From assembly GCA_965213925.1 (NCBI GenBank), contig OZ243927.1, forward strand, positions 128,001 to 192,000: DNA of 64,000 nt. The letters are read 5' to 3'. The notes under the pieces were generated by a model, which made no database searches, was not told where the DNA came from, and was given only the letters and a program-made list of their open reading frames with translations. The position numbers and the translations under genes are program-made. Shown here in pieces: positions 1 through 64,000 of the stretch (its first letter is position 1; every line of letters begins with the position of its first letter). Origin of the DNA: Trueperaceae bacterium. GTDB taxonomy: Bacteria; Deinococcota; Deinococci; Deinococcales; Trueperaceae.

Positions 1-646
1 CCTCCACGCCGAACTCTTTCATGAGGTCCAAAGTCATGTCGATAAAGGGTTTAGAAGTCAGCTCGCCCTCGACATGTAACGTCACGGCGTCCTCTGCGCA
101 AGGCGCAGCCATGAGGAGCGCGGAGAGGTACTGGGACGAACTGCTCCCCGCAATCCGCGTCTCGCCGCCTGAGAGCCCCGCCGCCTCGACGATGACAGGC
201 GGACACCCCGTCTCGAACTGCGTGCCCACGGTTGCGCCAAGCGGCTCTAGCGCGTTGAGCAAATCCTGAATCGGACGCTGCCGCATCCGCGCGTTGCCGT
301 CTAAGCGGTAGTGACCTCTTCCAAGCGCGACTAAAGCGGTGAGAAAGCGAATCGACGTACCGGAAAGCTTCAAATCTAGCTCTGCCGAGGCGTTAGGTAT
401 TTCGCCGCCGCGCCCATGCACCGTGAAGGTCGCGCCGTCCACCTCGACGCCGAAGCCGAGCGCGCGGAGCGCCCTGAGCATCACCTCGGCGTCCTCCGCG
501 ACGAGCCCGCCTTCTAAAACAGAGGTGCCGTCCGCTAGCGCCGCGACGACCAAAGCGCGGTTGGTGAGACTTTTGGAACCGGGGACGGAAAGCGTAGCGT
601 CAATGCCGAGTGTAGGAGAAATCTCGAGCACGTCAGGGTAGCGCAT
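1..646 (-). CDS. aroA: 3-phosphoshikimate 1-carboxyvinyltransferase (EPSP synthase), 5' part; runs off the window
   Basis: Minus-strand translation from ATG at 646 reads MRYPDVLEISPTLGIDATLSVPGSKSLTNRAL...SGTSIRFL...G.ARMRQRPI...SSQYLSALLM, the AroA signature motifs. Confidence 0.93.
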   Translation of the reverse strand, partial: MRYPDVLEISPTLGIDATLSVPGSKSLTNRALVVAALADGTSVLEGGLVAEDAEVMLRALRALGFGVEVDGATFTVHGRGGEIPNASAELDLKLSGTSIRFLTALVALGRGHYRLDGNARMRQRPIQDLLNALEPLGATVGTQFETGCPPVIVEAAGLSGGETRIAGSSSSQYLSALLMAAPCAEDAVTLHVEGELTSKPFIDMTLDLMKEFGVE

Positions 647-1042
647 CACGCGCCAAGATACCACGAACGTTAGTGTTACAAGCTAAGCCGTGAAACCTCG
701 TATAGAGCAGCTATACGCTCTAAGCTGCACCGACCACTTTCATGAGAAGAAGGTGTTCACACAGCCTTAATTCTGCCGTTTAGCGCTTTTTTTCGTACCT
801 CAGCACACAAAGTTACGAGGGGAGTTACGCTCTTATGGTGAGGACAAAAGCGAGCATATAGCTAATGAGAAACAACCTCGCGCAGGGCTGGTCAGAGCGA
901 CGCTCACCACGCTTTTGAGCCGTATGCGTTGAGCAAGGGGGGATAAGAACAGGCCGACTCAACAACACACCGAACTTCACTATGAACTGCATAGCGTACT
1001 GTCACGCGGCGCACAGCGCCACAATCCAGAAAGGAAGGCTCC

Positions 1043-4000
1043 ATGTCACCCCAGCCACGACCCAACTTGCAACGTTTCCACCTCATACCCCTTCTCCTTA
1101 CCCTGCTCCTCTTTACCGCCTGTGGCGACTTGGAGGGCTCCGCCATCACCCAGCCCGACGACAACGTCAGCGAGGACTCGGCTGTTCCAACCGGTGACTT
1201 CGGCGTGAGCGAGACCTTCGGCGGTCCCTACCTCAGCGACGCGGACGGCGCGATTACCGACGCCAGCGACGCGCGTGTTGTTTCTGTTGCGCCTGGGGGC
1301 TCGTTCTTCGTCCAGGTGGACTACGAAGACCCTAGTGGGATTACTACTATCGCGGTGAATTTGGTCAACAGCAGCCCCGAAGGTTTAGCGGGAACTTTAG
1401 ACCCGACGCAGAGCTTCTTTACCTTAGGCGAGCCCACAGGTATTAGTGAGCCCAGCGGCTGCGACCTCTCGGCTAATCCCACGAGCGTCACCTGTATCTA
1501 TGAAGTCCGGGTAGCTGAGGATGCGGTGAACATCTCTGAGCTTGAAGGTGCAGGCGACGAGTTTGCCTATGTGTTCCGTACGCAAGTCACGGATGCTGCT
1601 GGCAACACCTCAGATGAGGCGGAGCGGGGCTATGTGGTGGTTACGGGTGGTGATGGGGAGCCTGAACCTACACCCGAGCCGGAGACCTGCACGAACCCGG
1701 TAGAGATTCCTGACGAGTTACTGAGAAAAGTCCTTCGTGAAAACCTTCGACTCGGAGAAGATGCCACCATCACCTGCGAAGACTTGGCAAACCTAATTGA
1801 TTTCAGTTTCGAAGCGAACGACGGCGAGAACCGAGTTATGAGCTTTGAAGGCTTGCAGTACGCAGTCAACCTGAGAACGTTCACCGTTCCTACCCTGTTC
1901 GTTGAACCCGAACAACTCGAGCCACTTCGAAACCTTACTCGTCTCGAAGTGCTCACCACAGCGTTTGTTTTTAGGGAAGGCGATAACACGCCCACTTTCT
2001 TAGAAAATCTAACGAACTTAAAAGAGCTTTCGGTAAGATCAATAGCGGTCCTTGATCCCGAACCGGCTGTTAAACCCGAATTAAATATAAGCCCGCTGCA
2101 AAACCTTACGAAGCTTACCAATCTCCGCCTTTCCTTCTTTGATATCAACGACCTTAGTCCGCTGCAAAACCTCACAAGCCTTACTAGGCTAAACCTCACC
2201 TTTGATGATATTAGTGATATTACTCCTTTAGTCAACAACGAGGGGCTAAGCGAAGGGGACACGGTCAACCTCCGCGGCAATTCCCTCGAGACTTGTCCCG
2301 ACACTGAAGACCGCGCAGATATCAACGCGCTTATCGCTCGCGGTGTTGATGTTCTCTTCGACGAACCCGAGAACTGCGACGCGGATGGCGGAGATGGAGG
2401 CGACGGCTTCATCAGAGTCACCACCACCTCGGGCGCAGCCTCTTTAGAGGACGAATGTACCCTGCGAGCGGCGATTACGGCTGCGAATGCCGACGAAGCC
2501 GTGGGCGGTTGCCCGGCAGGAAGTGGCGCAGATGCGATTGTTTTGAGCGAAGGCGACCCCTACCTCCTCACCGAAGTCGACAACGAGACCGAGGGTGAAA
2601 ACGGTCTGCCCGCGATCACTAGCGAGATTGAACTGCTCGGCACCACGGGCGCTGAAATTATAAGAGCTGAAGGCACACCCGGCTTCCGTATCCTCTACGT
2701 TGCCGAGGGGGGCAACTTGAGCGTCGTCGAGGTTGTTATCTCGGGCGGCTCGAACTCGGCTAACTCTCCGTTCGGCGGCGGCATCTTCAACGCGGGCACG
2801 CTGACGTTAGAGAACGACACTGCCCTTAGAAACAATACAGGCATCGTAGGCGTTGGTCTCTACAACCGAGGTGAAGCCACCGTCCGCAACAGCCTCATCA
2901 CCGAGAATGAGGGGTCCAACGGCGCTGGCTTCTACAACGCGGGCACGCTCACGATGATCTCCAGTGAAGTGACCTCGAACAGCGACGGTGACGCCACAGG
3001 GTTTTACAATGAGGGCACGCTTACTATAGAGGCGAGCCGCATCGAGAATAACGAGACTTCAGCCACGGCAGGCGCGTTCATCAACGCGCCAGAGGGCGTC
3101 ATCGAGATGACCAGAGTGGACATCATCGGCAACTCGGACGACGGCAGCACTGTTATCAATAGAGGCGAGATGACCCTCACCGAGGTCGTTTACGATGGCA
3201 ACAGCGACGGCGTCAACAACTTCGAGGGGGGCACCCTAAACCTCATAGACAGCACTGTGAGCAACACAGGTCTGTCCTACGGACCAGGTCTTACGAACTC
3301 CGGTACGCTGCGCGTCGAGAACAGCACCTTTACGGGGAACCCCTTGGGCGGCATCGCGAATGCGGATAGCGGCACGGCGGAGATTACTAATAGCGTAGTG
3401 CAGGGTAATGGCACCGACGACGATAAAGGCGTCGGTATCAGCAACACCGGCACACTTACCTTGAGCGAGAGCACCGTGAGTAACCACACTGGCGGTGGCA
3501 TCTTGAACGTCGGTTTAATGGAGATTGACGCGAGCACAATTGAGGACAACGGTCCTTTCGTTGACGGTATTGTCAACACGGAGGAAGGTACTCTCACACT
3601 GACGCGGAGCCTCATCGACGGCAACGGCTCATATGGTGTCAGAAACGGCGGCGGGATGACCTTTACCAATAACACCGTGCTCAACAACTTCACGGGCGGC
3701 GTCAAAAACTTGGCAACGGGCGAACTCGAGGTCGCGTTTAGCAGCATCTTCGGCTTTGGGTCAGGTTTCATTACGAGCATCAGCAACGAGGCGGACGCAG
3801 CGTCGGTCACGGTCTTAGGCACTTTTCTTGACACCGAATTTGATTTCGGTTGTGGACCCAACGACGCGCTCACCTCTAGGGGCTATAACTACTACAATAG
3901 TGATGAGGTTTGTAGCTTCACGCAAGAAACCGATATCGTCGGCGAGGCGTTCCCGTTCGGTCTTTTGCAAGATAATGGCGGTCCTACCCTTACGCGGGCG

Positions 4001-4129
4001 TTGGAAGCGGACAGCGTTGCGGTCGATTACATCCCCGCTGATGTCTGTAACGTTGACACCGACCAGCGCGGCGTCTCGCGTCCGCAAGGCGAAGCGTGCG
4101 ACATCGGGGCGTTTGAGTTAGAGCAGTGA
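1043..4129 (+). CDS. Large multidomain lipoprotein: lipobox, N-terminal beta-rich domain, internalin-like LRRs, CSLREA domain, beta-helix repeats, choice-of-anchor Q C-terminus
   Basis: LFTAC lipobox; LxPLxNLTxLxxL repeats; VTTT...ECTLRAAITAAN (CSLREA); GGGIFN.GTLTL repeats; LQDNGGPT...DQRGVSRPQG..CDIGAFE. Confidence 0.8.
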   Translation: MSPQPRPNLQRFHLIPLLLTLLLFTACGDLEGSAITQPDDNVSEDSAVPTGDFGVSETFGGPYLSDADGAITDASDARVVSVAPGGSFFVQVDYEDPSGITTIAVNLVNSSPEGLAGTLDPTQSFFTLGEPTGISEPSGCDLSANPTSVTCIYEVRVAEDAVNISELEGAGDEFAYVFRTQVTDAAGNTSDEAERGYVVVTGGDGEPEPTPEPETCTNPVEIPDELLRKVLRENLRLGEDATITCEDLANLIDFSFEANDGENRVMSFEGLQYAVNLRTFTVPTLFVEPEQLEPLRNLTRLEVLTTAFVFREGDNTPTFLENLTNLKELSVRSIAVLDPEPAVKPELNISPLQNLTKLTNLRLSFFDINDLSPLQNLTSLTRLNLTFDDISDITPLVNNEGLSEGDTVNLRGNSLETCPDTEDRADINALIARGVDVLFDEPENCDADGGDGGDGFIRVTTTSGAASLEDECTLRAAITAANADEAVGGCPAGSGADAIVLSEGDPYLLTEVDNETEGENGLPAITSEIELLGTTGAEIIRAEGTPGFRILYVAEGGNLSVVEVVISGGSNSANSPFGGGIFNAGTLTLENDTALRNNTGIVGVGLYNRGEATVRNSLITENEGSNGAGFYNAGTLTMISSEVTSNSDGDATGFYNEGTLTIEASRIENNETSATAGAFINAPEGVIEMTRVDIIGNSDDGSTVINRGEMTLTEVVYDGNSDGVNNFEGGTLNLIDSTVSNTGLSYGPGLTNSGTLRVENSTFTGNPLGGIANADSGTAEITNSVVQGNGTDDDKGVGISNTGTLTLSESTVSNHTGGGILNVGLMEIDASTIEDNGPFVDGIVNTEEGTLTLTRSLIDGNGSYGVRNGGGMTFTNNTVLNNFTGGVKNLATGELEVAFSSIFGFGSGFITSISNEADAASVTVLGTFLDTEFDFGCGPNDALTSRGYNYYNSDEVCSFTQETDIVGEAFPFGLLQDNGGPTLTRALEADSVAVDYIPADVCNVDTDQRGVSRPQGEACDIGAFELEQ

Positions 4130-4159
4130 CGCTTTAGGCTAAATCTTCAACCGTCAGTT

Positions 4160-4187
4160 AGGAGGCTGCCCCGAGAGGCAGCCTCCT
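4160..4187 (+). terminator. Hairpin terminator after the lipoprotein gene
   Basis: AGGAGGCTGCC-ccgaga-GGCAGCCTCCT inverted repeat. Confidence 0.65.
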
Positions 4188-4239
4188 TAATGCACTCCCC
4201 TTGACGCCCCCTTGAACCGTACCGCTTTATAGTAGAGAC

Positions 4240-4674
4240 ATGAGCGTACCCGACCCACTCCAGACCATCGTCAGTAACTTCAGCAGCGCCCCCAAACAAC
4301 TCCGGCTCCAGATGCTCTTGGAGTATTCCAAAAAAGTCCCGCCCCTCCCGGCTGAGCTAGAAGACAGCCGCGACCAGATGGAAAAGGTCCACGAGTGCCA
4401 AACCCCCTTTTTCATCGCCACCGAGTTCCCGGACGATGAGCGCGTCGTCTTCCACTTCGACGCGCCGCCCGAAGCGCCCACCACAAGAGGCTTCGCGGGC
4501 ATCTTGTCCGAAGGGCTGAGCGGCTTAGCGCCCGAGCAGATTTTAGAGACGCCCGACGACTTCTATCTGCAGATGAAACTCGGCGAGGTTATTTCGCCCT
4601 TGAGATTGCGCGGTATGAGCGCAATTATGGGGAGACTCAAAAGGCAAGTCAGCGAGCACGTCCAGGCGGCGTAG
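4240..4674 (+). CDS. sufE: SufE family cysteine desulfuration protein
   Basis: LLEYSKKVPPLP, VHECQTP (catalytic Cys), APTTRGFAGIL, ISPLRLRGM. Confidence 0.85.
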   Translation: MSVPDPLQTIVSNFSSAPKQLRLQMLLEYSKKVPPLPAELEDSRDQMEKVHECQTPFFIATEFPDDERVVFHFDAPPEAPTTRGFAGILSEGLSGLAPEQILETPDDFYLQMKLGEVISPLRLRGMSAIMGRLKRQVSEHVQAA

Positions 4675-4683
4675 AGTCCCAAC

Positions 4684-5415
4684 CTAATTTGTGGGTGCTA
4701 GAGATTTCTCGAGCCTACCCGCAAACCCCGCCACCTTCTCTTCGGCGTCCCCGACGAGCGGCGCACCGTGCCCCAGACCTAGCGTTTGGGGCTTTAACAT
4801 GGCGACCTTCTGAACCGAACGCTTCGCCTCGTCCATATCGGGTGTATAGGCTCCTAAGGGAAGATGCAGCCAGGGCAAGAGGTGCATCATCACGTCACCA
4901 CCGAGTAGAACGCGCTCTTCGGGGAGCCAGTAGCCGACCTGTCCGGGGCTGTGACCGGGCAGATGAATGGCAAGCAGATTTTTACGCACCGCGCTCAAGA
5001 TGTCGCCCTCTTCGAGTTCGTTGTGAACGGGAGCAGGCGGTTGCCTCGAGCCTACAAACGCGCCGATAAGTCCGCCTATAGTTTTGTCGAATAGGCTGAG
5101 TTTTGACCTATCCGGATAGGGCGGCAGCTCACCTCTTAGGATGTGCGGCGTGTCTAGGCGGTGCGCCCACACCTCCGCGTTCGTCGCGGTTTGCAGCTCT
5201 TTAAGCCCGCCGACGTGGTCGACATGCGCGTGCGTCACGAGGATGTGTTTAATGTCTTTAAGTGCAAAACCGCTTTTTAGCAACACTTTTTTGAGCTTGT
5301 CTTTGACGCCGTAAACACCAGCGTCCACGAGCGCGAGACCCTCTTTGCCCTCGAGCAAAAACACGTTCGCCTTGCCTGTGTCGATTTGGTAAATGCCTTT
5401 CGCCAGCCTTTTCAC
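4684..5415 (-). CDS. MBL-fold metallo-hydrolase
   Basis: THAHVDHVGG, PGHSPG, GGD and LGHG metal-binding motifs. Confidence 0.88.
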   Translation of the reverse strand: MKRLAKGIYQIDTGKANVFLLEGKEGLALVDAGVYGVKDKLKKVLLKSGFALKDIKHILVTHAHVDHVGGLKELQTATNAEVWAHRLDTPHILRGELPPYPDRSKLSLFDKTIGGLIGAFVGSRQPPAPVHNELEEGDILSAVRKNLLAIHLPGHSPGQVGYWLPEERVLLGGDVMMHLLPWLHLPLGAYTPDMDEAKRSVQKVAMLKPQTLGLGHGAPLVGDAEEKVAGFAGRLEKSLAPTN

Positions 5416-5447
5416 GGCGCAGATGCCTTCATAAATGCACTTTACTC

Positions 5448-5849
5448 CTAAGTCTCTGCGAGTTCGCGTAAATTTACCATCACCTCGGGTAAGACCTTCT
5501 GAAAGCGTCGCCCTAAAAGAAAGCCGAACAGCGGCGCAAGCGTTCCTGTAAAACTGACCTCATGGGTGAAGGCTGTTCTGGTCTTTGAAAAATAACGGCG
5601 CACGTGAAGTTTAGCAAGCGGTAAATTCGTTGTAAAAGTATAGTCTTGCTCAGGGATGAGTTCGGTGACGGTGAAGCTCGTTTTTGGTCCGGTCCTAGGC
5701 GTCAGCGTTCCCTTTGCGCCGAGCTTGAATTCGCTGTTTAGAGTTGCGCTTTCAATCTCTGTGTCCCATTCGTGCCACGTTTCGACCTCGAGCCAACGCC
5801 GCCACACCTCTTCGGGCGCGTTCGTTTCTAGCGTATGAGAAAAGGTCAT
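5448..5849 (-). CDS. SRPBCC/polyketide cyclase-like protein
   Basis: MTFSHTLET.APEEVW...WHEWD pattern; start reassigned to ATG at 5849, downstream of a GGAGGG RBS-like motif. Confidence 0.75.
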   Translation of the reverse strand: MTFSHTLETNAPEEVWRRWLEVETWHEWDTEIESATLNSEFKLGAKGTLTPRTGPKTSFTVTELIPEQDYTFTTNLPLAKLHVRRYFSKTRTAFTHEVSFTGTLAPLFGFLLGRRFQKVLPEVMVNLRELAET

Positions 5850-5871
5850 CTCGACGCCCTCCGCCAACCTT

Positions 5872-6294
5872 TCATAGTGTGCCGAATAGGTAGCGAAAAG
5901 GCAGGGCAAAGAGCAGAGCAATAACCCAAACTATGAACAAAATGGTCAGGAAGATAAGCCCTACCTCTCTATTTCCACTCGCTAGAGCGGGTAGAGCCGC
6001 TGCCGCCAACCACGCTGTCTTATAAAACAGTTGAATCAGCAGGATCACGCTGAATTTTAGGGGTTGGGAGAGCCCGAGTGTCGAAGCGAGACCGAGCGCC
6101 AGCCACAACGCGCCGAGGATGCGGAGGTAGACGTCGACCTCGGTTCCGCCCGCGAAGATGTACTGCGACGCCAAACGGGGCGCGAAGAGGGTTGTTAAGC
6201 CAACTGCGCCAGCGCCTAAAATAGCGACGGCGTACATGACGCGCATCAGGGAGAGCGAAGAGGTAGAGAGGCTAAGATCAGCAGCGTTTAACAT
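5872..6294 (-). CDS. Small integral membrane protein (about 4 TM)
   Basis: 140 aa hydrophobic ORF with an AAAGGA RBS, co-oriented with the cluster. Confidence 0.7.
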   Translation of the reverse strand: MLNAADLSLSTSSLSLMRVMYAVAILGAGAVGLTTLFAPRLASQYIFAGGTEVDVYLRILGALWLALGLASTLGLSQPLKFSVILLIQLFYKTAWLAAAALPALASGNREVGLIFLTILFIVWVIALLFALPFRYLFGTL

Positions 6295-6371
6295 GGTTTA
6301 TCCTTTCGTTCGTCTTTCAAGTGCGTCAACACGGATTTCGATTGGACGTTTAGGTAAGAGGTTGGCTCGAG

Positions 6372-7304
6372 CTACTTATTGTCAGCGAAACCGTCAGTTA
6401 GAAACTCGAGTATTACCCTATTGACCTCTTCGGGCTTTTCTTGGTGAACGAAGTGACCTGCGTCTAGCATCACCGTCTTGGGTTCCGTCTCCGTCCACTC
6501 GTGGTTACGCGCGTGCCCCGAGGCGAGCAAAAACTGGTCTTGTGCACCGTGAATCACGAGCGTGGGCGCTTGCACTTTAGGTAGCGCAGGGTTGACCTCA
6601 TAAGGCTCGCGCGGATAGTTCACCTCATAGAACGACGACACGGCGCGGTGGTCGGTGCGGGCATCGGCAACGGTGTAGAGGAGCCAGCCGGGTGGGTCGC
6701 GCAAGACGCCTAGAGGCCCGACGCGGAAGAGGGCGCGAATATCGGCGTCGCCGCGCTGCATCTTGCGGGCGTACTCGCTCGCTTCGTGCTGCGCGGGGTT
6801 CGCGGTGAGTTCTTCGGCAAACGCATTGGGGTGGGGCACGCTCAAGATGGTGAGTTTGTCCGTCATTTCGGGATGCAAGGTGGCGAAGAGCCACGCGACA
6901 AGTGCACCGGAGTCGTGTCCAACGATATGTCCACGTTCGTACCCCTCTTGCCGGATGACCGCCGCGACATCTTCAACCACGTGCTGCGTTGCGTAAGCCT
7001 CTCGTTCTTCGGGTTTGTCTGAACGGTTGAAGCCGCGCTGGTCAACTGCGACGACGCGAAAGCCCGCAGCCGCGAGAGGTTCAATCTGTTGCCGCCATGA
7101 GTACCAGAACTCGGGAATACCGTGAACGAGCACCACCAGCGGACCTCTTCCCAAGCTGACGTAGTGCGTTTTCACGTCGTTATGCTCAGCGAAGTTGTGT
7201 TCGATACGTCCTGATATGCCGCCGAATATACGAACTGCGCCACTTGCCACGGCGACCGAAGCCAAAGTAAGACCTAGAAAAGTAAAGATACGTCTTGAAC
7301 GCAT
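6372..7304 (-). CDS. Alpha/beta hydrolase, epoxide-hydrolase-like, with an N-terminal hydrophobic segment
   Basis: HGIPEFWYSWR, DQRGFNRSDKP, GHDSGA (Asp nucleophile), AGHFVHQE; start MRSRR at 7304 after GGAGG. Confidence 0.85.
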   Translation of the reverse strand: MRSRRIFTFLGLTLASVAVASGAVRIFGGISGRIEHNFAEHNDVKTHYVSLGRGPLVVLVHGIPEFWYSWRQQIEPLAAAGFRVVAVDQRGFNRSDKPEEREAYATQHVVEDVAAVIRQEGYERGHIVGHDSGALVAWLFATLHPEMTDKLTILSVPHPNAFAEELTANPAQHEASEYARKMQRGDADIRALFRVGPLGVLRDPPGWLLYTVADARTDHRAVSSFYEVNYPREPYEVNPALPKVQAPTLVIHGAQDQFLLASGHARNHEWTETEPKTVMLDAGHFVHQEKPEEVNRVILEFLTDGFADNK

Positions 7305-7306
7305 TT

Positions 7307-8293
7307 TTATGCCTCCTGAGGGGCTCGAGCCGAACCTCTTCTGAAAATAATAGCGAGGGCTGACAGAACAACTACGGCGACGATAGACCCAAATACCCCT
7401 ATCGTCAAGGCGTCCGGTTGAATGATGGGCTGCGCCTGGAGCGCTTGCCAGGTGACGAGCAGCACAACACCCAAATAACCCGCTGACCCCGTCCACACGA
7501 GCGCGGTTTGTTGACCTCGACTCAGCTTGCTCAATCTGCGGCGGCGCGTCACGAACCAGCCCAAAAAGGGAATCACTTGGAGCGCGTGCATCCCGATAAA
7601 GTGACCGATGCGCAGGTCGCCCCCTTGGGTGCTCCAGTTGACGAAGGGTAGACCCTCTCCCCCATCCGGCACGCCGACGCTGTGTGCACCGACGATAGTA
7701 ACGGGCTCACCCGTCTCCCACTGCGCCATCTGCAACGCGGTTGGGTTCGTCATCAGATAGCCCAGACCCATGCCGATGATCGTAATGATGAGCCCTAAGC
7801 GGAGCGACCAGGCGAAGGCGGGGTTGTCGAAGCGCTCGAGCAGCAAAAGCCCTGCGATAACGAAGTTGGCAACCCATAAGATCATGATAGAGACCGCCAT
7901 CAGCCCCCAAAGCGCGGCGTCGAACGTCGAGGAGATGTTGAAGTGACTTGTCGTGCCTCTTGCTGCTTGCGTCACGATACCGACCCACTCAGCGGCAAAG
8001 GTCAGCGCCACTGTCCAGCCGAGGATGTTCACGAGCCGTTTGCGCCAGAGTTTCTCCGTGCGGATAAAGCTGAGCAGCCAAAGCAGCGTGAAGGTATAGA
8101 TGCTCACCGAAATGGCAAATTTGGTCGGCTTGAGCCAAGCGGGGAGACCCGTGATGACACGCTCGTCTAAAAAAATGCCCGCAGTGAAGAAGGCGAGGAG
8201 TCCGAGGGTCAGAAAGCCGGAGACGGTCAAGGGGGCGTGGGTGTGCCAGAGGCGGCGGATGAAAGTGGTGGGGTTAGGCGGGTTTAAGGTCAT
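7307..8293 (-). CDS. Conserved multi-pass membrane protein
   Basis: W.KP.KFAIS, QAARGTTSHFN, GAHSVGVPDGG, GGDLRIGHFIGMHALQ motifs. Confidence 0.75.
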   Translation of the reverse strand: MTLNPPNPTTFIRRLWHTHAPLTVSGFLTLGLLAFFTAGIFLDERVITGLPAWLKPTKFAISVSIYTFTLLWLLSFIRTEKLWRKRLVNILGWTVALTFAAEWVGIVTQAARGTTSHFNISSTFDAALWGLMAVSIMILWVANFVIAGLLLLERFDNPAFAWSLRLGLIITIIGMGLGYLMTNPTALQMAQWETGEPVTIVGAHSVGVPDGGEGLPFVNWSTQGGDLRIGHFIGMHALQVIPFLGWFVTRRRRLSKLSRGQQTALVWTGSAGYLGVVLLVTWQALQAQPIIQPDALTIGVFGSIVAVVVLSALAIIFRRGSARAPQEA

Positions 8294-8325
8294 CGTCGTA
8301 CTCCTTATCGTTTGGCTCTAGCAAA

Positions 8326-9096
8326 TTAGCTTTGACTCAGTGAAGTTTTAGGCGATACGGCTCGAGGCGACTCGCTCACCTGTCTCAGCCAGAAGTTTCT
8401 CAGCGTGATGATGTGAATGAGGATGCCGAAGGGCGGTCCGAAGAAGAGTGGAATGAGCGTAATGGGGAACATGGGCACATACCCAGCAGTTTCAAAGTTG
8501 AAAATGGCTGCTGACGCGGGCGCAACGATGAGGTCGAGGATGCCGAAGGCAGTCCAGGCGACAAAGAGCCACTTGTAGCGTTCACCACCGCGTAGGACAA
8601 GCCAGGCGACGGGCAGCGCGAAGACGCCCGTGAGGATGTCACCGTAGCCTGCAGGATACGCAAAGCCGCGCGTTACTAGCCCTTCTGTCATATAGGGGAA
8701 GAGAAAGAGAAAGCCGAGCACGCGGTAGAACTGCAAGGTGATGAGCCAATGCGTAGGAATAGCTCTGATGAGGTCTCCAACAACCTTCGTAAACGAGAGC
8801 AGCGTACCCCCAATGATGGGGATAAGCGCGAAGAAAGCGATGTCTCTGAAGTTGAGCGGACCTGCTTGACTGGTCGCTAAAGCAGCACCGAACCAGAGGG
8901 CGATCAAGCCGAGCAGATACCAGTGCGCCTGACTGCGCAGGTGGTTTTTAAGCCCTCCTGTGCGCGGTGCTTGTGAGCGCTGCGCCGAAAGCGCGACAGC
9001 GTAACCGACGAACGCGCCACACGCCATGAGGACGAAGACGCCGCTACCTATAAGCGTAAATGTAACCAAGAAGTTCTGAGTTCCTGAAAGTGTCAT
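8326..9096 (-). CDS. Multi-pass membrane protein
   Basis: LQFYRVLG...FAYPAGYGDILTG...FGILDL...PLFFGP...H pattern; AGGA RBS. Confidence 0.72.
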   Translation of the reverse strand: MTLSGTQNFLVTFTLIGSGVFVLMACGAFVGYAVALSAQRSQAPRTGGLKNHLRSQAHWYLLGLIALWFGAALATSQAGPLNFRDIAFFALIPIIGGTLLSFTKVVGDLIRAIPTHWLITLQFYRVLGFLFLFPYMTEGLVTRGFAYPAGYGDILTGVFALPVAWLVLRGGERYKWLFVAWTAFGILDLIVAPASAAIFNFETAGYVPMFPITLIPLFFGPPFGILIHIITLRNFWLRQVSESPRAVSPKTSLSQS

Positions 9097-9117
9097 TATT
9101 TGTGTGTCCTTCCTGAA

Positions 9118-10554
9118 TTAACTGCGTAGGGTGGAGGGGCGGGCTTGGAGGCTCTGAATGGCTTCGGTTGAGAGCGCTAAGTCAGCAGGCGTGACCTCGC
9201 GGCGTAACGTGTCTTTCAAAGTTCCCCGTAAAACCCGCACCACCGCGCTCGGCTTCATCAGGGAGGAGGGCGGCTCCATCATGTTGATCATCCGCTGAAA
9301 GGTCGCGCTTAAAAACTCGTCGTGAAGGGCTTGCTTTAAGAAGAGGTCGCCGTAGCGGTGGATGAGGCGTTTGCCCAAACCTGCGTCTGCACCATTGAGT
9401 TGGACCCCTTGCCAGCGCAAATCTTCACCCGTCGCCACCATCCAGGGAGCCGCGACGACTTTAGAAACTGCCTGCTGAACGCGCCGCGCGAAGCGTTCGC
9501 TCGTCGTATCCGAAGAGGTGCGTAAGACTTTTTGTAAAGCGAGCGCTTCCAAAGCCCGCGTCGTGATGCCCTGCCCATAAATTGGATTAAAGGCGCACAC
9601 TGCGTCGCCCATAACGATGAAGCCAGCCGGACGCCTCGAGAGCCTTTCAAAGTGACGCAGCCTGTTCGTCGGCGTGCGGTAGCCGCGAATCGGGGTGAGC
9701 GGCTCCGCGACGCGAATCGCTTCGTAGAGGCTGGGGTCAGGCAAGTCCTTTGCCCAAGCCATAAAACCGTTTTCGTCCGTCGGGGGAAAGTGACCTGCGA
9801 AGCCGCCCACCGTCACGTGCCACACACCGTTCTCAATCGGCAGGATGAGCCCCGCTCTCGGGTTGTGCGGCGGGCGTCCGTTCATCAAAAGACCTGCCCA
9901 CTCGGAGGGGAAGTTCGCGGGTTTTTTGTAGTAGCGCGAGGCGTAGCCCAAACCGGAGTTGATGACCTCTTCGGGGGGCGCGTCGTAGCCTAAAGATTCC
10001 AACCATGTCGGCGCTTTTGAATGCCTACCGCTTACGTCTACAACGAGGTCAGCGTAGAGCGTTTCGACCTCTTGTGAAGCGTCTCGGTAACGCACCTGAG
10101 CGCCCATCACGCGGTGCTTATCAGGCGTGGCGATGAGCCCCGTGACTTCGGCTTGGCTGATGAAGGTGACGTTGCTGGTCTCTTTAAGACGCTCTCTGAC
10201 GTGATGCTCGAGCAAAACCCGACTCGCCCAAACGCCTTCAGTGTCCTCCTCGTAGATAGGCAGCTTGCCCGCTGGCGACACCACCACGATAGGTCCTTGG
10301 GTGGTCGCGCCCGCCTCACGCAAATCCTGCATGATGCCAGGGAAAAGCTCCGCGATAATCTCTTGACCCCGCATCAAGATGCCGTGCGCGTGGCGCGACT
10401 GCGGGACGCCGTTTCTATGCTCGGGCGTCTCGGGAAAGGTGTCGCGGTCTAGGATGGTGATTTTGTCGAAGCGTTCTGCGAGCACTCGCGCCGCGAGCAG
10501 CCCGCCCATGCTTCCGCCGATAATCAGTGCGTGTTTCTGCTGGACTTTTTTCAT
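9118..10554 (-). CDS. FAD-dependent oxidoreductase/monooxygenase (epoxidase/hydroxylase-like)
   Basis: IIGGSMGGLLAA Rossmann motif, GVPQSRHAH, DVSGR, GDAVCAFNPIYGQG. Confidence 0.88.
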   Translation of the reverse strand: MKKVQQKHALIIGGSMGGLLAARVLAERFDKITILDRDTFPETPEHRNGVPQSRHAHGILMRGQEIIAELFPGIMQDLREAGATTQGPIVVVSPAGKLPIYEEDTEGVWASRVLLEHHVRERLKETSNVTFISQAEVTGLIATPDKHRVMGAQVRYRDASQEVETLYADLVVDVSGRHSKAPTWLESLGYDAPPEEVINSGLGYASRYYKKPANFPSEWAGLLMNGRPPHNPRAGLILPIENGVWHVTVGGFAGHFPPTDENGFMAWAKDLPDPSLYEAIRVAEPLTPIRGYRTPTNRLRHFERLSRRPAGFIVMGDAVCAFNPIYGQGITTRALEALALQKVLRTSSDTTSERFARRVQQAVSKVVAAPWMVATGEDLRWQGVQLNGADAGLGKRLIHRYGDLFLKQALHDEFLSATFQRMINMMEPPSSLMKPSAVVRVLRGTLKDTLRREVTPADLALSTEAIQSLQARPSTLRS

Positions 10555-10597
10555 TATCTACTCCTTTATTGAACTTGAGCGAGAACGGCTTAAATTT

Positions 10598-10614
10598 ACT
10601 TAACGGTGTAAACT
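10598..10614. promoter_or_regulatory. Candidate TetR operator upstream of the monooxygenase operon
   Basis: ACTTAACG-G-TGTAAACT; shares its left half-site with the palindrome at 11307. Confidence 0.5.
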
Positions 10615-10635
10615 AGCAGTCAAAAAATTTTAGTC

Positions 10636-11292
10636 TCACCCCCCTTCGTTCAAAACGCGGTGCATGTTGTTTTTGTAGAGCGCGAAGGACACCTCGGCGT
10701 CCTCGCGGGTGTAGTGCGGGTCGTCCACTAAAGCGAGCGAGACGATGCCGTGAATCCCGCTCCAGATGAAGTTCGCTAAGGTTCTCGTATCACCATGCAG
10801 ATAGCCCGCGTCGATACACTCTTGAACGGTTCTGGCTAGATAACCGAAGCTGTCGTCAGGGGGCATATAGCCCTCGGGCAGTTCCTCCATACGTATGTCG
10901 GTGCGCTGCATGAACATGAGGCGGTAGTTTGCAGGGTTCTCTAAACCGAACTTGAAGTACTGCTCGCCTAATGCCTCGAGCCTCTCCCTCGGGTCGTCGC
11001 TGCTCTCATACCCTGCGCGGAGCATCGCGCCGAAGGTCTGAAAGCCCTCTAAGCAGACGTGCAAAAGCAGTTCGTCTTTGTCTGCGAAGTAGAGGTAAAT
11101 CGTCGTGGGCGAGTAGCCGACCTCTTCGGCGACTTGACGCAGGGAGAAGCCCTCGTAGCCGTGCGCTAAAAAGAGGTCTTGCGCGGCAGTGAGAATCGCG
11201 CGGCGCAGCTCCTCTTTTTGCTTGGCGCGGCGTTTGGCGCTGCGCGTCTGGATGCGCTCATCTCGAGTCTTAGAGTCTTCAGTCTTAGTCAT
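10636..11292 (-). CDS. TetR/AcrR family regulator (WHG-type C-terminus)
   Basis: ILTAAQDLF...SLRQVAEEVGYSPTTIYLYFADK HTH; WSGIHG. Confidence 0.92.
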   Translation of the reverse strand: MTKTEDSKTRDERIQTRSAKRRAKQKEELRRAILTAAQDLFLAHGYEGFSLRQVAEEVGYSPTTIYLYFADKDELLLHVCLEGFQTFGAMLRAGYESSDDPRERLEALGEQYFKFGLENPANYRLMFMQRTDIRMEELPEGYMPPDDSFGYLARTVQECIDAGYLHGDTRTLANFIWSGIHGIVSLALVDDPHYTREDAEVSFALYKNNMHRVLNEGG

Positions 11293-11306
11293 TACGCTTA
11301 TACTTT

Positions 11307-11323
11307 ACTTAACGCCGTTAAGT
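11307..11323. promoter_or_regulatory. Palindromic operator in the tetR promoter
   Basis: Perfect ACTTAACG-C-CGTTAAGT next to a minus-strand TTGACA (11325-11330). Confidence 0.65.
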
Positions 11324-11566
11324 TTGTCAAGAGGTCGGAGAAGTGCCTCCCGCTAGCAAAGGGTTGCAACCCTTCATTCATATTCAGTGAGCATTCCAGA
11401 GAAAACTACTTCCGTAAGAGGAGGTGGTAACACTTTCCTCTCTATCTAAATTCAAGCTCTAAAAATGGAAAAGGCTCGGCTAGAACGGTATTTCATAACG
11501 TGAACACCGCGTCAGTTTTTTGTCAGAACCTGAGCGCTACACTAGCGCAGTACTCGGGAGGTACCC

Positions 11567-12088
11567 ATGAACAAAATCGCCCAGAAACTCCTCGCCCTCT
11601 CCTTTATTGCCCTCCTCCTTAGCGCGTGCGGAACTGCAGGAATCTCAGTAAGCCAGCAACGCGCCGAAAGTCTCCTCGGCGAATGGTCGTTTAGCCACCC
11701 CGATGCGTCTCCTAGCAGCCAATCCTACAGCTTCAATATCCTCGAGCAGAACTCAGAGCTTCCCGACAGTTATGCCGTTTACGGCGCGAGTGGTAGTGGC
11801 GCGGACGCTTTCGCTATGTACAATCCAGAAAGCACAATAGCAGAAAAGTACATTGTCGGCGAGCCTGGAACATGGGTAAACCATATCTACGTATTCAAGT
11901 TCGACCTATCTAACCGTGTTTCTGGATTTTATGGACAGTTAGACGCTGTATCAGGAGAGGTCATCAGCTCGGTCAGCTTCACCGGTGTACGCAGCGGCAC
12001 TAACGTGCAAATGACCTCGGTTCAGCCCGCTTCTCCTTACGACGTTGAAAAGGTTCTCGAGGCGTATAAGAGCATTCGCTCGAAGTAA
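11567..12088 (+). CDS. Hypothetical lipoprotein
   Basis: MNKIAQK...LLSAC lipobox; GGAGG RBS. Confidence 0.72.
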   Translation: MNKIAQKLLALSFIALLLSACGTAGISVSQQRAESLLGEWSFSHPDASPSSQSYSFNILEQNSELPDSYAVYGASGSGADAFAMYNPESTIAEKYIVGEPGTWVNHIYVFKFDLSNRVSGFYGQLDAVSGEVISSVSFTGVRSGTNVQMTSVQPASPYDVEKVLEAYKSIRSK

Positions 12089-12104
12089 GGTCCAAACACA
12101 TCAC

Positions 12105-12132
12105 AAGCTGGCGCTCAGGCGTCAGCTTTTTT
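12105..12132 (+). terminator. Rho-independent terminator
   Basis: AAGCTGGCGC-tcag-GCGTCAGCTT followed by a T run. Confidence 0.7.
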
Positions 12133-12188
12133 AATATAGCGACTCATAACGTTACGAATTCGGTGAAGATGCTACGCTCCACCTAGTC

Positions 12189-13358
12189 ATGCTCTTCACC
12201 CGCGCCAAGCTCGAGAAAGACGAAGCCGCCACGCTCGCGCCTTACGCGGCGCATTCGCGCGGCTCCAAAGGTCGCCTCTACCCCGAGGAAGAGGCGGCGT
12301 ACCGCACGGCGTATCAAAAAGACCGCGACCGGGTCATCCACACGAGCGCGTTCCGGCGCTTGGAGTACAAAACGCAGGTGTTCGTCAATTACGAAGGCGA
12401 CTACTACCGCACGCGGCTCACGCATACCTTGGAGGTGGCGCAGGTGGCGAAGAGCATCTCGAGGGCACTGGGGTTGAGCGGCGACCTCACGGAGACGGTG
12501 GCGCTCGCCCACGACTTAGGGCACCCTCCCTTCGGACACGCGGGCGAACGCACCCTGAACCGCCTCGCGAAAGAGGAGGGCGGCTTCGACCACAACAAAC
12601 AGTCCTTGCGCGTCGTGACGGAGTTGGAAAAGCGCTACGCGGACTTTCCAGGGCTCAACCTCACCTGGGAGACCCTGGAGGGCATCATGAAGCACGAAGC
12701 GACGCCGCTGCTCGAGATACTGCCCGACACGCTACCGAAAGCCGACTGGGAGCCCGACAAACAGCCGACTTTGGAGGCGCAAGTCGTCAACGTCGCTGAC
12801 GAACTCGCGTATAACGCGCACGACCTGGACGACGGGCTGCGCTCAGGACACCTTACGGGAGCGCAGATAGAAGAGGTGCCGCTCGTCGGCGAGTTGATGC
12901 ACTCGTTAAAGATTAACCCACACGCGCTCTCGAACGAGACGCGCTACTTGCTCATCCGCAAGCTTTTAGGACGGATGATCGACGATACGATTCACTGCAC
13001 GCACGCGCGTTTGGAAGAGGAGGCGGTAGGGTCTTTAGAGGAGGTGCGCAGAGCGTCCCACACGCTGGTCGGCACCTCGCCCGAGATGAACGAGGAACTG
13101 CGCGTCCTCAAAGACTTCTTGTTCAAAAACCTCTACCGCCACTACCGCCTGATTCGCATGACGAAAAAAGCGGATAGGATTCTCGAGAGCCTCTTCTGCG
13201 CCTATCTGGAAACGCCGACGATGCTGCCCTTTCACCTGCAGGCGAGGGCGGAAGAGAGGGGCGTCGTACGCACGGTCACGGACTATTTGGCAGGGATGAC
13301 AGACCGCTTCGCGGGCGACGAGTACAAGCGGCTTTTTGATCCACACGCTTTGACGTAA
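12189..13358 (+). CDS. dgt: Deoxyguanosinetriphosphate triphosphohydrolase (HD domain)
   Basis: RDRVIHTSAFRRLEYKTQVF, RTRLTHTLEV, HDLGHPPFGHAGE, DYLAGMTD. Confidence 0.93.
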   Translation: MLFTRAKLEKDEAATLAPYAAHSRGSKGRLYPEEEAAYRTAYQKDRDRVIHTSAFRRLEYKTQVFVNYEGDYYRTRLTHTLEVAQVAKSISRALGLSGDLTETVALAHDLGHPPFGHAGERTLNRLAKEEGGFDHNKQSLRVVTELEKRYADFPGLNLTWETLEGIMKHEATPLLEILPDTLPKADWEPDKQPTLEAQVVNVADELAYNAHDLDDGLRSGHLTGAQIEEVPLVGELMHSLKINPHALSNETRYLLIRKLLGRMIDDTIHCTHARLEEEAVGSLEEVRRASHTLVGTSPEMNEELRVLKDFLFKNLYRHYRLIRMTKKADRILESLFCAYLETPTMLPFHLQARAEERGVVRTVTDYLAGMTDRFAGDEYKRLFDPHALT

Positions 13359-13472
13359 AAGTTTAGCGATGAGTACTCTGTCAAGTAAGAAATGAGTCAT
13401 GTCATTAGGGCGTACACATGTACGCTAACGGAAGACGCGTTCGGCCCGCCCTCTCTACTCTCGAGAGAGCAG

Positions 13473-13501
13473 TTGACATCATCTATACCGTTCGGTATAA
13501 T
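13473..13501 (+). promoter_or_regulatory. Consensus sigma70 promoter with an embedded palindromic operator
   Basis: TTGACA-17 bp-TATAAT; TATACCG-TT-CGGTATA at 13484-13499; GTG start 7 nt downstream (leaderless). Confidence 0.85.
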
Positions 13502-13508
13502 CTTCGGT

Positions 13509-14096
13509 GTGGCAGTAGAGACGACCTCTTCGGAACCGCGCTCGCGCCTTCTGCGCTGCGCCCTGGACCTCTTCGCGGAGCACGGCTACGACGCGGTCGG
13601 TGTGCAGCGCGTGGTGGCGGCGGCTGGCGTCACCAAGCCGACGCTCTACCATCACTTCGGCAACAAACGCGGGCTTTTAGACGCGCTTTTAAACACGCAT
13701 TTTGCACCGTTCAACGAGAGGTTGCGAAGAGCATCGGCGTATCATCATGATCTGACGCAGACCTTAGAGGACGTTAGCGCCGCGTACATCGCCGCGTCTT
13801 TGGACGAGCCGAACTTCACCAGACTGCGCTTAACCCTTCTGTTCGCGCCACCTGAAAGCGAAGCGTTTCGGGCAGTTGCGCCCTGGTTAGAAGCGCAAGA
13901 GCGCCTCCTTGCTGAGCTTTTCGGGCAGGCATCTGAAGATCACGGCAACATGCGTGGGCGGCAGCTCACGCTCGCCTTGAGCTTTTTGGGCGTCCTCAAT
14001 ACCTACGTCGGACTCTCCCTAAACGGCTCCTTGACCCTAGATGACGCGACCCGAAGCCAGATGCTTCGCGGCTTCATGTACGGCATCTTTTCGTGA
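13509..14096 (+). CDS. TetR family regulator
   Basis: ALDLFAEHGYDAVGV...AGVTKPTLYHHFGNK; start reassigned to GTG at 13509, after the promoter. Confidence 0.88.
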   Translation: MAVETTSSEPRSRLLRCALDLFAEHGYDAVGVQRVVAAAGVTKPTLYHHFGNKRGLLDALLNTHFAPFNERLRRASAYHHDLTQTLEDVSAAYIAASLDEPNFTRLRLTLLFAPPESEAFRAVAPWLEAQERLLAELFGQASEDHGNMRGRQLTLALSFLGVLNTYVGLSLNGSLTLDDATRSQMLRGFMYGIFS

Positions 14097-14117
14097 GCAA
14101 ATTTTTTTACCCGCAAC

Positions 14118-14133
14118 TATACCGAAAGGTATA
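14118..14133. promoter_or_regulatory. Second copy of the TetR operator, upstream of the GH13 gene
   Basis: TATACCG-AA-AGGTATA abutting the AAGGAG RBS. Confidence 0.7.
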
Positions 14134-14147
14134 AAAGGAGAACAAAG

Positions 14148-15494
14148 ATGAAGCAATCCTTCCAAGACACAACCGTCTATCACATCTATCCGCTCGGACA
14201 GCTAGGCGCACCTCAACGCAACGACTTCTCTTCAGAGCCTACGCCGCGCCTAGCGGAGCTTCACGACTGGCTTCCGCATCTGAACGAGTTGGGCGTTAAC
14301 GCGCTCTATTTAGGACCTTTGTTCGAGTCGAGCGCGCACGGCTACGACACGGCGGATTACTACCACGTGGACAGGCGGTTAGGTACAAACGAAACGTTGC
14401 AAACCTTTTCTAAAGACCTCCGCGGACACGGTATCCGTCTCGTGCTGGACGCGGTTTTCAATCACGTCGGGCGGGACTTTTGGGCGTTCAAGGATGTCTT
14501 AAAGCACGGCGAGACCTCTTCCTATAAAGACTGGTTTCACCTCGACTTCGGTGTGACGAGCCCGCAGGGTGACCCCTTCGGTTATGAAGGCTGGAGCGGC
14601 AACTACGACCTCGTCAAACTCAACCTGAAGCATCCCGATGTGAGAGCGCACCTCTTTGACGCGGTGGCGGCGTGGGTGCGTGACTTTGAGATCAGCGGTT
14701 TGCGACTAGACGCGGCGGACGTCATGGATTTCGACTTCTTACATGAGCTTGCCCAGTTCTGCAGAAAGCTCGAGCCGGACTTCTGGCTGATGGGCGAAGT
14801 GGTTCACGGCGACTACAGCAAGTGGGTCAACCCCGACATGTTGGACTCCGCGACGAACTACGAACTCTACAAGGGTCTGTGGTCGAGCCACGCGGACAAA
14901 AACTACTTCGAATTGGCGCACTCCCTGAAGCGTCAGTTCGGCGAGGGCGGCGTCTATGAAGGGCTCAACCTCTACACCTTTGCGGATAACCACGACGTCA
15001 ACCGGGTCGCGAGCAGCTTGGAGGAGCCCGCGCACCTCTACCCGCTCTATACGCTTCTCTTTACCGTACCCGGCGTGCCCTCTATCTACGCGGGCAGCGA
15101 GTGGGGGCTTTCGGGCAAGCGCACGAATACGAGCGACGAAGCGCTAAGGCCGAGGCTCGAGCTACCTGGAGCTAAGGCGCACGCCCCCCACCCCGACCTC
15201 GCCGACCTCATTGCCAAGCTGACCCGCTTACGGCGCGACTCTTCCGCCTTACAGAGGGGCAACTACCAAGAACTTTTGGTAGACCACGAACAGCTAGCCT
15301 TTCTGCGCGAAAGCGCCGAAGAGAAAGTTGTCGTGATGACGAACGCTTCTGAAGAAGAGGTCACGCTAGACCTGAAGTTGCCCGCTTCTCACGCTCACGA
15401 CTTACTAAATAGCGACGAGCACTTTGACATGCGTGAGGGTCAACTCTCGATTCCCGTTTCGCCGAGGTGGGCCAGAGTCTTGCGCCTGTCGTAA
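14148..15494 (+). CDS. GH13 alpha-amylase/cyclomaltodextrinase-like glycosidase
   Basis: HGYDTADY, DAVFNH, GLRLDAAD, GEVVHG, FADNHD. Confidence 0.9.
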   Translation: MKQSFQDTTVYHIYPLGQLGAPQRNDFSSEPTPRLAELHDWLPHLNELGVNALYLGPLFESSAHGYDTADYYHVDRRLGTNETLQTFSKDLRGHGIRLVLDAVFNHVGRDFWAFKDVLKHGETSSYKDWFHLDFGVTSPQGDPFGYEGWSGNYDLVKLNLKHPDVRAHLFDAVAAWVRDFEISGLRLDAADVMDFDFLHELAQFCRKLEPDFWLMGEVVHGDYSKWVNPDMLDSATNYELYKGLWSSHADKNYFELAHSLKRQFGEGGVYEGLNLYTFADNHDVNRVASSLEEPAHLYPLYTLLFTVPGVPSIYAGSEWGLSGKRTNTSDEALRPRLELPGAKAHAPHPDLADLIAKLTRLRRDSSALQRGNYQELLVDHEQLAFLRESAEEKVVVMTNASEEEVTLDLKLPASHAHDLLNSDEHFDMREGQLSIPVSPRWARVLRLS

Positions 15495-16384
15495 TTCTTG
15501 TCGCGGCGCGGACCACGTTTTCCGGCGGGGGCGGGACCGACGGACTCGAGGTCCACCCCCTCAGGATAGGTGCGCGTCGGCGGCAGCGTATAGGGCGTGC
15601 GGCGTGGCGGCAAAGCCAACTGCGCGAGGGCGCGGTGACGCAAGCTTTTGAAGATCACCTTTTCTATCCAGGGTCGCGGCGCTGGCAGCCCGAGAGCGCC
15701 TCGCATAGGGGCGTCCATGAGGCTCGCTGCGGCGTCTTTGCCTACCTCGGCAAGAGGTCGGCGCACTGTTTTTGGCAGCCATTTAGGAAGCACCCAGCTC
15801 ACAAAGAGGTCTAGCGTCGCGTCCGCTAAAAGCTGGTTGTTCGGGCTGTACGCAAAGTGCTCACGCTCGTACGCTACGTTATAGGCCTCAAACGCCTCGT
15901 AACTTTCCGGCAGGTCATGGAGTCCCATGCGCCGCCCTACCTCGCGCCAGAAGTAAAAGCCCGCTTGTTTTTCGTGCTCGTGGAGCGGACGCCAGCCGAA
16001 GCGGGCGTTCCACCTGATCGGCTCGTAGATAAAGGTGCTCAGCACGTAGAGAAATTCGTCGTTCGGAATCTTGTAGCGCCCGTGGAGCTGGTTCATCCGC
16101 CGGATCGCCCGCGCGCCTAAGTCGCTGCTGTAGCCGTGTGAACCGATCGTACTGATTAAGATAACCGTGTCGTCATATCGCTTCTGGGTGCGCTCGGTGA
16201 GTTCTCTCGTGGCCACCAGGAGGCGCGAACTGCGCGGCACGCAAAAGGTGCGCACTAGCGCGAGTTCGTAGGCGCGCCTCGTGTCGAAAGGGAAGTCAAA
16301 GGCGCTGCTCAAAAAGGCGATGCGCTCGTCGTCCCTCTCGGGGTGGAGGGTTTTGATTTGCTCGAGGATGCGGTAGCGAGACAT
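15440..16384 (-). CDS. Oxygenase MpaB family (DUF2236-like) protein
   Basis: LVRTFCVP, QKRYDDT, RMNQLHGRY.I.NDEFLYVLSTF, WREVGRRMG. Confidence 0.82.
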   Translation of the reverse strand: MSRYRILEQIKTLHPERDDERIAFLSSAFDFPFDTRRAYELALVRTFCVPRSSRLLVATRELTERTQKRYDDTVILISTIGSHGYSSDLGARAIRRMNQLHGRYKIPNDEFLYVLSTFIYEPIRWNARFGWRPLHEHEKQAGFYFWREVGRRMGLHDLPESYEAFEAYNVAYEREHFAYSPNNQLLADATLDLFVSWVLPKWLPKTVRRPLAEVGKDAAASLMDAPMRGALGLPAPRPWIEKVIFKSLRHRALAQLALPPRRTPYTLPPTRTYPEGVDLESVGPAPAGKRGPRRDKNYDRRKTLAHLGETGIES

Positions 16385-16550
16385 CAGGTTAAGTCTACGG
16401 CGATTTAGCGCGGCCCTAAGTGTCGAAGCTTGAGTAAAGCTCGCGGATAAGGCGTTTTACTGAGGCAAAGAACTCGGACGCAACAGGGTTCACGTTGCCT
16501 CTGCGTTTTGTACCTGCGATGAAAATTCCGACTGATCCTGTTATTGCCCG

Positions 16551-16754
16551 CTACGCGCCGCGCTCCCGCCGCTCCGTCACCGGCTCACCTGCTATACCCC
16601 AGTTGTCCGTCTCGACCTCTTCGATGACAACGATGGTCGTCGCTGGATTCTTGCCGAGTACCTCTTGGAGCAGCTTAGTTGCACCCTCAATCAGCTGGGC
16701 TTTCTGCGCTTTAGTCGCGCCCTCTTCGGTGATTTTTATGTTGACGTAGGGCAT
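16551..16754 (-). CDS. 4-oxalocrotonate tautomerase family protein
   Basis: N-terminal Pro (MPYVNIK), QKAQLI, VVIEEV...NWGIAG. Confidence 0.9.
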   Translation of the reverse strand: MPYVNIKITEEGATKAQKAQLIEGATKLLQEVLGKNPATTIVVIEEVETDNWGIAGEPVTERRERGA

Positions 16755-16799
16755 GGGCCTCCTCTCAGATGTTCGCGTTTCTAAACGGCGATACGAGAA

Positions 16800-16824
16800 A
16801 GGGTGAGACTGCTCGCCTCACCCT
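16800..16824 (-). terminator. Possible terminator of the fdh operon
   Basis: AGGGTGAG...CTCACCCT hairpin; short T tail on the minus strand. Confidence 0.45.
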
Positions 16825-16859
16825 CATGGTTCATAAGGACGTTCAAACGATTTGGAAGA

Positions 16860-17302
16860 TTATCCCTTTTTCTCCGCCTCTTCGTGCAGGTGCTGTCCTA
16901 AGCCCTCGAGCAAGCTCAAGACCGCGTAGAGCCCGCGCCGCACCTCTTTATCGTAGAGCTTGCCTAGGAGCGCGGTGATGCCGGGCGGGTCGTCTTTGAG
17001 GCTCTCTTGCGCCTTGGCGAGTCCTTTCTGCGTGCCGTCTAAAAAAGCTTGCGCGCCGTCGGGGTTGGTCACGGTGAGCGTCTTAACGAGCACCATCACG
17101 TTATCTACCAAGTTGCGCCCGCCCTGCGAGTCGAGCTGGTCCAGGGCAACCTCCAGAACGCCGTTCTTCTGCGAGATGGCGCTGTTGAGGATGCGGAAGA
17201 CACCTTCTTGGTGTAGCGTTTGCACGAGTCTGTCGAGGTCGTCTTGCGCTGTATCAACGGGTGGCGGGGAGGGTTCGTACTTGTACTGAATGGCTTTTGC
17301 CA

Positions 17303-17303
<1 letters not shown>
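16860..17303 (-). CDS. DUF1641-like (YjgD/YrhD-type) protein associated with formate dehydrogenase
   Basis: GTG start overlapping the fdh stop (TAGTG); AKAI...PPGITALLGKL.DKEVRRGL. Confidence 0.75.
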
Positions 17304-20280
<2,977 letters not shown>

Positions 20281-20333
20281 ACTGTGACCCCTCTCTCAAC
20301 ATGTTTTGTTTCTCTAAGTCTAGCACTGCGTCC

Positions 20334-20549
20334 CTAACGGAAGAGCGGCAACGCTTTGATAATCGTAGCGATAAGCCCGTAGGCGAGCGGGATGCCCACC
20401 ACCGCCCAGGCGACCGCAAGCTGTCCCATCGGTCTGCCCTCGTAGGCCTCACTGGGCGGCGAATCCTCTAACGTGACCCGCCCGGTATCATTCTCAGCGC
20501 TACCGCTATCTTTGCCCTTGTCATTACCGTACGCCTCGACTTTAGCCAT
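20334..20549 (-). CDS. Small membrane subunit accompanying the OFA-family MFS
   Basis: AWAVVGIPLAYG...KALPLF motif directly after the MFS gene. Confidence 0.7.
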   Translation of the reverse strand: MAKVEAYGNDKGKDSGSAENDTGRVTLEDSPPSEAYEGRPMGQLAVAWAVVGIPLAYGLIATIIKALPLFR

Positions 20550-20550
20550 C

Positions 20551-21963
20551 TCAGTCTCCTGTCGCTTCCGAGGTTTGGGGGGAGGCGGACGCGCCCTCTT
20601 GCGCTTCGACGCTGTACTTCTCGTCCACCGGGGTTACAAAAAAGTTACACACAAAGCCGACGATGAGAAGCCCCGCCATGATGTACATGGTGACGCTGTA
20701 CGCCTGCGCCGCCGGCACGCCGCTGTTGAGCTGCGCGTTTCTCACCCAGTTGATGATAGTCGGTCCGACCACGCCCGCGAGCGACCAGGCGAGCAGCAGC
20801 CGCCCGTGAATCGCGCCGACCTCATAGGTGCCGAAGCGGTCGCGCAAGTACGCCGGAATCGTGGCGAAGCCGCCCCCGTACATCGAGATGATGACGCAAA
20901 AGCCCGCGACGAAAAGCAGCACGCTGCCCATGTTGCCGAAGGTCGGGATGAGAAAGTAGAGCACCGCGCCGAGGGCGAAAAAGACGAAGTAGGTATTTTT
21001 ACGCCCGATGTAGTCCGAGGTAGACGACCAGAAAAAGCGCCCGACCATGTTGAAGATGCTCAGTAGTCCGACGAAGCCGGCGGCGGCGGCGGCGTCCACG
21101 GCGGCCGCTTCGCCCACCGAATCGACCGAGAACATCTCCTGAATCATCAGGGACGCCTGCTGCAACACGCCGATGCCCGCCGTCACGTTCAAAAAGAGCA
21201 CCCCGAAGAGCAGCCAAAACTGCGGCGTGCGAATCGCGGTGTCGGCATCGACGTCGATATTGGCGGCCGCCTCTTTGCCGCCCTCTTCGGGGTTGTAGGC
21301 CGAGGGCTTCCAGCCCTTAGCAGGGATGCGCACGATAAATGCGCCAAACATCATGAGGCAGAGGTAGAGGATACCCAGCGTGACAAAGGTCGGCGCGACC
21401 CCGACGGAATTCTGCGTGCTGTAGATGCCCAGGAGCGTGTTGGAGAGCGGCGAGGCTAGAAGTGCGCCACCGCCGAAGCCCATGATCGCCATGCCCGTCG
21501 CCATGCCGGGGCGGTCGGGGAACCATTTGATAAGGGTCGAGACGGGCGAGATGTAGCCGAGACCTAGCCCGATACCGCCAAGGACCCCGTTGCCTAGGTA
21601 AACGAGCCAGATGCTGTGGATAGAGACGCCTATCGCAGCAACGAAAAACCCGCCGCTAAAGCAGAGCGCCGCGACGAACATCGCCATGCGCGGACCGACG
21701 CGCTCCAACCACTTCCCGAAGATCGCCGCCGCCGCGCCTAAGACGGCAATCGCCACGCTGAAAATCCACTGGATGGTGAACTGGTCCCAGTCGCCAGGTG
21801 CTTGTTCGGAAACGCCAATCAGACGCGACATCGGTCCGTTAAAGACGCTGTAGGCGTAAATTTGACCAATTGAAAGGTGAATGGCTAACGCGGCAGGCGG
21901 CACTAGCCAGCGGCTAAAGCCGGGCTGCGCGACGGTGTTTTCGCGGTCTAAGAATGAGAGCAT
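20551..21963 (-). CDS. OFA family MFS transporter (oxalate/formate antiporter-like)
   Basis: GLGYISPVSTLIKWFPDRPGMATG, YGGGFATIPAYL; about 12 TM. Confidence 0.9.
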   Translation of the reverse strand: MLSFLDRENTVAQPGFSRWLVPPAALAIHLSIGQIYAYSVFNGPMSRLIGVSEQAPGDWDQFTIQWIFSVAIAVLGAAAAIFGKWLERVGPRMAMFVAALCFSGGFFVAAIGVSIHSIWLVYLGNGVLGGIGLGLGYISPVSTLIKWFPDRPGMATGMAIMGFGGGALLASPLSNTLLGIYSTQNSVGVAPTFVTLGILYLCLMMFGAFIVRIPAKGWKPSAYNPEEGGKEAAANIDVDADTAIRTPQFWLLFGVLFLNVTAGIGVLQQASLMIQEMFSVDSVGEAAAVDAAAAAGFVGLLSIFNMVGRFFWSSTSDYIGRKNTYFVFFALGAVLYFLIPTFGNMGSVLLFVAGFCVIISMYGGGFATIPAYLRDRFGTYEVGAIHGRLLLAWSLAGVVGPTIINWVRNAQLNSGVPAAQAYSVTMYIMAGLLIVGFVCNFFVTPVDEKYSVEAQEGASASPQTSEATGD

Positions 21964-22044
21964 GGGGTGAACCTCCTAAGGGTGGAAGAGGAAAGGTAAG
22001 AGATAGAAGCGATGAGCGGTTACTTTTTGCACGTGAACTAAGGG

Positions 22045-22920
22045 CTAGGCATAACGACCTTCTTGAGACCTGACCAATTCGGGCGTAGATTTGGACTGCT
22101 CGATACGCTCCTCACCCGCGTAGATATTAAAGCGCTCCCCGCGCAAAAAGCCGACGAGCGTCATGTCGAACTCCTTCGCCACCGAAACTGCCAAGCTGCT
22201 CGGCGCAGACACGGCACAGACCACCTGCACGCCCGCCGCGAGCGACTTCTGTAAAAGCTCAAAACTCGCCCGTCCGCTCAATAAAACGATATGCTCTGAC
22301 AGGGGAAGTAGATTCTCCAAAAGTGCCCAGCCGAGAAGCTTGTCGAGCGCATTGTGCCGCCCGACATCCTCGCGGAGCGCCCGCAGCTCTCCCTCTTTCG
22401 AAAAGAGCGCCGCCGCGTGCAAGCCGCCCGTCGCTTCAAAAAGCCCTTGCGCGTCCCTTAGTTTGTCGGGTAGGGCGGTAATTTGCTCGGGTGTTACGCT
22501 GAACGTCTGTGGAGGCGCGGCGCAGCGAACCTCTAACGCCTCTAAACTTGCTTTGCCGCACACACCGCAGGCTGACGAGGTGTAGAAGTGCCGCTCCAAG
22601 CTGCGCAGGTCGGGCAACTCGCCGCGCAACGTTACGTTCACAATGTTGTAACGCTGCTCCGCGTCCGCATCCACGCAGTAGGAGATGCGCTCAATGTCGT
22701 CTCGAGTCTGCAAGACGCCTTCGCAAAACAAAAAGCCCGAAGCAAGCTCGAAATCACTGCCCGGCGTGCGCATGGTCACGGCGACGCTTTGACGCTCTGC
22801 TCTGCTCAGCAGGCGAATCTCTAGGGGCTCTTCCGTCGCCAAAACGTCACGCCGCACCTGCGCTTCGCCCTGCACAACCCTCGCAACAGTAGCTTTCGTC
22901 TTGCTCTTAGGGCGCTTCAC
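22045..22920 (-). CDS. fdhD: Formate dehydrogenase accessory sulfurtransferase
   Basis: EEPLEI, MRTPG, SSACGVCGK, TGGLHAAA, EDVGRHNALDK. Confidence 0.93.
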   Translation of the reverse strand: MKRPKSKTKATVARVVQGEAQVRRDVLATEEPLEIRLLSRAERQSVAVTMRTPGSDFELASGFLFCEGVLQTRDDIERISYCVDADAEQRYNIVNVTLRGELPDLRSLERHFYTSSACGVCGKASLEALEVRCAAPPQTFSVTPEQITALPDKLRDAQGLFEATGGLHAAALFSKEGELRALREDVGRHNALDKLLGWALLENLLPLSEHIVLLSGRASFELLQKSLAAGVQVVCAVSAPSSLAVSVAKEFDMTLVGFLRGERFNIYAGEERIEQSKSTPELVRSQEGRYA

Positions 22921-22977
22921 GCCCGCTCGTCCTCAGACACCCCTTTGGTCCTTTGCCCGCTCCATGCACCCCACCTC

Positions 22978-23027
22978 TCTCCGGTACTCATTATTCTCCG
23001 GTACTCATTATTTCCAATACTGATTGT
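22978..23027. repeat. 17-bp tandem repeat (2 exact copies, 1 degenerate) in the fdhD-moaA divergent region
   Basis: TCTCCGGTACTCATTAT x2 followed by TTCCAATACTGATTGT. Confidence 0.8.
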
Positions 23028-23313
23028 CCGTCATCTCTACAAGTGCTTCGCACTGCGGACTGATGTCACCAAAGTAGCAGATTAAGGTGCGCATAAAGTA
23101 GTGCAAGAACGGTTTTTGGAACACACCTCGCCGAGTGGACGTCAGAATGAGATACTCAAGTTAAGGTGCTACAGATGAAGGGGGCAAATTATGGACGCTC
23201 GAGCCTCCTATGCAAGTTTGTAAGACTCGAGCCCCACATCACGTTACCCTCACCAACTTTTGCGTTAGGATGAAATCAATGATGCACGTTCGTTTCAACT
23301 TTTTAGGGGACGC

Positions 23314-24291
23314 GTGAGGTCGCTCGTCGACCAGCACGGGCGCGTCGTGCGCGACCTGCGCATCAGCGTGACGCCTCGGTGCAACTTCAAGTGCTTTTAC
23401 TGTGACCCGCTCGGGCATGGGCGTAAGGACCCGTTAGGTACGATTAGCGTGACGGACGTGCGCCATGTGCTCTCTGCGGCGGTGAGTTTAGGCGTGGAGT
23501 CGGTGCGCTTCACGGGCGGCGAACCCCTTTTGCGCAAAGAACTCCCTGAGATGATCGCGCTTGCCAGAGAACTCGGCGTCCAAGACGTCGCCTTGACCAC
23601 CAACGCGAGCCTCTTAAAGCGGCGCTTACCCGACCTCTTAGCCGCCGGGCTTGACAGAGTCAACATCTCGCTCGACGCGGTCGACCCCGACGTCTTTCGC
23701 CAAGCGACCAAAGGCGGCAACATAGAGCAGGTGTGGGAGGGCATCGAGGCGGTGATGGCGGCGGGGCTGCACCCTGTCAAGCTCAATACCGTGATGATTC
23801 GTGGCATCAACGACGGCGAACTCTTGGCGCTGGCGGAACTCTCTAAAGACCTCCCCATCCACGTGCGCTACATCGAATACATGCACCTCAACAACGCCAC
23901 TTCAGAGGATTACTATGAGGCGTTTATGCCGGGACGCGAGATTCGTGAGCGGATCGAGACGGCGTTCGGTGCGTTAGCGCCCCTCACGACCGACCCGAGT
24001 GCGCCCGCTAAGCTCTTCAAGGTTTCAGGTTGGCAGGGTGCGTTAGGCTTTATCAACCCTGTCTCCGAGCCCTTCTGCGGCGCGTGCAGCCGCATGAGGC
24101 TCACCAGCGACGCTAAACTGCGCCCTTGTCTGCTGAATGACCGCGAGCTGGATTTGCGCCCCGCTCTAAACGCGGCGGAGCCTGTTGCGGCGATTCAAGA
24201 GACTTTTTTAGTCGCCGCGCACCGCAAAGTCGCTTCGGGCGTCACGACGCCTGTAGATAGACCGAGGACGATGGTGGCCATCGGCGGCTGA
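23314..24291 (+). CDS. moaA: GTP 3',8-cyclase (molybdenum cofactor biosynthesis)
   Basis: LRISVTPRCNFKCFYC radical-SAM motif, TGGEPLLR, FCGACSRMR, C-terminal IGG. Confidence 0.93.
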   Translation: MRSLVDQHGRVVRDLRISVTPRCNFKCFYCDPLGHGRKDPLGTISVTDVRHVLSAAVSLGVESVRFTGGEPLLRKELPEMIALARELGVQDVALTTNASLLKRRLPDLLAAGLDRVNISLDAVDPDVFRQATKGGNIEQVWEGIEAVMAAGLHPVKLNTVMIRGINDGELLALAELSKDLPIHVRYIEYMHLNNATSEDYYEAFMPGREIRERIETAFGALAPLTTDPSAPAKLFKVSGWQGALGFINPVSEPFCGACSRMRLTSDAKLRPCLLNDRELDLRPALNAAEPVAAIQETFLVAAHRKVASGVTTPVDRPRTMVAIGG

Positions 24292-24698
24292 CTGTGTTTC
24301 AAATAGTATTCTAGTACTACATTTATAACGTTATACCGTTGACGCCTGCTACGGCCATTTTCTGTCGTCCTCACGAGAGGACCTAGCTTTACCATGTCGT
24401 TCTAAAGAGGGTCAAAGCGTATGATTGACCTTACAATTCGTAGGTTTAAGCATGTAAATATGCGGTTGCGACTCGACATTTTGGCTTTAATGCACGAAAG
24501 CACGACCATGCAGGTTGGACCGCTAAACTGGTCTAAAACCGCAGCCTGCACCTCTTTTCTTTTGTCTTCGCGCCTGGTAGTGTAGTATTCAAATACATCA
24601 TAGAGCAAGGAGGTGGAGCGCCGTTTAAGTTTTAGAGCGAAAAGCTCAAGCTAGAAGCCCCGAGCACCACGCAGCTACCCCCCAAGAAGGAGCACATT

Positions 24699-25520
24699 AT
24701 GGAGTCTGGACTGCCTGTACTGACTGTAGGACAGTATCAACTAGCCTACAACGCCTTGTCATTTGCGATCGCGGCAATGGTCGCGGGCGCGTTTTTCTTT
24801 ATTCTAGCGCGTCCCTATGTCGGCGAGAAGTACCGCTCATCACTACTTATCTCTGCTATCGTCGTAATTATCGCGGCGTACCACTATTTCCGCATCTTTA
24901 ACTCTTGGAGCGACGCCTACGCCTTCGAGGGCGGCGTTTACATGCCGACGGGCGAGCCCTTCAATGACCTCTACCGCTATATCGACTGGCTCCTGACTGT
25001 GCCGCTTCTCTTGACCGAGACCGTAGCTGTGCTGGCGCTGCCGCGCGGAAAGTCCGGCTCGCTCATCGCCCGTTTAGCGTTCGCCGCCGTGCTGATGATC
25101 GCGCTCGGCTACCCCGGCGAGATTCTGGACCCGCAAAATCAGTTCTGGGCGCGCTTCGGTTGGGGTTTCCTCAGCTCGGTGCCCTTCGCTTATATCCTCT
25201 ACGTACTCTGGGTGGAACTCGGCAATCAGCTCGAGCAAGAGTCCGATCAGGTCAGAAAGCTCGTGCGCAATTTGCGGCTTCTGCTCCTCGGTACCTGGGG
25301 CGTTTACCCTATCGCCTATATGATCCCGATGTTTGGTCTTCAGGGCGCTTGGGCGGAGGTCGGGCTGCAACTCGGTTACACGCTCGCTGACGTGCTCGCC
25401 AAGCCCGCCTTCGGTCTGCTCATCTACGCCATCGCGCGCGCTAAAACACGCGAGGACGAGGGCGACGTGGGCGTGGGCTCAGAGGAGGGCTCACAGGCTT
25501 CCGCTGCTGCAACGGATTAA
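24699..25520 (+). CDS. Xanthorhodopsin-like microbial rhodopsin, DTE proton pump
   Basis: AYHYFRIF, RYIDWLLTVPLLLTE (D-T-E), WGFLSS, DVLAK (retinal-binding Lys); 7 TM. Confidence 0.92.
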   Translation: MESGLPVLTVGQYQLAYNALSFAIAAMVAGAFFFILARPYVGEKYRSSLLISAIVVIIAAYHYFRIFNSWSDAYAFEGGVYMPTGEPFNDLYRYIDWLLTVPLLLTETVAVLALPRGKSGSLIARLAFAAVLMIALGYPGEILDPQNQFWARFGWGFLSSVPFAYILYVLWVELGNQLEQESDQVRKLVRNLRLLLLGTWGVYPIAYMIPMFGLQGAWAEVGLQLGYTLADVLAKPAFGLLIYAIARAKTREDEGDVGVGSEEGSQASAAATD

Positions 25521-25535
25521 GCTAGATCAGAAGTT

Positions 25536-25569
25536 AGGAGAAGCTCTGCGTGACTGAGGAGCTTCTCCT
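25536..25569. terminator. Bidirectional terminator between convergent genes
   Basis: AGGAGAAGCTC...GAGCTTCTCCT inverted repeat. Confidence 0.65.
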
Positions 25570-25576
25570 TCTGTGT

Positions 25577-25936
25577 TTAAGGCTGCGTTAGAAGCGCTTC
25601 GACACGCTCACGCAGCCTCTTAATGTCTAAAGGTTTCTCGAAGAAGTCTGCAACACCCAAAGCCTCGAGTCCAAGCGCTTTGTTCTGCGGGCGCTGCGCA
25701 CTCATCACAATCTTAGGGAGGTCGGGGCGGTCTTGTAAGTGACCGAGCAGCTCCAACCCGTCCATCTGCGGCATGTTGATGTCCGTAATCAGCAAGTCGA
25801 TAGGTTGCTGCTCCAGTATGCCTAGCGCCTCTAAGCCGTTCTCGGCAAAGTAGAGGTCGTGACCCGTCCGGCTCAAGATACCTCTTAGAAGAACGCGGAT
25901 AGAGGGTTGGTCGTCGACAATGAGGATGCTCGCCAC
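25577..25936 (-). CDS. Stand-alone response regulator receiver domain
   Basis: ILIVDD, TDINMPQMDG, MSA, EKP. Confidence 0.9.
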   Translation of the reverse strand: MASILIVDDQPSIRVLLRGILSRTGHDLYFAENGLEALGILEQQPIDLLITDINMPQMDGLELLGHLQDRPDLPKIVMSAQRPQNKALGLEALGVADFFEKPLDIKRLRERVEALLTQP

Positions 25937-25980
25937 AACGCTGAGGGTAGCGCACGGGCTCTTACAAAATTCTTACAAAT

Positions 25981-27063
25981 CTAGTCGAGCACTTCCAAGC
26001 GGTGAACCTCATACTCGTTCTCGCAGGGCGGTCCGTCGCTCACGAACATCGTCAAGCTGTTTAGCTCCATAATGATGGACGTGACGGTCGCATATTGGTC
26101 GTACGCGGCGTCCGTGGTGTCGGGGTGGCGGCAGATGGAGTTAGGGTGACCCTGATGGTCGCGCAGCCGCGCCTTGACCTCTTCGGCCGTGAAGGTCGGC
26201 TGGTCGTGAAGGAGGGCGCTCAGGCGCTTATGACGCTCATAAGACTGCGGGCGGTGCTCGTCTTCGGGTGGCTCGACGACGCCCGCCACGTCCGGATCGA
26301 CGAAGTGGTTCGCGTGAACGACGACGCCTTCGTCGAGCGCCGGCTTGTAGAGAGTATCCGGAGCAGCTTCGATGTTAACGAGTTTATCCGGCGCTTGCGC
26401 GATGACAAAATTCGCTGAGCACGCCCGCTTTTTGCTCGTCACAACCGCCACCGCCGCTTCGAAGGTGCGCTGGCGCAAGATGTTGTAGCAGCGCACGTGA
26501 AAGGGCGTGTGAAAGCTCATCCACTCATCCGCTGTGCTCGTCAAGCCGTTGATGGCGAGCCCGAGCCGCGCGCTGTTCGCGCCGATCTTTCCGCCGACGA
26601 TGCCCGCTTCGGTAAAGCTGAGGGTCTGTAAACCGTCTTCATGTGTCGCGTGAAGTAGCGCGCCTTTGACCTGCGGAATCCAGTCCCAGTTTTGTCCGAT
26701 GAAAAGCTCGCGCGCCTCGGTACGCTCTGGCGCTAAGGCGAACGAAGTGCAACCGTCCGCGACGCCGAACTCATAGTAGAGAAGCTCGTAGCGGATGTTG
26801 AGCGCGGTAATAATGGTGAGGTCCGTGCTGGAGCCCTCCGCGACGCCTCGCATAGCGGCGTAGTAGTCGGGACTGGCGCGCCGGATCACATCTTCGTAAG
26901 CGTGAGCGCGCTCCACGACCTCTGTAGGTGACAGCCCGACCTCTTCTTCGAAGCGCTGAAAGTAAACGTTGACGTTATGCTGAATTTCGCCCCTAAGCGC
27001 TCCTCCGTGCGCGAGCCCTTGCTCAAAAGGTGAACCGTATAATGGGATCATGGGTAGGCTCAA
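25981..27063 (-). CDS. Peptidase C45 / acyl-CoA:6-APA acyltransferase-like Ntn hydrolase (start uncertain)
   Basis: LNIRYE...DGCTSF...GQNWDW, HANHF, SICRH. Confidence 0.85.
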   Translation of the reverse strand: MSLPMIPLYGSPFEQGLAHGGALRGEIQHNVNVYFQRFEEEVGLSPTEVVERAHAYEDVIRRASPDYYAAMRGVAEGSSTDLTIITALNIRYELLYYEFGVADGCTSFALAPERTEARELFIGQNWDWIPQVKGALLHATHEDGLQTLSFTEAGIVGGKIGANSARLGLAINGLTSTADEWMSFHTPFHVRCYNILRQRTFEAAVAVVTSKKRACSANFVIAQAPDKLVNIEAAPDTLYKPALDEGVVVHANHFVDPDVAGVVEPPEDEHRPQSYERHKRLSALLHDQPTFTAEEVKARLRDHQGHPNSICRHPDTTDAAYDQYATVTSIIMELNSLTMFVSDGPPCENEYEVHRLEVLD

Positions 27064-27303
27064 CGTGCCACCTCCGACGTTCAAGTGTTGATTAAAAAAC
27101 TTGCTTGCAGTAGAACGTGTATATGGTTCGCTGCTTCGCAGCATCTGAATCTCGTAGGTTCAGACAGAAACTCAGTATGACCCACGTTGGCGTAAATGCA
27201 AGTAAGGGCGACACCTACTGCGGTGTCGCCCTCTAAGCTCTATCCGGTTTGCTATTTTTACAGGCGTGCTGTTTGTCGCAACGCTCAAGTTTCGCGGGAA
27301 GTC

Positions 27304-28404
27304 TCAGTTTATTTGGGGCTTTACTTTTACGCTTACTGTGCGCGGTAGGTCGAGCATTCCGGTGCGTTTCGCTGAGGCGAGGTAGTTGGCGACGCGCCCG
27401 TAGTCTTTGATACCCGCGCTCACGCCCTGCGTGCGCAAGTAGGAGTCGTAGACCTTCGTCTGCACCTTCTTGACCGGCTTGGGCGGGTGATACTTGAGCC
27501 GCACCGCTTGTCTCTCGGCGAGGTCGTCTAGGGCGATTTGGGGGAGTAGGTCGTACGCTGCCCTGTAAGCGTCGCCGGGAAGCCTCCAGGCGAAACGCGA
27601 GAAGAGGCTTAGCGCCACGCTGTAACGCACGTAGGGGTCGTCCGCCTGCAAACCCGCCATCGCCGCGACGAAGTCCGTCTCGGCCTCGCTGCTGTAGCCC
27701 GCGACGTGCGCGAGTTCGTGCAAGCCTACCGCTAAGAAGGCGTAGTCGGGCAGCGCTCCGTCGACGTGCGCCTCGAGCCAAAAGGGTGAGATCACGCCCG
27801 TCGCTTGTCCGCCCGATATCAGGAGCCCCGGCGGGGTGGCTTTGACTTTTGAAGGCAGCGTCACCTCCTGCCCTTCAAAGCTGTAGACAACCCTTCTAAG
27901 CGACGCTTTTCCGGCTCGGAACGAGGCCGCGAGGTCGGGATTATGCGCGGCGTGAGCATTATCCGCCACGACCTGTGCCAAGCTCAAGGTGAGGTCGGTC
28001 ATCTCTTCGGTGGTGGCGGGGGCAAGCTCGAGCGCGCTGCGCGCTTGGAGGGGGCTACGGCTATAGTTCGCGCCCCACGTCGCTAAAAAGAGCGCGTAGA
28101 CGACCAGCGACGCCGCCGCGCCGCGCCAGCACCACATGAGCGCAAAGCGCCGCAGCCCGCTGCGTTTCTTCCAGGAACGAAAGAGGAGCAGCGGTACGCC
28201 GACGAGCAGGAGGATAAAGCTCAGCCCCGTCAGCGAAAAGGGTACGGCGTCGCTTATCGGCACGAGCACGGCGGCGATGTGTCTGTAGATACGTCCCGAA
28301 TACACGCTGTTGACCCACGCGGCTGACGGGGCGAGCAGCGTCCACGCCGCGATGAGTGCGCCGAGTAAGGCGGCGAAACCGTAGAGAAGACCGTAGCGAA
28401 GCAT
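27304..28404 (-). CDS. DUF3810-like zincin membrane protein
   Basis: WGANYSR, G.ISPFWLEA, HELAHVAGY..EAETDF. Confidence 0.75.
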   Translation of the reverse strand: MLRYGLLYGFAALLGALIAAWTLLAPSAAWVNSVYSGRIYRHIAAVLVPISDAVPFSLTGLSFILLLVGVPLLLFRSWKKRSGLRRFALMWCWRGAAASLVVYALFLATWGANYSRSPLQARSALELAPATTEEMTDLTLSLAQVVADNAHAAHNPDLAASFRAGKASLRRVVYSFEGQEVTLPSKVKATPPGLLISGGQATGVISPFWLEAHVDGALPDYAFLAVGLHELAHVAGYSSEAETDFVAAMAGLQADDPYVRYSVALSLFSRFAWRLPGDAYRAAYDLLPQIALDDLAERQAVRLKYHPPKPVKKVQTKVYDSYLRTQGVSAGIKDYGRVANYLASAKRTGMLDLPRTVSVKVKPQIN

Positions 28405-28595
28405 AGGTCATGTTAGGCGCTTTGAGGGGGACAGCGTGTTAGAAAGTTAAGGTTTACTGAACCTCATGAAGTATCTGTAAAACTTCTGGCAGACTCGTCG
28501 GAGACGGCCGTGAGGGAATTTTAACGCCCTGCGAATAGGGCTTGAATTTCTCACGCAGAAGCGTATTGGCTGATGAGCTAACGCGACTAAACGCT

Positions 28596-30926
28596 TTAGT
28601 TATACTTCGAAAGCTCCTGCGGCGGCTGCGGCTTGCCGAGCAGATACCCTTGCGCCAAGTCGCAGCCTTCGGCTCTCAGCCAGCGCATCTGCGCGTCCGT
28701 CTCGACGCCCTCAGCGAGCACCGTGACGCCCAGGTTGTGCGCGAGCGTGACGATGGTGCGCACGATGGCCTCTTTTGCGCGGCTCTTACCGATACCCCAT
28801 ACGAAGCTCTTGTCGATTTTGAGGATGTCGATGGGGAGTTTTTCCAGGTACGATAGCGACGAATATCCCGTGCCGAAGTCGTCTATAGCGACGCGCAGGC
28901 CCATCGCTCTCAGGTCGTGGAGGATGTCTAAGCTTGCGGCGGGGTCTATAAAGGCGCTCTCGGTAATCTCCAAGACGACCGCTCTATGGTCTATGGGCGT
29001 GGTGCTAAGCAGCTTGATGAGGTACGTAACTAGGGAGCTGTCACGAAACGAGCGGGCTGACACGTTGATCGAGACCCAAGGAGGTACTGGGCTCGCCTCT
29101 ACGCTCGGGCGAGGCTCGAGCCTCGCGTTAGCGGCTATAGTTTTGAACGCTTTAGCGAGCACCCACTCGTCGATCTCGCGGATGAGCCCGAGTTCTTCGG
29201 CGAAGGGGATGAAAGTCGCAGGCGAAGCGACCTCACTGCCCCCATCTTCCCAGCGGAGCAGCGCCTCTGCGCCCACCACGCGGCTCGTCTGCAGGCTCGA
29301 GATGGGCTGATAGCAGAGGTGCAACCCCTCTTTGCGCAAGGCGTATCTGAGGCGCTCCTCCAAAGTGAGCAGGTCGCGCCGCCGCGCCCCTTGCGTGTCG
29401 CTATAAAAGAGCGAGGTCGTCCGCCCCTCCTTGACGCTGTACATCGCGATGTCCGCACACTTCAGAAGGTCGTCCACGCTCCTACCGTTATAGGGATATA
29501 TGGCGATACCGACGCTCGCGTCCACGTGAAGGGTGTGTCCTTGTAACGTGAAAGGGTCGCGCAACTCGGCGAGAAGGCGCTCGGCGACCTCTTGCGCCTC
29601 CGCCTCGCTGAGTCCGGGTGCGATGATCGCGAATTCGTCACCGCCCAAGCGGGCTAGAAGGTCGCCTTCTTGCACCACGCTTTCCAAGCGTTCGGCGGCT
29701 TGAGCGAGCAACTGGTCGCCCGCCGCGTGCCCCAACGTATCGTTGATGTTCTTGAAGCGGTTGAGGTCGAGGTAGAAGAGCACCGCGCGCTGTTCGTTTT
29801 CCTCGGCGCGCCTTAGCAGCGCTTCGCCGCGCTCCAAAAGGCCGCGCCGGTTGGTTAGGCCCGTCAGGGCGTCGCTGTACGCCATTCTTTCAACCATGAG
29901 GTGGCGCGTCCGCTCTTCGGTGATGTCCTGAACGACCAAAACTTGACCCGAAAAGTCGCCGCGCGGCTCGCGGACCGGGGAGACGCGCAGGCGGTAGTAC
30001 TTGGGCGCGTCCTCCTTATGACCTGGAACGCTCACCTCTTTGGGCTCGCTGGGCGCTCCGTCAAGCCACGCCTCTAAGCCTGACCAAGTCGGCAGCGCCT
30101 GCACGACGCTGCGTCCGATGACCTCATCGGCGGATACATCTAGGAGCGACTGGGCGGCGCGGTTGAGGTCCACCACGCGGTGGCGCGCGTCTAAAACGAT
30201 CACGCTGTCCGCCATGTTCTCAATGACGACCGCCCGCGCGTTCGGCAAGGGGTCGGGAATGTGGAAGTAGAAAAACCCCAGGGCGACTGCGAGCATCCCG
30301 ACGCCGAAGCCGTAGGGCGTAAGGTCGATGGGCAAATCCGGGAAAAAGAGGTAGAGGACGTTAAAAGCGAGGGGCATCAATGCGCCCAGGAGGAGGCTCG
30401 AGGACTGCTTGCGGTGCAAGTAGAGCGAGCTTGTAAACATCCACACTAAAAGCCCCATCCCCGCGAGTAAGAGCCCGTAAGAATACGCCGTATGAACCCA
30501 GAACCAGGGACCATACGTAAGCGCTAAAAGCGTCGTTCCGCCCCAGACCTCGAGCTGTGCGCTGCGCCAGAAGAGCCCGTGCGCCTCGTTCGTGTAGATG
30601 AGAAAAAGTGTCGCGGTAGGAACCGCGGCGAGCGCCGCGAGAAGGCGTTTTTTAAGCCAACTCGTCCGGTGGGCGTACTGCAGCATGAGCGCGAACCAAA
30701 CCACGGGAATAGGTGCGATGCCTATGTACTGGAGCCGCGCCCACCACAGTTTCGCCGTGACACCCTCACCAAGGAGTTCCATGCCGTAGCCCGCCGCCCA
30801 CAGCGCGAGCAGGAGCGAGAAAGGAACGAAGATAGACGCGGCGGGCACATCCCTGTTGCGCCAAGCGTAGAGGGCGAGCGCTAAGCATTTGCTCGAGACG
30901 ACAAAGGCAAAAATAATCCAGAACAT
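28596..30926 (-). CDS. 7TM sensor-PAS-GGDEF-EAL diguanylate cyclase/phosphodiesterase
   Basis: HisKA_7TM-like N-terminus (YGPWFW.HTAYSY), PAS, RLGGDEF, EALLRW, DDFGTGYSS, EGVET. Confidence 0.92.
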   Translation of the reverse strand: MFWIIFAFVVSSKCLALALYAWRNRDVPAASIFVPFSLLLALWAAGYGMELLGEGVTAKLWWARLQYIGIAPIPVVWFALMLQYAHRTSWLKKRLLAALAAVPTATLFLIYTNEAHGLFWRSAQLEVWGGTTLLALTYGPWFWVHTAYSYGLLLAGMGLLVWMFTSSLYLHRKQSSSLLLGALMPLAFNVLYLFFPDLPIDLTPYGFGVGMLAVALGFFYFHIPDPLPNARAVVIENMADSVIVLDARHRVVDLNRAAQSLLDVSADEVIGRSVVQALPTWSGLEAWLDGAPSEPKEVSVPGHKEDAPKYYRLRVSPVREPRGDFSGQVLVVQDITEERTRHLMVERMAYSDALTGLTNRRGLLERGEALLRRAEENEQRAVLFYLDLNRFKNINDTLGHAAGDQLLAQAAERLESVVQEGDLLARLGGDEFAIIAPGLSEAEAQEVAERLLAELRDPFTLQGHTLHVDASVGIAIYPYNGRSVDDLLKCADIAMYSVKEGRTTSLFYSDTQGARRRDLLTLEERLRYALRKEGLHLCYQPISSLQTSRVVGAEALLRWEDGGSEVASPATFIPFAEELGLIREIDEWVLAKAFKTIAANARLEPRPSVEASPVPPWVSINVSARSFRDSSLVTYLIKLLSTTPIDHRAVVLEITESAFIDPAASLDILHDLRAMGLRVAIDDFGTGYSSLSYLEKLPIDILKIDKSFVWGIGKSRAKEAIVRTIVTLAHNLGVTVLAEGVETDAQMRWLRAEGCDLAQGYLLGKPQPPQELSKYN

Positions 30927-31104
30927 CGCGCTACGCCGCCGTATCTTCTGGAGCAGAGCGTAGAGGTGCTAGATTGGTCCAGCAGGTCAGCATCACGTAA
31001 CAGCTTATGATAGACAGCGCCTCACGTCCAAGACGTCAGGCGTAATTGAGGCGCTTCGCGCGCCATATGTTAGATATTTTACATCCACTTCTCGACCTTG
31101 CGCT

Positions 31105-32270
31105 CTATACGACCTGACCCAAAAAGCGCCTGAGCCGCACCGCGAGTTGCGGAAACTCGATCAAGAAGGCGTCGTGACCGTGCGGCGAGGTGATGCGAAC
31201 GTACTGCGCGTTGGGCAACCCCTCTAACAGCTGCCGCTGCTCCGCTTCGGGGTAGAGCACATCGCTGTTAATGCCCATGACGAGCGCGGGCATCGTCATC
31301 TTGCCGAGCACGTGCGAGAGCCTACCGCGCCCGTCTGTGAGGTCGTAGTCGTCCATCGCTTTGGTGAGGTAGAGGTACGTGTTCGCGTCGAAGCGCTGCA
31401 CCAGCTTGACCCCTTGATAGTCCAGGTACGACTCGATTTCGAAGGATTTACCCAGGAGGTCGCGGGAGTGAGAGACGCGCCCCCGCCCGAACTTCGCGTC
31501 CAAGGAGTCTACTGAGCGGTACGAAAGCATCGCCACCGCCCGCGCTAGACCGAGCCCCGTTTCGGGTTGCTTGTCCAGTGGATAGTCCCCGCCGCACCAC
31601 GCCGCGTCACTCGTAATGGCTCGCCGCGCCACCTCATTTAGACCGATCGCCCACGCCGAATGCCGCGCGGAGGTGCCGATAGGGACGACGCTCCGCACCC
31701 GCTCCGGGTACATCGCCGCCCACTCCAAAACCTGCATCCCACCCATGCTGCCGCCGACCACCGCTTTGATCGAGGAGACGCCCAGCGTGTCCATAAGACG
31801 CCTTTGCACCTCCACTATGTCGCGCACGGTGTAGCGCGGAAAGTCGAGGCGGTAAGGGTGCCCCGTTTCGGGGTCCAAACTGCTCGGACCTGTCGTGCCG
31901 TAGCAGCCGCCCAAAACGTTCGAGCAAATGACGAAATGCTCAGCAGTGTCAACCGGTTTGCCCGGTCCGATGAGCGGGTCCCACCAGCCGGGGACTTGCG
32001 CCCGCCCCTGCACCCCCGCCGCGTGCGCCGAGCCCGTGAGCGCGTGGCAGATGAGAATCGCGTTGTCGCCCGCCGCGTTCAGCTCGCCGTAAGTTTCGAA
32101 AGTGACGGCGACGTGCTTTAGGGTGCCGCCATACTCGAGCACCAGCGGCTCCTGCGGCGTCGCCACGTCCACCACTTGCGGCGTGACCATCCCGACGCCG
32201 CCCGCGTCCGCCTGCGTCCTCGCTAGGAGCGCCGCGTGGTCGCCCCACGTTTCGTGAACGAGCGTGCGGT

Positions 32271-32274
<4 letters not shown>
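31105..32274 (-). CDS. metX: Homoserine O-acetyltransferase
   Basis: ICHALTGS, GGSMGGMQ, RFDANTY, HGHDAFL. Confidence 0.92.
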
Positions 32275-34942
<2,668 letters not shown>

Positions 34943-35225
34943 CTAGTCAGCATTTCAGGGTTTTCCTGAAGTCCAGTCAAGCTGACCATGTAATCCAGTC
35001 ATACCCCATACGGGGCACAGGGCTGGTTACGCAGTCTCCCGCTTACGAAGTTTTCACGAATGCGAAAGGGAACGAACGGTCTTGCGAAGCAAACGAACGG
35101 TCTGAGTTACTGGTAAGTCAAGAACAAAGCAGCCCGATTCTGAGTTTTTATACGCTCAGCAATCGAACTGCTCCAAACATTCGTGCAAAATAAACTTGTA
35201 TGGAACCGCGTTTCAACGTCATCTC

Positions 35226-35345
35226 CTTATCTCTCTCGAGCCTAACTATCGTAGTTCGCGTCTCGAGTTGGAGGGAGCACCCGCTTACATGAAAGCTGGT
35301 TGCTGCAACGTCGCCGGGCCAAATCCCTCGGTTGCTCTGGATAAG
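35226..35345 (-). ncRNA. SAM-I (S-box) riboswitch
   Basis: Minus strand CTTATCCAGAG...GAGGGATTTGGCCC...GCAACC...GGTGC...GATAAG, upstream of the met genes. Confidence 0.9.
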
Positions 35346-35482
35346 TGCCACCTCTTGAAAAGTGGTATGGAAAATTAGAACATACTTGCTTAGGGGTTTG
35401 CAAGGGCTTTACGGTTTAGGTTCAGGGCTACCGCAAAGTCAGGAGCTAAGGAGCTTAGGGAGGTAAGCACGGTTCCAGCCTG

Positions 35483-35641
35483 CACGTAGTCGTTTTGCTT
35501 GAACCCCTCGCCGCCAACGCGAACGCCACCATCGTCACCTACAACCTCAAAGACTTTAGAGGAAGCGAGACCTTAGGCATTGATGCTGTAGACCCCGCCG
35601 AGCTTATCCGCGCACTTATTAAGAAAGGATGGACCCCATGA
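35483..35641 (+). pseudogene. C-terminal remnant of a PIN-domain toxin
   Basis: Reads HVVVLLEPLAANANATIVTYNLKDF...DAVDPAELI; stop overlaps the antitoxin ATG (ATGA); no N-terminus. Confidence 0.6.
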
Positions 35642-35928
35642 GCAGTTTGAACCTGCGTCTACCTGACTACCTCCACGATCATATCCGCGAACTAGCTAAG
35701 CGTGAAGGCGTTTCAATCAACCAGCTCATCACGCTGGCAGTAGCGGAGAAGGTCTCGGCGCTGGACGCGGCGACGTATCTACGTGAGCGAGCGAACCGAG
35801 CTGATGAGGAGGCCTACAGGGAAGTGTTTGAAGCTGTGCCTGCTGTTCCTACCGATACGCATGACGCCGTACCTGAGGATTTGCAGAGCGTGTTCAGGAA
35901 GCTGTGGCGTTTTGAACGTTGGTCGTGA
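35638..35928 (+). CDS. Ribbon-helix-helix antitoxin (HicB-like)
   Basis: SLNLRLPDYLH..IRELAKREGVSINQLI..AVAEK. Confidence 0.8.
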   Translation: MSSLNLRLPDYLHDHIRELAKREGVSINQLITLAVAEKVSALDAATYLRERANRADEEAYREVFEAVPAVPTDTHDAVPEDLQSVFRKLWRFERWS

Positions 35929-36074
35929 AAGCTTCTACGCTCAGCTTTTTCGCGTAAGTCCTACTCTATTCTCTATAACCGTTTGAAATTTTGATAAATC
36001 CCATTTGAACTATTATAATCTGTAGCTTTGCTAAATTTTTCGGTCGTAAAATTTGACAGAAGTATACTGTACAT

Positions 36075-36348
36075 ACCTGGCAAGATGGCGCGGCGGTGGT
36101 CAAGGTCTTCCCGGCCTCGAGCGGCGGCCCGGGCCACGTCAAAGCGCTCAAGAGCGTTCCGCCAGACGTGCCGTTCGTCCCAACGGGCAGCGTGAACGGG
36201 GCGAACTTAGACGCCTTTTGCTGCCGGGGCTGAGTTTGTCGGCGTTGGGAGCGCCCTCCTGCCGCAAGAGCAAAGTGCCTGGGCTAACCGAGAGGTTCTC
36301 TCGGCACACTTAGCGCCCTACTTAGACGCGAGAAAGGAACACGCATGA
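36075..36348 (+). pseudogene. eda: Truncated, frameshifted KDPG/KHG aldolase remnant
   Basis: GAAVVKVFPASSGGPGHVKAL...FVPTGSV...(shift) AAGAEFVGVGSAL; 5' half missing. Confidence 0.7.
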
Positions 36349-36991
36349 CCTATTCAAAAGAAACCATCGAAGCTTTCGGGGGGTCTCGACAGCCTCCGCC
36401 GCCGACGTCATCGAACAGGGCGCTAACCGAAAGGGCTACATGCACAGCAGCATAGAGGCGCGCGTCAACGACAGGGAAATTGTCAGCCCCGAGGTGACCG
36501 TGGCAGAAGGCCCCGCCGATGAGGCCGTGCCGCCGACTCACGCGCTCGGCCTCATTGATGAGTCGAACGAGGGAGACGTCATCGGCATCGGTGGGGAGAG
36601 CGAGGTCGCTGTTTGGGGCGGACTCATGACGGCGGGCGCAGCAGTCAACGGCTTAGCGGGCGCGATTCTAGACGGCGGCGTCCGGGACATCACCGAGATC
36701 AAACGCGACCACGACTTCCCGGTTTTCGCCCGCAGCGTCTCGCCGGGCACGACCGTGGGCCGCTTCAAAACGCTCTCGAAAAACGAGCCCGTCACCTGCG
36801 GCGACGTCGAGGTCCAGCCGGACGACCTCATCGTGGCCGATACCGCTGGCGTCGTTGTCGTGCCCAAAGACCACGTCGGTGCGGTGCGTAAGGCCGCGCA
36901 GGAGAGCGAGCAGAAGGAGGCGGAGCAGGCGAAGTGTATCCGCGAGTCGGGCTCGCTCCGCGGCGGCCTCGCCAAATACCAGCGCATCTGA
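36345..36991 (+). pseudogene. RraA/HMG aldolase-like gene with a frameshift near its 5' end
   Basis: ATG at 36345 (MTYSKETIEAF) is out of frame with STASAADV...WGGLM...DGGVRD...DDLIVAD; break at G run 36378-36383. Confidence 0.7.
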
Positions 36992-37914
36992 TGCCCGAGT
37001 TGCTCTCCTTAGGCGAGCCTATGCTCGAATTCGCGCAGGTCGAGCGTGAGGGTCGCCCTGTCTACCTGCAGGGCTTCGGCGGCGACACCTCGAATATGGC
37101 GGTCGCCGCCGCCCGGCAGGGTGCCGACGTCGGTATCATGACGCGGATCGGACAAGACCCCTTCGGCGACGCGTTCATGGGGCTCTGGCAACGCGAAAAG
37201 ATCGACGTTTCTCGCGTCACACGTGACGCGTCGCACCCCACCGGTGTCTATTTCATTACCTATTCGGGTCAGGGGCACGACTTCACCTACTACCGGCGGG
37301 GGTCGGCGGCGAGTCAGCTTCAGCCGGGCGACATCAAAGCTGGGCACCTGGAGGGCGTCAAAGTGCTACATCTTTCAGGGATCAGTCAAGCGATTAGCCA
37401 GAGCGCTTGCGACGCGACGTTCAAGGCGCTCGAGCTTGCTAAGGAACACGGCGTTAAGGTGTCCTATGACACCAACCTACGCCTCAAGCTCTGGCCCGTG
37501 CACCGAGCCAGGGCAGTGACCTTCGAAACGGTTCGCTACTGCGACTACTGCTTGCCGAGCTTGGAGGACGCGACTACATTGACGGGCGTCAACGACCCAG
37601 AGGCGATTGTTGACTTTTTTTTAGACAAGGGTGCGGCGTCTGTGGTGTTGAAGCTAGGCGCGGACGGCGCACTTGTAAGCGACAGCCGCCAGAGAGAACT
37701 TATACCCGCTCACAGCGTTGAGGTAGTGGACGCGACGGGCGCAGGGGACACGTTTGACGGTGCGTTCATCGCCGGAGTCCTTCGCGGGCGCACCGTTTTC
37801 GACGCGGCTAGGACCGCGAACGCCGCCGCCGCGCTCTCAACGCGTGACCACGGCGCGGTCCACCCGATGCCTACGCGAGACGAGGTCGACAACTTTCTCA
37901 AATCGGTTGTCTGA
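36991..37914 (+). CDS. kdgK: 2-keto-3-deoxygluconate kinase (PfkB family)
   Basis: LGEPMLEF, GGDTSN, YDTNLRLKLW, DATGAGDTF; ATG overlaps the previous stop. Confidence 0.85.
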   Translation: MPELLSLGEPMLEFAQVEREGRPVYLQGFGGDTSNMAVAAARQGADVGIMTRIGQDPFGDAFMGLWQREKIDVSRVTRDASHPTGVYFITYSGQGHDFTYYRRGSAASQLQPGDIKAGHLEGVKVLHLSGISQAISQSACDATFKALELAKEHGVKVSYDTNLRLKLWPVHRARAVTFETVRYCDYCLPSLEDATTLTGVNDPEAIVDFFLDKGAASVVLKLGADGALVSDSRQRELIPAHSVEVVDATGAGDTFDGAFIAGVLRGRTVFDAARTANAAAALSTRDHGAVHPMPTRDEVDNFLKSVV

Positions 37915-37924
37915 GACGTCCAAA

Positions 37925-38311
37925 TCGAGGGAGAGGTGTCACCAAGCTGAGCGAAATTCCAAACCACCTTTCAAGAATGGGTCGAGGGCACGCTCGGCTG
38001 GACCATTGAGAGTGCGCAGCTTACGAAGTTTTGCCTCCGGCAAACGCCTACGCAGGTATCGGGAGCTTCTGGCTCCTCGAAGGGCAAAAATTCACACCTA
38101 AGCGGCCATGCTCAAAGGCAACCGCACCTTCAAGGTGTTGCCGAGAAGATGGGTCGTAGAAAGAACGTTTACTTGGATTAGTCGTTATAGACGCCATAGC
38201 AAAGACTACGAACGCTTGCCCCGAAGCAGTGAAGCGCTCATCTACGCCGCTATGGTGCGCTCGGTGGTGACAAGGCTCGCAAAATCTAGGGTATACCCAG
38301 ACACCCTCTGA
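37925..38311 (+). mobile_element. IS5-family transposase 3' remnant
   Basis: [29 protein letters not shown] motif; ends with CCAGACACCCTCT, a possible right end; left boundary approximate. Confidence 0.8.
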
Positions 38312-38533
38312 CACTTTTCTGACAGAGTCAGGGTGTTACACTGCGCAAACATAGGGGGTAACACCTCGGTAAAGTGTAGCGGTTTTCAAAGTCACCGAGC
38401 TTGTATCACGTAAGTATAATCATCACAAGTGCGTGCTAGGCGATGTTATACATAGTGAGCGTGTTTGTGACTGGAGAAAGTGCCCTAGCCGGGGCATACC
38501 TGCTATACGCCTAGAATGATGTGGAGGAGAGAG

Positions 38534-39097
38534 ATGGATATCTACAGAATGATCGGGCGCAACATCGAAGTGACGGACGCCATGCGCAGCTACACCGAGG
38601 AGAAGCTCAGCAAGCTCGACCACTTCTCGAACCGTGTAGTAGACGCCAAAGTCGTCATCTCTTACGCGGCGGACGGCGACGCAGCGCAGCCCGCCAAGGT
38701 CGAGGTGCAGCTCAATATCCCGCACGGCATCGTGCGCGCTGAGGAGAGCGGGCAGGACGCTTACGCTGCGGTGGATAAGGTCGTGGATAAGCTCGGGCGT
38801 CAACTCAGGCGCTTTAAGGAGCGCAAGATCGCCCGCCGCACCGACGCTTCCCCGCCACCGCCCGCCGACCCCGTCGACTTGCCTCCTTTAGACGACGAGG
38901 ACGAGGTCGAATACGGTCCCAGCATCGCCCGCGTCAAGCGCCACGTGCTCCGCCCCATGTCACCCGAGGACGCCGCCATGCAGATGGAGGCGCTAGGTCA
39001 CACCTTCTTCATGTTTCGCAACATGGAAACCGAAGAGATCAACGTGATCTACCTGCGGCACGACGGAGACTACGGGCTGATCGAGCCGGGTAATTAA
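38534..39097 (+). CDS. hpf: Ribosome hibernation promoting factor, long form
   Basis: GRNIEVTDAMRSY, DAYAAVD, PMSPEDAAMQMEALGHTFFMF...YGLIEP; GGAGGA RBS. Confidence 0.92.
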   Translation: MDIYRMIGRNIEVTDAMRSYTEEKLSKLDHFSNRVVDAKVVISYAADGDAAQPAKVEVQLNIPHGIVRAEESGQDAYAAVDKVVDKLGRQLRRFKERKIARRTDASPPPPADPVDLPPLDDEDEVEYGPSIARVKRHVLRPMSPEDAAMQMEALGHTFFMFRNMETEEINVIYLRHDGDYGLIEPGN

Positions 39098-39100
39098 ACT

Positions 39101-39179
39101 GTAGGGGGCATCTATGAATGCCCCTACTCTGTAAGGCGTATAGGGGCGACTCATACGGTAATCTAAATTGCGCCCCTAC
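39101..39179. repeat. Pair of GTAG-type REP-like palindromes
   Basis: GTAGGGGGCAT...ATGCCCCTAC (39101-39127) and TAGGGGCG...CGCCCCTAC (39141-39179). Confidence 0.65.
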
Positions 39180-39793
39180 TCTCTTAGCACCGTGCCGCTC
39201 GGCAGCGCGTAGAGCGCCCGTAAGGTCGCTACGTCGCGCTCGGTTATCTCGCCGCTCGGTACGGCGCTGAGCGCGTCTCCTTCGAAGGGGCTGCGCCCGA
39301 AAAGACCCAGCGCGTGTCCGACTTGCAGCGCAGCGAAGCGGTAGAGCGCCTCCGGCTCGGTGGTGGGGTCTAGGATGACGCTCGTCGCGCGGTAGTCGTA
39401 GCGACCATCTGCCCCGACGCTAAAAGCGTAGCGGTACGATCCCGCGGCGCCCTCTAAAGGCTCCCAGTTCACGACCAACGCGGTCTCGCTCGGCTCCTCT
39501 ACAAACTCGAAGCTGACGATGTCTGGCGCAGCCTCCTCCCACGCCTCGAACGCGCGACGCACCTCGGCTTGCGCTTGACCTTGTGAAGCCGCCCAAGAGG
39601 GCGACGGGATAAAGACCTCGACGGGGAAATCCTCCAGTTGGTAGCGCAGCAACCGTGACTCACCGCGCGTCGTCTCGGGGTCGGTACCGTTTTCGCTCAG
39701 GTAGGTTTCCGCTTGAGCGAACGTCGCCGCGCCGAGACTGTGTCCTAATAATAAGAGCGTCAATACCACACGTTTGATCATCGCGACTTTCAC
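39176..39793 (-). CDS. Secreted matrixin-like protein with a degenerate zinc motif
   Basis: Signal peptide; VRRAFEAWE, LQVGHALGL, ITERDVATLRALY. Confidence 0.65.
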   Translation of the reverse strand: MKVAMIKRVVLTLLLLGHSLGAATFAQAETYLSENGTDPETTRGESRLLRYQLEDFPVEVFIPSPSWAASQGQAQAEVRRAFEAWEEAAPDIVSFEFVEEPSETALVVNWEPLEGAAGSYRYAFSVGADGRYDYRATSVILDPTTEPEALYRFAALQVGHALGLFGRSPFEGDALSAVPSGEITERDVATLRALYALPSGTVLRE

Positions 39794-39964
39794 ATCCTCC
39801 GCTGTTCTTCATAATGTCAGCGTGAAGAACGGTTCCCAGTGTAACGAGGTCAGGTGAGAAAGCGCGAAACGCACGCGCAACTTCTCTACAGCGGTGTAAC
39901 ACGTTTTGGACGCGAAGCCCGTAGGCAGAGGGTGCGCTATCTGCGTATAGACCGAGACACCTTC

Positions 39965-40630
39965 TTACGTGACTGAACGTGCCTCCCTCGAGTCTGTAAG
40001 CGCGCGCACCACCAGAGCGCCGAAGACAAACCCGCCCACATGCGCCCACCACGCCACCCCGCTGATCGCCGAGGCGGAGACTAGCGCGCCGCCCACCGCC
40101 TGCACGACCTGGATGAGCGCCCAGTAACCCAAGTAGAGCCAGGCGGGGAGCCAAAAGATGAAAAAGGGCGGAATAAAGGTCAGCACGCGCATCCGCGGGA
40201 AGAGGATGATGTACGCCCCCAGCACCGCGCTAATCGCCCCCGACGCGCCGATCATCGGCACCTCCGAGCTGGTCATAAAAAGCCCGTGCGCGAGCGTCGC
40301 GGCGACCCCGCCTACGAGATAAAACAGCAGAAAGGTCATGTGACCCATGCGGTCTTCGATGTTGTCGCCGAAAACGTACAGAAAAAACATGTTGCCGAGA
40401 ATGTGCGTGAAGCCGCCGTGTAAAAAGAGGCTGGTCAGCAGGCGGTAGCTTTCGCCTATAGGGTTACTAAAGAAGAGGTCGGGAATGAAGCCGTAAGCGA
40501 AGACGAACGCTCTCGCCTCGCCCTGAGAAAAGGTCAAACCGTAGAGAAAGACGAGAATGTTGAGAAGGAGCAGAGTGTAGCCGACATAAGGGGTGCGGTG
40601 AACGGGATTGGCGTCGCGGAGCGGAAACAT
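39965..40630 (-). CDS. Rhomboid family intramembrane serine protease
   Basis: FLHGGFTHILGNM, GASGAIS, WWAHVGG. Confidence 0.92.
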   Translation of the reverse strand: MFPLRDANPVHRTPYVGYTLLLLNILVFLYGLTFSQGEARAFVFAYGFIPDLFFSNPIGESYRLLTSLFLHGGFTHILGNMFFLYVFGDNIEDRMGHMTFLLFYLVGGVAATLAHGLFMTSSEVPMIGASGAISAVLGAYIILFPRMRVLTFIPPFFIFWLPAWLYLGYWALIQVVQAVGGALVSASAISGVAWWAHVGGFVFGALVVRALTDSREARSVT

Positions 40631-40730
40631 GGTTTAGGCTAACAGAGCACCCAAAAGAGGTCAGTGACGTGGAGATGTGGGGCGGGAGACTCGAGGCATT
40701 CTATCCAGCCGACTTACGGGCTCCGTTGCA

Positions 40731-41402
40731 CTACACAACTTGACGGCGCGAGGCTCTCTCTAAGGTCTGCCGCAACTTGACGATACTGTCCGCCGGATAC
40801 ACGCCGCGCAGCATCGCGCCGTTATAGACCGTCGTGCGCGGTCCGATGAGCGTGCCCGGCGCGAGCACCGCGTTGCAACCTACCGAAACGTCATCGCCTA
40901 GCGCCGCGCTAAACTTACGCAGTCCCGTGTCCGTCTCGCCGACTTTGACGCTCGCGCCGATCGTCTTGAGGTTGGCGAGCTTAACGCCCGCGCCTAGGTT
41001 GGCATTGCGCCCGAGCACCGCGTCACCGACGTAGTTGAAGTGCGGCGCTTTGGCTCCTGCTAAAAAGAGCGAGCGCTTAACCTCGGAAGCGTGACCGACC
41101 TTGACGTTCGGACCGAGCACGGTCGTGGCTCTCACGTACGCGGCGTGCCCGACCTCCGCGCCCTCCCCTATCCACGCTGGACCTTGCACGTAAGCGTAGG
41201 GGCCGATAACGGCTCCTTCAGCGAGGTAGACCTCGCCCTCCACGACGGCTGACGGATGCACCTCACCACGCAGGTCGCGGCGCACCCCTAGGGCGAAGCG
41301 GTCGAGCTGCGCCAAGACTTCCCAAGGGTACTCGGTGTCCAAGAGCGCGAGTAGCGGCGGCGCAACCTCCGTCAGGTCGAAAAGCTCGGCGGTCTTTAAC
41401 AT
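40731..41402 (-). CDS. Left-handed beta-helix acyltransferase (GlmU C-terminal-like)
   Basis: Hexapeptide repeats; APHFNYVGD, NLGAG, GLRKF. Confidence 0.82.
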   Translation of the reverse strand: MLKTAELFDLTEVAPPLLALLDTEYPWEVLAQLDRFALGVRRDLRGEVHPSAVVEGEVYLAEGAVIGPYAYVQGPAWIGEGAEVGHAAYVRATTVLGPNVKVGHASEVKRSLFLAGAKAPHFNYVGDAVLGRNANLGAGVKLANLKTIGASVKVGETDTGLRKFSAALGDDVSVGCNAVLAPGTLIGPRTTVYNGAMLRGVYPADSIVKLRQTLERASRRQVV

Positions 41403-41505
41403 GCGCTAGTTTACCGCGCGGCGCGTCTCTCGCTAGAGGAGCGCACGGCACAATCTAGGGCTGTGGAGGTCGCCGCGCTCAAGAGGTACAATCGGGTCGC
41501 CCGTC

Positions 41506-42399
41506 ATGACGTACCCTATACACCTCATCGTCAACCCGGTCGCTGGACGCGGGCGCAGTTTGCGGCAGCTCGGGCGCGTGCGCGCCGACCTCGAGCGGCA
41601 GAGCGTCGCCCATCACGTCCACTTTACCCGCGCGCCCGGCCACGCTTCTCACATCGCCGCCGCCCTACCCGGAGACGCGACGGTGCTCGTTTCGGGCGGC
41701 GACGGCACCCTCCACGAGGTCGCTTCGGCGTGTCTTCACACCGAGCGCACGCTGGGTGTCATACCGGGCGGCACCGGTGACGACTTCGCGGCGGCGCTGG
41801 GTCTAGGGCGGCGCTCGCTCGAGGAGGCGTTGGCGCACGCCCTCTCGGGTCGCAGTGTGCGAGTCGATACCGCTACGGTCAACGGCGAAGGGTTTATCAA
41901 CGCGCTCGGCACCGGCTTCGACGCACAAGTTGCCTATAACTTCAGACGCGCTCCCAATCTGCTAAGGTCGCGCGCCGCTTATCTCTACGCCGTCGCCCTC
42001 ACCCTGCGCACCTTGCAGCGTCAGCAGGTCGAGGTCACCGTAGACGGCTCGTCCTTCTACCGGGGGCCCGCGCTGCTCACCTCGGTCCAGAACGGTCCGC
42101 GTACGGGTGGCAGCTTCGTGTTTGCGCCCGACGCGAGCCTCACCGACGGACGCCTAAACGTGGTCGTCGCGGGACGCATCGGGGTTAAAGATGTGCTCGC
42201 CCTCTTGCCGAGAGTGTTGCGGGGTGAACGTCTGGACCACCCCGAAGTGTACGAAGTGACGGGCGAGCGCATCACGATTTACTGGGAAGAGGCGACGGTC
42301 GCGCACATGGAGGGGCAGCTTCTGCAAGCGCAGAAGCGGTTCGAGGTAGAGGTCGCGCCGCGCTCCCTGCGGGTGCTGCACCGCACGGTCTCCGAGTAA
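41506..42399 (+). CDS. Diacylglycerol/lipid kinase family (YegS/BmrU)
   Basis: NPVAG, GGDGTLHE, PGGTGDDFA, GTGFDA. Confidence 0.88.
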   Translation: MTYPIHLIVNPVAGRGRSLRQLGRVRADLERQSVAHHVHFTRAPGHASHIAAALPGDATVLVSGGDGTLHEVASACLHTERTLGVIPGGTGDDFAAALGLGRRSLEEALAHALSGRSVRVDTATVNGEGFINALGTGFDAQVAYNFRRAPNLLRSRAAYLYAVALTLRTLQRQQVEVTVDGSSFYRGPALLTSVQNGPRTGGSFVFAPDASLTDGRLNVVVAGRIGVKDVLALLPRVLRGERLDHPEVYEVTGERITIYWEEATVAHMEGQLLQAQKRFEVEVAPRSLRVLHRTVSE

Positions 42400-42407
42400 G
42401 GCGCGCG

Positions 42408-44078
42408 TCAGCTTTCTTCGCAAAAGGGTGACGTTGAGTCACGTGTCAGACGCAAAACGAGCCCTTCGTTGGCAGAGAGGTCAAGCTTAGCGAGTTCGAC
42501 CTCTCCTTGTCGTGACCTGTGGCTCGAGACCGCCACCACCGCTCGAGCATCGTAGCGCGGGAGGGATAGCTCGAGCTGATGCTGATTCCCGCTTAGATTC
42601 AGCACGATCAAGAAGCTGTCCGCGTCTTTCGCCGCGCGCACGTAGGCGAATACATCGCCGTCCGCTTCTCCTACCGCCACCTCCTCGTAACCGCCGATAC
42701 TGAGCGCGGGTTCGCCCCTCCGCAGTTTAGTCAGCGTTGTAAATAGGGAGAGCATCGACGCGTCGTCATCCGTTTGAGCCTCGACGTTATTCTCCTCAAA
42801 GTCATCCGCGAGCGGCAACCACGGCTCCGCCTCTTTACCTGTAAACCCTGCGTTCGGCGAAGCGTCCCACTGCATCGGCGTGCGCTCGGGGTCGCGCCCC
42901 AAGAGGTGCGCCACCTCGGGCTGGTTCACGGCGGGCGGGTCTTTGACTTTGTCGGCGGGAATCTCGACGTCACGCATCCCGATCTCTTCGCCGTAATAGA
43001 CAAAGGGCGTGCCGTGCAGCGTGAGGAGCAGCATCTGCGCCACCCTCGCCTGCTCCCTTCCGACCCGCGTCGCCACGCGGTGCTGGTCATGGTTGCCTAA
43101 AACGTAGTTGGGCCACGCGCCGGGCGGCAGATACGCTTCGTAACGCTCCACGATGCGGCGCACGGTGGGCGCGTTCCAGTCGTTGTAGATGAAGTTAAAG
43201 TTGAACGGCAGATGGCACTCGTCGGCGAGGCCGTAGTATGCCATCAAGGTCTCATCGAACAGAAACATCTCACCGATGAGCACGCGCTCACGACCCGGCG
43301 CGCTGTAGCTATCCACCACGCGCCGCATCTTTTTGATGAGCGTATGCACCTCGGGCTGGTTACGCGAATAGATATGGTTCAGCTTGCCGTAAGGCTCGAC
43401 GCCGTCCCACATCTTGTTCTCAGGTTCGTCGCGGAGATGTGGGTCTTGGAGCATAAACTCGATGACGTCCACCCGAAAGCCGTCTACACCCTTGCCGAGC
43501 CAGAACTGCATCGTTTCAAAGAGGGCACTTTCCACCTCGGGGTTGTGATAGTTGAGGTCGGGCTGTCTATATTCGAAGCTGTGGAGGTAGTATTGACCTC
43601 TCGCCTCATCAAAGGTCCAAGCGGAGCCGCCGAAGCAGGAGAGCCAGTTGTTAGGCGGACCGCCGTCCGCCCCCCCATCGCGCCAGATGTACCAGTCAGA
43701 CCGAGCGTTATCCCGACTTTGGCGCGACTCCTGAAACCAGGCATGCTCCGTGGAGGTGTGGTTTGGGACGAGGTCTAAGATCAGCTTGAGCCCCCGTTTA
43801 TGTACCTCGTCTAAAAGCGCGTCGAAATCCTCCACCGTGCCGAAAAGCGGATGGATGTCCACGTAATCCGCTACGTCGTAGCCGAAGTCGTGCATCGGGG
43901 AAGGGTAGATAGGCGAGAGCCAGATGGCGTCTACGCCTAAGGATTGGAGGTAGTCTAATCTACTCTGAATGCCCTTTAAGTCACCCACACCATCGTCATC
44001 GCTGTCTTGAAAGGAGCGCGGGTAGATTTGATAGACGATGCCAGTTTGCCACCAGCGGTGGTAGGTCAAATGAGCCAT
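42408..44078 (-). CDS. GH13 alpha-glucosidase
   Basis: WWQTGIVYQIYPRSFQDS, DLVPNHTS, GFRVDV, GNHD, GRDPERTPMQW; start moved to ATG at 44078 after AAGGG. Confidence 0.92.
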   Translation of the reverse strand: MAHLTYHRWWQTGIVYQIYPRSFQDSDDDGVGDLKGIQSRLDYLQSLGVDAIWLSPIYPSPMHDFGYDVADYVDIHPLFGTVEDFDALLDEVHKRGLKLILDLVPNHTSTEHAWFQESRQSRDNARSDWYIWRDGGADGGPPNNWLSCFGGSAWTFDEARGQYYLHSFEYRQPDLNYHNPEVESALFETMQFWLGKGVDGFRVDVIEFMLQDPHLRDEPENKMWDGVEPYGKLNHIYSRNQPEVHTLIKKMRRVVDSYSAPGRERVLIGEMFLFDETLMAYYGLADECHLPFNFNFIYNDWNAPTVRRIVERYEAYLPPGAWPNYVLGNHDQHRVATRVGREQARVAQMLLLTLHGTPFVYYGEEIGMRDVEIPADKVKDPPAVNQPEVAHLLGRDPERTPMQWDASPNAGFTGKEAEPWLPLADDFEENNVEAQTDDDASMLSLFTTLTKLRRGEPALSIGGYEEVAVGEADGDVFAYVRAAKDADSFLIVLNLSGNQHQLELSLPRYDARAVVAVSSHRSRQGEVELAKLDLSANEGLVLRLTRDSTSPFCEES

Positions 44079-44175
44079 CCCTTTTTGTACCAAAAAAGAA
44101 GGGGTGACATACATATCACCCCGGAATTTACCGTTTTTCCTAAGTTGCTAAAATGCTGACTAGCTGAGACGCTTT

Positions 44176-45021
44176 TTACCCCTTGACCGCCCCCGCCGTG
44201 AGCCCGTCAACAATGCGCCCTTGGAAAATCAGTACGAGCGCCACGAGCGGAATGGTTACAATCACCGCCGCCGCCATAATCTCGCCGAAGGGCTCTTGAC
44301 GTGAGACCTCCCCCGAAAAGAGCGCGATGGCAACGGGTACGGTTCGAGATTCAGGCGCTGTAACAGTAAAGGTCAGCGCGAAGAGGTATTCGTTCCACGC
44401 CTGGATAAAGGCTAAAAGCCCCGTCGTCACGAGCGCAGGAGCCGTCAGCGGTAAGAGCACCCGCCAGAAGGTCTGCATCATGTTCGCCCCGTCGACTTGC
44501 GCCGCTTGTAAGAGCGAGTCGGGCAGTCCTCTAAAGAACGAGGTCAAGACCCACACCGTGAAGGGCAATGTAAAGAGCATATACGACAAAATCATACTGA
44601 AGATCGGCGGCAACGAGAGGAGGCGAATCACCGCGTAAAGCCCCGCCAATACCGCGATTTGCGGAAACATGGTCATTGCCAAGATGACGTACAGAGAGGG
44701 CGACTTGCCGCGGAAGCGCATCTTGCCTAAGGCGTAGCCCGCGAAGGAGCCGACCAAAAGGCTCAGCACGGTGACGGAAAAAGCGACGATAGTGCTGTTT
44801 AAGAGCCCGCGCAAGAAGTCACCGCTTTGCAACACGGCTTGAAAGTTCTGCAGCGTTGGGTTGTGCGGATAGTACGTGGTGGGCGTGCGAATCAGTTCGC
44901 TCTCCGGTTTCAGCGCGGAGATCGTCGCCCAGTAAAAGGGGAACATCAGGTAGACGAAGATAATGAGAATGAGCAGCCAGAAAAAGATGCTGCCAATCAC
45001 TTTGCGTGTCTCTTTGCTCAT
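44176..45021 (-). CDS. Carbohydrate ABC transporter permease (MalG-like)
   Basis: AAQVDGA EAA loop, AWNEYLFA, GLTAGAVKG. Confidence 0.92.
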   Translation of the reverse strand: MSKETRKVIGSIFFWLLILIIFVYLMFPFYWATISALKPESELIRTPTTYYPHNPTLQNFQAVLQSGDFLRGLLNSTIVAFSVTVLSLLVGSFAGYALGKMRFRGKSPSLYVILAMTMFPQIAVLAGLYAVIRLLSLPPIFSMILSYMLFTLPFTVWVLTSFFRGLPDSLLQAAQVDGANMMQTFWRVLLPLTAPALVTTGLLAFIQAWNEYLFALTFTVTAPESRTVPVAIALFSGEVSRQEPFGEIMAAAVIVTIPLVALVLIFQGRIVDGLTAGAVKG

Positions 45022-46127
45022 GAGTCCTCAACTCCAAACGCGCGGGTATAGGCAATAGCAAAACCGAAGATGATGACGAAGATCACTACGCTCGCCGCCG
45101 ACGAAAGCCCGACTTGCTGCTGATTGATGAGCACGTCCTGGGCGTAACTCGCCATCGAGTAGCGCTGCCGCCCTAAGACCACCTGGAAAGCGTCGAAGAC
45201 GCGGAGGGCGTCCAGCGTGCGGAAGATGAGCGCGACGGCTAAAGTCGGCGCTACGAGTGGCAAGGTGATGGAGAAAAACTGCCGAACCGGGCTCGCGCCG
45301 TCCACTCTGGCGGCTTCGTAGAGTTCTTTAGGGATGGTCGCGAGACCTGCTAGGAGGAGCAGCGCCATAAAAGGCGTTGTCTTCCATACGTCCATCGCGA
45401 TCATGCTAGGAATTTGCCAGGTGGCGTCCTGGAAAAAGCCGATGTTACGCTCTGTCCAGCCCATATCTTGAAAAAAGGCGTTGAAAAAACCTGCGCGGGT
45501 GGACTGAAGCATCCATTCCCAAATACGCGCCGAGACGACGGTAATAACCGCCCAAGGCACGAGCATCGCCGCTCTCATAATGCCCTGTCCGACAAACTTG
45601 ACGGATAGTGCGAGCGCGATGATCATCCCTAAGACCGTCTCGAAAAACACTGAACCTACGGTGAACACGATCGTGTCCCACGTAGCGCGGATAAAGGCGG
45701 CGTTGGTTGCACCTAACGTATAGCGGTTGCCGAAGAGGTTAAATGCACCTACCGCGTCGTAGCGGCGGTTGGTGTCAAGGCGGCGCAAGAAGATGCGCTC
45801 GTTTTGGTACTCGACGTTGCCGTCTTCGTCTCTCACCACGCTGCCGTCGTCGTTCGTTTCGGCAGGGACTTGACGAAAGGTCACGCTTAAGAGATTGCTG
45901 TAGTTTTGGAATCCGACGAACTCTCCTTGGGCGCTGTCCCCTGCGGCGAAGCGCTGGTTGGTGAAGCTCGAGACGAACACCTGTCCCAGCGGGTAGATGC
46001 CGATGAGGAGCAGCACGATGAAGGTCGGGACCAGGAGCCACATCGCTGTGCGCTCTTCGCGCTTGGCTAACTCTGAGGTTCCGCCCTTAGACTTAGGCTG
46101 CTTCACAACCGTTACTTGTTCAGCCAC
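45018..46127 (-). CDS. Carbohydrate ABC transporter permease (MalF-like)
   Basis: WKTTPF, LYEAARVDGA, FRTLDALRVFD. Confidence 0.92.
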   Translation of the reverse strand: MAEQVTVVKQPKSKGGTSELAKREERTAMWLLVPTFIVLLLIGIYPLGQVFVSSFTNQRFAAGDSAQGEFVGFQNYSNLLSVTFRQVPAETNDDGSVVRDEDGNVEYQNERIFLRRLDTNRRYDAVGAFNLFGNRYTLGATNAAFIRATWDTIVFTVGSVFFETVLGMIIALALSVKFVGQGIMRAAMLVPWAVITVVSARIWEWMLQSTRAGFFNAFFQDMGWTERNIGFFQDATWQIPSMIAMDVWKTTPFMALLLLAGLATIPKELYEAARVDGASPVRQFFSITLPLVAPTLAVALIFRTLDALRVFDAFQVVLGRQRYSMASYAQDVLINQQQVGLSSAASVVIFVIIFGFAIAYTRAFGVEDS

Positions 46128-46173
46128 GAAAATACCTCCTTTTTAGATAGCATTCATCTTACCTCTAAAAACA

Positions 46174-46204
46174 AACCGAACTGAGCATTGCGCCCAGTTC
46201 GGTT
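46174..46204 (-). terminator. Intercistronic hairpin after the binding-protein gene
   Basis: AACCGAACTG...CAGTTCGGTT; T-rich tail on the minus strand. Confidence 0.6.
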
Positions 46205-46239
46205 CTCAAAGCGTTTAGTTTACCACGCCGCACACGCTG

Positions 46240-47535
46240 TTACTGCGCTGAGCCAGTCTCGGTTTGCGGCTCACCCGTCTCAAACCCTGTGAGGTCTTGC
46301 AAGTCGAGCGCGAGCAGCTCTAGCGCTACGTCCGCCTCTTCGTTACCGGTTAAGACGTTATGCACAGCCGTGAAGAACTGGCGCGAGACTTCGTTGTACT
46401 GGTCACCCGTGGGAGCCGAAGGACGCGCCACGGCGTTCGTGAAGACGTCTAAGAGGCTACCGAAGAAGGGCACAGCTTCTAAAACTTCTTGGTCTTCGTA
46501 GAGCGCAGGAATCGTGGGGTTAAAAGAACCCTCGATCGCGCGAAGCTTCTGCGCCTCTTCTGAGGTGAAGAATTTGGCGACGTCCACAGCGGCCTCGATG
46601 TTGGTGCTGTAGCGCGAAACGCCCAAGTTCCAACCGCCTAACGTTGCGGCGGATTGACCGTTCTCACCAGCGGGCAGAGGGGACACGTCGAACTGCCCGG
46701 CGATGGGGCTATCGTCCGCGTTCATGATGCTGTAGGCGTAGGGCCAGTTACGCATAAAGACGGCGTTGCCTGCTTGGAAGAAGTTGCGCGCGTCCTCTTC
46801 AGCGAAGCCCGTCACGCCTGTAGGGGAGATGGTGCCGACCCACTCGGCGGCGCGGCTAATAATGTCTACAGCAGCGGGGTTGTTGATGGTGATAACCTGA
46901 TCGGGGCTGATGATCTGCCCGCCACCTACTGACTTAACCCACTCTAAAGCGTCGCAGGTAAGACCTTCATACGAGTTACCTTGCCAAACAAAGGCGCTAA
47001 AGTCTTGGTTGTCCTGGCGCTCGCCCTCTTGAATCGTGTTGGACATCTCCTCTAACTCGGTCCAGGTCTGTGGCGGGCCGTCGAAGCCGTACTCTTCTAG
47101 GAGGTCTGTGCGGTAGTAGAGAAGACCGGCGTCGGTGAACCAAGGGATCGCGACAAGCTGGTCATCCACCGTGTTCGCCTCGACGATAGCGGGAAAGTGC
47201 TGGTCAGCAATCTCCTGCACGCCCTCGTAGTCGTAGAGGTTGACGAGGTGCTCAGCGAGCTGACCGGGCCAGATCACGTCGAGCTGCATCACGTCGATAT
47301 CGGGCGACTGCGCTTCGAAAATCTGGAGGTACTGCGCGAAGCGGTCATCGGTGGAGTCCGGCGTCTGAATGATCTCCACGGTAACGTCCGGGTTTTGCTC
47401 CATATACATCTGTGCGAGCTGGCGGCTGAGTTCTAGCTCTTGACCGACCGAGCCGCCTGCTACGCGAATGGTTTGCGCTTGGGCGGTGCCGAAAAGCAGA
47501 CCTAGCGAGAGAAGGGCTAACAACACTTTCTTCAT
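46240..47535 (-). CDS. Sugar ABC transporter substrate-binding protein (trehalose/maltose type)
   Basis: Signal peptide; DVIWPG, WFTDAGLLYYR, YEGLTC, FMRNWPYA, LGGWNL. Confidence 0.88.
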   Translation of the reverse strand: MKKVLLALLSLGLLFGTAQAQTIRVAGGSVGQELELSRQLAQMYMEQNPDVTVEIIQTPDSTDDRFAQYLQIFEAQSPDIDVMQLDVIWPGQLAEHLVNLYDYEGVQEIADQHFPAIVEANTVDDQLVAIPWFTDAGLLYYRTDLLEEYGFDGPPQTWTELEEMSNTIQEGERQDNQDFSAFVWQGNSYEGLTCDALEWVKSVGGGQIISPDQVITINNPAAVDIISRAAEWVGTISPTGVTGFAEEDARNFFQAGNAVFMRNWPYAYSIMNADDSPIAGQFDVSPLPAGENGQSAATLGGWNLGVSRYSTNIEAAVDVAKFFTSEEAQKLRAIEGSFNPTIPALYEDQEVLEAVPFFGSLLDVFTNAVARPSAPTGDQYNEVSRQFFTAVHNVLTGNEEADVALELLALDLQDLTGFETGEPQTETGSAQ

Positions 47536-48052
47536 CTTTCACCTCTTTCTGTGACTTCAAAGCGACTATAGCAAGCAGACCCCAATGCCGAACGTGGCGT
47601 GCTCAGGTACAGCGTTATACGTGTTGGTACACTGCATGTAGACAGTAACCAGCATAGCTGATAGTGAGTTTTGAGCAGGGCGCACGCCTGCTTATCGTCG
47701 TTTGATAACAGAAGCGTAACATTTTGCTCATGTTGCTTGCAAGCCGCGAAAGGCGACGATTAAGGGAATTTCACGCGAACTGTAAGGTGTGAGGGTATAG
47801 ATGAGAAAGCTAAAGATGCCCCTGAGCAGTGTGAAGTGAAGATGAATAGGTCTATCTACACTTTTATTTAGGGGCTCCTACAACGGTGCAAAAAACACCT
47901 CGAGCCTTATCCCAGCTCATTACTTCAGACTAGGTAACTCTTAGAGCGTCCAGGCATTTTAGTTAGAAAGACGTCTTCTCTGCAGCGAGCAGAGTGTGAA
48001 GTGTTGCACTTGAAAGGTGATTCGAGCTGGTCTATCCAAACTCATCTCAGGC

Positions 48053-49150
48053 TTACAGCGAGCGTCCTAAGAGGCGCGTGACGGTCTGTTGCAGCTCGAG
48101 TTCGGCAAAAGGATTTTCTAAAACCGTCGCTTTAGGGCGGCGTAAACGCTGCATGAATCCGTGCTCTTCCCCGCTCAACACCACGGCGGGTAGATGTTTG
48201 AGCCCCGTATGTTGGCGGAGCGCTTTCACGAGCGGCCACGCGCTCGCCGCTTCACCTCTAACGTCGCCCGCGTCATATAAAATGAGCGCTTTCGGGCGGC
48301 GCTCTTGCACCGCGACGAGACCGCGCTCGGGGCTCATCGACTGCACAAAATAGGTCTTGAGTGCCACACGGCGCAGCGCCAGACGCATCAGACGCCCCGT
48401 CAGATTATCCGCCGAGAAGAGAAGCACCGGGGGCGGCTGCGCTTCGGCTTCGTCAGGGCGAACTGCGCCGCATTCCTCCAACTTATAGAGAAGATGATAA
48501 ACCTGTCTTTCAGGTAGCTCCACCTCAGCGGCGATACTCGCCGCGCTCCGCTTGCCGTCCACGTAACCGAGCACCTCCCAGTCCCATTCGGAGAGTCCCA
48601 ACTTCGTCGGGTCGCCCGCCTTGTGGAAGACGGTCTTCTCGCTCACGCGCTCCGTGGTCCAGTCGCCGAGCCGCTTGCTGATCTCCATGAAGAGCTGCAT
48701 GATGTCAGTGGAATCGGTTGTCAGCACCTGCGAGGCTAAGAGCGAGCGCTCTTCGAAGGAGAACGTACACGACTTCCAGGTAATGAGTTCTATAAAGACC
48801 TCGATCATCTGCATCTCCAGGGCGCGTTGCAGTTCAGCGTCCTCTAAAAGCCCGAGCCCTAGCGCGTTGAGCCCCAAGCTGCTGCTACTAATGTCACCCT
48901 CATAGCCCTCATACCGCGCCGCACGCTGCACCTCTTGCATCGTGGCGAGGTTCATCCGCACTAAGACCTCACCTAAGTGCACGCCGGGGACGAGGTGCGC
49001 GAACTGCACCCGTCCCATTTCAAAATGCACCCGAGCCCTGGCATGAGGCTGTTTAACCGTCAGGATGCCGGACTTCTGCCCCGTCGCGATGAGCTGGCAG
49101 ACGTCCATCACAGAGCCTTTGGTCAGTTCGCCCTTTATAGCAGGTGTCAA
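48053..49150 (-). CDS. DUF4388 (PatA N-terminal-like) protein with HTH-like and receiver-like domains
   Basis: GEL...DVCQLI..QKSGILTV, VLGYVDGKRS, degenerate C-terminal receiver. Confidence 0.7.
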   Translation of the reverse strand: MTPAIKGELTKGSVMDVCQLIATGQKSGILTVKQPHARARVHFEMGRVQFAHLVPGVHLGEVLVRMNLATMQEVQRAARYEGYEGDISSSSLGLNALGLGLLEDAELQRALEMQMIEVFIELITWKSCTFSFEERSLLASQVLTTDSTDIMQLFMEISKRLGDWTTERVSEKTVFHKAGDPTKLGLSEWDWEVLGYVDGKRSAASIAAEVELPERQVYHLLYKLEECGAVRPDEAEAQPPPVLLFSADNLTGRLMRLALRRVALKTYFVQSMSPERGLVAVQERRPKALILYDAGDVRGEAASAWPLVKALRQHTGLKHLPAVVLSGEEHGFMQRLRRPKATVLENPFAELELQQTVTRLLGRSL

Positions 49151-49480
49151 GGTCTGTCTCCCTTTAGTCGGAACTGGTTCAAGTCAAACTCACTCGAGAG
49201 ACCACAGACGAACGCACAGGCTCGGTGACGATACTTGCGAGGCGCGAGCTTAGTAAAGACGAAGAACCCTCTATCACAGTAGTGTCCAGTTTAGGAGGGT
49301 AACAGGTGAAAATGAGCGAGATTTCTCTCTTTGAGCTTAGAAACTCTAGTCTTTAGCCCCAAATGTCCGAATAATCTCTTCGAACCATCATCCTTGCAGG
49401 CTTTATTTTATGCCCGCAATCAAACCGCTAACGCAGCCTATTCGTAAAGGTCTTTTCACCCTAATAGGCACAACCCTCCG

Positions 49481-50509
49481 TCAATCCTTCTCGCCCTCAT
49501 TCTCATCTGAAGGTTCGTCAAACTCGAATAAGTCGCGTTGGTCGCTCCCGCTGTAAGAGTAGCCGAGATGGTCATAAGCATTCTTCGTGGCGATTCTGCC
49601 TCTCGAGGTGCGCTTGATAAACCCGAGCTGAATCAAGAAGGGCTCGTAGACCTCTTCCAAGGTCGCTTGGTCTTCACCAATCGCCGTAGCGAGCGTACCG
49701 AGACCTACGGGTCCGCCTGCAAACTTGCAGATCATCGTCTCTAAGATGAGGCGGTCACGCGTATCTAAACCAAGGTCGTCGATGCCGAGTTCATTGAGCG
49801 CGTGCTGCGCTCTCGCCAGCGTGACGACCTCTTCGCCCGCCACTTGCGCAAAGTCGCGGACGCGGCGTAAGAGCCTTTTGGCGATGCGCATCGTCCCTCT
49901 TGCGCGGCGTCCTATCTCCAACGCGGCAGCAGGCTCTAAAACAAAGCCCATGATTTCGGCGTCCCGCGTCACCCCCTGCGCGAGTTCTTCGGTGGTGTAG
50001 TACTCTAAATGCTCCAAAATCCCGAAGCGGCTGCGCATCGGACCCGTGATGAGACCGGGGCGCGTGGTTGCGCCGACTAACGTAAAACGCGGTAAGTCGA
50101 GGCGGATGGTGCGAGCGGCGGGACCTTGTCCTAAAATGATATCCACCTTGAAATCTTCCATCGCCGGGTAGAGGTGCTCCTCGGCGACGCGCCCTAAACG
50201 GTGAATCTCGTCGATGAAAAGCACGTCGTTTTCGTCGATGGCATTCGTTAAGATAGCAGCTAAGTCGCCGGGTTTCTCAATCGCGGGACCGCTCGTCGTG
50301 CGGATGCCCACGCCGAGTTCGTAGGCGATGATGTGCGCCAAGGTCGTTTTGCCGAGCCCAGGGGGACCGTAGAGCAAGACATGGTCCAAGGCTTCGCCGC
50401 GATTTTTGGTCGCCTCCAAGTACACCTTCAACTTCTCTTTGAGTTTATCTTGCCCTACGTAATCCGCTAACTTGCGGGGTCTATTCGCGCCGTCGCCGTC
50501 CATGCTCAT
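49481..50509 (-). CDS. ruvB: Holliday junction branch migration helicase
   Basis: [36 protein letters not shown]. Confidence 0.96.
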
Positions 50510-50608
50510 GAGGTTAGATTACCACGAGTCATACAAGTTTCTGGGCGTTCGAGTGACTAAAATACCTTAGATATACCTTAAAATGTGATTTCGAGTAGCG
50601 CTTCTGAC

Positions 50609-50835
50609 TACAGCGTTAAATAAAAAATGAGGTATGTCATTCTGAACTAGGTTAGAGCAAAGCTCAGTAGGCTCTTAGCCTTGACCTGTGGAGCGAAGCG
50701 GAGCCCTTACAGGATTGGTTTCGCCCGATGAAAGAATCTCTGACGTTGCTGACTCCTCTGACTGAGATTGAAAGGCGAGACCCCTCGACTTCGCTCGGGG
50801 TGACAACAGTGATGTAAAACTTACTTAACGCTGTA
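50609..50835. mobile_element. 227-bp MITE with terminal inverted repeats and a 5-bp target duplication
   Basis: TACAGCGTTAAATAA / TTACTTAACGCTGTA (14/15 inverted match); CTGAC directly flanks both ends. Confidence 0.8.
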
Positions 50836-50899
50836 CTGACAAAAGTTCCGAAAGAATATCAACTCAAGATTTGCTGTAAAGAGGTTGCGCGAACGGACA

Positions 50900-52534
50900 T
50901 CAATCGTAAGCGGGGGCGACTTGGGCTCGAGGATAAACCCTCACACTAGCTTCAACGCTCTCCTCTTCGTCTAAAACTTCGAAGTCATCTTCGAGAAAGC
51001 GGACGCGAACAGTTTTATGCCCCAAGTCGTACCTCACCTCGCCTACGCCTACATGCTCTGTCGCGTTGGGCGTCGCCATAAAGGGGGTACGCACTTCGTT
51101 CAGGTAGCGCCACTGCACCTTCTCGGGGAGGGGTTGCAAAACGTCTCGGTAGAGTTTCGTCTTGTGGAGCGCCACGTCCACCCACACGCGGCTGCGCCAC
51201 CTGACGAACACATAAAGCGCCTGCACCGACGTGCCGATAACCAGTGACCACCACACGCCCTGCACGCCGAAGCCCAACACGATAGCGAGCACATAAGCGA
51301 GCGGCACGACCACGAGCCAACGCCCGATAATCGTTCCAACCAAGCCGGGGCGTGTATCTCCTGCGCCGCGCAGCGCGCCGTTGATGACCATCGCGACTGC
51401 CAACACAGGTTGAAAAAGCGCATTGATGCGGATGTACGACGCGCCCGCCGAGACCACCGTCGGGTGTGCGCTCGGCTCGAACAAGACGACGAGTTGCGGC
51501 GCGAACAGAAAGAGCGGCACCGCCATCCCCGACATGACCAGTGCGCCGAGGAGGAGCGCCAAGTTACCCCTCAGCCTCGCGTCACCAAGCTGCCACGCGC
51601 CCAGCGACTGCCCCACTAAACTCGTCGCCGCGACGCTCAGCGCGATGCCCGGCATAAATGCGAACGACTCGACTTGTAAGCCAATCGCTAGCGCCGCCGC
51701 GCCGTACGTCCCCGCCGCCGTCGAGGTCACGATGCGCATCACAAAGAGCTGCGCCGCGTTGCGCGCCACTCCTTGCAAGCCTGAAGGGATGCCGATAGCG
51801 AGAATGTCCCGAAACATCGAGAGGTCAGGCAGATACGAACCGGGCAGAATCTTGACGACGTTCTTACCTGAATATAAGAGGTAAAGACCGATGCCTACGG
51901 CTAACATCCTCGCGAGAATCGTTCCCAACGCCGCCCCGTCGAGCCCAAACGCAGGCAGCGGACCGGGACCGAACATCAACCCGTAGCTGAGCAAAATATT
52001 GAACAGGTTCGTGACGCCGCTCAGGTAAAGCGGTGTCACCGTGTCACCCGCGCCTTGCATAAGGCTGTTGATGGCGAAGTTGCCCGTGAGAAAAACAGTG
52101 CCGACGAAGAGGATTTGTAGATAACTCGTCCCGAGCGCCACCGCTTCGGGGTTGCCGCCGCTGTTCAAGAAGGTCAGCAGCGGCTCGGCAGCGAAATAGC
52201 CGAAAACGCTCAGCGTCAGCGCGAGAATCGTAGTGAGTAAGAGCGACTGCTTAGCGACGAAGGAGAGTTGGGCGGGGTCACGCGAGCCCTTCGCCTGCGC
52301 CGCGAGCGCCATCGCGCCCGCCGTGACCGATAAGATACCGATAAAGACGAGCATTCGCAGCGTCGTCGCCATGCCGACCGCCGCCACCGACACCGGACCC
52401 AAGCGTCCCGCCATGAAGACGTCTACGATGTTGACGAGGCTCTGCAACAAAAAGGTCAGAATGACAGGTAGGGAAAGCCGCCACACCTGGTTGATAATCG
52501 GCAAATAGCGTTGGAAAGAGGTGGGCAGGAACAT
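50900..52534 (-). CDS. MATE family efflux transporter
   Basis: LSLPVIL, QGAGDTVTP, LVGQSLGA, LRGAGDT; about 12 TM plus a C-terminal extension. Confidence 0.92.
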   Translation of the reverse strand: MFLPTSFQRYLPIINQVWRLSLPVILTFLLQSLVNIVDVFMAGRLGPVSVAAVGMATTLRMLVFIGILSVTAGAMALAAQAKGSRDPAQLSFVAKQSLLLTTILALTLSVFGYFAAEPLLTFLNSGGNPEAVALGTSYLQILFVGTVFLTGNFAINSLMQGAGDTVTPLYLSGVTNLFNILLSYGLMFGPGPLPAFGLDGAALGTILARMLAVGIGLYLLYSGKNVVKILPGSYLPDLSMFRDILAIGIPSGLQGVARNAAQLFVMRIVTSTAAGTYGAAALAIGLQVESFAFMPGIALSVAATSLVGQSLGAWQLGDARLRGNLALLLGALVMSGMAVPLFLFAPQLVVLFEPSAHPTVVSAGASYIRINALFQPVLAVAMVINGALRGAGDTRPGLVGTIIGRWLVVVPLAYVLAIVLGFGVQGVWWSLVIGTSVQALYVFVRWRSRVWVDVALHKTKLYRDVLQPLPEKVQWRYLNEVRTPFMATPNATEHVGVGEVRYDLGHKTVRVRFLEDDFEVLDEEESVEASVRVYPRAQVAPAYD

Positions 52535-52775
52535 AGGTTGACCCTAACGCCGCCGCACGGATCGGGATGTGAGCCATAAGGCGTTAGGTTTTTGACTCTC
52601 GAGCCTCTTAATCATTCGTCCACCAACGCGAACGGCGTAGGAGAAGATGCGCAAGCGTTCAACGTCACCTGCAGCATATTAAGGGAATGAATTTGGATGA
52701 AAATGGCACAGAGAAGTCTTTCTCTCATTTTCGATCTTTTATCTTCTATTCATCCTGGGTTATGCTGATGCGCAG

Positions 52776-53807
52776 ATGCAACTAAGACTCGACCCCTGGG
52801 CTGCCGAATACAACACCGCCTATTTCGCCGAAGAGACGACGCCCGAAGAGACCACGCATGTCTACCCACATGTCGAAGCGGACACGTGGCGTCCCATCTC
52901 GCCGAAAGCTTCCGAAAGCCTCTATGGAGACCTCTTCTTCACCGACGGCAGCCGCCGCGTAGAGGCAAGGGTTTTGCTCGAGGACGAACGCAAACAGATC
53001 GCTTTTGGAGCGATTGGAACCTTTGGTATCGGCGTAGTGAGCTGCTGCTCGAGGCATTCGCGCAAGGCGTGTTTCGTGGATTTGGAGCGAGAGGTCAACG
53101 TGCGCGGCGTGCGACGTATTTGCACGCTGAGTGGTGGACATAGCCTGGCGAGCTTCGATGTGGTTTCAGCGCTGAAAGGTCAACTCGGTCAGCTTAACTA
53201 CACGGTTGTATCAACAGAAGAACGCGACGCCGACGCGGTGGTGCGCCGTATTCAGTTTGAGATGCTGAACGCGGAAAGGGCGTTAGCCTCGAGCCTCACC
53301 GACTGCTTTCCCAATGGTCTCATCCTCACCGATGGTCCTAGACCGCGCATCGGCAACGTGCCAAATGTGGTGGGTTACATCAAAACGCACCACACGCTGC
53401 CGCTGGAGAATGAGCATCTCGAGGTCGTCCGCAATTTGGAAGAGGGTCAGCGTTCACCGCTTTACCTCATCAGTAGCGGCGATAAGAGCCAAAAGGTCTT
53501 CGAGTGGTTTTTGCGCCTCCGCGACCCGCGCCCCTGGCTCTACTCCTTCGCAGGCATCGTCCGCTTGCAAGCCTACGCAGGCTCACACCCCGAAGAAACT
53601 CTGGAGCGCGTCTGCCACCTCGCCGACTGGCTCAGCACCCTTTTGCCCCGCTTCGCCACTCGTCAACACCAAGACCCACGTGCGCCGCAGCAGCTTTTGC
53701 CCGTGCGGGCGCTCGAGGCCGAACTCGGGCGGCGGATGGGGAATGCGCAGATTGTGAGGCGGCGCATCGCTCAGTACATTAGCCAGCAACAAAGAGCAAC
53801 GAGTTGA
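52776..53807 (+). CDS. nurA: NurA-like nuclease
   Basis: RLDPW, FTDGSRR, DGP, GYIKTH, DPRAPQQL.P..ALE..L.RRMG; directly upstream of herA. Confidence 0.8.
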   Translation: MQLRLDPWAAEYNTAYFAEETTPEETTHVYPHVEADTWRPISPKASESLYGDLFFTDGSRRVEARVLLEDERKQIAFGAIGTFGIGVVSCCSRHSRKACFVDLEREVNVRGVRRICTLSGGHSLASFDVVSALKGQLGQLNYTVVSTEERDADAVVRRIQFEMLNAERALASSLTDCFPNGLILTDGPRPRIGNVPNVVGYIKTHHTLPLENEHLEVVRNLEEGQRSPLYLISSGDKSQKVFEWFLRLRDPRPWLYSFAGIVRLQAYAGSHPEETLERVCHLADWLSTLLPRFATRQHQDPRAPQQLLPVRALEAELGRRMGNAQIVRRRIAQYISQQQRATS

Positions 53808-53895
53808 AAGGACTGAGGACTGAGGTGAAAGTGAAAATCTCTTTTCTCTCAGTCCTCAGTCCTTTTCTCTTGCTTTTATCTCAGTCCTTTTCTCT
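53807..53895. repeat. Heptamer-built 18-bp inverted repeat between nurA and herA
   Basis: AAAGGACTGAGGACTGAG (53807-53824) / CTCAGTCCTCAGTCCTTT (53848-53865), plus a partial third copy at 53880. Confidence 0.8.
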
Positions 53896-53910
53896 AACTT
53901 TGGAGATGGC

Positions 53911-55773
53911 ATGACCTCTAAAAACAACAACGAAACCCCTATCGGCATGGTTTTAGGCACCGAAGACGCCACCCCTCTTCAATTCTGGATTGCTGTCGAG
54001 GACGGCGTCAAAATTCAACTCGACGACATCCTCACTGTCAAGGTGCAAGACCCCTCGGACGAGGACGAAGCCGTGACCTTTTACGGCGTGGTGGACGAGG
54101 TGCGCCGCCGCTTTGAGGGCGTGCAGTTCGACGGGGACACCGCGCTCGTCACGCAAGGGCTCATGCCCGCCAATATTGCGTATGCGGCGCATATTCTCGT
54201 CACCCGCGTCGAACCCGAAGACTTCATCCCACCCGGTCCCGGCGATTTGGTCTACATGGCGACGGATGCGGCGCTAGAAAAAGCCCTCTACCTCGACAAC
54301 ATGGACGCGCCCCTCCCCGCAGGCGTCCTGCGCAACGGCGAGCCCGGTTACCTCAACTACGACTTCATCAGCGGGCAAAAGGGCGCACACATCAACATCT
54401 CGGGCATCTCGGGCATCGCCACGAAGACCTCTTACGCGCTCTTTTTGCTCTACAGCATCTTCAACGCCCAGCACCGCGAGCGCGGCGGCAGCCTCCTCAC
54501 GAACCCGAACGCGACCAAAGCCATCATCTTCAACGTCAAGGGCGAAGACCTGCTCTTTTTGGACAAGGAGAACAAGGACTTTGTCGAGACGGAGCGGAAG
54601 TGGCAGGAGAAGCGCAAGAGCGCGGAGACCCGTTTTCAAATCTGTGATTTGCCTGTCGGTCCCTTTCCGAGCGTCGCCCTACACGCGCCCGCGAGGGAGG
54701 GGAGCACCCTCCGCGCCGACGTGGAGACCCGCGAGGGCGTCTCTCCATACCTCTGGACCCTGCGCGACTTCGCCGCCGAGCGGATGCTGCCTTTCGTTCT
54801 GACAGACCGCGACGCGATGACGAACCTGGGCTTTCTGGTCAGCCACTTGGAGGAAAAGCTCGCCAAGCTCGCCGAAAAGCAGCGTGGACCTTATCTCGAG
54901 GTTGCCGACGAAGACACCGGCTACCGCCCTGGTGAAGAACAAATCGGGCGCATCAGCGAAACGGACGCGCTCGGGGCGGAGGACTTCATGACCTCTTCGC
55001 ATAAACCTCGTTTGACGACCTTTTTGGAGCTGGTGGACTACATCGAGTACAAGCTACTGCTCGAGGGAGCCGAAGACGAGGAGAGCAGCAAAGGCGGCAA
55101 CCGCGCCTGGACCGCCAACCAAGCCAAAGCGACCCGCGAAGCCTTCATCCGCCGCTTGCGCGGGGCGTCCAAGCATTTGCGCCACCTCATTCGCGGCGAC
55201 TTGTCCCAAAAAGAGGTCAGCCGCAGCCGCCTCGACATCTTGAACAGTGAAAAACAAGTTCACGTCGTGGACATCCACAACCTCGCGCCCTTAGCGCAGA
55301 TGTTCGTCGTCGGCGTCCTCTTAAAGCAGGTCTTCGGCGTGCAGGAGTCGCGCAACAGCAAGGGTCAGGTTTTCGTCGTCTTAGACGAACTGAACAAGTA
55401 CGCGCCCGCCGAGGGGGACAGCCCCATCAAGGACGTGCTCTTAGACATCGCCGAGCGCGGGCGCAGCATGGGCATCGTCCTCATCGGGGCGCAGCAGACC
55501 GCCTCCGAAGTGGAGCGCCGCATCGTCGCCAACGCCGCCGTGCGCATCGTCGGACGCCTGGACGCCGCCGAGTCCGAACGCAGTGAATACCGCTTCATGC
55601 CCGCCACCTTCCGCCTCCGCTCCACCATTCTCGCCCCCGGCACGATGGTGGTGCACCAGCCCGACGTGCCGAGCCCGATGATGCTCAGTTTTCCTTTTCC
55701 GGCGTGGGCGACGCGGAGGAAAGAGGTATTGGAGGAGGTGGGGGATGAGGAGGCGTTGGATGTGTTGGGGTGA
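53911..55773 (+). CDS. herA: HerA-like ATPase/helicase
   Basis: HAS-barrel-like N-terminus, HINISGISGIATKT, FNVKGEDL, VLDELNKYAP, ERGRSMG..LIGAQQ. Confidence 0.88.
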   Translation: MTSKNNNETPIGMVLGTEDATPLQFWIAVEDGVKIQLDDILTVKVQDPSDEDEAVTFYGVVDEVRRRFEGVQFDGDTALVTQGLMPANIAYAAHILVTRVEPEDFIPPGPGDLVYMATDAALEKALYLDNMDAPLPAGVLRNGEPGYLNYDFISGQKGAHINISGISGIATKTSYALFLLYSIFNAQHRERGGSLLTNPNATKAIIFNVKGEDLLFLDKENKDFVETERKWQEKRKSAETRFQICDLPVGPFPSVALHAPAREGSTLRADVETREGVSPYLWTLRDFAAERMLPFVLTDRDAMTNLGFLVSHLEEKLAKLAEKQRGPYLEVADEDTGYRPGEEQIGRISETDALGAEDFMTSSHKPRLTTFLELVDYIEYKLLLEGAEDEESSKGGNRAWTANQAKATREAFIRRLRGASKHLRHLIRGDLSQKEVSRSRLDILNSEKQVHVVDIHNLAPLAQMFVVGVLLKQVFGVQESRNSKGQVFVVLDELNKYAPAEGDSPIKDVLLDIAERGRSMGIVLIGAQQTASEVERRIVANAAVRIVGRLDAAESERSEYRFMPATFRLRSTILAPGTMVVHQPDVPSPMMLSFPFPAWATRRKEVLEEVGDEEALDVLG

Positions 55774-55865
55774 AGTAGAAGATGAAAAATTTAGTTTGTG
55801 TTGCAGACTTGCTTTGTTAGCAAAATCATGGATTAGTAATTGTCAAGTAGATAAGGCTTCTTTCC

Positions 55866-56747
55866 ATGTTTGAAAATTTTGATTTCAGTTTGTTGGATGA
55901 TGAAAACTTTAAGGAAGACTCCGTAAGAGAAGAGATTATTGTTCCTATTGTTAAGCGGTTAGGTTATAGCGCATCTGGAGAAAACAAGATTATACGTAGC
56001 AAAGCATTATCACACCCTTATTTATCAATAGGTTCACAGCGAAAAAAACTGTCACTTGTTCCTGATTATCTTTTTTTAGTAGATGGGAAGCCTTATTGGG
56101 TACTAGATGCTAAATCTCCGAAGGAAAACTTGCTAAAAAGCAAGCACGTTGAGCAAACTTACAGCTATGCTATCCACCCTGAGGTGAGGGCAAGATTCTA
56201 TGCCTTGTGCAACGGTAAAGAGTTTCTACTGTACGAAATCAACAGGTTCCACCCAGTTTTACATTTTTTAGTTAGCGATATACAAGAGCATTGGGAGCAC
56301 CTCTTTAGAATTCTCCATCCTAGATATTTAGCACATACAGAAGTGGTTGAGTATCAACCAGATTATGGCTTACATCTACAGAGGTTAGGCTTTGAAACAG
56401 GTTTTAGGCTCATGCAAATGCGTATCCACACAGATTTCTTCGGTAAAATTGCTGATAATCAATACACAACTATTACAGCAACTGAATGGGAAGGACAACT
56501 TTACGCAGTTTCTTTGGATTTTGACGAGTCCCAACTCAAGCAGCTTATAGAAATACTGCCTGAGAATTTGGCTAAAGACTTAGTGAACGTTCTAATGCGC
56601 CAGCCTTTTTATACTACGCCGAACCAAAAAGAATTTCGATTCGGTGCTATTGCTGATCTCGGTAGCTTGATTCATAACAATGCTGAAGAATCTTACAGAC
56701 CATTTGAGGTTGTTGAATTTTTACCTTACTTGATTGATGAGTCTTAG
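55866..56747 (+). CDS. Stand-alone type I restriction HsdR N-terminal (PD-(D/E)XK) domain protein, low GC
   Basis: EDSVREEII, PDY...VLDAK, Q..SYA, LCNG motifs. Confidence 0.75.
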   Translation: MFENFDFSLLDDENFKEDSVREEIIVPIVKRLGYSASGENKIIRSKALSHPYLSIGSQRKKLSLVPDYLFLVDGKPYWVLDAKSPKENLLKSKHVEQTYSYAIHPEVRARFYALCNGKEFLLYEINRFHPVLHFLVSDIQEHWEHLFRILHPRYLAHTEVVEYQPDYGLHLQRLGFETGFRLMQMRIHTDFFGKIADNQYTTITATEWEGQLYAVSLDFDESQLKQLIEILPENLAKDLVNVLMRQPFYTTPNQKEFRFGAIADLGSLIHNNAEESYRPFEVVEFLPYLIDES

Positions 56748-56775
56748 ATGCCTAAGTGTGCGTTATACTATACGC

Positions 56776-57008
56776 ACGTAAATCCTCAACCACACCACAG
56801 CCTGTAAGAACCTAGCTAACACCATAGATGAGGTCATAGACGACCACACCCCCTCCTCATCACCAAAGGCAGCGACAAGGCTGTGGTCATGATGAGCTTG
56901 GACGACTAGAACGCTTGGCAAGAGACGATGCTCTTGCTGCGCAGCCCCGCCAACGCCGAACGCCTCTTAGAAGCGACTCGAGACTTTGAGAAGAGAAAAT
57001 CTAACTGA
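56776..57008 (+). pseudogene. yefM: Decayed Phd/YefM antitoxin
   Basis: ACG instead of ATG, TAA at codon 2, a frameshift and an internal TAG; reads KNLANTIDEVIDDH...AVVMMSLDD*NAWQETMLLLRSPANAERLLEA. Confidence 0.8.
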
Positions 57009-57012
57009 GCTG

Positions 57013-57045
57013 CATATCGTGGCGTTGCGGTATCACGACTCGAGC
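57013..57045 (+). repeat. Array repeat copy 1 (yoeB 3' tail ending CTCGAGC)
   Basis: CATATCGTGGCGTTGCGGTATCACGACTCGAGC. Confidence 0.9.
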
Positions 57046-57089
57046 TAATGACCTCTTCCGTCTGATGTTTTATGCGCTAGAATACCCAC

Positions 57090-57326
57090 GTGCCTACGGT
57101 CTTACGCATCGGACCCTACAGATTTTTCTTCTACGCGAACGAAAATGACGAACCTGCTCATATCCACATTCAGCGAGACCGTGCCCTAGCGAAGTTTTGG
57201 CTTAGACCTGTTTCGTATGCTAGCAGTACGGGTTTCTCAGCTCGCGAGTTGTCCAAATTGCGTAAACTTGTAGAGGAGAACCGAACGACCCTCGAGGAGA
57301 CTTGGAATGACTTCTTTAGCCGCTAA
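57090..57326 (+). CDS. DUF4160 family protein (TA-like)
   Basis: MPTVLRIGPYRFFFY.NE..EP.HIH...AKFWL.P. Confidence 0.85.
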   Translation: MPTVLRIGPYRFFFYANENDEPAHIHIQRDRALAKFWLRPVSYASSTGFSARELSKLRKLVEENRTTLEETWNDFFSR

Positions 57327-57573
57327 TCTTGTCCTTGCTGACGCTGTCGAATGTACAGACGACGAAATTATCGTTTCTTTATCCGATGGGCGTAGCTTGT
57401 CTGTTCCTATCGTCTGGTTTCCCCGCTTAGCGAACGCGAGCCCTGCGGAGCGTGCCGATTATGAACTTTTAGGTCGCGGCGAGGGTATCCACTGGGCGCA
57501 GGTGGATGAAGATATCTCAGTCGCTGGACTTTTAGCGGGCAAGCCTTCCGTTGAGTTTAGGCAGAGCAACTAG
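57307..57573 (+). CDS. DUF2442 family protein (partner of DUF4160)
   Basis: LSDGRSLSVP..WFPRL, GIHW..DEDISV. Confidence 0.85.
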   Translation: MTSLAANLVLADAVECTDDEIIVSLSDGRSLSVPIVWFPRLANASPAERADYELLGRGEGIHWAQVDEDISVAGLLAGKPSVEFRQSN

Positions 57574-57601
57574 ATTTGCCGTGTTCGAGGAGATAAGCTC
57601 G

Positions 57602-57634
57602 CGTACTGTGGCGTTGCGGTATCACGACTCGAGC
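57602..57634 (+). repeat. Array repeat copy 2
   Basis: 30/33 identical to copy 1; weaker yoeB similarity extends back to 57574, directly after the DUF2442 stop. Confidence 0.9.
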
Positions 57635-57774
57635 CGACCTCCGTTCGCAAAAGATGGTGTAGAACACTTTATGGGTTTCTCGAGTAGATAGCAGAAGGTT
57701 TCTCGAGCCCCTATAAGTGCGTAACTCTCATCTGCATACGGCGTATTCGAGACTCTTGTAGAATCAAAGAACAG

Positions 57775-59478
57775 ATGGCAACGGTTCTTCTCAACACAAG
57801 TACGGCTACCTTGAATGAACTCATCAGCAACGGGCGCGTGTTTAGGGTTCCGCCGTTCCAGCGTGACTACTCTTGGACAGAAGAAGAGTGGGAGGACTTA
57901 TGGCTTGATATTCTGGAGGTGTCAAGGGAGGAAGAGCCTTTTCACTATATGGGCTATGTGGTTTTGCAAAGCGACGGCAGTCGCAACCTCACGATTATTG
58001 ATGGACAGCAGCGAATTACAACGCTCAGTATTTTAGTGTTAGCGGTTATCAAATTGTTGGAAGATTGGGCAGAAGAAGGGGTGTTGCCAGAGGAAAATAG
58101 GTAGCGCCAAAAGCTTTTGAGAGATAGATTTATCGGTCAAACTGACCCCTCTTCGCTCATCTCTGTCAGCAAACTCTTTCTTAACCGAAACAACGATGAC
58201 TTCTATAAAAGCCGACTGTTACGCCTGCGCCCACCTAACAATATACGGAAGCTCAAGCCCTCGCAAAAGCTGCTTTGGGGAGCATTCGAGTATTTCTATA
58301 GACAGCTTAAAGATAGGTTTAAGGACCAGAAAGATGGTGCTGCGCTCACACGATTTCTGAACGAGACGGTTGCGGATAACCTCTTATTTACTACAATTAC
58401 GGTTGCCGATGACCTCAACGCTTATAAAGTTTTCGAAACTTTGAATGCCAGGGGTGTACGCCTTTCGACAACAGACCTTCTCAAAAATTTTCTCTTCTCT
58501 ATTGCCGCTAAAGGGGGCGAAGCAGAGCTTGATGAGGCAGAGAGGCAGTGGCAAAGTATCAATGATAGCCTAAGCGCAAGAGATTTCCCTACATTTTTAC
58601 GTTACTACTGGAACTCGAAACATTCCTTTCAGCGGAAGCAAACACTTTTTAAGGCTATAAAGTCAACGATTACGACCTCAGAGGGCGTTTTTAGCCTCAA
58701 CGATTTAGAAGACCTCGTGGAAGTCTACGCCGCGCTATCTCAACCTGCTGATGACCTTTGGGAGAAAGAGCAAGTCAAGTGGATAGACGCGCTTTCTCTT
58801 TTCAAGGTTAAGCAGTGCTATCCGCTTCTTCTTGCTGCATATAGAAAGCTTGATGCCCAAGAATTTACTAAACTACTAAGGTTATGCGTTGCTATCTCTT
58901 TTCGTTACAATGTTATCAGTGGATTGAATCCAAATACTCTCGAGGATGTCTATCATAGAGCAGCGATTAAGGTAAACTCTGGTCAAGTATCAAATGCTAT
59001 AGGCGTTTCTACGGAACTTAGAACAATCTATATAGATGACGAGCGATTCAAAAGCGCTTTTTCGCTAAAGACTCTACCTGTACAACGTAACCGGAAGCTT
59101 GTGCGTTACATCCTTTTCGAGCTTGAAAATCAGCTTGCTACGGCAGGGTACGACTATAAAGAAGATACTAAAGCGACTATAGAGCATATCTTACCCGAGA
59201 ATGCTCCCGAAGCGTGGGATACCTTTTTCTCACCAGAAGAGCAAGATAAAGCAACGGAAAGGTTGGGCAACCTCACTCTGCTTGAAGCACAGAAAAACAA
59301 GGAATGTGCTGACAAACTCTATGAGCAAAAACTGCCTATTTACGAAACAAGCATCTATAAGCTGACAAGCGAAAGAAGCACTTTTAGCGAATGGACACCA
59401 ACAACTTTGAAGAGCAGGCAAGAGAGATTAGCTGACTTAGCTGCAACGGTTTGGAAATCTCCCTTCAATACAAGATGA
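57775..59478 (+). pseudogene. GmrSD-like type IV restriction enzyme (DUF262 + DUF1524/HNH) with an in-frame TAG at 58102-58104
   Basis: VPPFQRDYSW, IIDGQQR, FETLNARG, TIEHILP, LGNLTLL; both ORFs in the same frame. Confidence 0.85.
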
Positions 59479-59631
59479 GCGTCCCCATACGAGGGGCTAG
59501 GCAAACCCGAAGCGCTCAAACACAACCTCTCCGGCTGGTGGTCACGGCGCATCACAGACGAACACCGGATGGTTTACCGCGTTCAAGGGGATGAATTTCA
59601 TATCGTGGCGTTGCAGTATCATGACTCGAGC
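59479..59631 (+). pseudogene. yoeB: 3' half of a Txe/YoeB toxin, ending in array repeat copy 3 (59599-59631)
   Basis: SPYEGLGKPEALKHNLSGWWSRRITDEHRMVYRVQGDEFHIVALQYH; repeat 31/33 identical to copy 1. Confidence 0.85.
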
Positions 59632-59686
59632 CAACCCTCAAACCTAGCTCGAGTCCACACTTCAAAAGTTTTCAGCCCTATTCGCC

Positions 59687-59869
59687 CTAAAAGTCGAAGT
59701 CTATCTCTTCGCCAGTATCCTCTAAAGACGCTAGAATCTCCGCGCTGACCTCATGACGCTCCCACCATGCCGTAACCTCATCATCTGACATGAGGTCGAA
59801 GTTCGGCAAATCTTCAGGGTCGGTGATGACCTTGTGGTGCGTATCGCGGCGGTTGAGAACGTCACTCAT
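59687..59869 (-). CDS. Short antitoxin-like partner of the BrnT-like toxin, apparently lacking a DNA-binding C-terminus
   Basis: LPNF...DEVTAWWERH motif; ATGA overlap with the toxin. Confidence 0.5.
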   Translation of the reverse strand: MSDVLNRRDTHHKVITDPEDLPNFDLMSDDEVTAWWERHEVSAEILASLEDTGEEIDFDF

Positions 59870-60153
59870 TGTTGTCTATTATAGCTGATTCGGTCTTGCT
59901 TGAACGCATCGAGTGAGGTCTTGAGGTAGGCTGACCCATCCGATTTGTGGATAACGATAGACCTCAAAAGCCTATCTGTGTAGGTCAGTCCTATATACAA
60001 GTAGGTAATCTCTTTCGCCTTACGGTTGCGTTTAACGAGGAAGCGGCGCAGGTTGGGATCATCTAGCGCCTCGCGAACCTCATCAGGTAGAACGCGGTGC
60101 TTCGTCCAAATTTTATCTTCAATGCTCGGCGCAATCGTCAGTTCGAACGGCAC
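59866..60153 (-). CDS. BrnT-like toxin
   Basis: KI..KH.V..DEVREAL...Y.YIG.T...RLL..I pattern. Confidence 0.6.
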   Translation of the reverse strand: MPFELTIAPSIEDKIWTKHRVLPDEVREALDDPNLRRFLVKRNRKAKEITYLYIGLTYTDRLLRSIVIHKSDGSAYLKTSLDAFKQDRISYNRQQ

Positions 60154-60218
60154 GGTTTAGACATACCATGTGCTGCGCGGCTCTGACAATCTTGAATGCT
60201 TGCTCGAGACCGTCAGGA

Positions 60219-60251
60219 ATTTCCGCTGCTTTGCGCGATTACGACTCGAGC
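60219..60251 (+). repeat. Array repeat copy 4 (degenerate)
   Basis: ...GCTTTGCGCGATTACGACTCGAGC; 23/33 to copy 1, last 11 nt identical. Confidence 0.7.
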
Positions 60252-60285
60252 CAATCCCTCCAACCCTCAGTGCTACAATGTCCCT

Positions 60286-60519
60286 ATGCAAAAACCGCTT
60301 GACACCCTTACGAGTGACGCGCTAACGCTCCCGGAAGACCAGCGTCTCACGCTTGCCCACCGTTTGCTGAGCAGCCTCGAGCCACAAGAAGCTAAAGAGG
60401 TTGAAGCGGCGTGGGACGCTGAGATTAGGCGTCGCACTCGGGCTTACGACGGAGGAGATGTGCAGAGTCTTTCTGCCTCTCAGGTCTTTCAAGAGGTGGA
60501 TGAACGCTTAGCCAAATGA
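60286..60519 (+). CDS. Addiction module antitoxin (TIGR02574-like)
   Basis: ALTLPEDQR..LAHRLL.SL...VEAAWDAEIRRR; ATG at 60286 is 6 nt after TACAAT. Confidence 0.82.
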   Translation: MQKPLDTLTSDALTLPEDQRLTLAHRLLSSLEPQEAKEVEAAWDAEIRRRTRAYDGGDVQSLSASQVFQEVDERLAK

Positions 60520-60810
60520 CGCCCCAAGTTCCTAGGCGAAGCGCGAGATGAATTTTTAGAGGCTGCAACCTGTTACGAGGAGAAAGAGGCAGGGCTCGGC
60601 GTCCGGTTTCGAGATGAGGTGGTCAGGGTCTGTGCGAGCATCCTCGCAGACCCGCTACTCTGGCGCGAACGTGAAGGCGGTTATCGGCGAGTCAACTGTC
60701 CAGTTTTCCCTTTTCATGTCGCTTATTTCATTCGTGAAGAGCGTGTCATCGTCGCCGCTATAGCGCATGGTCATCGCAAGCCGAACTATTGGCGAGAACG
60801 GCTTGAGTAA
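60516..60810 (+). pseudogene. RelE/ParE toxin with a +1 frameshift in a C run at 60522-60525
   Basis: ATG at 60516 is out of frame with KFLGEARDEF..A..YE...GLG.RF...FPF...IAHGHRKPNYW. Confidence 0.78.
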
Positions 60811-60811
60811 A

Positions 60812-60844
60812 GATATTGTAGCGTTGCGCTATCATTACTCGAGC
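60812..60844 (+). repeat. Array repeat copy 5
   Basis: GATATTGTAGCGTTGCGCTATCATTACTCGAGC; 27/33 to copy 1; translates DIVALRYHY. Confidence 0.85.
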
Positions 60845-60878
60845 TAACTATCAAATCCCTGCGTGCTAAAATTTAATG

Positions 60879-61087
60879 ATGACACGCGAAGAGGTCTACC
60901 ACACCGACCCTGAGACTTTAGGCGGCACGCCCGTCTTTATAGGGATACGTGTGCCGGTCCAGACCTTGCTCGATTACCTCGAGGGCGGCGACACCCTGGA
61001 TGATTCTTGGACGGTTTTCCCGGTGTGAGCCGTGAGCAGGCGGTCTCTTTTCTCGAGCTGGCAAAGGACGCTCTCTTAGCGGCGTGA
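60879..61087 (+). pseudogene. DUF433 antitoxin-like gene with a 1-bp deletion near 61005
   Basis: TDPETLGGTPVF.G.RVPVQTLLDYLEGG.TLDD(shift)FLDGFPGVSREQA. Confidence 0.8.
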
Positions 61088-61254
61088 AAGAGATGTTGTA
61101 GGGCGAAACTGTAGACCGGAAGACGCAACGCTTGTTTTGGTTTATTTTTCATGGGACAACAGCAAGCATAGAAGCGTGGCGAGACACTTCTTATACGAAA
61201 TTGCACAGTTTACTTACCCTAGCTGAGGGCGTTAGAGCTTACCATCATAGATGG

Positions 61255-61295
61255 GCACGGCTTAGTTTTGCAAACTAAGCCGTGCAACCTCGTAT
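61255..61295. repeat. Palindromic repeat with a degenerate copy near 662-703
   Basis: GCACGGCTTAGTTT-TGC-AAACTAAGCCGTGC; 61275-61295 matches 683-703 at 20/21. Confidence 0.75.
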
Positions 61296-61296
61296 T

Positions 61297-61430
61297 ATAC
61301 CCTTTCCGGTTAAATACGAAATTTATCTCGTATTTAACCCGAGCGAATGCGAGTAGAAACCGCTACGGATTCCGGTGAGTAACGGAAAAATGCGGATGCA
61401 TTTTGTAGTGGATTCATCCGGAATCCGTAT
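61297..61430. repeat. Deinococcus SRE/SNR-like small structured repeat
   Basis: TACGGATTCCGG / CCGGAATCCGTA 12-bp IR; internal GGTTAAATACGA / TCGTATTTAACC hairpin; CCGAGCGAATGCGAGTAG core. Confidence 0.6.
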
Positions 61431-61469
61431 TAGCCGTCAACTTGTAGCGGAGAGCGTTTCCGCACATTA

Positions 61470-61504
61470 AGGAAGCCCCGCTCGAGCCTCGAGCGGGGCT
61501 TCCT
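61470..61504. terminator. Strong hairpin downstream of rpsA
   Basis: AGGAAGCCCCGCTCGAG-C-CTCGAGCGGGGCTTCCT, a perfect 17-bp IR. Confidence 0.7.
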
Positions 61505-61600
61505 GTTACTTGGCTTGTTGCACGCAACTGTTATCTCACAATATGCGTACCGGTCAAGGGTTTGCTCAGTTTAGCGCGTCCATGACCAGGAATACCTCAT

Positions 61601-63973
61601 CTACGCCTCAGAGGTCTCTCTTTCGGCTTCTTCTTGCGAATCCTGCTCGCCTTGCTCTTGCTGCGCCGGACGCCGCCCTTGTCGGAAAGCGGCGGTCAGC
61701 ATCGCAGCGGCTTCGGCGGCGTCGATAGCGTTCTCGGGGTCTTCGGACTCTCCGGAAGAGGTCTGCTCAGCTTGCGGCGCGGCTTGTTGCGCGGCTTGTT
61801 GCGCGGGCTCTTGCGCGGGTTCTTGCGCTTCGGTCTCCTGGGTGTCAGCTTGCGCGGGAACTTGCGCTTCTAATTCCTGCTCGCTCACCTCGGCGACCTC
61901 TTCGACCTCGGCGGTCAAGGGTTCACTGCTCGGCTGCGTATCGGGCATGGAGGTCTGCTCTTGTGCCTGCGGACCTTCCTCGCTCTTCTGCTCTTCGGAG
62001 CCACCCGTATCCCCTAAGCCAAACTGCGCGAAGAGGTCGGCGTAGACGTCACCCAACTTGGTGGTGGTCTTCGCGCCCGAATCAGAGGCGGCGTAGGAGT
62101 AGTCGTAGTCGATGCCCTGGCTGCGGCGGCCGCCCCGGCGACCTTTACGTCCGCCGCCACGGTTGGAAGGTGCGCCCGAGGGTGCGCCCATGCCCATGTC
62201 ATCGCCTGCGGAGTAGGGTAGGAGGCGCTTGCGCGACAAGGACGCGCGCTGCTCGATGGGGTCGATGTTGAGGATAACGGCGGTGACTTCGTCGCCTCGG
62301 CTGAAGTGCTGCGAGACGTCTTCGATGTGCTCGTGGGCTAGCTCGCTGATGTGAACCAAACCTTCGATGCCCTCTTCGATCTCCATGAAGACACCGAACT
62401 CGGTCATACCTGTGATGGGTCCGGTGATCTCGGTGCCGGGCGGGAAGCGGTCGGGCAGGCTGCTCCAGGGGTCGGGCTGCGTCTGGCGCAGACCTAAGGA
62501 GATGCGCTGCTGGGCGACGTCGATTTTGAGGATCATCGCCTCGACGTCTTGACCTTCTTCCAAAACCTCTTTCGGATGGCGGATGCGCTTCGTCCAGCTC
62601 ATTTCAGAAACGTGGATAAGCCCCTCTAAGCCAGACTCGATCTCGACAAACGCGCCGAACGGGGTGAGGTTCGTGACCTTACCCTCGACCTTTTGACCGA
62701 TGCTGAAGTTCGCTAGCACATTCTCCCAGGGGTCGGCGCGGAGGGACTTCATAGACAGGTTAATGCGCTCGCGCTCTAGGTCCATATCTAAAACTTCGAC
62801 GCGGACCTTCTGACCGACTTCTAAAACCTCTTTAGGGTGGTTGAAGCGTCCGTAGGAGATTTCGCTGCGGTGGACTAAACCGTCGATACCGCCCAGGTTG
62901 ACGAACGCGCCGAAGTCGGTGATTTCAACGACTTCACCCTCGAGCTTCGCGCCCGGCTCCAACTTGCGGAGCGTCTCCTCTTTTTGCCCCGCGACCTCTT
63001 CTTCGATGATGCTGCGGCGCGAGATGATGACGCGGTTGCGCTTGCGGTTGAGTTCGATGATGCGCACTTTGAGGCGCTTGCCGACGTAAGGCGCGAGGTC
63101 GTTGACGCGGCGCACATCCACCTGGCTCGCGGGCAAGAACGCGCGCACGCCTAAATTCGCGACCAAACCGCCGCGCACCTTTTCGACGATTTCGACCTCG
63201 ACGGGCATCCCTTTGTCGTAAATATCTTGCAAGAGGTTCCAGGCGCGTTCTTGGTCGGCGCGTTTCTTGGACAAGATAATCGTGTTGTTCGGAATGTCCA
63301 CACGAATAGCGTAGACTTGCAGCTCATCACCGGGCTTGAAGTACTTGGCGGCCTCTTCGGCGTTGGCTTCGAATTCGAAGAGCTGATTGTAGGGAACCAG
63401 ACCCTCGATCTTCGCGCCGACGTCCACGACGAGACCGTCTTGCGACAACATGATGACGGTGCCCGTGGTGAGCGTGCCCCTATGGATGGGCTTGCGGGCG
63501 AGCTGCTCGTCACTAGCCGCCATAACCTCTTCCATCGTCATGTTGTTGCCGCTGTCGTCGGCGCTGTCAGCACTGTCCGCCACGCTTGCGATCTGCTCGG
63601 TGGCGTCGGCGACCCCTTCAGACGTTTCAGAGGTCACAGCGTTCTCGCCCTCTGCTGAGGTTCGAGGTGCGGCGTCGCTCGTTATCCGAACGCTTCCGGT
63701 ATCTGCGTCGGCTTGGCGGCTCGTTTCGGCTACATTTTGAGTCGTGTCGTCTTGAGCTGCACTGTCTTGAGCTGCACTGTCTTGAGCTGCACTGTCTTGG
63801 GCTGCACTGTCTTGAGCCACATCGCTAGAGGTTTCTACGGGAGCCACTGCCTCGCTTACACCCTGCTCAGCATCCGCAGATGGGGTCTGTTCAGAACGTT
63901 CGCTCGTGGCTTGGTCGGTGGTGGAGACGCCTTCTAGGGTGTTGTCTCCAGCCTGGTTTAATTTATCGTCCAT
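61601..63973 (-). CDS. rpsA: 30S ribosomal protein S1 with long acidic extensions
   Basis: Five S1 domains ([33 protein letters not shown] etc.); AGGAGG RBS. Confidence 0.95.
63749..63817. repeat. 15-bp tandem repeat encoding (QDSAA)n in rpsA
   Basis: GTCTTGAGCTGCACT, about 4.6 copies. Confidence 0.9.
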
Positions 63974-64000
63974 TATATGGGGTTTCCTCCTTGCCTGGTA

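Follow-up and report, generated by a model that had tools for sequence, protein, structure and literature searches.

Five direct copies of the yoeB 3' end between small toxin-antitoxin and restriction modules in a Trueperaceae bacterium: possible scars of serial insertion

The studied window is a 64-kb stretch of contig OZ243927.1 from a Trueperaceae bacterium. Between herA and rpsA it holds a 4-kb island, in which five copies of a yoeB 3' tail, about 30 bases each, lie between small toxin-antitoxin and restriction modules. The features of the island and its flanks are as follows.

55866..56747, + strand, stand-alone HsdR-N-like (PD-(D/E)xK-type) gene, 293 aa, GC 0.382
56776..57008, + strand, pseudogene of yefM (Phd/YefM antitoxin), frameshifted and interrupted by in-frame stops
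57006..57048, + strand, tail copy 1, YoeB residues 74-86 (ELHIVALRYHDSS), then a TAA stop
57090..57326, + strand, DUF4160 gene of module 1, intact ORF (Pfam 2.3e-17)
57307..57573, + strand, DUF2442 gene of module 1, intact (Pfam 6.6e-21)
57575..57637, + strand, tail copy 2, approximately 61 nt of the yoeB 3' end, stop position CGA
57775..59478, + strand, GmrSD/HEC-06-type type IV restriction gene, module 2, 44% GC (Pfam GmrSD_N 2e-23, GmrSD_C 1.6e-25)
59482..59634, + strand, tail copy 3, YoeB residues 37-86 (150 nt, 55.6% GC), stop position CAA
59645..59655, - strand, inverted 11-mer GACTCGAGCTA, 16 nt after copy 3
59687..60153, - strand, inverted module 3, a 95-aa BrnT-like ORF (59866-60153) followed by a 60-aa ORF (59687-59869)
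60217..60254, + strand, tail copy 4, the most decayed (core identity 19-21/27, 4-nt gap), stop position CAA
60286..60519, + strand, TIGR02574/Unstab_antitox antitoxin, module 4 (Pfam 3.3e-12, TIGR02574 7.5e-8)
60520..60810, + strand, ParE-family toxin, module 4 (PF05016, E 1e-5 over 96 aa)
60812..60847, + strand, tail copy 5, IVALRYHYSS, then TAA
60876..61087, + strand, DUF433 gene (Pfam 2.8e-9 for residues 10-43), frameshifted near 61004-61028

The HsdR-N-like gene opens the island after herA and has no yoeB tail upstream; it matches Pfam HSDR_N (E 4.3e-5, below the cut-off), the PADLOC type IIG REase N-terminus (2.3e-5), and HSDR_N clusters of the Atlas (0.99). The decayed yefM that the sequence-only reading had placed at the head of the array was recovered as two PF02604 pieces (positions 23-44 and 46-72 of 74, E ~3e-3 each) with a TAG between them. 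The cargo proposed in that reading was likewise recognized by profiles for DUF4160, DUF2442, GmrSD, TIGR02574, ParE, and DUF433, whereas its BrnT-like assignment of the 95-aa ORF is weakly supported (Pfam BrnT_toxin E 0.018, below the cut-off; Atlas lead 0.94-0.95). The 60-aa ORF of module 3 has no family match. The GmrSD gene aligns with PADLOC PDLC04154 (profile positions 1-109 and 117-566 of 569), has a native C-terminus, and carries a disrupting in-frame TAG at 58102-58104. The ParE gene is frameshifted near its start, since no in-frame start codon precedes position 60619, and its C-terminal domain is complete (PF05016 positions 6-88 of 89). The C-terminus and stop of DUF2442 are native as well, as its homologues are 88 aa long and finish on the same residue. 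Since no tail follows DUF433, this gene may belong to the native right flank and not be a cassette. With stops or frameshifts in yefM, GmrSD, ParE, and DUF433, the array looks like a fossil.

All five copies claimed for the repeat were recovered, in direct orientation throughout, by three approaches combined. The 33-mer chosen in the sequence-only reading matches the window at 57013 (0 mismatches), 57602 (3), and 59599 (2), against a chance expectation of 0.00 in 100 shuffles; with a repeat search, 60228 and 60821 join them in a family of five 28-nt copies at 82-100% identity; and when the window is scanned with an nhmmer profile built from the five, these are recovered (E 8e-12 to 3.7e-9) with no sixth, the next match having an E of 1.8. 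Spacings between the tails are 589, 1997, 620, and 593 nt. Copies 2 and 4 can be followed beyond 33 nt, over 61 nt with indels and 38 nt with the 4-nt gap, respectively; in copy 2, a 1-nt indel places ICRVRGDKL and VALRYHDSS in different frames. The tail family is the sole dispersed repeat outside intact genes in the window. As noted earlier from the sequence, the tail begins almost directly after the upstream gene: 0-6 nt past its stop codon at copies 2, 3, and 5, and overlapping the yefM stop at copy 1. These upstream genes are complete on their 3' side (DUF2442; GmrSD to 566/569, ParE to 88/89, and yefM to 72/74 of their profiles).

The derivation of the repeat from the C-terminus of YoeB was confirmed, as was the roughly 150-bp yoeB segment of copy 3, whose translation matches PF06769 (E 1.8e-19) and TIGR02116 (E 2.8e-18) and is 92% identical to an intact YoeB of a relative (P0001). 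Searching the window with six intact YoeB homologues by tblastn gave residues 37-86, 74-86, 77-86, and 78-86 plus 67-75, and no piece of residues 1-36; copy 4 is detectable by DNA comparison alone. The extreme 3' end of yoeB is what all five remnants retain. Within the tails, the 27-nt core is identical at 27/27 positions between copies 1 and 2 and at 25/27 in the pairs 1-3 and 2-3, whereas the left 24 nt of the same pairs match at 3-7/24 positions and the right 20 nt at 6-7/20 (5-10/20 across all ten pairs). For copies 1 and 2, the contrast between the core and the sequence immediately to its left (27/27 versus 9/16) gives a Fisher p of 3.6e-4, and the left arms of copies 1-3 differ in both length and allele (GAG CTG, AAG CTC, GAA TTT). 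Between copies 1 and 4, the first 22 nt contain 10 differences and the last 11 none; the sole 8-nt run invariant in all five copies is ACTCGAGC.

After the conserved His, copies 1-4 have GAC (Asp), and the conserved Tyr is kept in copy 5 alone. Of the 113 C-termini that could be parsed among the nearest 120 YoeB homologues, 111 have Tyr here, one Ser, one His, and none Asp, so the right halves of copies 1-4 share one post-inactivation ancestor. The tail pattern is not one of random decay: the presence of 3' fragments only, the sharp-edged block, and the shared derived Tyr-to-Asp codon speak for recombination at the tail and against independent decay, and we infer such recombination as the source of the array. 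The GC content also shifts at a junction, from 44.3% in GmrSD to 55.6% in the adjoining yoeB fragment.

Several features ascribed to the repeat as a dedicated site were not upheld. Strong identity had been thought to stop at CTCGAGC. The nearest intact YoeB proteins have ...HIVALRYHYSS as their C-terminus, which makes this heptamer no more than the two Ser codons that precede the stop, and identity runs on into the stop-codon position (TAA in copies 1 and 5, CAA in 3 and 4, CGA in 2). In addition, CTCGAG is 2.7-fold over-represented across the window (91 seen against 33.5 ± 6.2 expected), with 15 sites in the array against 5.5 (P 6e-4) and four further sites in 522 nt of module boundaries against 0.66 (P 0.005); this enrichment could itself help to keep the tail end conserved. 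The small inverted repeat TCGTG...CACGA is perfect in copy 1 only. No hairpin common to the tails was found, as folding on either strand beats shuffled sequence in copy 5 alone (z -2.8) and not in the other four, and no dyad of the tyrosine-recombinase kind was seen in them. An attC identity of the tail was rejected on the absence of a conserved hairpin and the misfit of GTTGCGG to GTTRRRY. The inverted 11-mer may represent what is left of an inverted tail end; GACTCGAGC occurs at six sites on both strands of the window (four in tails, 59645..59655, and 23224), and the inverted 11-mer alone is not significant by nhmmer (E 4.9). As stated before, the window lacks an integrase: no integrase, resolvase, or transposase was found among 40 large ORFs or the island ORFs, nor any tRNA in the window.

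Copies of the DUF2442 protein with 97-99% identity lie on contigs of 66,851, 288,004, and 2,193,870 nt. The 66,851-nt contig, together with one of 1,173 nt, is also tied to an intact 86-aa YoeB (P0001, P0006), proteins being assigned to one contig solely by equal contig size. GmrSD was not found on the three DUF2442 contigs among the best 120 GmrSD matches, down to 48% identity. A search of 185,579 species genomes with the repeat pattern returned two loci, both chance matches inside unrelated ORFs, and no related array. In plasmids, yoeB matches cover at least 80% of the gene in 766/811 records.

Taken together, these data are best accommodated, with a probability of about 0.5, by serial insertion through recombination at the yoeB 3' end, with the tails as its scars and the array now mostly pseudogenised. 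The herA-rpsA island would be the fossil of such insertion at a resident yefM-yoeB locus. Each incoming module, whether a small toxin-antitoxin pair or the GmrSD restriction gene, would have come with a promoter-proximal spacer and a short yoeB-3' arm of its own, recombining within the last ~27-33 nt of yoeB. Each insertion would thereby have added one more direct copy, which would account for the five tails beside four modules; in geometry, this would correspond to tandem accretion after duplication of attL/attR at the 3' end of a gene. The yoeB body would have been lost later, while most modules gained stops or frameshifts. The enzyme could be a site-specific recombinase dedicated to the task and encoded elsewhere, or the general machinery of homologous recombination acting on short homology. 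An intact YoeB alongside DUF2442 in relatives is what this model would expect for the leftmost copy. Speaking for serial insertion are the exclusive retention of yoeB 3' ends, the conserved core with its shared Asp codon, the complete upstream genes, the GC shift, the uniqueness of the repeat in the window, the lack of GmrSD on the three DUF2442 contigs among the best 120 GmrSD matches, and the like geometry described for other targets (see below). Against it stand the absence of a recombinase gene, a tRNA, a shared hairpin, and a dyad, the possible effect of CTCGAG enrichment, the lack of a related array in the search of the species genomes, and the assignment of proteins to contigs by length alone. 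Furthermore, yoeB arms of ~36 to 150 nt are unusual for one att family, modules of 0.5-1.9 kb are far below known integrative elements, and the leftmost copy is a 43-nt tail fused to the yefM pseudogene rather than an intact yoeB. Copy 5, which on this model would be the displaced native end and so the oldest scar, shows no amino-acid decay.

A rival history is a toxin-antitoxin graveyard, in which separate yefM-yoeB operons once alternated with other modules, ordinary deletions removed yefM and the 5' part of yoeB, and short-tract gene conversion homogenised the last 27 nt, with no special insertion mechanism. Copy 5 differs from copy 1 at 6/33 positions, four of them synonymous third positions, and keeps Tyr and TAA, as a separate, once-functional allele would. 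In copies 2 and 3 the left arms both encode YoeB yet are only ~67-77% identical, most island genes are decayed, and relatives carry YoeB together with DUF2442. We nevertheless consider this history unlikely: it demands four deletions, each starting within 0-6 nt of the stop codon of an intact upstream gene and all sparing the last 27 nt, with no 5' yoeB piece left in the window, and 27-nt conversion tracts beside ~60% identical flanks (the copies 1-2 case) are implausible. It would also be unusual to find five paralogous operons from one subfamily inside 4 kb; most plasmid records with yoeB contain a match over at least 80% of the gene. More doubtful still is a live cassette platform, integron-like in function, in which a recombinase encoded outside the window would read the ~27-nt tail around a ACTCGAGC core and still capture and excise modules. 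Its core is invariant in 5/5 copies, the last 11 nt are nearly intact even in the most diverged pairs, extra CTCGAG sites cluster at module boundaries, module ends are tight on both sides as in integron cassettes, one inverted module adjoins an inverted 11-mer of the tail end, and the cargo is unlike that of close relatives. On the other hand, three of the four between-tail modules are broken or weakly supported, constraint on the site is relaxed, as seen from the lost stop codon of copies 2-4 and the decayed copy 4, the tails have no common fold or dyad, no recombinase lies within 64 kb, and the pattern has no true match in the species genomes.

Two further explanations appear less probable again. 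Local rearrangement at the abundant CTCGAG palindrome, or illegitimate joins, could have shuffled one yefM-yoeB locus and its neighbours with no imported units; the over-representation of CTCGAG in the window and in the array fits, and CTCGAG at 59648 and 60203 brackets the inverted module. This is quite improbable, as it leaves unexplained the left-arm alleles, the GC differences between modules, the duplication of the yoeB 3' end alone, and the native gene ends beside the tails. An assembly artefact, with alternative strain paths chained through a short repeat, would fit copies that share only 27-33 nt. It is hardly credible, as the window's proteins lie on a single 4,584,497-nt contig, which points to a finished chromosome and not to a fragmented bin, the copies are mutually non-identical, and final assembly k-mers are usually longer than these repeats.

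The scars proposed here can be set beside several known arrays. Integron arrays and CALINs (attC clusters without an integrase) consist of compact units in one orientation, many of them toxin-antitoxin pairs with their own promoters. The island resembles them in having compact units split by a repeated site with no integrase nearby, but its repeat is a coding remnant with neither a conserved hairpin nor a GTTRRRY core, and intI is absent from the window. The pdif (Xer) modules of Acinetobacter plasmids are small, often toxin-antitoxin pairs including BrnT/BrnA, and use ~28-bp sites with a host recombinase encoded elsewhere; these are dyad-symmetric XerC/XerD sites in alternating orientation, unlike the uniformly direct, dyad-free tails. 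Of the recombination-site reading made from the sequence, direct yoeB 3' ends bounding unrelated modules and the recombination pattern stand, whereas the CTCGAGC boundary, the likeness to attC, and the dyad do not.

The closest parallels lie among elements integrated at gene ends. Integrative elements and CIMEs (cis-mobilizable elements), for example the ICESt1/ICESt3 family at fda, are described in a review as undergoing tandem accretion at the 3' end of a target gene, as proposed here; decayed elements keep attL and attR with the integrase lost, and newcomers enter an existing att site (PMC5704250). In contrast to these elements, the target here is a toxin gene, no longer intact; the units are single modules of 0.5-1.9 kb rather than decayed, multi-kilobase elements; and no integrase occurs in any unit or within 64 kb, with arms of ~36 to 150 nt. 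The Dehalococcoides islands are arranged in tandem downstream of ssrA and bounded by direct repeats of its 3' end, which depart from the native gene at a conserved position (compare Asp versus Tyr here), and some lack the integration module; they differ in a uniform 20 bp repeat, a serine-recombinase module (dsiB) in 16 islands, and an intact ssrA, whereas our array has no recombinase in the window and a destroyed target (PMC3146451). Prochlorococcus Tycheposons also push older elements inward by successive integrations at one site and leave islands full of partial target copies (partial tRNAs) and degenerated elements, but they have tyrosine recombinases, tRNA gene targets, and excision demonstrated by PCR (bioRxiv 10.1101/2020.12.28.424599). 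The earlier statement that the array matches no described system was thus too strong: arrays in which the 3' end of a target gene is repeated directly between serially integrated elements, some of them lacking an integrase, are already known (PMC5704250; PMC3146451; bioRxiv 10.1101/2020.12.28.424599), and the tails of this Trueperaceae island are most likely insertion scars at the end of yoeB rather than an integron.

The segment between the herA stop codon (55773) and the rpsA terminator (about 61500) forms an island with a GC content of 38–58% versus 60–61% in the flanking genes; the GC content of the window is 57.4%. The best solved-structure matches of the RuvB and HerA proteins encoded in the window (1ixs/1hqc/8efv with 494 bits and 7f6d with 607 bits, respectively) are entries that we take to be from Thermus thermophilus and Deinococcus radiodurans, and the named relatives of the DUF2442 protein encoded in the island belong to Meiothermus and a 'Deinococcota bacterium' (75–78% identity). 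An assignment of the window to Deinococcota is thus reasonable.

Features of the herA–rpsA island in order; tails are remnants of the 3' end of the toxin gene yoeB, all five direct and in yoeB orientation, with extents set by gapped alignment to copy 3
55866–56747: stand-alone HsdR-N-like gene (293 aa, 38% GC), directly after herA at the left island edge, without an adjoining tail
before tail 1: yefM pseudogene
57006–57048: tail copy 1
between tails 1 and 2: module 1, DUF4160 and DUF2442 genes, both intact
57575–57635: tail copy 2, with indels
between tails 2 and 3: module 2, GmrSD/HEC-06 restriction gene, interrupted by an in-frame TAG at 58102
59482–59634: tail copy 3
between tails 3 and 4: module 3, inverted pair of ORFs (95 and 60 aa), the first weakly BrnT-like
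60217–60254: tail copy 4, with a 4-nt gap
between tails 4 and 5: module 4, TIGR02574 antitoxin and ParE genes, the ParE frame having no start codon before 60619
60812–60847: tail copy 5
after tail 5: frameshifted DUF433 gene

The HsdR-N-like gene looks like a foreign insertion in its own right. The cargo proposed by the sequence-only reading was recovered for DUF4160, DUF2442, GmrSD, TIGR02574/ParE, and DUF433, the BrnT-like assignment being weak, and its decayed yefM does head the array, preceding tail 1. Likewise, the integrase that it had reported missing was not found: no transposase was seen in the window, and no recombinase family was represented among its 40 largest ORFs or the island ORFs. 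The window also contains no tRNA or tmRNA that could serve as a target. The promoter scan returned four sigma-70-like sites versus 5.9 expected, none of them preceding any module; by eye, −10-like hexamers are seen at 57078 (TAGAAT), 60274 (TACAAT), and 60867 (TAAAAT), each 7–12 nt 5' of a start codon.

The 500 nt separating the DUF433 gene from rpsA (61088–61600) have no gene call and no Rfam match. They contain a perfect 14-bp hairpin (61255–61285), an 18-nt hairpin (61305–61342), and, at 61470–61504, a 17-bp palindrome that resembles a terminator and incorporates two CTCGAG sites. The adjacent rpsA gene (61601–63973, minus strand) encodes five S1 domains and, at either terminus, a long acidic extension, the N-terminal one including five copies of a 15-nt tandem repeat (63734–63823) encoding AQDSA. 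The only Rfam match in the window lies outside the island and is a SAM riboswitch (35224–35347, minus strand, 64.5 bits) upstream of two tandem paralogous genes for Cys/Met PLP enzymes (32271–34891, minus strand), which have a 134-nt stretch in common with 79% identity. Elsewhere in the window, a gene for a formate-dehydrogenase-like molybdopterin oxidoreductase (17303–20280, minus strand) is split into overlapping ORFs in different frames (18376–20280 and 17303–18430), the Molybdopterin domain spanning the break, which reflects a frameshift or a sequencing error; a bacteriorhodopsin-like gene is located at 24699–25520 on the plus strand (PF01036, E 2.8e-41).

The five tail copies proposed from the sequence are real. 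The 33-mer defining them recurs at 57013, 57602, and 59599 with at most three mismatches (0 expected) and in weaker form at 60219 and 60812, and a profile of all five matches these alone in 64 kb (E ≤3.7e-9, the next match having E 1.8). The tail family is the sole dispersed repeat outside intact genes in the window; a MITE- or REP-type repeat is ruled out within the window, there being no copies outside the island. The assignment of the repeat to the YoeB C-terminus also holds. Copy 3 corresponds to YoeB residues 37–86 (PF06769, E 1.8e-19, profile positions 34–79 of 80; TIGR02116, E 2.8e-18), and copies 1, 2, and 5 align to residues 74–86, 78–86, and 77–86 of P0001, an intact YoeB homologue used as the alignment reference. 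The nearest intact homologues have 86 aa and the C-terminus ...ELHIVALRYHYSS; P0001 is 92% identical. In the YoeB frame the repeat reads HIVALRYH(D/Y)SS and ends at the YoeB stop position, which is occupied by TAA in copies 1 and 5, by CAA in copies 3 and 4, and by CGA in copy 2. None of the five copies contains a complete YoeB ORF (about 84–86 aa with a C-terminal His-Tyr), residues 1–36 being absent from all. The conserved C-terminal Tyr of YoeB has a catalytic role.

The five-tail pattern argues against ordinary decay. All surviving yoeB pieces are 3' pieces (residues 37–86, 74–86, 77–86, and 78–86 plus 67–75). Among copies 1–3, 25–27 of the 27 nt of the conserved core are identical, compared with 3–7 of the 24 nt to its left and 6–7 of the 20 nt to its right; over all ten copy pairs, the right 20-nt flanks match at 5–10 positions. 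Copies 1 and 2 show this contrast with 27/27 identities in the core versus 9/16 in the adjoining left stretch (Fisher p 3.6e-4), and the left arms of the tails represent different alleles of different lengths. Flank similarity was marginal as evidence, the values for copies 3–4 and 4–5 being reached by 29 and 21 of 500 shuffles, respectively. Copies 1–4 share an Asp codon (GAC) at a position occupied by Tyr in 111 of the 113 parsable homologues and by Asp in none, which argues that their right halves share one already-disabled tail ancestor. Copy 5 retains both the Tyr and the TAA, and of the six positions at which it deviates from copy 1, four are synonymous third positions of codons; it thus derives from a separate, once-functional yoeB allele. 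The upstream genes have native ends: DUF2442 homologues stop at the same residue, and GmrSD, ParE, and yefM extend to profile positions 566/569, 88/89, and 72/74. The tails begin 0–6 nt behind each upstream stop codon, much as the sequence-only reading had described for copies 1, 2, 3, and 5, and at one such junction GmrSD with a GC content of 44.3% gives way to a yoeB fragment with 55.6%.

This geometry, in which a common core extends up to a stop codon, its flanks on either side differ from unit to unit, and n units have n+1 sites, is that of attL/attR duplication at a gene 3' end followed by accretion, and we therefore read the array as gene-3'-end direct repeats from serial insertion, with a probability of roughly one-half. 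There are five tails for four modules; the leftmost tail, however, is joined to the yefM pseudogene, and the yoeB body is missing. The four modules would have inserted one after another by recombination in the last ~27–33 nt of a resident yoeB, whose body would then have been lost as the array decayed generally; for the most part the array is probably dead. As the agent, RecA-type recombination over short homology and a dedicated recombinase with its gene elsewhere are about equally likely. Published accounts describe such a geometry of target-end repeats and accretion for fda-targeting ICE/CIME tandems (PMC5704250), Dehalococcoides ssrA islands (PMC3146451), and tycheposon islands (bioRxiv 10.1101/2020.12.28.424599). 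The unusual aspects here are a toxin gene as the target and minimal, integrase-less units. Several observations count against serial insertion: no recombinase was found in the window, the tails have no fold or dyad in common, and their arms vary in length between about 36 and 150 nt. Known integrative elements are also far larger than these units, yoeB is not intact at the leftmost copy, and copy 5 is undecayed, yet is expected to be the oldest scar.

A further counterargument concerns CTCGAG. The repeat had been thought to be bounded by CTCGAGC. The nearest YoeB proteins end in ...ELHIVALRYHYSS, and in that frame TCG AGC of the repeat are the final two Ser codons, so this boundary is merely the end of the ORF. 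Nor is CTCGAG specific to the array: it occurs 91 times in the window versus 33.5 ± 6.2 expected from dinucleotide-preserving shuffles, which ranks it first among hexamer palindromes and fourth among all hexamers (positions 1–64000), an excess possibly due to Leu-Glu codon usage or to the absence of a cognate restriction system. The CTCGAG bias itself may help conserve the tail end, which counts against serial insertion. Still, ACTCGAGC is the only 8-nt run unchanged in all five copies, and it persists even in copies that have otherwise diverged: between copies 1 and 4, 10 of the first 22 nt are changed versus none of the last 11. The 522 nt of inter-module spacers contain four CTCGAG sites beyond the tails versus 0.66 expected (P 0.005; 57673–57707, 59648, and 60203), two of them, separated by 23 nt, within two copies of GGTTTCTCGAG that precede GmrSD; the four may represent operator sites or additional tail ends that have decayed. 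An inverted GACTCGAGCTA lies 16 nt past copy 3, beside the sole inverted module. Module 3 might have been inverted with the CTCGAG sites at 59648 and 60203 as endpoints, an event indistinguishable here from insertion in inverted orientation.

The invariance of ACTCGAGC, the spacer excess of CTCGAG, and the inverted GACTCGAGCTA leave some room for a bolder but improbable explanation, in which the last ~27 nt of yoeB, ending in ACTCGAGC, were co-opted as the attachment site of an undescribed cassette platform of Deinococcota. A recombinase with its gene elsewhere in the 4.58-Mb chromosome would capture, invert, and excise minimal promoter-bearing TA and defence modules, each of which brings a tail of its own. 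Such a platform would be analogous to integrons in function and unrelated to attC and IntI. Integrons carry the tyrosine integrase IntI and attI beside the array, neither being needed for CALIN elements, and attC is an imperfect palindrome of ~57–141 nt that folds into a one-strand hairpin and has a GTTRRRY end. In this sense the array is not integron-like, contrary to the proposal of the sequence-only reading: no attC was found, and when 58 nt around each copy were folded on both strands, four copies were no more stable than shuffled sequence (z −0.07 to +1.5), copy 5 alone reaching z −2.8 / −2.1. The sole GTT in the tail core is GTTGCGG, with C at an R position, and the small inverted repeat TCGTG...CACGA noted in the core is perfect in copy 1 only. 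The pdif/Xer modules are flanked by ~28-bp dyad-symmetric XerC/XerD sites in alternating orientation, whereas all five tails are direct and have no conserved dyad.

Cargo differs among relatives, insofar as contigs can be matched by nucleotide number alone: those encoding 97–99% identical DUF2442 proteins (66,851, 288,004, and 2,193,870 nt) are absent among the best 120 GmrSD matches (down to 48% identity). By the same matching on equal nucleotide number alone, 66,851-nt and 1,173-nt contigs recur for intact 86-aa YoeB proteins, which suggests that the DUF2442 module adjoins an intact yoeB in relatives. None of the 120 listed YoeB matches lies on the 4.58-Mb contig of the window itself. Within the contig collection, the pattern GCNTTGCNNTAYCAYNAYTCGAGC gave two loci, both chance matches inside long unrelated ORFs with no YoeB gene at either; any related array is therefore absent from the collection or unmatched by the pattern. 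Plasmid searches also yielded no related array, either with the whole array in blastn (25 records at 72–78% identity, each an ordinary yoeB or DUF262 gene) or with P0001 in tblastn, where coverage reached 80% or more in 766 of 811 records; Deinococcota were represented neither among the 40 records listed in the latter search nor among its ten commonest genera. Literature searches, judged by titles and abstracts, brought up no description of such an array, of a repeated attachment site derived from a toxin-gene tail, or of CTCGAG enrichment.

The locus as it stands is a well-defined, mostly dead example. If the tails are insertion scars, other addiction and defence modules can use a toxin gene to land in, accretion in the manner of integrative islands extends down to units of a single TA pair, and arrival at the site accompanies the loss of the resident toxin. 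Small defence islets would then have a further, simple way of building up, and the gene-tail repeat would be a sequence tag for finding them. Should a dedicated recombinase exist, a platform for cassette capture would have been invented here for a second time, independently.
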